This document shows, piece after piece, positions 1 to 64,000 of a stretch of 64,000 nt of DNA (within the stretch, counting starts at the first letter, position 1; each line of letters opens with the position of its first letter). The notes below the pieces were generated by a model. The model was not told the DNA's origin. It was given only the letters and a program-made list of their open reading frames with translations, and searched no databases. The stretch comes from Octopus vulgaris (lineage: Eukaryota). A program made the position numbers and the translations under genes. Location of the stretch: the NCBI GenBank assembly GCA_951406725.2, contig OX597833.1, forward strand, positions 13,702,001 to 13,766,000, given 5' to 3'.

Positions 1-471
1 CGAATACGACAATGGGATAATCACCATCATCATCATAATTATTGTCGTCATCATCGTCGTCTCGTCACCAATAAATACCACCACCATCACGACTACATAA
101 CCTCTTACAAAGGCTCGGGCAACATATATCTAAAGCAGCAACAGTGTAATCCCAATGAGAACGGCAATACACATACAAGGGAAATAACTCTAAAAGGAAA
201 AACATGACTTGCAGGGGAAATAATTCTAAAGCATGAGCTATAATATTTTAGAGTTATTTCTCTTTGACTGTATAACGCTTTCTTTGGTTTAGAAAAAAAA
301 AAAATAAGTGTGCAATTTTTCAGAATATTTGAATGTTTATAGTTTCTATCCTTTACGTTCTTGGTCATAATTAAGCTAATGTCATTATTGCAATTAACAC
401 TGATTGACCCCTCCTCCCAAATTTCAGGCCTTGTGCACTTAGTAGAAAGGATTATTATTATTATTATTATT

Positions 472-845
472 ACCTTTGCACAACTTCTAACGCTGGAGAT
501 GTACTACAGTGTCAGCTGTTCACTACCAGTGAACTAATGTAAGATCCCTTATTTTTCGAGCACCTTCCGGAGTATTCGAGCGGTTCCAAGCAGCACTGTT
601 TTCTGCAAGTGCTCCACCATTATTGCAGCCCCTATTTGTTCCACGTACTGCTCGAGATCTTTGCTCACTGTTCCCAGAGCTTCGACAGTTATTGGTTCTA
701 CTACCACCTCCTTCATCGATCACGACTGCTTAACCTCCTAAGCTAACCTGTCATATCTATCGACTTTTCTTTCTTCCTTATCGTATACCTTGTTGTCAGC
801 TGGGCATGCTATATCTATGATCCATCATCGTTTGCTTCCTTCCTT
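472..845 (-). mobile_element. 3' fragment of an R4/Dong-like non-LTR retrotransposon (restriction-like endonuclease C-terminus plus 3' UTR)
   Basis: Homologous to 10906-11305; encodes ...IIDIACPADNKV...LQKTVLLGTARILR; bounded by (TAT)n on both sides. Confidence 0.72.
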
Positions 846-1704
846 CTATTATTATTATTATTGCAGAAGACTGGCAGAATTGTTAGCACTCTGAACGAAA
901 TGCTTGGCAGGATTTCGTCTGCTGTTACGTTCTGAGTTCAAATCCCGCCAAGTTCAACTTTTCCTTTCATTTTTTTTGGGGGGTGGGGTTAATAAATTAT
1001 GAACCAGTGAAGCTCTGAGATCGGTTTAATCGATTATCTTCTACCGCCAAAATGACTGCCCTTGTGGAAAATTTTGGAACTATTTTTTTTTTTCTGTCTT
1101 ATTCTTTTTGCCTGTTATAAAATAGAAATTTGAAGACTAATGATGTCATTCCATCAACGTGTGGACGCTGGTTGCTCTCGTTCACGTTTTGGATTTGAAT
1201 TTCTACGATTTTGAATTTTTATCACTTCTAATTTTGAACTTGATAAAGACAGATGTACTGTTGAAATATCATTCAACCAATAAAATATTTTACAATCGAA
1301 TCACATTCTTCGTCTTGACTGTTTACCTTTATGAAGAATTACGTCAATCCTTTTAAAAATATTATTATTATTGTTATTATTATAGCCGGCGTTGAGTTTA
1401 TCCCCTGCAACCAACTCATAATCCTTTAGGATGGTACCGACTGTCTCCACTTCAGAGGCATCTTCCCCCCACCTCTGTATGCTCTACATATGTCCTTTAT
1501 TTCTTTCTTTTGCCATTTCATTATATGTAGACCCCTAGACTTTATGTCTGTCTCTGTATTTACCCCCTCATCCTTTGCCTTTTTATCCTTTCAGGGTTGA
1601 TTAAATAAGTACCAGTTAATCATTGGGTTCGAATTAATCTCCTTGTCTGTCCCCTCAATGTTTAGCTCCCTGTTGTCAATAAAGAAATAAATCATTATTA
1701 TTAT

Positions 1705-2077
1705 TAAAGAATAAAATGTTTTGAATGATACAACAATGCACTATAATACAGTTAATGGGCTATAATAACCTGTTGTAATTTAGTCAACCATAGTCTGATA
1801 TGATATTTCGGAATAAAATTCCTTCTTCAGATATTCTTAGATGGAGTCACTGCTATAATCTATCTGATTATAAACCGATTATAGCAGTGACTCCATCAAT
1901 TCCTAAGAATATCTAAAGAAGGAATTTCATTTCTAAATATCATATCAGATTATTGATGACTAAATTACAAGTTATTATATCCCATTGACTGTATTGTAGT
2001 GCTTTGTTGTATCATTCAAAATATTTTATTCTTTATAAACAATACACAATGCTTCAAGCGAACTACAATACTATCCT
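1705..2077. mobile_element. Penelope-like inverted pseudo-LTR remnant (about 330-bp palindrome plus about 40-nt tail) with a hammerhead motif
   Basis: Arms about 1705-1860 and 1877-2035 are reverse complements. The minus arm holds ATAT-CTGAAGA-A-GGAA-TTTTA-TTCC-GAAA-TA-TC-ATAT at 1798-1834; the plus-arm copy is degenerate. Unpaired tail at 2036-2077. Confidence 0.7.
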
Positions 2078-2106
2078 ATTATTATTATTATTATTATTAT
2101 TATTAA

Positions 2107-2325
2107 GGCGGCGAGCTGGCAGAAACATTAGCACGGCGGGTGAAATGCTTAGCGGTATTTCGTCTGCCGTTACATACTGAGTTCAAATTCCGTCGAGGTC
2201 GACTTTGCCTTTCATACTTTCGGGGTAGATTAAATAAGTACCAGTTACGCATTGGGGTCGATGTAATCGACTTAATCCGTTTGTTTCCTCTATGTTTAGC
2301 CCCTTGTGGGTAGTAAAGAAATAGG
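2107..2325 (+). mobile_element. SINE family 2 (tRNA-derived, gcctttcatcctttcggggtcga core), representative copy with a LINE-like tail
   Basis: ggcggcgagctggcagaaac...gagttcaaattcc...tttagccccttgtgggtagtaaagaaatagg. Dozens of copies, with tandem clusters at 16575-16998, 25350-25857 and 34260-34722. Confidence 0.9.
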
Positions 2326-2498
2326 TATTTCGTCTGTCTTTACGTTCTGAGTTCAAATTCCGCCAAAGTCAACTTTGCCTTTCATCCTTTAGGGGGTCAA
2401 TAAATTAAGTACCAGTTGAATACTGGGGTCGATCTAATCGACTGCCCCCTCCTCCAAAATTTCGAGCTTTGTGCCTAGAGTAGAAAAGATTATCCTTA

Positions 2499-2537
<39 letters not shown>

Positions 2538-3869
2538 GGGCAGCGAGCTGGCAGAGTTGGTAGCACACCAGACGAAATGCTTTGCAGCATTTCGTCCATC
2601 TTTACGTTGAGGGTTTCAAATTCCGCCGAGGTTGAGTTTGCCCTTTCATCCTTTCGGGGGGGGGGTCAACAAAATAAGTACAGATGAGGTTGATGTAATT
2701 GACTGGCCCCTCCCCTCAATTTATTGACCTTGTGCCTATGATAGAAAAAGAGTATTATTATCATTCGACTAAAACAATTCTTCGACGTGGTGCCCCAGCA
2801 TGGCCGGAGTCCAATGACTGAAACAAGTAAAAGATAAAAGATTATTGGCAAACTGGCTGACCGTTAGCTGACCGGCCGGACAAAATGCTTCGTGGCATTT
2901 CTTCCGGCTTAGAAATCTGATTCTTGCCAGGGTCGGACTTTACCTTTCATTCATAACAGAGTTGATTGAATAAAGGAACCGGTCAAGTGTGTGGGGGTGG
3001 GGTGGAGGTGGTCGTGTTGGAGTGTTGATGATGAAGATGGTGGTGGTAATGATGATGATGAGGGAGATGATGACGATGATAATGATGATGAGGTGGTGAT
3101 GGTGATGACGGTGGAGAAGTTGATGAAGACGATAGTCATGACGAAGATGATGTGGTGGTGATGGTGACAAATGATGATGATGATGGTGGTGGTGGTGGTG
3201 ATGACGGTGGAGAAGTTGATGAAGATGATTGTGACGATGATGACAATGATGATGTGGTGATGAGATGGTGAGGGTGATGACGGTGGAGAAGTTGATGAAG
3301 ACGATGGTGATGACGATGTTGATTACGACAATGATGATGATGATGTGGTGATGATGGTGGTGGTGATGGTGGAGATGATGCTGACAATGATGATGATGAT
3401 GGTGGTGGTGGTGGTGATGAAGACGATGATTATGACAATGATGATGATGACGATGATAAGAACTTAACTATAATGTTATGACATTTAGAGCAAAAGCACA
3501 AAAGAAAAATCAAAGAATCAGATTCTTTTTTTTTGTTTTTCGGATGGAATTCAAACGGGGAGAATAAAAAAAAATAAGAAAAATAAATAAGAAGCAAAAA
3601 TAATAGAAAATAAAACGAAAAAGAAAGCAAAAAATCCGACTTTGTTTTAATATAGACATCAGTAGATTTCATGGAGGACTGTCTACATGGGAAGGACTAT
3701 GGCAGACACCACAACATCCACCCGGGGTGGTGGTGGTGGTGGTGCAATGGTTCGGGTGGTGGCGTTAAGGTAATAGAGTCAGAGGAGAAAACAGATCTGA
3801 TGTTGCAAGGTGTGGTGGAGGCGGTGGTGGAAGATAAAACAAAACAAAAAGAAACTAAATCAGCAAAAA

Positions 3870-4600
3870 GACTAGTAGTAGTGGTGGTGGTAGTGGTAGT
3901 TGTAGAGGCGGTGGTGGTAGTAGTAGTAGTAGAGGTGGTGGTCGTGGTAGTAGTTGTAGAGGTGGTGGTGGTGGTAGTAGTTGTAGAGGTGGTGGGTAGT
4001 AGTAGTTGTAGTGGTGGTGGTGGTAGTGGTGGTGGTGGTAGTAGTTGTAGAGGTGGTGGTAGTAGTGGTGGTGGTGGTAGTAGTTGTAGAGGTGGTGGTA
4101 GTAGTAGTAGTGGTGGTGGTGGTAGTAGTTGTAGAGGTGGTGGTGGTAGTAGTAGTAGTAGAGGTGGTGGTAGTAGTGGTGGTGGTGGTAGTAGTTGTAG
4201 AGGTGGTGGTAGTAGTAGTGGTGGTGGTGGTAGTAGTTGTAGAGGTGGTGGTAGTAGTGGTGGTGGTGGTAGTAGTTGTAGAGGTGGTGGTAGTAGTGGT
4301 GGTGGTGGTAGTAGTTGTAGTAGAGGTGGTGGTAGTAGTAGTAGTGGTGGTGGTGGTAGTAGTTGTAGTAGAGGTGATGGTAGTAGTAGTAGTGGTGGTG
4401 GTGGTAGTAGTAGTAGTAGAGGTGATGGTAGTAGTAGTAGTGGTGGTGGTGGTAGTAGTAGTAGTAGCAGCAGTATTAGTAGTGGTGGTGGTAATAGCAG
4501 CAGTAATGGTAGTAGTAGTACTATAGTAGTAGTAGTAGTAGTAATAGAAGCAGTAATGGTAGTAGTAGTGGTGGTGGTGGTAGTGGTGGTGGTGATGGCA
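3870..4600 (+). repeat. Compound (GTG/GTA)n trinucleotide minisatellite
   Basis: Higher-order unit gtagttgtagaggtggtggtagtagtggtggtggtggta repeated; explains the Gly/Ser/Val ORFs. Confidence 0.9.
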
Positions 4601-5765
4601 TCAGCAGCCGTAGTTATGATTGTAGCGAAAGTTCTTGAGAGAGAAAGAGATTTACCATTTTGCAGGACATCAATTCTCTTTTCTTCACCAGCAAATGTAT
4701 GCCATGAGACAGAGTGTGTGTGTGTGTGTGTGTGTGTGCAAATATATGTGTGTGTGTGTGTGTGAATATATATATGTATGCATGTGTGTGAATATGTGTG
4801 AGTGTGTGTGTGTGTGTGTGTGAATATATGTTATATATATATGTGTGTATGTGAGAAAAAAAAAATATATATATATATATATTTCTCTTTCTCTTTTACT
4901 TGTTTCAGTTATTTGACTGCGGCCATGCTGGAGCACCACCTTTAGTCGATCAAATCAACTCCAGGTCTTATTCTTTGTAAGTCTAGTACTTATTCTATCG
5001 GTCCCTATTGCCGAACCGCTAATTTACAGGGACGTAAACACAACTGCATCAGTTGTCAAGCGATGTTGGGGGGGACAAACACAGACACACACACATATAC
5101 ATATATATACGACGGGCTTCTTTCAGTTTCCGTCTACCAAATCCACTCACAAGGCCCGAGGCTATAGTAGAAGACACTTGCCCAAGGTGCCATGCAGTGG
5201 GAATGAACCCGGAACCATGTGGTTCGACCTCAACAGAATTTGAACTCAGGACGTAACGGCAGACAGAATATGGCTAAGCATTTCATTCAGCATGCAAATG
5301 ATTCCGCCAACTCACCACCTCGTTAATAATAATAATAATAAAAATAATGATAATGATAATAATAATAATGATGATGATGATGATCATCATCATTTAATGT
5401 CCGTTTTTCCGTGCTAGCATGGGTTGCACGGTTCAACCGGGGTCTGGGAAGCCAGGAGGCTGCACCAGGCTCCAGTCTGATCTGGCAATGTTTCTACAGC
5501 TGGATGCCCTTCCTAACGCCAACCACTCCTTGAGTGTAGTGGGTGCTTTTTACGTGCCACCGGCACAGGTATCACAACTACAACTTCCATTTGATATTTA
5601 TTTTGACGTTGATGTACTTGACTCAATAGGTCTCCTCAAGCATTGCAGGTCATCCTACAATCCAAGGTAAGCACAGCAGGTCGTTCTGCAATCCAAGGAA
5701 CTTTGGATGGGCTGGGGTTAAGCGAAATTGGTGCAGGAAACAGCCATGAACTCACATTATTTGTC

Positions 5766-5799
<34 letters not shown>

Positions 5800-6215
5800 T
5801 CTTAATTCTTTCTTTATTGACCGCAAGGGCAGCACACCAAACAAAAGGACAATACGAAAACAAGGGACAGTAGGGGTTCACAAAAAACCCATAAATGATA
5901 AAACCATAACAATTAACAATAAAATTAAAAACAATGAAATACCCCATTAGCAGTGAGCAGCACCCAGGGGTGGTCAACGAACCCCACAGATCCCAGGTCA
6001 CCCTACTCACCAAGTACCCCATGGTAAGTGCTCCTCTCTTCTCCGTGAATTCCAGCTTAGGGGTGCAAGCTTTGAATAGGACCCTTTTGTTGGGCCTTTC
6101 TCATACCATTCAACACCAACCTGCTTCTCCGCTCTCACTTTCCTTTCTGAGCGGAACCTGAAAAAGATGAGGATGGACTGGCTTGCAGAGAAAAGTGTCT
6201 GGCCTCTATACATTG
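5800..6215 (-). mobile_element. 3' end of an L1/Tx1-like LINE (inferred)
   Basis: Degraded ORF end (GQTLFSASQSILIFFRFR..RKVRAEK) followed by a UTR ending cccttgcggtcaataaagaaa and (ATT)n. Related pieces lie at 48040-48360 and 48545-48605/49176-49400. Confidence 0.45.
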
Positions 6216-6558
6216 GCCTCAGTACTTACTTGATACTCATTTCATCGGCCCTGAAAGGATGAAAGGTAAAGTCGACCTAGGCAGTGTTTGAACTCAGAAC
6301 CACCATCATCATTATCATCATTGACGGACAGAAATACCGCTAAGTATTTTGCTTGGCATGCTAACGATTCTGCCAGCTCACTGCCTTCATAATAATAATA
6401 ATAATAATACTAATAAATAAATAAATAACTTCCAACTTGTTGTCTCTTGAGGTCTCTGGGTGCGACTTGGAGCCAACTTGTACAAATGTAAAGCAAAAGT
6501 CAAACATAAAATAATAATAATAATAATGATCCGTCTGATAAGAGTACACTAGGCACAT

Positions 6559-6728
6559 GCATCACAACCATATGTGCGCGACATGGTGATCTCATATCAA
6601 GATACACAGCGCATGACCTTGCAAGTGGGACCCAGTTAGAATTTTCTTCTGGTCAAGTAGCCCATCCCACTCAAAAGGTCTTTGAATAAGGATTGTTTAA
6701 GGATGTTGAATGAATCACCCATGTTTCC

Positions 6729-6771
<43 letters not shown>

Positions 6772-7070
6772 CATTAACCAGTTAAGCATGTCCCTTAGTG
6801 GCTGACGATATGTGCATCTCTGATCACGAGCAGAAGTAGTGGGGGAGCATCATAGCCATGTGTTGAGAGGGATTATTTGGGGTTTGGATAATTCACTTTT
6901 GGAAACATGGGTGGTTCGTTCAACATCCTTAAATAATCCTTATTCAAGGACCTTTTCAGTGGGATGGGTTACTTAGCCTGAAGAAAATTCTAACTGGGCC
7001 CCACCTGCAAGGTCATGTGCTGTGTATCTTGATATGAGATCACCATGTCGCGCACATATGCGTTGTGATG
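6559..7070. repeat. Inverted pair of about 170-bp LINE-derived fragments (probably RTE 3' UTR)
   Basis: 6559-6729 is the reverse complement of 6900-7070 (catcacaaccatatgtgcgcgacatggtgatctc...cccatgtttcca). Confidence 0.7.
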
Positions 7071-7319
7071 GTGCTTTTTATGTGCCACCGGTACAGGTAT
7101 CACAACTACAATTTCCATTTGATAACAATAAATAATGATAATAATAGCATTATAATTCAACAGCATCAAATTGTCAACAACAACGATAGCAACATCAACA
7201 CTATTTATTGTCAGGTGTACAAAAAAATAACTGCATCATCGAAAGAGAATAGAAAAAAAAAATAACAATGATTTTTTTTTTTTTATATATATTGGCAATA
7301 AGTCCAATAATTATTATGA

Positions 7320-7361
<42 letters not shown>

Positions 7362-7785
7362 TAATAATAATAATAGTTATAATGGTAATTTTGCCTTTCT
7401 TCTTGGAATTTTTTTTTTTTGGGGGGGGGGTGAGGAGGGGGGGCTATTGTTTTTTGTTTATTTTTTTCAGGTGGGGGTCGGGGAGGGAGCGGACATGAAT
7501 GTTTTAAGTGAAGAAAAGGGGGATGATTATAAAGACCTTTGTCAAAAATATAACATTTTAGTTCTGTTTTTTTTTTTTTTCCATATTTTAAAATTTATTA
7601 TTTTAATGTTGTTTTTGTGATTGATTTGCAGACAAACACGGGTGAATGGGTGGGTGGGTAGGATTGTTTTTTTTTCTTCTTCTTGAGTCCTGTTTATTTA
7701 TTTATTTATTATTTTTTTTTTTGAAATGCTGGTGGGATATGGGGGGAGGCGAAGATGAGATGGTGGCGGTGGTGGAGGTGATGAT

Positions 7786-7821
<36 letters not shown>

Positions 7822-7892
7822 GAAAGTGAGACACTCATAAATATTTAGCAAGGGAGACAACAATGAAAAGTCTGACATTAATAATTGTCTGC

Positions 7893-7970
<78 letters not shown>

Positions 7971-8035
7971 TGTATGTATGTGTACAAATATATATTATGT
8001 TTGTATAGAGGCATATATATGTATGTAGTTATGTA

Positions 8036-8066
<31 letters not shown>

Positions 8067-8241
8067 GCATACATATACTTATATATTATGTGTGTGTGTA
8101 TATATATATAATGTATATATATATGTGTGTATATATATATATATGTGTGTGTATATATATATATATACACACATATATATATACATACATATATATATAA
8201 TGTTTATATATAAATATATATATATATGTATATACACATGT

Positions 8242-8279
<38 letters not shown>

Positions 8280-8778
8280 TTAATCACACACATGCACACA
8301 CTCACAGGTGTGTGTGTGTGTATGCATATATGTGTATGGAAGCATGGTGATGCTATAATATCACTGTTGGTTGAGAAAGTATGGCTGGACAACGCCAAAG
8401 TGTGAGACACCCGTCCAAGCAGAGGCCTTGTAGTGAGTGGCCAGTGACCCATCTCCGACAGCAAGATGGTTGGCCCTGAAAAAACTGGATCAAACCAGTT
8501 GCAAACAGGGGCCTCATAAGTGGAAGCCCTAACAAGCACAGTAAAGCGTTGCGTTAGTTTACAGTGCGGGGTTTAACTGAGGCCCAATTTTAATACTGTG
8601 CCCTACTGAAATAGAGGGAGCACAATGTTGCTAAATAATACTTAGCTCCTTTGTGAGTCTTAGACTCAAAGGGCTGGTTTCCTGGAGTCCCTGGCGTATG
8701 TACTCCCTTCGTCACAAGTATACCTAATTTTCCATTATTTACATTTGACGGATATTTGTCCTCATCTTGTTTGCTGTT

Positions 8779-8824
8779 AACACAACGTTTCGGCTGATAT
8801 ACTCTCCAGCCTTCATCAGGTGTC
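8779..8824 (-). ncRNA. Minimal type-I hammerhead ribozyme motif
   Basis: GACAC-CTGATGA-A-GGCTG-(10-nt loop)-CAGCC-GAAA-CG-TT-GTGTT: intact core, 5-bp stems I and II, palindromic ACGT in place of stem III. Confidence 0.8.
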
Positions 8825-9069
8825 TTGGGAAAATTTCGTACCTGTGTTCTCATTCCTAAGGCATTTATTTTTCGATGTTAATATTATTATTATTATTATT
8901 CAGGTCACTGCTTGGAATCGAACTCGGAATCTTAGGGTTAGTAACCCACACTCTTAACCACAATGCCATATGCCATAGGCATATATGTGTATGTATATAT
9001 ATATAATTATATATATATATATGTATAATTATATATATATGTATATATATATATATGTATAATTATATA

Positions 9070-9114
<45 letters not shown>

Positions 9115-9259
9115 GCATATGGCATAGTTGTTAAAAATGCAGGCTACTAACCCCAAGATTCTGAGTTCGATCCCAGGCAGTGACCTGAATAATAACAATA
9201 ATAATAACAACATCGAAAAATACCTTGGAAATGAGAACCCAGGTTCGAAATTTCCCCAA

Positions 9260-9305
9260 GACACCTGATGAAGGCTGGAGGGTATTACAGCCGAAATGTT
9301 GTGTT
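9260..9305 (+). ncRNA. Minimal type-I hammerhead ribozyme motif (CpG-decayed stem III)
   Basis: GACAC-CTGATGA-A-GGCTG-GAGGGTATTA-CAGCC-GAAA-TG-TT-GTGTT. Confidence 0.72.
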
Positions 9306-9769
9306 AACAACAAACAAAATGAGGACAAATATCCGTCGAATGTAAATAATGTACCGAATTCCTCATCTCTTGAATATAGAAGTGTATACCTAATTTTGCC
9401 AGGTGAACAAACTGAAACAATGTGGAGTGAAGAGTGTTGCTCAAGAACACAATGCAATGCCCGGTGAAAGGATCGAAACCATGACCTTATGACCATGTGT
9501 CCCAACATCCTGACCACTAAGGTATCGTGCCTCCCACAAATTGTACAAAAGCTGACGGATAAATACAAGAAAAATATCTCCAAACACATACACAAAAAAA
9601 AAAAAACAAATGGCCCCTAATTCTGTGGGGTGACAGTAGCAGTTTTTTAAAGATGAGGACATCAAGGCCCCAAATGAAAAAAAGGGAAGGAAATGCCTTA
9701 AAATAATTAGCAATCTCTTTCATGAAGGAATTATGGTTTTTTTTTTCTTTCAATAGAGCTGGGAAAAAG

Positions 9770-9802
<33 letters not shown>

Positions 9803-10337
9803 ATGGTGGTGGAAGAGACTGTCAAGAAACAATAGCAATGAGAACAACAACAACAACAACAACAACAACAATAATAATAATAATGATAATAATAATAATA
9901 ATAATAATAATGATAATAGTAATAATAATAATAATCCTTTCTACTATAGACACAGGGCCTGAAATTTTGAGGGAAAGGGCAAGTTGATGACATCGATCCG
10001 AGTGCGTAACTGGTACTTAATTTATTGACCCCGAAAGGATGAAAGGCAATGTCGACCTCGGCAGAATTTGAACTCAGAACGTAGCAGTAGACAAAATACC
10101 GCTAAGCATTTCACCCGGCGTTCTAACAATTCTGCCAGCTTGCCACCTTAAAAAAAAAAACAAAGACAAAAAAACAACAACAATAATAACGATGATAATA
10201 ATGACAATTCCTTCTAATTTTGAATGAAGGTCAGCACTTTTGAGGGGAGGGGCAAGTCAATCACATCGACCACAGTGTTTGACTCAGAAATGATTTTATT
10301 GGTTCCGAAAGAAAGAACGGGGAAGTCAACCATGGTA

Positions 10338-10374
<37 letters not shown>

Positions 10375-10664
10375 AGCAATAACCACGCCTTGGATAACCC
10401 TCATTGGCTATGGTACCGCCTAGACTGAACAGTGGAATGATCCCTCCGCAAATCCCTATACTGGTGGTAAAGGGTACTCATAATTAGAAATCCCTTAAAC
10501 TGATCCCTTGATCTCGGCCAAATGTCTGAGTGAATTGGCAGACCCACTTGGGTTGTGATGGTATGGACAGCGAAAGGAGCTGGGGGGTGGGTAGCCATTT
10601 AAAAACAACAACAACAACAACAATAATAATAATAATGATATAATAATAATAATAATAATGATAA

Positions 10665-10880
10665 ATATTCAGACAAGTACATAACAAAAACCACAGGACT
10701 TACTAGTATTTATAACATACAGAAAATAACACTACCAGGTACTGCACACATCCTACGTAAAACACTTTCAATATAGTGAAAATGAGAGCACCACCACAAA
10801 CTACAGCACATACCCCAGGCACACAGAGCTGCGCTCGGTAGTGCAGTGAAAGCACGTGATAAGAATAAGGCTACTGAATA
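10665..10880 (+). mobile_element. 3' end of a second R4/Dong-like family
   Basis: Encodes KYITKTTGLTSIYNIQKITLPGTAHILRKTLSI*, the same Q....GTA.ILR terminus; flanked by (TAA)n. Confidence 0.62.
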
Positions 10881-10905
10881 ATAATTAATAATAATAATAA
10901 TAATT

Positions 10906-11305
10906 ATGGAAGCCAGACATAGTCTAAATTGATAAAGAAAACAAACTCTTATGGATCATAGATATAGCATGCCCAGCTGACAACAAGGTATGCGATAAGG
11001 AAGAAAGAAAAGTCGAGAGATATGACAGGTTAGCTTGGGAAGTTAAAGCAGTTGTGGTCGATGAAAAAGGTAGCAGTAGTAACATTAATTGTCGGAGCCC
11101 TGGGATCAGTGAGCGAAAATCTTGAGAAGTATGTGGAAGAAATAAGGGCTGCAATAAGGGTGGACCACTTGCAGAAAACAGGACTGCTTGGAACCGCTTG
11201 AATACTCCGGGTAGCACTCAGAAAATAAGAGGTGTTACCTTAGTTCACTGGTAGTGAACAGCTGACGCTGTAGTACATCTCCAGCATTAGAAGCTGTGCA
11301 AAGGC
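10906..11305 (+). mobile_element. 3' fragment of an R4/Dong-like non-LTR retrotransposon
   Basis: Frameshifted KPDIV.IDKENKLLWIIDIACPADNKVCDKEERKVERYDRLAWEV...IVGALG...LQKTGLLGTA, a PD-(D/E)xK endonuclease region; inserted within (TAA)n. Confidence 0.78.
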
Positions 11306-12011
11306 AATAATAATAATAATAATAATAATAATTCTGACTACTATAGGTATAACGCCTGAAATTTTGGAAGTGGGGACCAGTCGGTTATATTGATCCCAGT
11401 ATGTCACTGGTACTTTATTCATCGACTCCCCCTCCCTCTCCTGAAGAGATGACAGGCCAAGTTGACCTCGGCAGGATTTGAAACACAGCAGTAACAATAA
11501 TCGTTTCCGCTATAGGCACAAGTCCAGCAATTTCGGGGGAGGTGCGGTGTAAGGTGATTACATTGAGACCCCAGTGCTCGACTGGTACTTGTTTTATCGA
11601 CTCTCCCCCCACCCCCCTGGAAGGATGACAGGCAGAGTACACCTCGGCAGAATTTGAAAACTCAACAACAACAACAACATAACAATAATAACGGCAACAA
11701 ACAAACTTAAAGTTGAAAAACTCGGTCAACAAAGATGAAATAACGAAGGCAAAAATCTTTGCTCAGAGGCAAGGAATTTAAAGTAAACATCACTACGAGT
11801 TTCGATAAAAAGTCTCCTACCAGTTATATTTGGTTTAACGTATCATCACAGAATATATGAAGGATGGTTGGGAAGAGGAAGCTCAATACACAGGGATAGG
11901 TAACAAAATAATGACAAACTCTTAACTCCCCTTGCTCCAAATCTGGAGAGGCTGAGGCGAGCTTTGTAAATTCTGTTATTTAATTCCTGCTGTGTTACTA
12001 TTCTATTCTAT

Positions 12012-13202
12012 TTAATCCTTTTGCATTTAAACCAACCATCGCTGGCTGGATCTGGCCTCTCACACCAATCCTACACGGTCATTCTAAAAATAAACAATCA
12101 CATCATTGAAATCCCGAAGCTATGGTAGGGTCTGATATAAAACTTTAGTGTTTAAAATGACTCATTCTGATAGAAATAACAGCCATATCTGGATCAAATA
12201 TTCTATCTGTTTTATGTCCAAACTGGCCAGATCCAGCCTCTTACACCTACCCTACAATGTCATTCTAAAAATAAACAATCACATCATTGAAATCTTGAAG
12301 CTATGGTAGGGTCTGATATAAAACTTTAGTGTTTAAAATGACTCATTCTGATAGAAATAACAGCCATATCTGGATCAAATATTCTATCTGCTTTATGTCC
12401 AAACTGGCCGGATCCAGCCTCTTACACCTACCCTACAATGTCATTCTAAAAATAAACAATCACATCATTGAAATCTTGAAGCTATGGTAGGGTCTGATAT
12501 AAAACTTTAGTGTTTAAAATGACTCATTCTGATAGAAATAACAGCCATATCTGGATCAAATATTCTATCTGTTTTATGTCCAAACTGGCCAGATCCAGCC
12601 TCTTACACCTACCCTACAATGTCATTCTAAAAATAAACAATTGCATCATTGAAATCCCGAAGCTATGGTAGGGTCTGATATAAAACTTTAGTGTTTAAAA
12701 TGACTCATTCTGATAGAAATAACAGCCATATCTGGATCAAATATTCTATCTGCTTTATGTCCAAACTGGCCGGATCCAGCCTCTTACACCTACCCTACAA
12801 TGTCATTCTAAAAATAAACAATCACATCATTGAAATCTTGAAGCTATGGTAGGGTCTGATATAAAACTTTAGTGTTTAAAATGATTCATTCTGATAGAAA
12901 TAACAGCCATATCTGGATCAAATATTCTATCTGCTTTATGTCCAAAGTGGCCAGATCCAGCCTCTCACACCTACCCTACAATGTCATTCTAAAAATAAAC
13001 AGTCACATCATTGAAAACTTGAAGCTATGGCGGGGTATAATTTAACTTTTCAAAATTTAAACCCACCATATTTGGCCCAAGTATTCTACCTATTTCTACT
13101 TGCTTCTTCTTCAAACTAGCTAGATCCAGCCTCTCACACCTGCCCTACACTGTCATTCTAAAAACAAACAAACACATCGTAATTTGAATGCTAAGGGGTT
13201 AC
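12012..13202. repeat. 181-bp tandem array (about 6 units) inside a TTAA/piggyBac-like MITE
   Basis: Marker tatgg recurs at 12121, 12302, 12483, 12664, 12845 and 13026. Outer ends are ttaatccttttgcatttaaa and tttgaatgctaaggggtta. The same core is dispersed at about 16150-16480, 36340-36575 (-) and 58320-58471 (-). Confidence 0.85.
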
Positions 13203-14189
13203 ACAATTTAAGGGATTCAAAACATCAGTCACTTAAGGCACGAGATTTTAGTCATAACTGGAAGAAGTAAAGTCATGGGAAGCTGTGGTGTTCATGCCCT
13301 AGTGACCAAATGAATATTCAAATTGGATGGTGGGTTTTGAACACATTGTTAGTTATTAGTATTATCAGCTTTAATATAAGCTTAAGGCTACTAATTGAAT
13401 CTGGTACCGGACTGGTATTCATTGCATTGACTTAGCAAGGATGAAAGTAAAAAAAAAAATGAATCTTGCAAGAATTGAACTGAGAACCTAGAGGATCGTT
13501 ACTGTAATACTGTAATACACTTTACTCACCCCTCTACTGTTATTTCCATCCACTGCACTAATTAATTAACAAAAACTAACAACAAAAACAACAACAAACG
13601 AATAACTCATATAGGCACAAAGTCATCAAGGTAACTCGTTAAGTTAACCTCATTAGGATTTGAATTTTGAACATAGAGGATGTCAACTAATAAAGGTTTC
13701 ATATTTTGAAACAAGGCCTGTAATTTTGAGGGTGGCGGGGTAAGTTAATTACATCAACCTACCCCCCTTTCCCAGTTAACTAGAACTTGCTTTATCGACC
13801 CCTGAAAGGATGAAAAGCCAAGTCAACCGGGGTAGAATTGGAACCTGGAATGTAGAGAGCTGGAAGCAATTTTGTCGACTCCATCTCATTAAGGATTCCA
13901 CCAGCTCACCTCCTTTATTAGTTCAACTAACAATGATGATAATTACCAATAACAAGAATAATTTCAATAACGAGCTTCAAGTAGATCATTTTTTTTTATT
14001 TAACCCTTTTTATACCGATATTTCTAAAACTACTTCTCACTTCTATGGAAACGATACCTCTTAATTTAAATTTTAGAGCTCATATTTGCATAGCTATTTA
14101 AATTAAAAACTGATCGTTATCATTTTATATAAGAACCCTCTCATTAAATTACATCCCAAACACCCTCTTTTTTTTTTTCCAGAAATGTT

Positions 14190-14430
14190 TTTTTCATGCT
14201 CAGAATCGCTGAAGCATGGAACAAACTACCCACATTAGTAGTCAGCTGTCAAGACACTTCACCCTTCTAACCTTCCATGGTTCCTGAAATTCGCCAAGAC
14301 ATCGGATGTCCACTCCCAACAACAACTCCTTCACTGTCCCCTTTCTGTGCCTTATTTCTGTCTACTCTTCATGCACTTTGGGCTCTTTTTTCTGATGATT
14401 TGTAGTGCAACTGAGCCCTGTATACAATAA
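14190..14430 (+). mobile_element. CR1/L2-like LINE 3' end
   Basis: FFMLRIAEAWNKLPTLVVSC matches the typical F..R....WN.LP..VV terminus; ends in a microsatellite tail. Confidence 0.6.
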
Positions 14431-14453
14431 GCTCATTATCATCATCATCAGCA

Positions 14454-14497
<44 letters not shown>

Positions 14498-17479
14498 TTA
14501 GTGACTTCAGGATTTGGCACAAACCAGCAAATTTCGGAGGGGATGTGGGTTAGTCAATTACATTGACTCCAATGCGTGACTGGTATTTTATTTTATCGAC
14601 CCTGAAAGAATGAAGGGCAAAGTCAACCCTGGCAGCATTTGAACTCAGAATGTAAAGTCTGAACAAAGAATAGGTCCCAGGCTTTAAAAACAATCTAAAA
14701 AAAAACCCCTCAAAAAACTATATACTGGGGTAGATACATTCAACTAAAAAAAACTTTTCATGGCAGTGCCCCAGAATGGCCGCAGTCTGATGTCTGAAAC
14801 AATTAAATGGCAAAACATAAAAAATAATGGGATAACACACCTGTAATCAGGTAACAATGCTTTCATGATTCTGATGACCTACAGCCAAGAATTCTTTTTA
14901 ATTTTGCCAGAAAGCCAACAATTTAGAAAAGAGCGGGGGTTAAGTCGATACCATTCACCCTAGTACTTTGTAGGTACTTTATTTTATCAACTTTGAAGGG
15001 ACGAGAGACGAAGTTGATGCTGGAAGGGTTTGAGCGCAGAACGTGATGAACGGACATGAATATCATGGCACAAAGTATTTCTTCCAACGCTCTTCTGATT
15101 CTGCTAGTAAAATAATTCTTTCTAATGTGTATATGTGTGTGTGTGTGTATGGTGGGGTAGCTTAATACCAACTGACTCTAGTTCTAGCAAAGTACGAGTA
15201 TTTAAAGTACTGGTACTTAACTTTATTGACCTCAAAAAGATGAAAGGCAAAGCTGACCTAGGTAAGATTTGAACTCACGACACGAGTCACAAAGCTTTTT
15301 TTTCTGGCACTCTAATGATTCAGCCAACTAGCCTCTTTAACCTACTGCGAAAAAATTCTAATTTTAGCACAAGGCCTGGAATTTTGACTTAGGGGATGAG
15401 AGCAGGTCAATGACATCTCCAATACTTGATAAGTACTTTAATTTATCGACCCCGAAAGGATGAAAGGCAAAGTCGACCACAGCAGGATTTGAACTCAGAA
15501 CACAGAGGGCCAAAAGAAATGTTGCAAAGCATTTTTCCGATGCTCAAACACATCTCACCAAGTATAACACTTGTTTGTACTTCAGGCACAGGGTTAACAA
15601 TTTTGAGGGGAGGGGCATGTTGATTACATCAACTTCAGCGAATGGCCCCAAAGGAATGGAAAGGCAAAGCTGGCCTCAACAATAATTGAACTCAGAATGA
15701 AAAGGGCTAAAACAAATACCAAAAGGTATTTATTTATTTATTTTTTTTTTGTTCTGACGGTCCAGTGACCCTACCAACTGACAGCCCTTAATAACAGTTT
15801 CTTGTATAGGCACAAGGCCAGAAATGCAGGGGCAGCAGGGGGAGGGGGAGCAGCAGAGGGGTCAAGGGCTAGTCAGTTAAATCGATCTGGACTATTTCAC
15901 TGGCACTTTATTCAATCAACCAAGGAGGAATCAAAGGCAAAGCTGACCTTGGTAGGACTTGAACTCAGAACATTAAGGAGCTGGAGCGCACATCGCATGG
16001 CATTGCACCTGACGCTAACAATTCTGCCAACAACAACAGTAAAGATGTTTAGACTTGTATCCCCAAGGAGACAAAACATATCAAACCTGAATGTCCTGGT
16101 CCCTACAATACACATGACTCCCTTATACTGGAAGAGGGTTTCTATGTAATCACTCATCCTGATAGAAATAACAGCCATATCTGGATCAAATATTCTATCT
16201 GCTTTATGTTCAAACTGGCCAGATCCAGCTTCTTACACCCACCCTACAATGTCATTCCAAAAATAAACAATCACATCATTGAAATCTCGAAGCTAAGGTA
16301 GGATCTGATATAAAATTTTAGTGTTTAAAACGACTGCAACCAGCCAAGATATCCTACATGTTCTATGTTCAAACTGGCCGGATCCGGCCTCTTACACCCA
16401 CCCTTCAATGTCATTCTAAAAATAAACAATCACATCATTGAAATCTGAAAACTATGAGATGATTCGTGATTGGTTAAAAATGATGTGAATAAATAAAGCA
16501 TAACAGTTGACAGAGCCATCCGGACGCTGGAGAGTTAAAAACGCTGAAGTTAAAAAAAAAGGGTACCAATATCCTATTTCAAGGCGCTAAACATAGAGGG
16601 GACAAACAAGGACAGACAAACCGATTAAGTTGATTATATCGACCCCAGTGCGTAACTGGTACTTATTTAATCGACCCTGAAAGGATGAAAGGCAAAGTCG
16701 ACCTCGGCGGAATTTGAACACAGAACGTAGCAGCATTTCGCCCGGTGCACTAGCATTTCTTAGTTCTTTATTGCCCACAAGGGGCTAAACATAGAGGGGA
16801 CAAACAAGGACAGACAAACGGATTAAGTCGATTATATTGACCCCAGTGCATAACTGGTACTTATTTAATCGACCCTGAAAGGATGAAAGGCAAAGTCGAC
16901 CTCAGCGGAATTTGAACTCAGAACGTAGCGGCAGGTGAAATACCGCTAAGCATTTCGCCCGGTGTGCTTAACATTTCTGCTAGCTAGCTGCCTTTTCTAA
17001 GGGTACCAATATCCACCCTACTTTGAAAGGGATGCAAGGAGGAATGTTAAAGACCACCCCCGAAAGGGGTGGTAGCCTAAACTATTAGGAAAAAGGGAAT
17101 AAAATAAAGAATAATTTAACAGCAAAGTAAAAGACCAGAAAAATTCTGCTTGTTGCTATGTTTCAGCTGTGTCTTTGCCCTAAACCAGTCCATACCACTT
17201 TCTGTTAAAACTGTACAACAACAACAACTGTAGCATCAACATCAACAATTAAAAAAAAAAAAAAAAATTTTTTTTTTTTATATAGGGATAGAGCAGGAAG
17301 GGGTAGGTGCTGAAAATGGGTGAGCGAGGCCTTAATGAATTTTCCAGGAACAACAGTTAACCAGTATCGTCCCGTCCCTCGTCATCGTGGTGAAGAGCAG
17401 CAGTTAGCAAGAGAGGGGGTTTCCCCCCCACACTAGGGAAAGAAAGAAGCATGGGAATGAAGTGAAGTGAAATGGTCCT

Positions 17480-18027
17480 GGAAGAAGGAGAAGGAGGAGG
17501 AGGAGGAGAAGAAGACGAAGAGAGGAGGAGGAAGAAGACGAAGGAGGAGAAGAGGAAGAAGAAGAAGAAGAAGAAGGAGAAGACGAAGAAGAGGAGGAGG
17601 AAGAAGAAGAAGATGAAGGAGGAGAAGAGGAAGGAGGAGGAGGGGGAGGAGAAGAAGAAGAAGGAGGAGAAGAAGAGGAAGAAGGAGAAGAAGAGGAAGA
17701 AGAAAAAGAAGGAGAAGAAGGAGAAGAAGGAGAAGAAGAAGGAGAAGAAGGGGAAGAAGAAGGAGAAGAAGGAGAAGAAGAAGGAGAAGAAGGGGAAGAA
17801 GAAGGAGAAGAAGAAGGAGAAGAAGAAGAAGGAGAAGAAGGAGAAGAAGAAGGAGAAGGAGAAGAAGAAGGAGAAGAAGGGGAAGAAGAAGAAGGAGAAG
17901 AAGGAGAAGAAGAAGGAGAAGAAGAAGAAGGAGAAGAAGGGGAAGAAGAAGAAGAAGGAGAAGAAGAAGAAGAAGGAAAAGAAGAAGAAGAAGGAAAAGA
18001 AGAAGAAGAAGGAAGGGAGGGAGGGAG
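17480..18027 (+). repeat. Polypurine (GAA/GAG)n tract
   Basis: About 545 bp almost free of pyrimidines; similar tracts at about 46890-47368 and 49575-50410. Confidence 0.9.
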
Positions 18028-18314
18028 TGTGGTCTGAGATGTAAAATAAAGAATTCCTAAATGACTCTGAAAGTTCTCAGAGTCCATCAGGAGAGAAAAG
18101 CACTTCTCCATCATTGAACAGTTCCTCCTCCTCATCATCGTTTTACAATATTATTTTACATTTTAGAGGGGGGGGGAGGTCGAAGGGGTGTTTAAGAAAC
18201 ATTCAACACCTCTTGTATCCTAGTGTGTGATAGTGTATATGTGTGTGTGTGTGACGTGTAGTTATGTGTGACATACTGATGTGGAGGGCTGACTCTGGAT
18301 GTATGATGTCTTTA

Positions 18315-19219
18315 CATATATATACATACACACACACAAATATACATATATATATGCACATATATATACACATACATACATATATATATATGCACATATA
18401 TATATACACATACATACATACACACATATATATATATGCACATACATACATACACACATATATATGCACATACATACATACATTATATATATATATATAC
18501 CACACGCATGCACACACACATCTAATAAATATATATATGATATATAAGTGTTTATATATGTATGTATGTATGAATATATATATATATATATATTAATACA
18601 CACACATATATATATACGTATACATATTCATAATATATATATATATATATATATGATACATAAATATATATTTGTATAATATAAAATATATATGTAAAAA
18701 CCACCAAAATAAAGAGGTGAGGAGGAACATTTAAAAGAAGGGATCTTAGTTTTTTTCTATCTGGTGGTGGTGGTGTTAGTTGTAGTAGTAGCAGTAGTAT
18801 TAGTAGCAGTAGTAGTAGTAGTAGTAGTAGAGGAAAAGACTGTAATGGTGGTGGCTTATAGAAATTGACTTTAAAGAGAGGAGTCTTGGTGGTGGTGGTG
18901 TGTGTGTGTGTGTGTGGGGTGTGTTCCCTTCAACCAGAAGAACAAGAAAAACAAAAAGAAAAAGAAAAAAAGAAAAGGAAAACAACAATAAATTATTGTT
19001 GTTGTTGATGTTAGTATAATTTCAAGTCTATTGATGACGTCAGCAGCAGTAGTGATGAGGGAGGGGGGTGGGGGGTTAAAAATTAAAAAAATAAAATAAC
19101 ATTTCACCAAACCTCAATGATCCAAGTCCACCATGACCACCACCACCACCATGACCCACCAGCACCAGCACCTCCTTTCACACAGGTATTAATGATAAAT
19201 TGGCTTTAAGACAAACTGA

Positions 19220-19252
<33 letters not shown>

Positions 19253-19703
19253 CATACACATATATGTATACATATATATATATATATGTGTATAGATAGA
19301 CACAAGCACACATGCACATACAAGCACTCACAGATTTGTGGGTGTGTGTGTATACACACACACATATATACATACACATATACATGCATGCATATATATA
19401 TACATATGCATACATATATATCCATACACATACACACACATATATATGCATACATACATATATATCCATACACATATACATATATATTTATATATACATA
19501 TATACATACATATATATATATACATATATACATACATACATATATACATACACATATACATACATACATATATACATACATACATATATACATACATACA
19601 TATATACATACATACATATATACATACATACATATATACATACATACCTATATACATACACATATACATACATATATACATACATACATATATACATACA
19701 TAT

Positions 19704-19748
<45 letters not shown>

Positions 19749-20524
19749 TACATACACAGATAAACATCCATGCACACACACACATATATATGATATATAT
19801 ATATATCCATACATATACACATGCATACACATATATCCACACATATACACACACACGCACATGCATATAGAGACACACACGTATAGATATAAATATAAAT
19901 ACACAGACACACACACCCACACTCACACGTACACAACACAACGCAACACCACATACATACATACATACATACACGCACACACCATTTCTCGAAACATCGT
20001 TTTGACCTTCCTCTGGGCGAAAACTGACACGTGTGAGGTCACCACCGTAGTTTTTTGAAAATATAAGCCATGACACAACATGCAGGTTGCACTTCCGCAG
20101 AAGAATGGGGGTAACACTGAAATACTACCAAGTATGTCAGAGGTCGCGTGACTGTTTTTTTTTTTAAAGGAACACAGGATCTTATCATGTTTTTTTTGGT
20201 GTTTTTTTTTTTACAAGCAACCATAAAGCACAATTCTTATTTTGAAGCAAATTAATAAGGTTCTGTTTTTTTTTTCTCTTTCTTTTTTAAGCAATTAGTT
20301 AAAGTCTTTTCATGTTTTTTGTGAGGGTTTTTTTTTTTTTGCCCTGGCCCTCCCGCCTTCTCTCTCTCTTTCCCCATCTCCATCTCACTTTTCCTTTCTT
20401 TTCTTTATTTTTCCTGTTCTGCATGTACACACACACACACACACACACACATATTTGTATCTCTTCATCATTATTTGAAGTCCATGTTCCATGCTGGCAT
20501 ACACACACACAGACAATGTGTTTG

Positions 20525-20562
<38 letters not shown>

Positions 20563-20712
20563 TATATGCATATATATATCCAAATACATATGCATATATA
20601 TATATATATATATACACATATATATATACATACATATATATATATGCATATATATATATATACATATGCATATATATATATATATATACATATATACATA
20701 TATACATACATA

Positions 20713-20748
<36 letters not shown>

Positions 20749-20816
20749 CATATATACATACATACATATATACATACATATATATATATACATACATATA
20801 TATATATATACATACA

Positions 20817-20856
<40 letters not shown>

Positions 20857-21224
20857 CATACATATATATATATATATACATACATATATATATATATACA
20901 TTAATTAATTATATACATACATATATATATATACATACATACATACATATATATACATACATACATACATACATACATATACATACATACATATATATAT
21001 ACATACATACATACATATATATACATACATACATATATACATACATACATACATACATATATACATACATACATATATATATACATACATACATATATAT
21101 ATACATACATACATATATATATACATACATACATATATATATACATACATATATATATACATACATATATATATACATACATATATATATACATACATAT
21201 ATATATACATACATATATATATAC

Positions 21225-21296
<72 letters not shown>

Positions 21297-21440
21297 TATA
21301 TATATATGCATATATACATATATATATGCATATATGCATATGCATATATACATATATATATGCATATATATATATATATCCATATATATGCATATATATA
21401 AATATATATAAAAAAGCATATATATATATATATATATATA
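18315..21440. repeat. Very long (TA)n/(TACA)n microsatellite fields downstream of the rost stop codon
   Basis: Blocks at about 18315-18690, 19237-19980 and 20525-21440. Confidence 0.9.
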
Positions 21441-21917
21441 TTTTCATACTGCAATCCAAAGGTTAATGTGTCCTCGTTAGACAGTACTTACTGTCTACTA
21501 GTATCACTTGGAATTTAGTAAAGAAACATCCACCCAGCCCACACACACACACACACACACACACCGTCTCATAGTAACCTACCTACCTATATTTCATTGC
21601 CTACACTTTCATACCAAACTCCAAAATGACCATGCCTTTGGGAGTCGCCACCCTCACGGACATCACGTCATGTCTGACTCCAAATACTGCAAAAGCACGA
21701 AACCCTCGCACCCACGACAAGCACCACCCACCCATCGCCCACCTGGCATCAAACTCTTCACAAAAAAAAAATAAAAAAAAAAAAAATAAAGAATCTTCCA
21801 CCCTTTTCCTAATGCTGCCCAAAGAGTCTCACTTAACCAAACCAAAACACAAACCCACCCTCCCCCTTGCGAGGCCCATCGCTCGCTCTCTTTTTTCCCC
21901 GCCATTGCTTCTGGTCA

Positions 21918-22396
21918 TCAGTGGATATTGTTGCTCGCTGTTACGGCCCCGGCCGTGCTGCTACTGCCGTCCAGTTGAGAATCGGTGGCAAGATACGTGG
22001 TGGAGTCTGCGCTCATGATGCTCTGCATCTCCGAGTCGTGTTCGGGCAGCTGCTCGTGCGGCTCGTAGAACCTCGAGTGCAGCCAAACGCGCGCCGCGGC
22101 CAAGTGGTAGAGGACGATCTGGCTGAAGATGGTCTGTGCTATGCAAAGGATGCACGTGACAATGGCCTCGGCTGGCACATTCCAGTTCAGCACGTTGTAA
22201 GCATAGTGCCGTCCGTCCAGGATGGTGCCGTCGTTCAGGAAGTAGGTGGCGTTGAAGATGGCGTAGATGGAGCCGAGCATCACTGGGAAGAGCATGTGGA
22301 AGATACGGATGGGTCTTGAGGCGATCATGAGGTCAAGGATGACGTACACCGTGTTGAGCATGTGCTTCATTTTGCTCATGTTGGTCATTAGGAACT
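21918..22396 (-). CDS. rost: Terminal coding exon of a rolling stone-like multi-pass membrane protein
   Basis: Translates to (K)FLMTNMSKMKHMLNTVYVILDLMIASRPIRIFHMLFPVMLGSIYAIFNATYFLNDGTILDGRHYAYNVLNWNVP...NNIH*, matching the rolling stone C-terminal pattern (H..N.V...D......P.R..H ... G..Y.Y..L.W..P). GC/CpG-rich codon usage contrasts with the flanks. Polypyrimidine tract plus ccacag acceptor (AG at 22398-22397); phase 1 joins the upstream exon as AAG (Lys). Confidence 0.9.
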
Positions 22397-24836
22397 CTGT
22401 GGAAAGAGAGAGAGAGAGAAAAGAGAAAGAGGATGAGATACTGAGAAAAAAGAGAGAGAGAGAGGGTGTGTGTGTGTAGTGATAAGCGGGAGGAGGAGGA
22501 GGAGGTAGTAATGTGTGAAGGAGAGGAAGGAGGAAAGTGACCAAGAGTGGAGGAGAGGGATGAGGGTGGTGAAGTGTGGAGGTGAGGGTGGAGGGGATGA
22601 AATTCCAGGAAGGAGAAGGTGGGGGTTGGGGTGCAAAAACGGGGAGGGGTAATGGTGATGTGTAAAGGAGGAGAAGGAAGAGGAAGGAAATGTACAAAAA
22701 GGAGCAGGAAGAGGGTATATATATATATATATATATATCAATATCATCATCGTTTAACATCCACTTTCCATGCTAGCATGGGTTGGAGGGTTTGACTGAG
22801 GGCTGGCGAACCAGGTGGCTGCACCAGGCTCCAGTCTTGATCTGGCAGAGTTTCTACAGCTGGATGCCCTTCCTAATGCCAACCATTCCGAGAGTGTAGC
22901 GGGTGCTTCTTACGTGCCACTGGCACAGGGGCCAGTAAGGCGGTACTGGCAACGACCTCGCTTGAATCTTTTTACACATGCCACCAGCATATATATATAG
23001 GAGGGAGTGGAGGTGGGCCAAAGATGAGGTGTGGGGTAGCAAGGTGAATGAGAGGAGAAGGAGAGTGTTAAATGTGAGGGAGGTTGCCTGCTGTAGTTTT
23101 TATTAAACCCTGGTTCAATCCTGATGTAAAGGACCCATGGTCAAAGTGTTGACTGCCTTATCTGCTATTTTTCCGACACAGTGTACCTAGGACTATGTCT
23201 GGTGGATGGTCCCTGGTTTGCCAATTCCAGGGTTTTGAGGAGTACAGAACCACTTCTTAGCTGCCACTGTTCCCCAGTGGTACCCTGAACTGGAGTAGCA
23301 CCTCCTATCAGGGTCCCAGCTATGAGTCAATTAGCATGTTATGGGAGAAAATAGCCAACAGAAATACCTACTGTCTTGTGAGTGTCTGGGTAAAGGAAAA
23401 GGCTAAGAGGGGTCACCCCTGACAGCAAGTGAAGGAGTGGTGTTGCTCAAGTGGTTTACTGTCCTCTCTTTACTCTTTTACTTGTTTCAGTCATTTGACT
23501 GCGGCCATGCTGGAGCACCGCCTTTAGTCGAGCAAATCAACCCCGGGACTTATTCTTATGTAAGCCCAGTACTTATTCTATCGGTCTCTTTTGCCGAACA
23601 CACCAGCATCGGTTGTCAAGCAATGCTAGGGGGACACACACAGACACACAAACACACACACAGATACACAAACACACACACATACATACGACAGGCTTCT
23701 TTCAGTTTCCGTCTACCAAATCCACTCACAAGGCATTGGTCGGGCCGGGGCTATAGCAGAAGACACTTGCCCAAGATGCCACGCAGTGGGACTGAACCCG
23801 GAACCATGTGATTGGTTAGCAAGCTACTTACCACACAGCCACTCCTGTGCCTGAAACCCTTCTGATTACTTCAGGGAAAGGTAGAGCTTTCCAGCCTTGG
23901 AAAGTAATTGACCAAGGAGAAGGCCACTCCAATCTAAAACGTGTGATCGTTGCCAGCGTCGCCTTACTGGCACGTGAAAAACAACATTCGAGTGTGGTCA
24001 CTGCCAGCGCCGCTGGACTGGCTACCATTCAGGTAGCACATAAAAAACACCTTTTGAGCGTGGTCATTGCCAGAACCACTGACTGGCCCTTGTGCCAGTG
24101 GGTTGTAAAAGCACCCACTATACTCTCGAAGTGGTTGGCGTTAGAAAGGGCATCCAGCTGTAGAAACTCTGCCAAATCAAGACTGGAGCCTGGTGCAGCC
24201 ATCTGGTTCACCAGCCCTCAGTCAAATCATCCAACCCATGCTAGCATGGAAAGCAAACGTTAAACAATGATGATGATGATGATGATAGTGATGATGATGT
24301 GAATCAATATGCATTAGATTTGACAGGATAATCTGAGTGTTAAAGGGTTAAGCTAATCTGGAGCGGGAATTAGTTACAGAAACAAATACCAATATTTGAA
24401 AACAATAACATAAAACATTATACAAATAACAAAGAAATTGAAAACAAATTTATGCAAATGATTAAAACAAACATAAATAATTTAAAGATGATAAAATATA
24501 AATGGGTCTGTATACAGGTTCAGGCATGGCTGTGTGGTTAGAAGCTTGCCTCCCAATCACAAGGTTCCGGGTTCAGTTTCACTGTGTGGCATCTTGGGCA
24601 AGTGTCTTTTACTATAGTGTCAGGCCAGCCAAAGCCTTGTGAGTGGATTTGGTAGATGGAAAATTGAAAGAAGCCAGTCATGGCTGTGTGGTAAGTAGCT
24701 TGTTTACCAGCCACATGGTTCCAGGTTCAGTCCCACTGCGTGGCACCTTGGGCAAGTGTCTTCTACTATAGCCTTGGGGTGACCAAAGCCTTGTGAGTGG
24801 ATTTGGTAGACGGAAACTGAAAAGAAGCCCGGCGTA

Positions 24837-24892
<56 letters not shown>

Positions 24893-26484
24893 TGTGTGTG
24901 TTTGTGTGCGTGTGTGTTTGTCCCCCTAGCATTGCTTGACAACCAATTCTGGCGTGTTTATGTCCCCGTTACTTAGCGGTTCGGCAAAAGAGACCTATAG
25001 AATAAGTACTGGGCTTACAAAAGAATAAGTCCCGGGGTTGAGTTGCTCGATAAAATGCAGTGCTCCAGCATGGCCGCAGTCAAATGACTGAAACAAGTAA
25101 AAGAGTAAAAGATATATATATATATATGTACACGATGGGCTCATAAAGTGGCACGTAAAAGCAGCTCTGTGGTGCAATGTAAAAGCACCCACGTGGTGTC
25201 ACATAAAAGTGCCTGTGCCATGTAAAAGCACCCATGCTGTGCCACATAAAAGCACCCAGCACACTGTGTAAATGGTTAGCTTTACGAAAGGCGGCTTCGA
25301 GCTGTGGAAACCATGTCAAATCAGAGTGGAGCCCAGCTCTGCTCAAACCTATTTCTTTACTACCCACAAGGGGCTAAACACAGAGAGGACAAACAAGGAC
25401 AGACAAACGGATTAAGTCAATTATATCGACCCCCCCCCAGTGCGTAACTGGTACTTAATTTATCGACCCCGAAAGGATGAAAGGCAAAGTTGACCTCGGC
25501 GGAATTTGAACTCAGAACGTAGCGGCAGATGAAATACCTATTTCTTTACTACCCACAAGGGGCTAATCACAGAGGGGACAAACAAGGACAGACAAACGGA
25601 TTAAGTCGATTATATCGACCCCAGTGTGTAACTGGTACTTATTTAATCGACCCCGAAAGGATAAGAGGCAAAGTCGACCTCGGCGGAATTTGAACTCAGA
25701 ACGTAACGGCAGACGAAAAACCTATTTCTTTACTACCCACAAGGGGCTAAACACAGAGGGGACAAACAAGGACAGACAAACGGATTAAGTCGATTATATC
25801 GACCCCAGTGCGTAACTGGTACTTATTTAATCGACCCCGAAAGGATGAAAGGCAAAGTTTATCAGGTACACACACACACACAAATGTATATTCTTTCTTT
25901 TACTTGTTTCAGTCTGCGGCCATGCTGGAGCACCGCCTTTAGTCGACTCAAATCGACCCCAGGACTTATTCTTTGTAAGCCTAGTACTTATTCTATCGGT
26001 CTCTTTTGCCGAACCACTAAGTTACGGGGACCTAAACACACCAGCATCAGTTGTCAAGCAATGTTGGGGGGACAAACACAGATACCAGATGGCTGCACCA
26101 GGCTCCAATCTTGATCTGGCAGAGTTTCTACAGCTCGATGCCCTTCCTAACGCTAACCACTTTGAGAGTATAGTGGGTGCTTTTACATGCCACTGGCAAA
26201 AGGGCCAGTCAGTGGTTCTGGCAATGACCACACTCAAAAGGTGTTTTTTATGTGCTACCTGGGGGGACAAACACAGACAAACACACACACACACATATAT
26301 ATAAATATACGACGGGCTTCTTTAAATTTCCCTCTACCAAATCCACGGCGGAATTTGAACACAGAACGTAAAAACGGGACGAAATACGGCTTCGCATTTC
26401 GCCCGGTGTGCTTACGTTTCTGCCAGCTCTGCTCAAACCGTCCAACCCATGCCAGCATGGAAAACAGACGTTAAACGATGATAC

Positions 26485-26516
<32 letters not shown>

Positions 26517-27807
26517 CCGTGTGTGTGAATGTGTGTATGTAGTGTAGATAAGATAGTAGAGTCAAGTCTTCAAGCAAGCACCCACGCGCACAGACATTTC
26601 CCTATAATTATATGCGCCGCGTGTCCCATTAGACTGTCAAGCTCGTAAGCATCTGAACAGAAGCTGTGTTGTTTAGATTCCGTCTTAATTTATTTATACA
26701 CCTCCACATCAATGCCAGGATTCTCGTTGTCAGATCAAATTATCAATATCTGTCAACTGAATCAATAAATGCTAAGTAATTATATTTATAAAACATCAAT
26801 ACATTTACAAGAAGGAGAACATGAAAACATTTCTCAGAGAAACAACAAACGGCCAGCGATTAAAACCTTTGGGAGCAAAAAAAAGGCTTCAAAAGAGAAA
26901 CGGAATAATATCTAGAATGGAGGAGATAAATTCGATTGTAAACATCAAAGTTGTTGCTTAATAAGAGGCGGAGCTATAGTATTGAATCAGCCAATGGGGT
27001 GTATCTGAGGTGTGGTTATTTGGGTTATTGACAGGTGAATAATAGCATTTGTTACATTTTGATGTTTTTAGTATGGGAGGGCGGATGATGAGTTCATTTT
27101 GTAATCAGGCAGTCCAGGTTCGATTCCTACTTTCAGGCACCTTTGGTAAATGTGTTTATCAGGTACACACACACACACACGCGCACGCACACACACACGC
27201 GCACGCACACACACACACACACGCGCACGCACACACACGCGCACGCACACACACGCGCACGCACACACACACGCGCACGCACACACACACGCGCACGCAC
27301 ACACACACGCGCACGCACACACACACAAATGTATATTCTTTCTTTCTTTGTTTTACTTGTTTCAGTCATTCGACTGTGGCCATGCTGGAGCACCGCCTTT
27401 AGTCGAATCAAATCGACCCCAGGACTTATCCTTTGAAAGCCTAGTACTTATTCTATCAGTCTCTTTTGCCGAACCGCTAAGTTACGGGGACCTAAACACA
27501 CCAGCATCGGTTGTCAAGCGATGTTGGGGGGGACAAACACAAACACACACATATACATATATGTATATATATACGATGGGCTTCTTTCAGTTTCCATCAA
27601 CCAAATCCACTCACAAGGCTTTGGTCAGCCTGAGGCAATAGTAGAAGACTGAACTCGGAACCATGTGGTTGGTAAGCATGCTACTTACCACACAGCCACT
27701 CCTGCGCCTCTACATATGTGTATAAGTATCATAATAGCATGAAACTATAAGTAGTTCTTTCGGTTGTGCGTTTAATTTAATTATAAATATATGTGTATGT
27801 ATATGTA

Positions 27808-27856
<49 letters not shown>

Positions 27857-27869
27857 AGAGAGAGATATT

Positions 27870-28858
27870 GGATCTTTTCCATTTGGCTGCCAGCATCAAT
27901 TTCTGTTCAAATTGATTTCATATGATACATTTTTATAGGTTAATGAATGCCATGGAAATCCTGTTCGCTATAAATCAATAAATAAATAGTTATTAGCTAT
28001 TAAAGTTTGAAAATTTCAGGTAATTTTAGTCAATCGTAAGCCACAGACACATTCATGCCAGCTTCCATAGTAACAAGCAGAACATGAGAACTCCTTTGCC
28101 TGCGAGAAAGCACGTATTGAGAAATATATTGAAACCACTTGTTGACAATGTGTTCTGCTGTCTTATCCACTGGAAATTTTACCCATCTGTTGACAATGGA
28201 GCATGTGAATTTATGTGGCGTAGAAGATATGAAAATTGTGATTTTTTCAAGAAATTATTTAAATGCATTTCTAAATTTCATTTTCAATGAACTAGCCAAC
28301 TGTTTTTTAAAAATATTTAATTTGTAATGTGATATTTTGTTTGTGGATAAATCTTTTAAGTTCGTGCGCCAATATTTTGAGAAATATTTCATTTGTAATG
28401 TGCTGTTTATCACATTAAATGCATACTCAATGCTTAAAATTACAAAAAGATGTGTTCTTGTTTCTTTTTGTTGTAGAGGTATGCTAAAAATAACAGCTAA
28501 ATAATGTTTTTGGATAATTCTTTTAAGTTCGTGTTATCGCATTAAATGCATATTGAATGCTTAAAACCACAAAAAGACGTGTTGTTTATTCGTTTTCCAC
28601 ATGTAGAATACAAACATTGACAACATGTGGTATTTTCAGGATGTTGACATAATGTGCAGTCATGCACAAAATGACAGCTTCCAAATCCTCTTTCCTGAGT
28701 GAGTGAAAAGGATCAACCTGTAAACCTCTATAACTTTTTTAAAAAATATTTTCTGGAATTCCAACAATTCAGCTTGGAAAATTACATTAATGTGCCAAAT
28801 TTTAAAATTTTCGTTAAACATTGAAATTTTTGAAATACTGGCAACCAAACAGAAAATA

Positions 28859-28861
<3 letters not shown>
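27870..28861. mobile_element. Older non-autonomous element with related GGATCTTTTCC termini
   Basis: Left end ggatcttttccatttggctgccag, degenerate right end ctggcaaccaaacagaaaatatct; TSD not clear. Confidence 0.55.
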
Positions 28862-28897
<36 letters not shown>

Positions 28898-29676
28898 ATG
28901 GGCTTCTTTCAGTTTTTGTCTATGAAATCCTCTCACAAGGCTTTCATCAGTCTGAAGCTATAGTTGCCCAAAATTCCACGCAGTAGGACTGAACCTGGAA
29001 CCACATGGATGGGAAGCAAGCTTTTACCACATAGTCACACCTGCGCCTATATGTATATATATGTATTGCGAGCAGATTCTTGATTCAATCTTTCCAAATG
29101 GGCACAGGCCTTAGAAGGTCTATAACTGACTTCGTCCACTGTATTAAATCTGGATAGTGTGCTATCAAATATTCATTTCTACTTTAGGCACAAGGCCCTA
29201 AATTTTGGGGTAGGGGGACAGTTGATTAGATCAATCCCAGTATGTAACTGGTACTTAATTTACTGGTGAGCTGGCAGAAACGTTAGCACACCAGGCCGTT
29301 ACGTTCTGAGTTTAAATTCCGCCGAGGTCGACTTTGCCTTTCATCCTTTCGGGGTCGATAAATTAAGTACCAGTTACGCACTGGGGTCGATGGAATTGAC
29401 TTAATCCCTTTGTCTGTCCTTTCTGTGTTTAGCCCCATTGTGGGTAGTAAAGAAATAGGTACTTAATTTATCGACCCCGAAAGGATGAAAGGCAAAGTCG
29501 TCTTTGGTGGAATTTGAACTCAGAACGTAGCGACGGGCGAAATACCGCTAAGCATTTCACCCGGCGTGCTAACGTTTCTGCCAGCTTGCCGCCTTATCAA
29601 ATATGGCAGACAAATACATCTACGACTTTTGACCGTTCGGTCAGACGCCGTAGGGCAGCAGTTCTCAACAAATACA

Positions 29677-29741
<65 letters not shown>

Positions 29742-29773
29742 CAGAGAGACGGAAAGGAAGAAATGATACTTAC

Positions 29774-29902
29774 TAGAATGTTCCATAAAAAATATGTACG
29801 ACCAGTACGATATTGTGATTACAATTGCTGTGTTGGCAGCGAGGTTGTAGAGGAGCCACAGCACCTTCAGCGGGATGGGCATACTTTGGAAATAGTGGGC
29901 GT
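29774..29902 (-). CDS. rost: Internal coding exon (129 nt, phase 1-1) of the rolling stone-like gene
   Basis: Translates to (D)AHYFQSMPIPLKVLWLLYNLAANTAIVITISYWSYIFFMEHS, matching the rost motif LK..W.LYN......I.T..YW. Acceptor tttatgtattccag, donor gtaagt; splices in frame to the 22396 exon. Confidence 0.88.
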
Positions 29903-30916
29903 CTGGAATACATAAACAAAAACACAAAGGTTTAGAGGACAAAAAAATATGAACAACAACAACATCAACAGCATACATGAATACATAAACTAGTACACAT
30001 ACTTGCAGGTAGGTGGCACCAGTGGATAAGTTGCAGCAGCAGTTTGGGGTTTTTCTAAGTAGGTACTTGCGGTTGACTTGTAGATAGGTCACACTATAAT
30101 CTTGGGAGTTACATGGCCCCTTTTTTTTTGAACATAAATGGATCTGGTATTTGTTAAAATCACAATCAAATTCAAATTCGCTGACGTGGCCGATAACAGC
30201 ACCACCTGACTGGCACCCGTGCCAGTGGAACGTAAAATGCACCATCTGAGCATGTTCGTTGCCAGGGCTGCTGACTGGTTCCCGTGCCGGTGGCATGCAA
30301 AAAGCACCATTCGAGTGTGATTGTTACCATTGTTGCCTTACTGGCACTTGTGCCGGTGGCATGTGAAAACCAGCATTTGAGTGAGGTCATTGCCAGTGCC
30401 GCTGGACTGGCTCCTGTGCAGGTGGCACATAAAAAACACCATTTGAACGTGGCCGTTGCCAGTACCGCCTGACTCGCCCTCGTGCCAGTGGCATGTAAAT
30501 GCACCCACTACACTCTTGGAGTGGTTGGCGCTAGGAAAGGCATCCAGATGCAGAAAGTCTGGCAGATCAGATTGGAGCCTGGTGCTGCCTTCTGTCTCAC
30601 CAGCCCTCAGTCAAATCGTACAACCCATGCTAGCATGGAAAGCGGATGATAATGCTGATGATGATGATATATATGTCCGACTTGTTTGAGTGCAAGTTTG
30701 AGAGAGCCCTTGGGCCTTCTTAATGAGGAAATGATAAAATTTCAAATGTCGGTGCCAAAGTCATATGAAACCAAATACACAGAAAAGTGGTCAGTGTTAA
30801 GAAGGACGTCCAAGCCCTACCAGCAGTGATAGAGGGTGTAAAAATGATGATGATGTATAAATACTTTTTATACATGTTGCATACAGCAACACAACACACA
30901 TACAGATATGCATAAA

Positions 30917-30969
<53 letters not shown>

Positions 30970-31482
30970 AACCATGCAAAAGATACCAGGTGAATAACGA
31001 ACAATATATTTAGTCTGATAATGTTTACACACTCATGCATGTGTGTGTATGTGTATCTTGGATCGTGGGATGACCTGCTGTGCTTGAGGAGACCTATTGA
31101 GTCAAGTACATCAACATCAAAATAAAAATCAAATGGAATTGTGGTTGTAATAACTGTGCCGGTGGCACGTAAAATACACCATCCGAACGTGGCCGAGGCC
31201 AGCGCTGCCTTGGCTGGCTTCTGTGCTGGTGGCACGTAAAAAGCACCAACTGATCGTGGCCGTAACCAGCCTCCCCTGGCACCTGTGCCAGTGGCATGTA
31301 AAAAGCACCCACTACACACATGGAGTGGTTGGTGTTAGAAAGGGCATCCAGCTGTAGAAACTCTGCCAGATCAGACTGGAGCCTGGTGCAGCCTCCTGGC
31401 TTCTGGCTTCCCAGATCCTGGTCGAACTGTCCAACCCATGCTAGCATGGAAAACGGACGTTAAACGATGATGATGATAATGA

Positions 31483-31524
<42 letters not shown>

Positions 31525-31836
31525 ATATAAAGAGGATAAGAGCATTATTTAGAATAATGATCATATCAAGTGGCCAGCATGGAAAACAACCTTATAGGTA
31601 ATAATTATCATATATATATGATAATATAATTATAATTAAGGGTACCACCATGCCAGAAATAGTAGTCGAAACCTGACTCTAAATCCACATCATGTATCCA
31701 TACAGAACAGTTGAAAAGATATGAATGCATGATGCGATTTTAAAGTCAGGTTTTGACTGCTATTTCTGGCATGGTGGTACCTCTTTGGTACCCTTAATTA
31801 TAAATACACACACACACACACATATATATATAAAGT

Positions 31837-32183
31837 CAGGGTTCTCAACCATTTTTTATCTTTGGACCCCTTTGATTACTATTTTCCCTGGTGGACCCCT
31901 ATAACCATTCGATGTCTAAAAACTAGTTTTATAGAAACTTCTTTCAAAATTCCTCTTTTGTTTTCCACACATTCACTTGTGTAGGTTGAACAATGGAAAA
32001 TGTTAGAGAAAGAAACCCAGCTGTTTCTTGCCATAAACATCAATACATACACCTAAAGTAAGACCTTTTCAGGAGCCCCTAAAATACCATTGTGGATCTC
32101 CAATTAACTATTTTGTAGTGTGGGCCCCAAAATATCTTATATGAAGCCTCAGAGGCCATATGAACCTCAGTTGAGAACCATTG
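31837..32183. mobile_element. hAT (Charlie-type) MITE
   Basis: Termini cagggttctcaacc...gttgagaaccattg with subterminal ggaccc/gggccc motifs; TSD not evident. Confidence 0.6.
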
Positions 32184-32247
32184 GCGTAAAATGAAGTTGA
32201 TGTATAAATATATTTTATATACGTTGTATACAACAACAGAAAATATA

Positions 32248-32319
<72 letters not shown>

Positions 32320-32324
32320 CAGAG

Positions 32325-32376
<52 letters not shown>

Positions 32377-32378
32377 CA

Positions 32379-32438
<60 letters not shown>

Positions 32439-32477
32439 CATATATATATATATATATATATAGCAATATATATAGCA

Positions 32478-32527
<50 letters not shown>

Positions 32528-35500
32528 CTAACCATGTGAAATATAGTACGTGAATAATGTCCAATATATTTACTCTGATAATGTATACACAAGCAATAAC
32601 AACAAAGATAATGAGGAAGAGGTGGAAAAGGAGAAGAAGAGGAGTGGGAAGAGAAGGTAGGAAGTATGAATAGCTGAGATTGCTGAGGAGAGAGAGAGGT
32701 GGGGGAGAACGAATGTGTTGGGACAAATAACAGAAGAGCAGAGTGACAGGATACTAGTGGCTGGTAAGTAACAAGGAGACAGTGACAGCTACATCTGGCT
32801 TGTTGGTAATGACATTTAATAGAAAGAAACAACACAAGACTGACAGGATAGTAATAAAGATGGGTGATCATAAGACAGAGCTAGAAATGAAATAGGAATA
32901 GATATGGGGGATGGATGGTGAATGTGAGTGGTAGAAGGAAATCAAGAGTGACACAGGGGAGAGTGAGTGATAGTGGTCAGTAAAGAAGGGGGATGGTTGA
33001 GGTTCTAATCATGGGGCGGATCTCAATATACAATGATTTTCAGTGTTCTTTAATTCCATTACTTCTTTCAGTCATTTGATTGTGGCCCAGCTGGAGCACT
33101 GCCGTGGAGCATTTTTGGGAAACAATTCGACTCCACCTGGCACAGAGGCACACTCCTCACTTTGTGATTCCCATGTTTTGCAGGCACTTAGTCACAGGGA
33201 TATTTTCCCTTTCTAGATATTTTGTGCCACCTCTAGTGCTGGTGGCACACACAACCCTCCCCAGACTTGTACTTTGGAGTGAACTTTCTAGGTGTAATAC
33301 CATGGTCATTCATGACAGAAGAGGGGGGAGGTCTTTACCCAATACGCACACATAAAGAAAAGCTCCCAATTCATACTGTAAAGTGGTAGGCGTATGGAAG
33401 AGCATCCAGCCATAGAAACTGTACTGAAGCTTGCAGTGGAGCTCTGTAACTTGCCAGATCCTGTCAAATCCATCCAATCCATACCAGCATGGAAAATGCA
33501 TGTTAAATGATGATGATGATGATGATGATGGTGGTGGTGTTGATGGTGATGATGATGATGGAGAAGTTGGTGGTGATAGTGATGAAGTTAGTGGTGGTGA
33601 TGACGATGATGATGATGATGACGAAGATGATATTTGGGGTATTGTATGATTTGTCGAAAACAAATCTTTCATAATTGTTATTAATTACGAGTAATTATTA
33701 TGATTGCTATTAATTATTATAATTATTACTTAAGGAATTGTAAACGTTATGTTAAACAGATTGATTTAGGACACAATTATTTCATCATCATCATCATTGT
33801 CATCACCACCACTAACTTCATCACCATCACCACCAACTTCACCATCATCATCACCATCATCACCACCAACACCATGTTGATGGAAGAGAAGCAGATTGAT
33901 AAAAGAAATAAGATGGAAGAGAGGGTGCGATGGTGGTGGTGGTGGTGGTGGTAAGAGCTTGAGTGATGGAATGGACTGAGTAAAGATTGAACAAATCCTG
34001 TCCTTTGTGGCACAGACTGAGGTACAGTGAGTAGGGGGACATGAAAGAAAAGGGTCAGATATGGAGATGACTAGGACCTAATGTGACCCCCATCACCACA
34101 CCCATTATTTTTTCTTTTTTTTTCTACAATAGGCATGAGGGATGAAATTTCAGGGGAGTGGGGCAAGGGGGGTCTAGTGAAGTAGTACATTGACCCTAGT
34201 GCCCAACAGATACTTATTTTATCAAAATAAGTACCTGTTGAAAGGGTGAAAGGCAAAGTTGACCTCGGTGGAGTTTGAACTCAGATCGTAAAGAGCTGGA
34301 AGAAATACCCATTTCTTCACTACCCACAAGGGGCTAAACACAGAGAGGATAAACAAGGACAGACAAAGGGATTAAATCGATTACATCAACCCCAGTGCGT
34401 AACTGGTACTTAATTTATCAACCCCGAAAAGATGAAAGGCAAAGTGGACCTCGGCGGAATTTGAACTCAGAATGTGGCGGCAGACGAAATACTTGCTTCT
34501 TTATTACCCACAAGGGGCTAAACACAGAGAGGATAAACAAGGACAGACAAAGGAATTAAGTCGATTACATCGACCCCAGTACGTAACTGGTACTTCATTT
34601 ATCGACCCCGAAAGGATGAAAGGCAAAGTCGACCTCGGCGGAATTTGAACTCAGAACGTAGAGCAGACGAAATACAGCTATGCATCTCGCCCAGCGTGCT
34701 AACGTTTCTGCCAGCTCGCCACCAAGCAGTGCATCCAATGTGCTAACAATCCTGCAAGCTCGCTGCCTAACCATCATAACAATCATTTTGCAATGCTTGC
34801 ACGAGTGGATGAGTCTTCTCCTGCATCCGGAGTCATCACTCATCATAGTTCTTTGTCATCTCTTTTGCAAGGTTCCCTTTCTTGAGGGTCTGTCTTTACC
34901 ATTCTGTTCCGAGTCATTGGTGCCAAGCTGTATCAGCCTTTGCCTTTCCTTTGGTTATCATCGGTGGCGTGGAGAGGGGGAGGCCGGTATGAACCTGGAA
35001 CCATGTGGTTGGGAAGCAAGCTTCTTACCACACAGCCAATCCTGCGCCTATATATATATATTCTTTTCTTTTACTTTAGACATCTGACAGTGGCCATGCT
35101 GGAGCATTGCCTTGGAGGGTTTTAATTGAACAAATTGACCTCAAGACTTAGTTTTTTAAAGCCTAGATCTTATTGGTTTCTTTTGACAAACTGTTAAGTT
35201 ATAAGGATGTAAACACACCAACACTGGTTGTTAAGCAGTGGTAGTGGTGGTTGAACAAAACCAGAGCCAAAAACAAACACACACACACACACACACACAA
35301 ATATATACATATATATATACACACACACATATATGATGGGCTTCTTTCAGTTTCCATCTACCAAATTCACTTACAAGGCTTTGGTTGGTCTGAGGCTACA
35401 GTAGAAGACACTTGCCAAAGGTAGCATGCAGTGGGACCGAACCCAGAACCATGTGGCTAGGAAGCAATCTTCTTAATTCTTTACTGCCCACAAGGAGCCA

Positions 35501-37869
35501 CACACAGGCGGAATTTGAACTCAGAACGTAACAGCTGACAAAATACCTATTTCTTTACTACCCACAAGGGGCTAAACACAGAGGGGACAAACAAGGACAG
35601 ACAAAGGGATTAAGTCGATTGCATCGACCCCAGTGCATAACTGGTACTTGTTTAATTGACCCTGAAAGAATGAAAGGCAAAGTCGACCTCGGCAGAATTT
35701 GAACTCAGAACGTAACGAAAGACGAAATACTGCTAAGCATTTCGCCCAGCGTGCTAACGTTTCTGCCAGCTTGCCGCCAAGCAATCTTCTTACCACACAG
35801 CCACCCCTGCAACTATATATATATACATATGTGTATATATATATATTACACACACACACACATAAAACCAGTTGCGATTGATATAGCCTGAAATCAATCA
35901 AATAAAACAGACCAAATGTCTGCCCCTCCCCTTAGAAACCTCTTAATGGTCTTATACCAATGATATCATCATCATCATCATCACCACCACCACCCTCCTC
36001 TTCCTCACCACCTTCATCATCATTATCATCATCATCAACAACAACAACATGTCAATATAATACATTATTATTAATTATTGCTAATTCAGTTAACGAAGAA
36101 GACAGTGAAGTATCACCACTTTAATTTGCAAAGAAGGACATTAAGAAGAACATCCAGCAGTAAAAAACACAGAAGTTTTCAATTAACCATGCAAATAAAA
36201 CAAATATTTGCATATCCATCAAACCCATGCTAGAATAGAGAATAACATCGATGACAGCAATAAGAAAAAGAAAATATAAAAAAACAGAAAATAAAATAGT
36301 AAAATGATTTCCCCACCAGGGGGGAGAGGCCAGATCGGATCAGTTTGAGCATAAAACAGGATCAGATATTTGGACTGGAAAGGGCTCCTTTAAATGTTAA
36401 AGGGTTAAATCATAACCTGCCATAGCATCAAGATTGCAATGATGTAATTGTTTAGTTTTAGAATGACATTGTAGGGTAGGTGTGAAAGGCCGAATCTGGC
36501 TGGTTTGAACATAAAACATAGAATATTTGGGCTGGATATGGGCTGGAAATGAGGCTCCATCTTCAAAGGGTTAAGGGAGATGTAACTGTTGACCCAAGTA
36601 AAACAATCGTCAGGGGAAATCTAATTATGGTTGCTTCTGATAGGTACCTAACCCTCCTAGGAATAATGGAGAAAATGGATAGAAAGTATTACAGGTAAGG
36701 TGATTTGGTCTCTAATTACTATTTCCATCATTTTATTTTACCTGCTTTATTTTTCATTTATTTTAAACTGGCTTTGTCTGGGGAAATAAGTTGTGCTGTA
36801 GCTTGGGCTTTCAAAGGTGTTTGAGATTGATGAGAGAGAGAACAACCAGACTGTCCCCCCATGAGCAAGAAACATAAGAATTATAAGAAGCTTGTTGAAA
36901 TTTTAGAAGATACAAATCACAAAGAGACTGGAAGCAGAGACATGGAGAGAAAAAATAAGGAAGCTACCAATCTGGTTAGGTGTGGGGTGGACAGGTGGTG
37001 CAACGCCTGTGGTTTTCACAAGCCCTTTGAGATGGATGAGAGAGAATGGACCAGTCTGTATCTCAGGATGAAACATAACATAAGAAACTTGTTTGAATTT
37101 TGGAAGCAGAAAACCCCAAAGATATTAAAAGCAGCCCGTCATGTAACTAGCACCCATGCCAGTGGACATGAAAGGCACCTTTTGAGTGTTGGGCCCCACA
37201 GAGGCAATGATGAATGACTGAGACCCTTGAAAATGTGCTGTGCTTGAGAAAAAGACCGATCAAGCCAAGTGAAATTGTAGTCGTGACAAATACTTATTTC
37301 TTTACTACCCACAAGGGGCTACACACAGAGGGGACAAACAAGGACAGACAAACGGATTAAGTCGATTACATTGACCCCAGTGCATAACTGGTACTTATTT
37401 AATCGATCCCGAAAGGATGAAAGGCAAAGTCGACCTTGGCGGAATTTGAACTCAGAAAGTGGCGCCAAGGTCAACTTAGCCTTTCATCCTTTCGGGGTCG
37501 ATTAAATAAGTACCAGTTATGCACTGGGGTCGATATAATCGACTTAATCCGTTTGTCTGTCCTTGTTTGTCCTCTCTGTGTTTAGCCCCTTCTGGGTAGT
37601 AAAGAAATAGGTATTTATGACAAATACTGGTGTCACACAACTGGCACCCATGCTGGTGGCACGCAAAAGTACTAACTGTATTCTCAGAGTGGTTGGCGTT
37701 AGGAAGGGCATCCAACCAGAGAAACCATGCCAAATCAGACTGGAGTCTGGTACAGCTCCTCAACTTACCAGCCCCAGTCAAACTGTCCAACCCATGCCAG
37801 CATGAACAACGGGCATTAAATGATGATGATGATGAGGTTAACCAAATTGATTTGGTCTGGAATAACATG

Positions 37870-38611
37870 GGATCTTTTCGCTTTGACCGGCAGATTTTTA
37901 ACATAATTTCTAGGTAACTAAAAAATGTTAAACTTCGTATACTGGTAGAATGTGGTTATAAAACATCTTTTTCTCTTGGCTTTCTTGAGAAAATTCTGTA
38001 GTTTGTAAGATATTTGTTGTTTAATTTCTTGCATTTTGGCAATTTCAACCAATCAATGACGTCTATCGAGGTGAATTCAATTTCTGCCGTAACATTTTCT
38101 AGCGGCGTCATATGAAAATGTCCCTGTTACATATTATATATTCATTTAAGAAACAGATTGGGTTTATTTACATTTCTGAAGAAAAAAAAGATACCCTTAC
38201 CCCTAACCCTAAAACAGATTGAAATGCGATAGATCGATACTAGGGTCATAATTATGGGTGGACACTAAAGAGGGAACAGTTTTGTTATCCAGCTCTGTTT
38301 ACGAGTGACCCTCATTTTATGGTCATAGGGTATCTTTTTTCACATAAATAACAGGGACATTTTCATATGACACCGCCAGAAAATGTTTACAGCAGAAGTT
38401 GAATTCACCTCAATAGACGTCATTGATTGGTTGAAATTGCCAAAATGCAAAAAATTAAACAACATATAGCTTACAAACTACAGAATTTTCTCAAGAACGC
38501 CAAGAGAAAAAGATGTTTTATGTAACACATTCTACCAGTATACGAAGTTTAAAAGTGTTTAGTTACATGGAAATTATTTTTAAAATCTGCCGTTTCAAAG
38601 CGAAAAGATCC
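37870..38611. mobile_element. Long-TIR MITE, Merlin-like
   Basis: Termini GGATCTTTTCGC...GCGAAAAGATCC, arms of about 260 bp, 8-bp TSD ataacatg/ataatatg (one mismatch), central cccttacccctaaccctaa. Confidence 0.8.
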
Positions 38612-38874
38612 ATAATATGTACTGTGTCTATGATTTTTTTAATAAGTTCTTTCTGAAATCAGTGAGAGATAAATGACCAGTCTGCCCCCTGGCATGAAAC
38701 AAAAATAAGAAGCTTGTTCGAATTTTGATAGAAGCAAACCACAAAGATATTGAAAGCAGCATACGACATCAAGTGAAAAAAGAAAATATATATAAGATAT
38801 AATATACCAAATTGATTTTGGTCTGGAATAATGCTGTGCTGTGCTTACGAGTCTTATAAGATCTTTTTGGAATC

Positions 38875-38917
<43 letters not shown>

Positions 38918-39050
38918 CCAGTTTGTCCTTCGGTATGAAACATAAAAATGATAAGAAGCTCATTCCAGTTTCTACAGAAGCAGACTACGAAGACATTGAA
39001 AGCAGCATACGATGACGACATTGAGTGAGAAAATATGGAAGCCACCTTAC

Positions 39051-39080
39051 CGATATTTTGTTTATTGTATCTGTACTTAC
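39051..39080 (-). CDS. rost: Probable 30-nt microexon of the rost-like gene (xKYRYNKQNI-D)
   Basis: Branch-point-like attaac, long polypyrimidine tract ending cttcttccag, 30 nt open in phase 1-1, donor G|gtaagg. The final G plus AC of the next exon gives GAC (Asp). Falls where rost proteins have a variable loop before the LK..W.LYN helix. Confidence 0.62.
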
Positions 39081-39442
39081 CTGGAAGAAGAGAAATAGAC
39101 AGACAAAAGGTTAATATCAGACAATCAGAGACATCAACAATGGACACACCGAGGGAGACTCAACGACACAGGGAACACCTAGAGCAGATTTTTGGATATT
39201 TTTTTTTTTCCTCTTTTATATTCTTTTATTTGTTTTAGTCATCTGACTGCAGTCATGCTGGAGCATCACCTTAATGGGGTTTTTTTTTTTTAGTTGGTTG
39301 CAGGAATCGACCCCAGGACTTTATTCAAAGACTAGACGACCTAGCTGTCTTACAAGAAATCAGTAAAAATTATTGACTGGTCGCACACTTCAGCGACCAG
39401 GCTGGAACAAAGTGAGTACCATGAGGCTGTGGTGTGAGTATA

Positions 39443-39491
<49 letters not shown>

Positions 39492-39578
39492 AGAAAGTTT
39501 ACGTAAATAAACAAAAGATGAAGGCAGGTGGAGTACAAACAAACAAATGTATTAGTATAGCACTCAGGAATAGAAAAA

Positions 39579-39617
39579 GTCTTTTACGTTTCGAGCCTAC
39601 GCTCTTCGACAGAAAGA
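39579..39617 (-). ncRNA. Variant-core minimal hammerhead-like motif in a Penelope-like remnant
   Basis: TCTTT-CTGTCGA-A-GAGC-GTAG-GCTC-GAAA-CG-TA-AAAGA. Stems I and II are perfect; the core is CUGUCGA instead of CUGANGA. Confidence 0.6.
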
Positions 39618-39855
39618 TACACAGAAAAGAGAAACAAGGAGAGAAAAAAAGGAGAGAAAAAAAAAATATATATATATTCTTCTTTTACTTTTTCTAGTCA
39701 TTTCATTGCGGCCATTATTGATGATAATAGCGATGAGGATGAACATGATGATGCTGATGATGATGACGGCAACAATGATGATAATACAGTTCTATATTTA
39801 AGAGATGAGGAATTATGTACATTATTTACATTTGACGGATGTTTGTCCTCATCTT

Positions 39856-39901
39856 AACACAACATTTCGGCTGATATACCCTCCAGCCTTCATCAGGTGT
39901 C
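39856..39901 (-). ncRNA. Minimal type-I hammerhead ribozyme motif (CpG-decayed stem III)
   Basis: Reverse complement reads GACAC-CTGATGA-A-GGCTG-GAGGGTATAT-CAGCC-GAAA-TG-TT-GTGTT. Confidence 0.72.
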
Positions 39902-40157
39902 TTGTGGAAATTTTGAACCTGGGTTCTCATTCCTAAGGTAGTTTTCGATGTTGTTATTATCATTATTATTATTATTATTATTATTATTCAACTCACTGCC
40001 TGCAATGCCACGGCCATATGGCGTAGTGGTTAAGAGCGTGGGTTACTAACCCCAAGATTCCGATTTTGATTCCAGGCAGTGACCTGAATAATAATAATAA
40101 TAATAATAATATCGAAAAATACCTTAGGAATGAGAACCCAGGTTCAAATTTCCCCAA

Positions 40158-40200
40158 GACACCTGATGAAGGCTGGAGATTATATCAGCCGAAACGTTGT

Positions 40201-40249
<49 letters not shown>

Positions 40250-40253
40250 TTGT

Positions 40254-40284
<31 letters not shown>

Positions 40285-40374
40285 TCGAAAAATACCTTAG
40301 GAATGAGAACCTAGGTTCGAAATTTCCCCAAGACACCTGATGAAGGCTGGAGATTATATCAGCCGAAACGTTGT

Positions 40375-40408
<34 letters not shown>

Positions 40409-40501
40409 TCGAAAAATACCTTAGGAATGAGAACCTAGGTTCGAAATTTCCCCAAGACACCTGATGAAGGCTGGAGATTATATCAGCCGAAACGTTGTGT
40501 T
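40158..40501 (+). ncRNA. Three tandem identical hammerhead motifs (40158-40203, 40332-40377, 40456-40501)
   Basis: Each reads GACAC-CTGATGA-A-GGCTG-GAGATTATAT-CAGCC-GAAA-CG-TT-GTGTT. Spacings are 174 and 124 nt, differing in (AAT)n content. Confidence 0.8.
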
Positions 40502-42480
40502 GACAACAAACAAGATGAGGACAAATATCCATCAAATGTAAATAATGTAAATAACGAACAATGATGATGACGATGAAGATAGCAATGATGAGAATGATGA
40601 TGACGATGATGATGTCGATGGTGATGACGATGATGATGAACATGATAATGACAATGATGATGATGACAATAGTGATACTCTCTTTTACTTGTTTCAGTCA
40701 TTTGACTGCGGCCATGCTGGAGCACCGCCTTTTTTTTTAGTCGAGCAAATCGACCCCGGGACTTATTCTTTGTAAGCCCAGTACTTATTCTATCGGTCTC
40801 TTTTGCCGAACCACTAAGTGACGGGGGACGTAAACACACCAGCATCAGTTGTCAAGCAATGCTAGAGGGACAAACACAGACACACAAACATATACACACA
40901 CATACATACATATATATATATATATACATATATACGACAGGCTTCTTTCAGTTTCTGTCTACCAAATCCACTCACAAGGCTTTGGTCGGCCTGAGGCTAT
41001 AGCAGAAGACACTTGCCCAAGATGCCACGCAGTGGGACTGAACCCAGAACCATGTGGTTGGTAGGCAAACTACTTACCACACAGCCACTGATACATAAGG
41101 AAGTCTGAGTGTAGATTTTCTTTCTCTCTCTCTCTCCAGTTACTCATCACCAAAACATATCCAAACCCAGACGCTCATACACCCACAGTTTCCAAGACTA
41201 ATTCTAGCTTTCTTCGGTGCATCTCACTGCTTTATTCATTAACTTAACTTAGATTTAGCCTTGGGATGTCTAATACGACAAAATACAACACCATCAACTG
41301 AGAAGTTGCTGAAATATTAATGATTCTATAATTAAAGAATTCACTTCAATAATTCAATGATGAAGACTAATAGAATACCAGAGAGGTGAGTAAGTACATG
41401 GATCCGCTACAGAACAATCTAGAACAACAGTTATGGCTGAGTATACCTCAGGCAGTGCCAGTATACATGTGGTATGGCTTCTCTCTCTAATTAGTTGCAT
41501 TCATGATTTGATCTGATGGACTATCAAGCAGGTTCCATTCTTCTGGTTTCGTTCACAATGTCTGGGGCCGATTCCAGGCACTGGGAAGAAAATGCCAAAC
41601 TCGCCCACCCCTGCCTACGAAAAATGCAGCACAATGATGCAGAGATGTGGCTGTGAGGGTAAGAAGGCTTTCTTCCCAACCATGTGACCTTGGGTTCAGT
41701 TACACCATGGGGCACCTTGGGAAGGGGCTCAAGTGTCTGTCCCCTAATATAGGTCCAGTCTGAGATCCAAGGCCTTGTGAATGGATTTGGTAGGTGGAAA
41801 CTGAAAGAAACCCATCGTGTATGTATGTATGTTACATTCTGAGTTCAAATTCTGTCAAAGTACCAAAGTAAACTTTGCCTTTCATTCTTTCTTTTTTTTT
41901 GGGGGGGAGGGTGATAAATTAAGTACCAGTTGTGTACTGGGGTTATTGTAATCAACTTACCCCTTCTCCACAAAATCCAGGCCTTGTGCCTGTAGTAGAA
42001 AGGATTATTATTATTATTATTATTGAGAAGTCTTTTTCTTGTGAGTGAGAGAACATACGAAATAATATTTCCACACAATTCATTTTTTGTCCCATTTTAA
42101 GTGTCCAAGTGGCTGTAATGTGATCTACTGGAATCCAGACTGGCTGGAGTTGGTCACCAGTTGGGGTTTTTGCTTCTTTTAAATTTGACGATGCAAAACT
42201 CTGTTGTTTCTCGTTTATTTCTCTCCTTTCAACACTTCTCCAAAGAAGGACACTGTCCGAAACATTGAGTTTTCCACTCTGCACTGCAAGTTCACCGTAC
42301 GCATTTTATTCAATTTACTATATGTGTGCATGTGCGTGTGTGTATTACACACAACTGACATACACACACACTCAAGAATAACTACGCATGCATAGACATA
42401 AACACACATGTACTCATGAACACACACACACGCACACACATGCAGAAACATAAACACACACCAATAAGCAAAGATATAGG

Positions 42481-42649
42481 TGTAGGAGTGGCTATGTGGT
42501 AAGTAGCTTACTTACCAACCACATGGTTCTGGGTTCAGTCCCACTGCGTGGCACCTTGGGCAAGTGCCTTCTACCTTAGCCTTGGGCCGACCAAAGCCTT
42601 GTGAGTGGATTTGGTAGACGGAAACTGAAAGAAGCCCATCATATATATG

Positions 42650-42698
<49 letters not shown>

Positions 42699-42906
42699 AT
42701 ATCTTTGTGTGTCTGTGTTTGTCCCCCCAACATTGCTTGACAACTGATGCTGGTGTGTTTACGTCCCCGTAACTTAGCGGTTCAGCAAAAGAGACTGATA
42801 GAATAAGTACTAGGCTTGCAAAGAATAAGTCCTGGGGGTCGATTTGCTCGACTAAAGGTAGTGCTCCGGTATGGCCACAGTCAAATGACTGAAACAAGTA
42901 AAAGAG
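42481..42906 (+). mobile_element. SINE family 1 (tRNA-derived, internal TA/TG microsatellite), representative full-length copy
   Basis: ggagtggctatgtggtaag...gggttcagtccc...ccttgggcaagtg...tgactgaaacaagtaaaagag. More than 12 other copies, e.g. 4887-5224(-), 23466-23850(-), 24680-25111(+), 27350-27708(-), 40678-41090(-), 45505-45892(-), 54655-55192(-), 56236-56622(-). Confidence 0.9.
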
Positions 42907-45126
42907 GGTATGAACACCCACACAAACTCCCACACACATACACACCTTTACAAACTGACATACACTAACACATATCTACAAACACACACACACACACTTA
43001 TGTTGTGCCTCACTTTTCTATAATTACAGCTTAATTTGTACATTTGAGTTGCTTTCTTAAGCAACTGTACTGTAATGTTATCACTTTCATTGCCCCTGTG
43101 GCACATACTGGAAAAATCGATTGGAATGATAACATGATTACAGAGCGAAGGGAATAAAAAAAAATAAATAAAATAAAACTGAGAAAAAGAAAAAGAAAAA
43201 AGAAAAAAGAAATGTTTCGTGATGAATGACAAAAGGTGTGGAGGTGGTATGGGAGCTGACTGATAATTGGAGAAGAACAATTATCAAAAGTTCAATAATG
43301 AATTATAAAATAGCATTTCCCCCACCAACACCAATACTAGAATGCTGGCAAAATTATAATTTTATTTGAAATTTTATATTTTATTTTTGCTGCTATTTTT
43401 TTTTGCCCTATATTTTGTTTTTATCAAAAATATTAAAAAAATATATAAATACATTTAAAAAAAAAGGTTTCTGGGCATTTAAAAAAAAATTTGTTCTTGT
43501 TTTCATTTGAAATTTATACTTAGAAGGCATGATTAATTTAGTATAATAACAACGAGTTGCAATTGCAACAATAACACCAATGACACCAACAAAAAGCTGA
43601 ACAATAGAAGCACAACAACATTTAGAATAATATCAACAGCTGGACTAGTATTTCAAAAACACCAGCTGCAACAACAACAACACCAACAACAACATCAAGG
43701 ATGTGTGTTTTCCCTAATGTAAAAGCAAAACAAGCCTCCAAAAAACAAGAAACAGGAGCCCGTTTGTTTCCCCTACCTCAAACAAATATTGACACACCCT
43801 TTACAAAAACTGGATATTTAACAACTCTGCTGACCCCAGAATTGAACCTGAATCCTGAATTCTACATCGTCACAATATGAGTATTATACTACAACCATCA
43901 ACATCACCACAGTCGTCGTCGTAGTAGTAGTAGTAGTAGTAGTAATAATAATAATAATAATAAATGAAAATGGTGCCGAGTTGGCAGAAACGTTAGCACA
44001 CCGGGAGAAATGCTTCGCAGTATTTCGTCTGTCTTTATGTTCAGAGTTCAAAATCCGCCGAGGTCGATTTTGCCTATCATCCTTTCGGGGTCGATAAATT
44101 AAATACCAGTTGCGCACTGGAGTTGATCTAATCGACTGGCCCTCTCCCCTGCAAGATTTTGAGCCTTGTGCCTGGAGTAGAAAAGAATAATAATAATAAT
44201 GATTTCAAATTTTTTGCCACAAGGGCAGCTTGGGTAAGGGGATTAAGTCGATTACATCGACCCCAGTGCTTCACTGGTACTAATTTATCGACCCCAAAAG
44301 GATGAAAGGTAAAGCCAACCTCAGTGGAATTAGAACTCAAAATGTAGCAACAGGTTAAATACTGCTAGGTATTTTGCTCAGTGTCCTAACGATTCTACCG
44401 GCTCACCGCCTTTTCCACAAGGGCAGCTTAGGGGAAGGGATGAAGTCTATTACATCGACCCCAGTTTTTCACTGGTTCTTAATATTTCGACCCCGAAAGG
44501 ATGAAAGGCAAAGTCGATCTCAGTGGAATCAGAACCCAGAACATGCCAGCAGGCTAAATACCATAAAGCATTTTGCCCGGCAATTCTCCCAGCTTTTTAC
44601 TAAAGGCACAAGGCCTGAAATTTGGGGTGAGGACCAGTCGATCACATCTACCCCAGTATTTCACTGGTACTTAATTTATTGACCCCGAAAGGATGAAAGG
44701 CAAAATTGACCTTGGTGGAATTTGAACTCAGTATGTAAAGATGGACAAAATGCTTCTAATATATACATATATGTATGTATATGTATGTATGTATGTATGT
44801 GTGTTTGTGTGTCTGAGTTTGTCTCCCAACTTAGCGGATCGGAAAAAGAGTCCAATAGAATAAGTACTAGGCTTACAAAGAAAAACTCCTGGGGATGACT
44901 TGTTCGACTAAAAGGCAGTGCTCCAGCATGGCCACATTCAAATGACTGAAACAAATAAAAGAATATACACACACACACACACATACATACACTTGGCATT
45001 ATTTAAAAAATTCTTTTTATGTCGTATTTGTGTGTGTGCATGTGTGTGTGTGTACGTGTACATATACATATATATATACATATATATAGTTTACATCTAG
45101 TGAAATGAAGAACAGAAAATGGAAAT

Positions 45127-45446
45127 AAGGAAGTTAACAATTACTTATTATTAGCAAATTCCTCATCTTTATTTCTTTACATCCGTTTCAATTAATACTC
45201 AATAATTCAATTTAAAATATTCTGCATTAAATTTGCATTTATGTGACATGAATCTGCTGAATGGAACTGATAGGTCCACATATGACATCCCAAGGTACAT
45301 CCTTTGCTCTGATGAAATTATGCTCCTGTCGCATAAATGCAAATTTAACATACAAATTTGTAATTAAATTATCGAGTATTATTTGAAACAGCTGGTAAGA
45401 AGCGAAGATGACCAATTTGTTAATTATAAATAATTATAAACTTCCT
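45127..45446. mobile_element. Old, roughly 320-bp inverted repeat with a degenerate long-stem-II hammerhead (45303-45402, +)
   Basis: Arms ggaagtt...atttgcatttatgtgaca and tgtcgcataaatgcaaat...aacttcc. CTGATGA at 45309 is followed by AATTATGCTC, which can pair with GAGTATTATTT just before GAAACAGCTGGTA at 45385. Confidence 0.5.
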
Positions 45447-47721
45447 GCTCTCTATTTTCTTTTCTTCTTTTAACTCGATACAAACCATATGCTTAATATA
45501 GTCTTTACTCTTTTTCTTGTTTCAGTCATTTGACTGCGGCCATGCTGGAGCACCACCTTTAGTTGAGCAAATCGATCCCAGGACTTATTCTTTGTAAGCC
45601 CAGTACTTATTCTATCGGTCTCTTTTGCCGAACCGCTAAGTGACGGGGACGTAAACACACCGGCATCGGTTGTCAGGCAATGCTAGGGGCACAAACACAA
45701 ACACACATATATGTATATACATATATACGACAGGCTTCTTTCAGTTTCCGTCTACCAAATCCACTCACAAGGCATTGGTCGGCCCGGGGCTATAGCAGAA
45801 GACACTTGCCCAAGATGCCACGCAGTGGGACTGAACCTGGAACCATGTGGTTGGTAAACAAGCTACTTACCACACAGTCACTCCTGCGCCTGTATATCCC
45901 TATATTTCCCTATTGTTTTAAGGGAATTTAATTCCCCAATAATACCAGGTATTGAACCAGTATTTCCTTGGATACAACCATCCCTTCACAAGGTAACATA
46001 TCCTTTAATTAAATTTTATATATTGTTTTATTCTTTTACTTGTTTCAGTCATTTGACTGTGGCCATGCTGGAGCACCACCTTTAGTTGAACAAATCTACC
46101 CCAGGACTTCTTTGTAAGCCTAGTACATATTCTATCAGTCTCTTTTGCCAAATCTCTAAGTTACATGCACGTAAACCATAAACACACCAATATTCATTGT
46201 CAAGCGATAGTGAGCGGGGGACACACAGACACACAAACATACACACACATACGATGGGCTTCTTTCAGTTTCTGTCAACCAAATCCACTCACAAGGCTTT
46301 GGTCAGCCCGAGGCTATAGCAGAGGACATTTTCCCAAGGTGCCACACAGTGGGACTGAACCCGGAACCATGTGGTTAGGAAGCAAGCATCTTGTCACACA
46401 GCCACCCCTGCACCTACATACATACATACATATATATATACACACATATGCATGCATACTCATGCATGCATATATTCGTAACTATATATTATTTATAGCT
46501 GTATATCAATATTTGATGGGCTTCTTTCAGTTTCCTTCAATCAAATCCACTTGCAGAGCTTGTATTGGCCTTGAGCTATATCCACAAACATCTACACATA
46601 CATATCCATGTATACATATATATATATATATATATAAACATAGTAATATATACACACATACAAAAATACATACATATATAAGAAATATATACATATAAGA
46701 TAAAAATACGTACATACATACATATGCTCACAGACAAATATACATACACACTCATATATACACCCACAAACCTACACAGATAGTATCCCATTATAGAGAA
46801 GAAAATAACCAGGAATCAAAAATGAGAAAAAATGACGGGGGGGGGGGGACCAAATATCAAAAGGCAAAAGAAAAAACAAAGAAGATGATGAAGAAAAAGA
46901 AGAGGAAAAAAAGGAAGAAGAAGAAGAAGAAAAGGAAGAAAAAGAAGACGAAGAAGATTATGATGATAATGATGATGAAGGAAAAAAAGAAGAGGAAAAA
47001 AGGAAGAAGAGGATGCTGAAGGAAAAGAAGAAGAAAAAGAAGAAAAAGAAGAAGAAAAAGAAGAAGAAGAATTGGAAAAAGAAAAAGAAGAAGAAAAAGA
47101 AGAAAAAGAAGAAGAAAAAGAAGAAAAAAAGAAGAAAAAAGAAGAAAAAGAAAAAAAAAGAAAAAGAAGAAGAAGAAAAAAAGAAGAATTGGAAGAAGAA
47201 AAAGAAGAAGAAAAAGAAAAAGAAGAAAAAAAAGAAGAAAAAGAAGAAGAATTGGAAAAGAAAAAGAAGAAGAAGAAAAAGAAGAAGAAAAAGAAAAAGA
47301 AAAAGAAAAAGAAGAAAAAAGAAGAAAAAGAAAAAAAAAGAAAAAGAAGAAGAAAAAGAAGAGGAAGAATGCTTGTTCTTATCAGTGGTGTTATAGTAAG
47401 ACATGTCACAATCAGTGTTGTGATAAAGAACTGTGCATGGTTTCCTCCTACACAAGATAGAAAAACCTGCCAAATATAGAACTGAGTGTGTGAACGCTTG
47501 GCAGATGGCAAACTGACTTATAAATACAGTGGATCAATAATCCATTTCTACTAAAGGCACAAGGCCTGAAATTTTAGGGGGAGGGGACTAGTCGATTACA
47601 TCGACCCCTAGTGTTTTAGTGGCCCTTATTTCATTGACCTCGAAAGGAAAAAAATGCAAGGACAACCTCGGTGGAATTTGAACTCAGAACGTAAAGACGG
47701 ATGAAATGCTGCAATAATAAT

Positions 47722-47752
<31 letters not shown>

Positions 47753-47989
47753 TTAATAATAATAATAATAATAATATTAATAATGATAATAATAATAATA
47801 ATAATAATAATAGTTTCAAATTTGCCACAAGGGCAGCAATTTTAGGGGAGGGACCAGTCAGTTACACTGTACCCCAGTGCACAACTGGTATTTATTTAAC
47901 CACCCCTGAAAGGATGAAAGGCAAAGTTGATCTCGGTGGAATTTGAACTCAGAATGTAGGCACGCTAAAGATTCTGCCAGCTCGCCACC

Positions 47990-48039
<50 letters not shown>

Positions 48040-48605
48040 TCATTCGTTTATTGGCCACAAGGGCTAACAAAAATCAATTAAAACATAAAGGGACAAAACA
48101 CAGGATGAAAGTTAAAAAGGGTTTTGTCCGTTTGAAAAAGGTCCATGTACAAAAGGAGGATGGCAACGAAATATAAGTAACAATTAAAACTCCCAATAGG
48201 GGGAGGCACTTCGAAAGGTTACTCATAGAAAAACCCATAAAAGCCACGGGAGCCTGGTCAAAAGGTGGGTAGAGAGCCCCTTTTTCCTTTTAATTCTCAC
48301 AGGTTTATCCTCAGAATTGGTCAGTTCATACTGGCCATTCTTGCGACATTCACCCACCTTTCAATAATAATAATAATAATAATAATCCTCTCTACTACAG
48401 GCACAAGGCCTGAAATTTGGAGGGGGGATAGTCGATTACTTCGACCCCAGTCCTCAACTGGTATTTAATTTATCGACCCCGAAAGAATGAAAAACAAAGT
48501 CAACCCCGGCGGCAATAATAATAATAGTAATAATAATTATTATTTCTTTATTAACCACAAAGGGTTTACATTAAAGAAAAAACATTCTGGACAGCATAGG
48601 ACAAA

Positions 48606-49175
48606 TATTGGGTTGTCCAGAAAGTTCATGCCGATTTATAGTAGCTTACCTATCGACTTATTTTAGAACATGGTTGAGTCGATAAAATACGATTTGACTA
48701 CACCTCCATTTAGAGCACAGTTTAAGCTATCTTGTCGTGGAAGAAGGTTTATGTACCTATAACCTGTGTTAATTCTGTAACCCTTTAAAATGGAAGATAA
48801 GAAAGTTCATTTTCGGCACTTGATGCTTTGGGAACCAGACAAAAATTGTTGCAGCTCGGCTGGGATGTGTTACCCCACCCGCCATATTCACCAGATATTG
48901 CTCCTTTGGATTTCCACTTATTCAGGTATCTGCAGAATAGTCTTAATGGTAAAAATGTCAATTCCTTGGATGGCATAAAAAGATACCTTGATGAATTCTT
49001 TGCCATGAAACCACCTCAATTCTGGGAAGAAGGTATTTTCAAGTTAAAGGAAAGATGGAGACGCATTGTGCAACAAAATGGTTCATATTTGGTTGATTAA
49101 AAATGTAATGGCAAGTATTTATTGACCCTTTATTTTCCTTTAAAAATCGGCACGAACTCTCCGGATAACGCAATA
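48606..49175 (+). mobile_element. Internally deleted mariner transposon (mellifera-subfamily-like)
   Basis: TA-flanked TIRs of about 28 bp (ttgggttgtccagaaagttcatgccgattt / aaatcggcacgaactctccggataacgcaa). N-terminus MEDKKVHFRHLMLWE (48790) abuts the C-terminus TRQKLLQLGWDVLPHPPYSPDIAPLDFHLFRYLQNSL...ERWRRIVQQNGSYLVD* (to 49100). Confidence 0.92.
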
Positions 49176-51566
49176 GAATGTGGGATTATGTGAAAGTAAT
49201 GTAAACAATGAAAACCAATCAGTAACAACAAAATTCCCCAAAAGAGGGAGAACTCCTAGGACAGCTCATGGAAACCCAACAAATCCATGACAGTCCTGAC
49301 GCCCCCAGGGTAAACACCAGGCACATGCCATCGGTAATTACTCAGGGTAGGCAGTTTGGTGACCTTCATGTAGTAAAACACACAAAAAATAAATGAAACA
49401 CGGAGGAGTGACTGAGTTGAAGGCAGATAGAGTTGAAGAGAGACAGAGCGATAGAGAGGGAGAAAGAGAAAGTGAGAGAGAGAGAGAGAGAGAGGGGGCG
49501 GAACAGACACAGACATTATAATTAATTAATTGAACAGGATTGACAGAAACATTTCCCCTCTTACATGCACATAAAGAGAGAGGAGAGAGAGAAGGGGAAA
49601 GAGAGAGAGAAAGAGGGAGAGGGGGAAAGAGAGAGGGTGGGAAAGAGAGAGAGAGAGAGAAAGAGGAGGAAAGAGAGAGAGAGAAAGAGGGAGAGGGAAA
49701 GAGAGAAAGAGGGAGCGGGAGAGGGGGAAAGAGAGATAGAAAGAGAGAGTGGGAAAGAGAGAGAGAGAAAGAGGGAAAGAGAGAGAGGGAGAAAGAGGGA
49801 AATAGAGAGAGGGAGAAAGACATTATAATTAATTAATTGAACATGATTGGCATAAACACTTTCTCTCTCTCCTCATATCCATATACAGAGAGGGGGAAGG
49901 ATAGAGGGGTGGGAGATGAGAGGGAGAGAAGGGGGTAGGGGGAAGAGAGGAGAAGAGGGAGGGAGAGAGTCATTACAATTAATTAATTAAGCACACTTGT
50001 CATGAACACATTCCCTCTCCTCAAGTACATAATGAGAAATATACTCACAGACATAAACAGAGAGGGAGAGAGAGAAAGGGAGAGAGGGACAGGGAGAGAG
50101 AGAAAGGGAGAGGGGGACAGGGAGAGAGAAGAGGGAGAGAGAAGAGAGAGGAACAGGGAGAGACAGGGAGAGGGAGAGATAGAGGGAGAAGAGGGAGGGA
50201 GAGGGAGGGAAAGAGAAGGAGAGAGGGATAGAGGGACAGGGAGAGACAGAGGGAGGGAGAGAGATCTGGAGATGGAAAGAGGAGGGAGAGAGGGACAGGG
50301 AGAGGAAGAGAAAGAGAGAAGAGGGAGGGACAGGGAGAGGAAGAGAGAGGGATAGAGAGAGAAGAGGGAAGGAGAGGAAGAGGGAGAGAGAGAGAGAGAG
50401 AGAGAAAGATTAAAATAAAGGAAACACTAAAACATCTCCAGTCAAATCCGTGATGCCAAACAGGTGGTGCCAAAACTGCTGCGTCGGAATGTCTCATACC
50501 CTTAGTGATAAAAGCAAAGAATAAAAGCTTCTGAAATTATTTTTGTTACTTAGTCTTTGAATGGTCACAGGGTGGCTGAGATAATTCATTCCTCCTACTT
50601 TTACTCTTTTTTTATTTACTTATTTCTGCTACTGGACACCTGTGCTGGCACTGCATAAACACACCTGTGGCAATGATGCATTAGCACATCTGCACCTGTA
50701 CTGCATTAACACACCTGTGCCGCTGCTGTGTTAATGCACCCGTGCTGGTATTGTGTTAACGCACCCATGACACAGATGCGTAAAAAGCATCAAGTGCACA
50801 TGGAGATCATTATGATGATGGCGATGTTAATGATGATGATGATGATGGCAATGATGATGATGATGACGACAAAGATGATGATGATAATGAAGTAAAGATG
50901 ATGATAATGATGATGATGATGATGATGGCAAATATGATGATGATGATGATGATGATAGTAATGATAATGGCAAAGATGTTAAGATGATGATGATGGTGGT
51001 GATGGTGACGAGAAGAAGATGATGGTGATGTACCGTTATCATCATCCTTTTCATCATCGACATCAACATCAACATCATCTTTTTAATGTTCATCCTTACC
51101 ATCTTCACCATCATCTTCTTATCACCTTCATCATCATTACCATCTTCATCATCATCATCGTTACCATCATCACCACCACTGTTATCATTTGTCATCACCA
51201 CCACCACCACTACTACCATTTCCACAACCATCATCAACATCATTATTAACATCACCAGCATCTTCATCACCACCACCATCATCATCATCATTATCCTCTT
51301 CCACCGTCATCCTCACCACCACCACCATTACCACAATCATCATCAACATCATTATTAACCACACCATCATCTTCATCACAATCACCACCACCACTACCAT
51401 CATCAACATCATTATTAATATCATCACGATCACCACCACCACCACACCACCACCACCACCACCACCATCATCATCAACATCATCATCAACATCATTATTA
51501 ACATCATCACGATCACGATCACCACCACCATCACCATCATCATCATCATCCTCATCATCACCTTAC

Positions 51567-51760
51567 CTGCCGTCATCCTCACCCCCCCACCTGAAATTCT
51601 TCCTTCATAATATAGAATTAATTGAAAGACCGAGACGCCGGCGTATTTCCTTGAGCAACGTGGAGAGCAAGGAGTGGACGTCATTGCCAAAAGACAAGGA
51701 GACAGACGACACCGACGCGAGCGCGGAAAGAATGAAATAATCCGACAGATAAATGGATCG
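51567..51760 (-). other. Unique CpG-rich segment, candidate 5' exon of the minus-strand gene
   Basis: Non-repetitive, CpG-enriched island between (CAT)n tracts, ending at a strong donor GCAG|gtaagg. Contains ATG AAG GAA GAA TTT CAG|gt (MKEEFQ, 51608-51591), loosely like rost N-termini. No transcript support. Confidence 0.25.
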
Positions 51761-52189
51761 ACCCATTATTTTTACCATGAGCCGATTGCATGCTTCGGTG
51801 GTCAAAGTCAAAAACCGAAAAACAAAAACAAAAACAGAAAAAAAAAAGTACAAAGAAAGCCTGAGTTTTAGCATTGGAGCACTCAATCAGGAAATCTGTC
51901 CATACCAGGCAGCAGCAGCAGCAGCAACCAGTGTCTCTCTCTAGATAACTAGATTAATCATTCGGATCAGAGAAAGAATGGAATGGTGATGGGGTGGTGG
52001 GGGGTTAGGTGTGGGGGGGTGAGTTGCGGGGGGTTAGAATGGGGATGGTGGTGATGGTCATGATGATGATGATGATGATGATGATGATTATGATGATGCG
52101 GACGATGACGGTAAGGTTGGTGGCGGTGGTTGTGGTGGGGAGTGAGGTAGGATGTGGATAGTGATGATGATGCAGATGACGGTAAGGTT

Positions 52190-52470
52190 GGTGGTGGTGG
52201 TGGTGTTGGTGGTTGTGGTGTTGGTGGTTGTGGTGTTGGTGGTTGTGGTGTTGGTGGTTGTGGTGTTGGTGGTTGTGGTGTTGGTGGTTGTGGTGTTGGT
52301 GGTTGTGGTGTTGGTGGTTGTGGTGTTGGTGGTTGTGGTGTTGGTGGTTGTGGTGTTGGTGGTTGTGGTGTTGGTGGTTGTGGTGTTGGTGGTTGTGGTG
52401 TTGGTGGTTGTGGTGTTGGTGGTTGTGGTGTTGGTGGTTGTGGTGTTGGTGGTGGTGGTGTTGGTGGTGG
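52190..52470 (+). repeat. 15-bp minisatellite (GGTGTTGGTGGTTGT)n
   Basis: About 17-18 near-perfect units read directly. Confidence 0.9.
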
Positions 52471-53436
52471 CAGTGAGGTTAGGACGATGATGGTGATTGT
52501 GATGACAATGGATGATGATGATAATCATGATCGTGACAATAGGGGTGTCAGTGGTGGTGTTGTAGGTAAAGGTGATTACGATGATGATGATGACGATGAT
52601 GATGATGATGACGATGATGATGGTGATGATGTGGATGATGACAATAGGGTTGTTGTTGGTGGTGGTGGGGTTAGGACGATGAAGGTGATTGTGATGACGA
52701 TGATGATGATGATCATGAAGACAGGGGTATCGGTGGTGTTGGTGTTGGGTGAGGGTGATCACAGTGATGATGATGATGAGGAGGAAGAGGAGTGGGTGGA
52801 AAATAAGGAGGAAGAAAATAATGATGATGATGACGATGATGATAATAATGATGATATTAAAGCTGATAATGATGATGATGATGATGATGATGTTAAAGCT
52901 GATAACGGTGATGATAGCGGTAATGATGAAGATGATGATGATGATGGTGATGATGATGATGATGAATATAATGCTCAATATAATGGCATGTAATGAATGA
53001 ATGGTACCACTGCTGATGATGATGACAATAAAAGCAATGACAATAATGACAGCGATAACAATGCAGTTTGATGATGACGAGGCAAACACAAACACACACA
53101 CACACACACACAATCAGAGACACGGCCACACATGCAGACACACAAATCAAAACCCAATAAGGAACCATTAGACGTTGGCATTGAAGACCAGATGGAGAGC
53201 CAGGGATGGACGGACAAATAGACTGGAAGATTGCTGTTCTCAAGTGAATTGCTCAAAGAGAAAAGCAGAGCAATAAAAGACAATTCTTCTTTAAACAAAT
53301 ACCGGAATGAACACACACACACACAATTATCGGTCTTTTACTAAATCTCTGGTTTTATATAATATATATATATATATATATATGTATATGTGTACATGCA
53401 TACATACATATACATGCATACATACTTATATATGCA

Positions 53437-53491
<55 letters not shown>

Positions 53492-53730
53492 GTGTATATG
53501 TATATATGTATATATATATATACATATATATATACGCGTATATGTATATATATATATATATATACGTGTATATGTATGTATATATATATATTATATGTAC
53601 GTGTATATGTATGTATGTATATATACATACACACACATGTATATGTATATATACATATATATATATATGTGTATATGTATATACACATATCATCATCATT
53701 TAACGTCCGCTTTGATGATGCGTATATACA

Positions 53731-53764
<34 letters not shown>

Positions 53765-53913
53765 GGCATGTATACATATATATGCATATATATGTATACA
53801 ATGTATATGCATATATGTACATACATATATACATATTTACACACACATATATATAAATATATATATGCATTTATATTTATATGTATATATACATCTCTCT
53901 CTCTCTTTATATG

Positions 53914-53955
<42 letters not shown>

Positions 53956-54953
53956 AGAAAGAGATATGTGTGTGTGCTTGTGTAATGTGCAAGCGTGGCT
54001 GCGTGGTTAAGAAGCTTGCATTACAATCACATGGCTGCAGGTTCAGTTCCCGTGCACTGCACCCTTGGCATATTTGTTTTCTACTACAGAAACTGCCAAG
54101 ACGTCTCATACTCATCTCCTCAACCCCCCTCTGTCAGCCTTACCACTTTTCTGTTCCCTCTCTTCTTCACATTAATTAACCCCTGTCGTTAATCTTCCAA
54201 ACACCACAACCACCACCACCACCAACAACAACAACAGCCAAATAGCAACAACAATATTAGCTAGAAATAGCAGCCAAATCACTCTCAGATTTTACCTAAC
54301 CATTGTAATATATATAAAAAAAAAACACCAAGGGGTGCATTGGATAGTGTAGTCCTTGATGGACAATGCCGGAGAGACACATGGGATGGTCATAACTAGA
54401 ATGACTTTGATTGTAAGTTAAGACTTAATTGTGACTGACCTAGGGCTAAACACCATCATCAGCATCACCATAAACATCATTGCTATCTCCAACAACAATA
54501 TCATTAATTGACATCAATAACAACAACCAACCAATGACAGAGTTTGTATGTGGTTGTTTGAACAGCTAGAAATAGCAGTCAATAGTTTTTTTTCCAACTT
54601 ACATCTAGTGCCGGTGGCACATAAGAGAACCGTTCGAACGTGGCCATTGCCACGTACTTATTCCATCGGTCTCTTTTGCCGAAGCGCTAAGTAACGGGGA
54701 CATAAACACACCAGCATCGGTTGTCAAGCAATGCTAGGGGGACAAACACAGATACACAAATACACACACGCATATATATATATACATATATACGATGGGC
54801 TTCTTTCAGTTTCCGTCTACCAAATCCACTCACAAGGCTTTGGTCGGGCCGAGGCTATAGTAGAAGACACTTGCCCAAGGTGCCATGCAGTGGGACTGAA
54901 CCCGGAACCATGTGGTTGGTAAACAAGATACTTACCACACAGCCACTCCTGCG

Positions 54954-55031
<78 letters not shown>

Positions 55032-56832
55032 TACGACGGGTTTCTTTCAGTTTCTGTCTACCAAATCCACTCACAAGGCTTTGGTCGGGCCGAGGCTATA
55101 GTAGAAGACACTTGCCCAAGGTGCCACGCAGTGGGACTGAACCCAGAACCATGTGGTTGGTAAACTAGCTCCTAACCACACAGCCACTCCTGTGCATTGG
55201 TGGCATGGAGAGGAGGAGGCCAAGATATATGGGCAACTGCTGGTCTTCCATAAACAACCTTGCCTGGACTTATGCCTCAGAGGGGAACTTTCTAGGTGCC
55301 GTCCCCTGGTCATTGAATGAAGGGTTATTATTATGTCCACACAGCACAAAACATGAAACACCAAGAGACTGCTCTTCAAATGTGAAGAACAACCACCTGC
55401 TGCGGTTGCAACCATCAAACACCCCCACCATTACTACCACTGTTGCCAACGCTGCTACCACCGTCACCACCATTGTTGCCACTGCCACCATCAACAATCA
55501 GTTACCAACACTGGTTCCACCACAACCACCACCACCACAATCATCACTGGGACCACCACCACCACAATCATCACTGGGACCACCACCACCACCACCAACA
55601 ACAACAACATCACTACCGCAGCCTGTCGTCACCACCACCACCTCCAACAACCATTATGATCAACATCAACCACCACTACCACCAACACCCCCACTATCAC
55701 AACAACCACTACCACCACCACCACAATCATCACAGGACCACCACCACCAACAACAACCATTATGATCAACATCAACCACCACTGCCACCATCACCACCAC
55801 TACCACCACCACAATCATCACGGGGGGGGGGGACCACCACCAACAACAACAAGATCACTACTGCAGCCTGTCATCACCACCACCACCAACAACAACCATT
55901 ATCATCAACATCAACCACCACTATCACAACTACCACTACCACCACCACCACCACCACTATAATTCCTCCACTGTCCATGAACCTTGTGTACCCCAGACCC
56001 CCATACCCCACCCCTGCAAATCGTCTTCATTGAGTAAAATACGAAACGGATCTCTCAACATGCAACGTAGTCAATCCGACCAGTGGAAATACCAATAATC
56101 TCTACTAATCCAATCAAAACTAAGATCCATTCATTGATTCTAATGGATTCCACCACTCCAGTACATTGCTCCATACTATATCACGCACCTCGCAACGGCC
56201 ATGCTGGAGCAGATTACATTGTTCTTACTATCTCTTTTCTTTTACTTCTTTCAGTCATTTGACTGCGGCCATGCTGGAGCATCGCCTTTAATCGAGCAAC
56301 TCGACCCCGGGACTTATTCTTTTGTAAGCCCAGTACTTATTCCATCGGTCTCTTTTGCCGAACCGCTAAGTAACAGGGACATAAACACACCAGCATCGGT
56401 TGTTAAGCAATGCTAGGGGGACAAACACAGATACACAAACACACACACACATATATACACGACGGGCTTCTTTCAGTTTCCGTCTACCAAATCCACTCAC
56501 AAGGCTTTGGTAGGCCCGAGGCTATAGTAGAAGACACTTGCCCAAGGTGCCATGCAGTGGGACTGAACCCGGAACCATGTGGTTGGTAAGCAAGCTACTT
56601 ACCACACAGCCACTCCTGCGCCTATGTATATTATATGTGGTCAGAAGATGCAATGCAAGGCTGCACAGAGGGGTAAAGTGATGAAATCGAAGGGATAAAG
56701 GAGTATGTCTACCTAGGGGTACACAGCAAATGTGCACTGTGATAAGGATGCTAAAATCTTTAAGAGAACAAGAGCAAGATGGAAGGTATTTGACCGTTTA
56801 GCATTCAAATTATTCTCTCAAATTTAATGCTT

Positions 56833-57453
56833 GGATCTTTTCCTTTTGAATGGCAGATGTCAACACAATTTCTAGTTAACTAAACACTTTAAAACTGCGA
56901 ATACTGGTAGAATGTGTCAAAATAAAACATTTTTTTCTCTTGGCTTTCTTGAGAAAATTGTAATTCGTTTGTTTAACGTAGTTTAATTTTTCGAATTTTA
57001 ACCAATGAATCGCCTCTAATTGAGCTAAAATCATTTGCTGCGTCTAAAACTGAGAGCGTGTGTATAAAATTATAGAATTATTTTGTTTGTTAATTGTTTA
57101 AATTATTTTCCGTTGCTTTTGTTGTTTTTGCACGCATAACAATTAAGTTAATTTAACAATAAGGAAAAAAAAAATTTAGGGTTAGGGTTAGGCTGAGGTG
57201 TAGGGTTAGTGACAGGATGTTGTCTCAGTTTTAGACGCAGCAAATGATTTTAGCTCAATGGAGGTAATCGATTGGTTTAAATTGCCAAAATGCTCGAAAT
57301 TTCAGACGAAATATCTTACAAACTATAGAATTTTCTCAATAAAACCAAGAGAAAATGATGTTTTATAAACACATTCTACCAGTATATGAAGTTTAAAACT
57401 TTTTAGTTACCTAGAAATTATGTTACAAAGTGCCGTTCAAAAGGAAAAGATCC
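56833..57453. mobile_element. Long-TIR MITE, Merlin-like, related to 37870-38611
   Basis: Termini GGATCTTTTCC...GGAAAAGATCC, perfect 8-bp TSD TAATGCTT, central ttagggttagggttagg. Confidence 0.85.
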
Positions 57454-58698
57454 TAATGCTTATATATTTACGTTAAATAAGCATTATTTAAATAAGTAAT
57501 GCTTATTTATTTAAATAAGCATTGAATAAATTTAATGCTTATTTATTTATATAAATAACAGTAAATATTTACGTTATTTACGTATAAATAAGCATTTATT
57601 TATACGTAAATAAACGCTTATTTATTTACGTTATACGTAAATAAATAATGCTTATTTATTTATGTATGGTACTCTTAGTGGAGTGCTAAGAGAACCATAC
57701 GAGCTTGATCGTTGCCAGAGCAACAAGCTGGCCTCCGTACCGATGGGCACATAAAAAGCACCATTCAAGCATGATCATTACCTGTGTCACCTTACTGGCA
57801 CTTGTGCGGGTGGCACGTCGAAAAAATCATTCGAGCGAGGTCGTTGCCAGTGCCGCTGGACTGGCTCCGGTGCAGGTGGCACATAAAAAGCACCATTTGA
57901 GCATGGCCGCTGCCAGTACTACCTGACTGGCCCTTGTACCAGTGGCACGTAAAAGCACCCACTACACTCTCGGAGTGGTTGGCGTTAGGAAGGGCATCCA
58001 GCTGTAGAAAGTCTTGCAGATCAGATTGGAGCCTGGTGCACCCATCTGGTTCGCCAGACCTCAGTCAAATCGTCCAACCCATGCTAGCATGGAAAGTGGA
58101 TGTTAAACGATGATGATGATGATGATGTTGTTGTCTTAGGAATTAGTTGCTGTGTGCAAGAGAGGAAACTGCACCGGATTGGTCATGTGATGCATCCAGC
58201 CATAGAAACCATACCAAATCAGACTGGATTCTGGTGCATCTCCCCAGCTTGCCAGCTCTGGTCACACCATCCAACCCATACCAGCATGGTCAACAGGCAT
58301 TAAATGATAATTATGTCTTGAATTAATCATACATTATCTCATAGCTTTGAGATTTCAACGACGAGATTGTTTATTTTTAGAATGACATTGCAGAGTGGGT
58401 GTGAGATGTTGTATCTGACCAGAGACAGAATATTTTGGCCAAATATGGTCAGTTTGAATGCTAATGGGTTAACTCAGTAAAGGACATGCTCCAAATAAAG
58501 ATAGATGATTCCATGAGTGCCAAACTCTTAACCTTCGTAACTGGTCCAAATGATATAAACTGAAAAGGACTTTGTCAATCCATCAACCTGATGAAACAAA
58601 TGCTGTCAATGGCTGGTTTTGAAGTGTGACAGCCAATCAGAGATCATCTTTCAGTTGATGTATCTCAACAGAAAAAAAAAAAATTGGGATTCCAAACA

Positions 58699-59021
58699 CA
58701 CCAGCTGTCAAGTGGTAGTGAGGGCACAAACACACACACACACTCACTCATATATATGTGATGGGCTTCTTTTAGTTTCTGTCCACCAAATCCCCTTACA
58801 AGGCCTGGGGTCCACTAAAGGCCTGGGGCCATAGTGGAAGATATTTATCCAATTTGCTACACCAGCTGTCAAGTGGTAGTGAGGGCACAAACACACACAC
58901 ACACTCACTCATATATATGTGATGGGCTTCTTTTAGTTTCTGTCCACCAAATCCCCTTACAAGGCCTGGGGTCCACTAAAGGCCTGGGGCCATAGTGGAA
59001 GATATTTATCCAATTTGCTAC
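58699..59021 (+). repeat. Recent 161-bp tandem duplication of a degraded SINE family 1 fragment
   Basis: ccagctgtcaagtggtagtgagggcac starts at 58701 and 58862; the two units are near-identical, including private mutations. Confidence 0.85.
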
Positions 59022-60175
59022 ACCGTGGGGCTGGACTCAATACCACATGGTTAGGAAATAAGTTTCATAACCACACAGCCATGGTGGTGATGGTGGTGGT
59101 GATGATGGTGGTGGTGATGGTGGTGGTGATGATGGTGGTGGCGGTGGTGGTGATGGTGGTAGTGGTGATGATGGTAGTGGTGATGATGGTGGTGGCGGCG
59201 GTGGTGGTGATGGTGGTAGTGGTGATGATGGTAGTGGTGATGATGGTGGTGGTGGCGGTGATGGTGGTGATGATGGTGGCGGTGATGGTGGTAGTGGTGA
59301 TGGTGATGATGGTGGCAGTGGTGGTGGTGGTGATGGTTGTGGTGGTGGTGATGGTGGTGGTTGCGATAGTGCTAGTGGTGGTAGTGGTAGTAGTGGAGGT
59401 GGTACTCGTGGTGGTGGCAGTGCTAGTGTTGGTGTTGGTTCTGGTGGTTGTGGTACATGGCTGAATAAAGATGAATGAACTATCAGGAAAAAGTGTGGGA
59501 TGGAGAAGGGTGGAGGGGAGTCGGGGTTGGACGGTCGGTGGGAGGGTGCTTCTCAGGAGGTGGGGGGCGAGGACCTTAGACCCTTCACAATAACTAAACA
59601 ATTCAACCAAAAAAAAAGAGATCAGGTACTGTGCGTTCAGTGACGCGTGCGGTTTATCTCCATCCTCATCTTCCGGCAGAGAAAAAACAAACCTGTTGAT
59701 CTCCCTCAACATCTCCCCCACCCCACCCCTCACTTTCTCCTTCTTCTATTTCCCTCTCTCTGCCTCTCTCTCTCTCTCTCTCTCTGTCTCCCTGTCTATG
59801 CATCTTATCTCCATACCCATCTTCTGTCAGAGAAAGCAAAAACAGTCAACTGCTTTCACTTTGCATCCACTCCTCATCTCTCTCTCTCTCTCCCTTCTCC
59901 TCACGGTTTCACTTTCACTTTCTCTCTCTCTCTCTATCTCTCTCGTTCCTAGTTTCTCACTCACCCTCTCTTCTTCCTCTTCTCTCCGAATGTCCAAACT
60001 GTTCCGCTCCAGCTTCCCGGAGCAGAACAACTCAAGCAAAGACAAGTAGAAAATGATGTTTTATTAACTGAGCAGATCAATTAAGAGCTGGAGAGAGAGA
60101 TAGAGAGAGAGGAGAGAAGAGAGAGGGAGAGAGCAGACAGACAGAGCGGAATAGAGCAGACAAACAGACAAATAA

Positions 60176-60221
<46 letters not shown>

Positions 60222-61005
60222 GGATAGAGTGATATAGTTAGATAGAGAGATATGGAGGCGGTTGAGAGGAACTAAGAGAGAGAGAGTGAGAGAGAGAAAA
60301 GAGAGATAGAGAGAGAGGGAGGGAGAGCAGACAGACAGACAAATAAACACACACACACATATATATAAATGGATATAGTTTAGATAGAGAGACAGAGAGA
60401 GAGAGGAACTAAGAGAGAGAGAGAGAGGTAGAGAGAGGAACTAAGAGAGAGAGAGTGAGAGAGAGAGAAAGAGGAGAGAAGAGAGAGATAGAGAGAGAGG
60501 GAGGGAGAGCAGACAGACAGACAAATAAACACACACACACACATATATAAATGGATATAGTTAGATAGAGAGAGGTAGAGAGAGGAACTAAGAGAGAGAG
60601 AGAGAGGTAGAGAGAGGAACTAAGAGAGAGAGAGAGAGGTAGAGAGAGGAACTAAGAGAGAGAGAGGGGGAAGCTAACAGAGACAGACAGGCAGACATGA
60701 CTATTAAAATCGTGATTCTGCAACACTTATTCTTCAAATACCTGCAAACTATGTAAATATGAGAAATAAAGTGGTGGGGGGGGGAGAAGAAGGCAATGGA
60801 ATTATATTAAGCAAAGAAGGAGAGCATGAGAGAGAAAGGACGAGAGTGAGGAACAGAGAGAGAGAGAGAGTGGGGGGGACAGGGTAAAAAGCAGAGATGA
60901 AGAGAGTAAGAGAGAGAGAGAGAGAGATGGGGGGAGGAGGTGGATTGATGGAGACACTTTAATAAATATTTAATATTAATGGATCTCGTCATGTGTGTCT
61001 TGCAG

Positions 61006-61128
61006 AACCATGTTGAAGAGTTCCAAGTAAATGTCTGTGAAAAATGTCTTCAGGGACAAATCTCTAGAGAGCCAGATGGTACACACACCGTTTGGTTCTA
61101 CCTTTATGTTGGAATATTAATTAAACAG
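61006..61128 (+). other. Candidate 123-nt exon of an unidentified plus-strand transcript
   Basis: tcttgcag acceptor, CAG|gtgaga donor, 41 open codons in phase 0 (NHVEEFQVNVCEKCLQGQISREPDGTHTVWFYLYVGILIKQ). No recognisable homology and a weak pyrimidine tract. Confidence 0.2.
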
Positions 61129-61740
61129 GTGAGAATCGAATGTAGCTGTGCTTCAGGTGATGTTCCTAGGTGAGGTTGAATGGAACCATTGGTAACAGAC
61201 AGAAAGACCAAAACTTGGCAAGTCAGAATGTTCTTCGCAAATATACAAAGGCATCCATCCTGCTAATGGTTTTAAAATGAACCCCAAAGACTGACTGAAG
61301 ATAGCCAGAGGTGGAATAGCATTAATTAAAATATCTTGTAATTTTAACATTCATCATCATTGTTTAATGTCCATTCTCCATGCTAGCATGGGTTGGACGG
61401 TACGACCGGGGATCTGGGAAACCAGAAGACTGCACCAGGCCCCAGTCTGATCTGGCAGTGTTTCTACAGCTGGATGCCCTTCCTAACGCCAACCACTCTG
61501 TGAGTGTAGTGGGTGCTTTTTACGTGCCACCTGCACAGGTGCCAGGCGAGGCTGGCAACGGCCACGATCGGATTGGTGCATTTTATGTGCCACCGGCACG
61601 GAAGCCAGTCAAGGCGGCACTGGCATCGGCCACGATTCGGATGGTGCTTTTTACGTGCCACTGGCACGGAAGCCAGTCCTGAGTTCAAATCTTACCCAGG
61701 TCAACTTTGCCTTTCATTCTTCCAGGACCAGTATTATAAT

Positions 61741-62041
61741 AAACAAGAGCACTCAGAGAGTGCAAACCTCGACCAGTGCAACACCAAAGTCCTCTCAACG
61801 ATTAGCCAGAGATGATTTTTAAAATGAGAATATCTGAAATAAACTCGACTGCTCTCACAAACGAGAATACTAAAAAGGAGCGTGACCGCTCTCAAAAATT
61901 AAGTTAAAAAACAGGAAAAATAATACAGAATTCTTCTCCAGCATCAGATTGATCCCAAGGCCAAACATCACTGAAAGTTTCATCCAAATCCATCCAGTGG
62001 TTCTTAAGATATTTTGCCCATGGACAAACAAACAAACGGAC
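61741..62041 (+). mobile_element. Helentron-associated (HINE/DINE-1-like) non-autonomous element, 3'-truncated
   Basis: Starts aacaagagcac; has the aagtttcatccaaatccatccagtggttc core followed by a (CAAA)n/ggac microsatellite, as seen in molluscan HINE elements. Confidence 0.5.
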
Positions 62042-62477
62042 TTGCTGTCGTAGGATCCCGGTTTCGATTCCCAGACTGGGCGTTGTGAGTGTTTATTGAG
62101 CGAAAACACCTAAACCTCCACAAGGCTCTGGCAGGGGGTGGTGATGATCCCTGCTGTACTCTTTTGCCACAACTTTCTCTCACTCTTTCTTCTGTTGGCC
62201 TGGTCGCTTAGCCAGCGGGGTGGCGTCATTTGAAGGCTAAAACAATGTGAAGTGCATTGTGACCAGCGATGTGTAGCAACATCTGATAGCCTGGTCGGTC
62301 ACGGTGATATATATATATGTGTGTGTGTGCGTGTGTGTATATATATATGTATATGAGTGTGTGTGTATTAAGTGTGTGTATATATATATATATGTGTGTA
62401 TGTATATATATATATGTATGTGTGTTTGTGTGTGTATGAACATCTTGTAGAGAGAGGGGGCGGTGTAAGGAATTTAG

Positions 62478-62675
62478 GAAGGCTAAATTTTTGAAGGCTA
62501 AAACAATGCCAAAGGCTAAATTTTTGAAGGCTAAAACAATGCCAAAGGCTAAATTTTTGAAAGCTAAAACAATGCCAAAGGCAAAATTTTTGAAGGCTAA
62601 AACAATGCCAAAGGCTAAATTTTTGAAGGCTAAAACAATGCCAAAGGCTAAATCTTTGAAGGCTAAAACAATGCC
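62478..62675 (+). repeat. 33-bp minisatellite (about 6 units)
   Basis: Unit tttttgaaggctaaaacaatgccaaaggctaaa; shares ttgaaggctaaaacaatg with the adjacent SINE tail (62230-62306, duplicated at 62656-62733). Confidence 0.85.
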
Positions 62676-62749
62676 AAGTGCATTGTGACCAGCGATGTGT
62701 AGCAACATCTGATACCCTGGTCGGTCACGGTGATATATGTATATATATG

Positions 62750-63018
62750 TACAGGGTGGTTTACAGTTTTTCAACTAATTCTTATGCATTCATATATTAA
62801 CAGTTTAGATCTTAATTATATAAAAAAAAAAAATCTGAAACAATAATTCTGTGCTAATTTAGTTAATTGTAAGATAGAAATTTTAAATGTAATAAAATGC
62901 TTTAAAAGAAATTTCAAGTACTAAAGGCAGTGCTCCAGCATGGCCACAGTCAAATGACTGAAACAAGTAAAAGAGTACCTATGCGATAACCGTAAACCTA
63001 CCTTTGGACCACCCTGTA
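62750..63018. mobile_element. Tc1/mariner-type MITE
   Basis: TA-CAGGGTGGT...ACCACCCTG-TA; contains a SINE 3' fragment at about 62920-62975. Confidence 0.6.
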
Positions 63019-63034
63019 TATATATATATATATC

Positions 63035-63520
63035 ATCATCATCATCATCGTTTAGCATCCGCTTTCCATGCTAGCATGGGTTGGATGGTTCAACTGGGGT
63101 CTGGGAAGCCAGAAGGCTGCACCAGGCCCAGTCTGATCTGGAAATGCTTCTACGGCTGGATGCCCTTCCTAACGCCAACCACTCCATGAGTGTAGTGTGT
63201 GCTTTTTACGTGCCACCGGCACAGGTGCCAGGCGAGTCTGGCAAACAGCCACGATCGGATGGTGCTTTTTACGTGCCACCGGCACAGGTGCCAGACGAGT
63301 CTGGCAAACAGCCACGATCGGATGGTGCTTTTTATGTGCCACAGGCACGGGGGCCAGGCGAGGCTGGCAACGGCCACGAACGGATGGTGCTTTTTATGTG
63401 CCACCGGCACGGGGGCCAGGCGAGGAGGGCAACGGCCACGAACGGATGGTGCTTTTTACGTGCCACCAGCACGGGGGCCAGGTGAGGCTGGCAACGACCA
63501 CGAACGGATGGTGCTTTTTA
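63035..63520 (-). mobile_element. SINE family 3 ((GAT)n tail, internal tandem subunits of about 60 bp), representative copy
   Basis: catcatcgttta...ccatgctagcatggg...ggatgcccttcctaacgccaaccac...gtgccaccggcac repeats. Other copies at about 5385-5700, 22745-22990, 23940-24300, 30200-30665, 31060-31480, 57700-58125 and 61350-61680. Confidence 0.8.
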
Positions 63521-63524
63521 TATT

Positions 63525-63557
<33 letters not shown>

Positions 63558-64000
63558 GTGTGTGTATATAAACACACATACACACACATATACTAGTGGT
63601 ACTCGCCATGCAAATAATTTACTGTACGGTTCTGAGTTGAAATGCAAATAATTACATTTGTGGTTGGGTGAGGATAGATAGCTGTTGGTGAAAAGAGAAA
63701 AAAAATAAAAGCAATGAAAATTCGATTTTTCTCTTATTTTGTAATAAAAATCAAAAGCTTTCGTAGCACTTCTCTGACCCAGTCACTGACTCTGTGTCTG
63801 ATGTATTGGATCAGAAATACGATCGGAAAATAAAGCAAAATAAATGGTACGTTAAGTAGAATATGTGAGTTTAAATGGTTACCTTTACTCTTTCCCTCTC
63901 TGGCTCTACTTATGCACTTCTAAACACACATACACACACACACAAACACATACGTACATATGTGTATATATGAAATTATGTGTTTGTGTGTACGTATATA

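What the first reader, a model, noticed from the sequence alone, without database searches (positions are those of the whole stretch)
40110..40553. Three tandem intact hammerhead units behind one tRNA head: a retrozyme-like array
Seen: three identical ribozyme motifs with predicted cut sites after 40198, 40372 and 40496, which would release monomers of 174 and 124 nt. All three keep the ACGT palindrome, whereas two of the three single copies of this family have decayed to ATGT. Established: minimal hammerheads need a partner, and tandem-hammerhead retrozymes produce linear and circular monomer RNAs. Inference: adjacent units could supply each other's partner in cis. The head's box B is mutated here (GATTTTGATTC, creating a T4), so Pol III drive may be lost. 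Simple (AAT)n-mediated slippage or an assembly artefact is an alternative explanation.
Basis: partly seen in the sequence, partly recalled or inferred. Interest (0 to 1): 0.72.

Follow-up and report, generated by a model that had tools for sequence, protein, structure and literature searches.

The report
Locally triplicated Penelope hammerhead end
Three copies of a predicted self-cutting RNA motif sit in a row inside one decayed end-piece of a very common Penelope-type jumping gene, likely because a short stretch was duplicated twice in the DNA long after insertion, and nothing shows that this array is expressed or spreads.

Summary
The array is real as sequence: three identical minimal hammerhead cores with predicted cuts after 40198, 40372 and 40496, behind a tRNA-like head whose box B is broken. 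It is not a separate retrozyme family. Head, (AAT)n, body, hammerhead and tail form the terminal repeat of an abundant Penelope-like retroelement (8,262 exact core motifs in the genome). The three units share rare changes that this arm lacks, units 2 and 3 are identical, and the exact junction occurs only here. This points to two local DNA duplications after insertion. Seven other loci carry such arrays, each with its own junction; one has 17 units, most with a damaged stem II. Keeping ACGT is the family's normal state (28 of 47), and three related units count as one observation. The cis dimer is possible on paper but predicted 8-17 kcal/mol less stable than an inactive fold. Public contigs could neither confirm the array nor show transcription. 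Verdict: an ordinary example of a known route from Penelope end repeat to hammerhead minisatellite.

The parts
39787..40006 (-). Inverted, 5'-truncated arm of the same compound insertion: 3' stub of the head, (AAT)n, body, hammerhead core with ATGT (39857-39900) and the long tail ending at 39787
   Evidence: (inverted arms 92% complementary); 22 of 29 sampled family loci have such a head-to-head piece
40007..40086 (+). tRNA-like head (label from box A/B motifs, recalled; ARAGORN finds no tRNA in the window): box A-like TGGCGTAGTGG at 40018-40028; box B broken, TTTT at 40064-40067
   Evidence: the same segment follows the PLE ORF end directly in 17 of 20 ORF-bearing loci
40087..40203 (+). Unit 1: (AAT)8, body with one private deletion, minimal hammerhead 40158-40203, predicted cut after 40198
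40204..40283 (+). Junction 1: (AAT)15, an extra GTTGTGTT (40249-40256), then (AAT)9; this 50-bp extra piece explains the 174 versus 124 spacing
40284..40377 (+). Unit 2: body and minimal hammerhead (40332-40377), predicted cut after 40372
40378..40407 (+). Junction 2: (AAT)10 joined directly to GTGTT
   Evidence: the exact junction occurs only at this locus
40408..40501 (+). Unit 3: body and minimal hammerhead (40456-40501), predicted cut after 40496; identical to unit 2 over 97 columns
40497..40554 (+). Short form of the Penelope 'tail' (about 50-57 nt), 3' end of the insertion
   Evidence: family copies end mostly at this point or about 25-35 nt further on

Best explanation
This is one old insertion of the terminal repeat of a Penelope-like retroelement (inverted arm plus forward copy) whose 124-bp hammerhead segment was likely duplicated twice in the DNA after insertion, making a small minisatellite that is probably inert. 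Shown: family identity, architecture, pattern of shared changes, uniqueness of the junction. Inferred: the first duplication joined GTGTT just past the hammerhead back to the (AAT)n tract (a TAA microhomology is available) by slippage or break repair; unequal exchange then copied unit 2/3 again; a further 50-bp slip or collapse lengthened junction 1. Inferred: with box B broken and a T4 inside the head, Pol III would rarely make the trimer; if the locus is read through, each unit would mostly fold into an inactive form in which core GAUG pairs with CGUU, so cleavage would be weak at best and need a chaperone such as the element's protein.
For: The ORF end runs straight into the head in 17 of 20 loci; those ORF pieces hit RVT_1 (E 3e-9, 1 of 5 fragments) and GIY-YIG clusters (score 0.97, Pfam share 15-20%). 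The three units share three changes from the family majority (3/34, 4/47 and 0/47 in the sample), the inverted arm shares none, and arm and units differ at 7-8 of 97. Arms of one insertion normally diverge almost independently (13 of 66 shared versus 131 of 1167 for random pairs), so the arm works as a clock. Units 2 and 3 share one further change and unit 1 has its own: a two-step history. Exact junction: 2 of 2 matches are here. The 12 other copies with the same loop variant are single and heterogeneous. Head-to-tail core pairs: 15 matches at 7 loci including this one, plus L033, against 8,262 motifs; each locus has its own junction and period. In the 17-unit array only 2 cores are fully intact, so expansion does not need a working ribozyme. 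Dimer penalty 11-17 kcal/mol in context, about 8 for minimal pairs.
Against: The dating rests on a handful of changes. Repeated template jumps by the reverse transcriptase on one already mutated RNA would also give shared changes, and in several other arrays the junction coincides with the normal 3' ends; arms sometimes do share changes (L069, L071). The folding model ignores the hammerhead's tertiary core and had no known-active control, so the penalty is probably overstated. All three cores, stems I-II and palindromes are intact. One of 29 sampled loci was a direct tandem, so tandems may be commoner than exact patterns show. No RNA data bear on this locus.
Confidence: 0.78

Rival explanations
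1. The three units were laid down in one retrotransposition event: the Penelope reverse transcriptase jumped back from the (AAT)n tract to just 3' of the hammerhead on the same RNA, and the differences arose later.
For: Complex tandem and inverted insertions are typical of PLEs (PMC8557442 passages); the anole enzyme cuts ATT motifs, also in its own repeat (PMC11167929); other arrays join at the usual 3' ends.
Against: Needs the inverted arm to come from a different RNA (no shared change) and units 2 and 3 to gain the same change twice or by conversion; the junction here is at neither usual 3' end nor the cut site.
Confidence: 0.1
2. The array is a working nascent retrozyme: read-through RNA folds into cis double hammerheads, releases 174- and 124-nt monomers, and these circularise.
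For: Three intact cores; nested dimer pairing is possible; it would meet the sequence-only definition of an 'active' non-LTR retrozyme in bioRxiv 2026.07.22.740005; dimeric and trimeric minimal hammerheads showed some, though low, cleavage in PMC4209133.
Against: No promoter evidence; box B broken; inactive fold preferred; no daughters; 8 of 9 predicted Xenopus dimers did not cleave in that preprint; the anole PLE hammerhead cut only with protein and no RNA-seq reads began or ended at its cut site; expressed animal retrozymes carry canonical, not minimal, hammerheads.
Confidence: 0.07
3. One unit (2 or 3), or the whole triplication, is an assembly artefact.
For: Units 2 and 3 are identical; the public contigs laid here did not cover the array.
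Against: The assembly has 227 contigs for 2.8 Gb, which implies long reads (inference); unit 1 differs from 2 and 3, AAT tracts differ, junction 1 has a 50-bp extra piece; diverged arrays of the same kind exist at other loci.
Confidence: 0.05

Closest known systems
pLTR of EN+ Penelope-like elements with minimal type I hammerheads (Cervera and de la Pena 2014, PMC4209133; anole PAc, PMC11167929)
   Same: C-terminal GIY-YIG ORF upstream in longer copies, minimal core with an extra base before stem II, long stem II, 5-bp stem I, palindromic ACGU, two 3' end points (tail), inverted 5'-truncated arm
   Different: The repeat carries a tRNA-like segment and an (AAT)n tract; here a sub-pLTR piece is repeated without tail between units
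Animal non-LTR retrozymes (PMC7229834; bioRxiv 10.64898/2026.07.22.740005)
   Same: Head-to-tail units with a type I hammerhead in each; origin from a PLE end repeat by local amplification is the route that the preprint proposes
   Different: Minimal, not canonical, hammerhead; three units at one locus; no dispersed family; no evidence of RNA or circles; 124 nt is below the 150 nt lower end given in PMC7229834
Schistosoma SINE-like hammerhead repeats (as summarised in PMC6765202)
   Same: Pol III-type promoter followed by a hammerhead, multimers cleavable in cis
   Different: There every unit has its promoter and the repeats are a spreading family; here only the first unit has a head, and it is damaged

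Membership tests
Minimal type I hammerhead of PLEs | Core CUGANGA / GAAA / UH, unpaired base before stem II, G10.1-C11.1, palindromic 15.2-16.2, stem I 4-5 bp | tested here: met
   CUGAUGA-A-GGCUG...CAGCC-GAA-ACGU-U, stem I GACAC:GUGUU in all three units; features as listed in PMC4209133. Rfam hammerhead models do not hit.
Minimal type I hammerhead of PLEs | Cleavage as a dimer | not testable with these tools
   Only folding energies.
EN+ Penelope-like element end repeat (pLTR) | Lies directly 3' of an RT + GIY-YIG ORF in longer copies | tested here: met
   17 of 20 ORF-bearing loci; RVT_1 hit; GIY-YIG look-alikes; Pfam gave no hit for 4 of 5 fragments.
EN+ Penelope-like element end repeat (pLTR) | Inverted 5'-truncated arm and a tail at one end only | tested here: met
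   Long tail on the inverted arm, short tail on the forward copy; 22 of 29 sampled loci have a head-to-head piece.
EN+ Penelope-like element end repeat (pLTR) | Clade placement by RT phylogeny | not tested
   No tree was built; no intact full-length copy was sought.
Non-LTR retrozyme | At least two consecutive tandem units with a complete type I hammerhead (operational definition of the preprint) | tested here: met
   TRF arrays, three complete motifs, unit MFE -12.9 kcal/mol although in an inactive fold.
Non-LTR retrozyme | Canonical type I hammerhead with a helix III and loop | tested here: not met
   No stem III loop; ACGU only.
Non-LTR retrozyme | Dispersed family of arrays or monomers with the same repeat unit | tested here: not met
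   Junction only here; exact patterns would miss decayed daughters.
Non-LTR retrozyme | Expressed as linear and circular monomer RNA | tested here: inconclusive
   One run guessed to be RNA covered only the shared head; the array was skipped as repeat.
tRNA-derived Pol III head | Box A and box B, no internal T4 | tested here: not met
   Box A-like intact, box B has two changes and a T4 in this copy; ARAGORN and Rfam see no tRNA here, nor Rfam in the L049 stretch scanned.

The most novel reading that the evidence does not exclude
The tRNA-headed end repeat of this Penelope-like element repeatedly and independently gives birth to hammerhead minisatellites (8 loci seen, 2 to 17 units), and this young trimer with three intact cores is a birth stage of a retrozyme that already self-cleaves in cis and yields 124- and 174-nt circles that the element's reverse transcriptase could spread.
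Probability: 0.07. Interest if true: 0.55.

Novelty: new member of a known kind. Interest (0 to 1): 0.2.

Why it matters
As a single locus it matters little. As a set, the eight independent arrays in one genome are a small natural series for the proposal that animal retrozymes arise from Penelope end repeats by local amplification, and they offer ready substrates to test whether cis tandem placement is enough to switch on a minimal hammerhead. The tRNA-like segment inside a coding element's end repeat is the more unusual feature, but it belongs to the whole family and has been noted in several earlier reports of this scan.

Tried and rejected
Rfam scans found no hammerhead or tRNA model match; the MIR2606 hit at 39915-40145 only reflects the inverted arm. 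ARAGORN found no tRNA in the window. Public sequencing contigs (8 layings of 5 runs) skipped the array as repeat, so they neither confirm nor deny it and show nothing about transcription. PDB search with the GIY-YIG-side fragment gave nothing. A target-site duplication is unresolved: AACAATGATGAT stands on both sides (39771-39782, 40557-40568) but is offset from the ends and lies in GAT-rich simple sequence. Ligation of cleavage products was rejected because both junctions keep GTGTT past the cut and the extra piece starts at GTT, 3 nt before it. A source-element role was rejected because the 12 other copies with the same loop variant are single and unlike each other. Selection on ACGT was rejected. 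An ORF list of 28000-52000 was not followed up, so a host gene around the locus is neither shown nor excluded. Lunse et al. 2016 could not be read (not held); it is known here only by its title and the summary in PMC6765202. Searches of earlier findings near this place and by sequence returned nothing.

Full report
Observation. The sequence at 40087-40554 holds three head-to-tail units, each (AAT)n, a 46-nt body and a minimal hammerhead, followed once by a tail. The three 48-nt ribozyme blocks are identical; predicted cuts after 40198, 40372 and 40496 give 174 and 124 nt. The 50-nt difference is an extra GTTGTGTT plus AAT repeats in the first junction. The head at about 40007-40086 has a box A-like motif and a box B changed at two positions, which creates TTTT at 40064; none of 24 sampled family heads has a T4. 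The tRNA label rests on these recalled box motifs; ARAGORN and Rfam do not call it.

What the family is. The 17-nt 3' half of the core has 8,262 exact matches and the 44-nt core 1,658. Locus L005 showed coding fragments next to the repeat. A search with them gave 20 loci; in 17 of 20 the ORF end runs directly into the head, then AAT, body, hammerhead and tail, with gaps in some decayed copies (exceptions L019, L021, L031). The ORF pieces match RVT_1 at E 3e-9 in 1 of 5 fragments scanned and GIY-YIG clusters in the ESM Atlas at 0.97, with the family on 15-20% of members. So the unit is the end repeat of a Penelope-like element with a C-terminal endonuclease. Copies end mostly at two points of the tail, like the two reverse-transcription starts of the anole element (PMC11167929, parts 1-2 of 4 read). 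In 22 of 29 distinct sampled loci a piece of the family lies head to head upstream, the inverted arm described for PLEs (PMC8557442, passages). The copy at 39787-40006 is such an arm: it abuts the head and carries the long tail, while the forward copy carries the short one. Eight earlier notes of this scan on other copies read the family in much the same way, one of them as a separate parasite; they are unchecked AI notes and I tested only the ORF adjacency.

How the array arose. Against the majority of 47 family copies, the three units share three changes (frequencies 3/34, 4/47, 0/47). Units 2 and 3 share one more and unit 1 has a private deletion; units 2 and 3 differ at 0 of 97 columns, unit 1 at 2. 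The inverted arm shares none and differs from the units at 7-8 of 97. Across 19 arm pairs at other loci, 13 of 66 possible changes are shared against 131 of 1167 in 406 random pairs, so most divergence builds up after insertion and the arm serves as a rough clock: most of the forward copy's history passed before the first duplication. The numbers are small and some arms do share changes (L069, L071), so a one-event origin is not excluded. The junction keeps GTGTT beyond the cut site and enters the AAT tract where tail (TTAAC) and tract share TAA, which fits slippage or microhomology repair and does not fit ligation of cleavage products.

Has it spread? No sign. The exact junction has 2 matches, both here. 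A looser hammerhead-to-body pattern adds one other locus with a different join (L033). The array's loop II variant has 15 matches, 3 here and 12 elsewhere; those 12 are single, heterogeneous copies with the normal tail. Exact patterns miss decayed copies, so this is a lower bound.

Is it unusual? Head-to-tail core pairs with spacers of 29-152 nt gave 15 matches at 7 loci including this one. With L033 that is 8 loci, each with its own period (87 to about 300 bp) and junction, among them another trimer behind a head (L068), a tetramer (L067/L073) and a 17-unit array (L070). In L070 most units carry a mismatch in stem II and only 2 cores pass a strict intact pattern, so arrays expand without a working ribozyme. 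One of the 29 sampled loci was a direct tandem (L053, the same as L069), so the true rate may be above the roughly 0.1% that exact patterns give.

ACGT retention. Among 47 copies, 28 keep ACGT, 11 read ACAT and 5 ATGT; among the first 100 listed, 71 keep it (hand count; this set is biased to well-kept copies). The pattern is what CpG decay gives (established knowledge). Three units from one parent are one observation.

Could it cut? In ViennaRNA each unit prefers a fold in which core GAUG pairs with CGUU, hiding both core and palindrome (-12.9 kcal/mol). Forcing the dimer costs 11-17 kcal/mol in head-started or array-only transcripts and about 8 for trimmed pairs. In a read-through RNA the inverted arm pairs with unit 3 and its tail, leaving only the unit 1-2 dimer at 12 kcal/mol. 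The model omits tertiary core contacts and I had no active control, so these are upper-side estimates. The literature agrees on weak activity: low cleavage of dimeric and trimeric minimal hammerheads (PMC4209133, parts 1-2 of 4); protein-dependent cleavage, not needed for insertion in vitro, and no RNA-seq reads at the cut site for the anole element; 1 of 9 predicted Xenopus dimers cleaved (bioRxiv 10.64898/2026.07.22.740005, parts 1-3 of 5 read, supplements not seen). The circular RNAs shown in animals come from repeats with canonical hammerheads (PMC7229834, passages and Discussion). PMC6765202 was seen in passages.

Independent support. Twenty-two listed runs hold parts of the stretch, as expected for a common repeat. 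Contigs of five runs were laid in two calls; the array itself was skipped as repeat, so neither its existence in other samples nor its transcription could be judged. The internal differences between units and the contiguity of the assembly make an artefact unlikely (inference).

Novelty. By the sequence-only definition of the 2026 preprint the array would be counted as a non-LTR retrozyme, and that preprint already proposes birth from a PLE end repeat by local amplification and unequal crossover. Four literature searches returned no paper, by title and abstract start, on this family's arrays; most subscription papers are not covered. It works like a neutral minisatellite of a PLE end; membership of the retrozymes in the functional sense fails on canonical ribozyme and dispersal and is untested on RNA. 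Interest 0.2.

Noticed in passing
L070 (G000:C7:11041568-11044731, minus strand): A 17-unit array of 87-bp hammerhead units from the same family, with an inverted arm at one end and the long tail at the other; recurring variants suggest block duplications; most units have a stem II mismatch.
   Followed up: partly
L066, L067/L073, L068, L069, L071, L033: Further dimers, a trimer and a tetramer of the unit; most join the tail's TAAATAAT to the (AAT)n tract, close to the normal 3' ends.
   Followed up: partly
L004:1396-1462, L008:1655-1687, L042, L055: A second, non-tRNA 5' segment recurs directly before the (AAT)n tract and body in L004, L008 and L055 (a separate match in L042); it may be another repeat that ends in AAT or a target preference.
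   Followed up: no
window 40008-40016: In public contigs many joints run from different points of the inverted arm to this one place, so forward copies across the family often start at the tRNA-like head, next to a short palindrome.
   Followed up: partly
window 8777-8972 (-) and 9116-9307 (+): Two more family copies lie head to head around an (AT)n tract; probably one compound insertion.
   Followed up: partly
window 12055-13030, 25345-25858, 34240-34675, 44213-44576, 58698-59024: Other tandem arrays of 161-199 bp units, apparently from SINE-like repeats; local tandem duplication of short repeats is common in this window.
   Followed up: no
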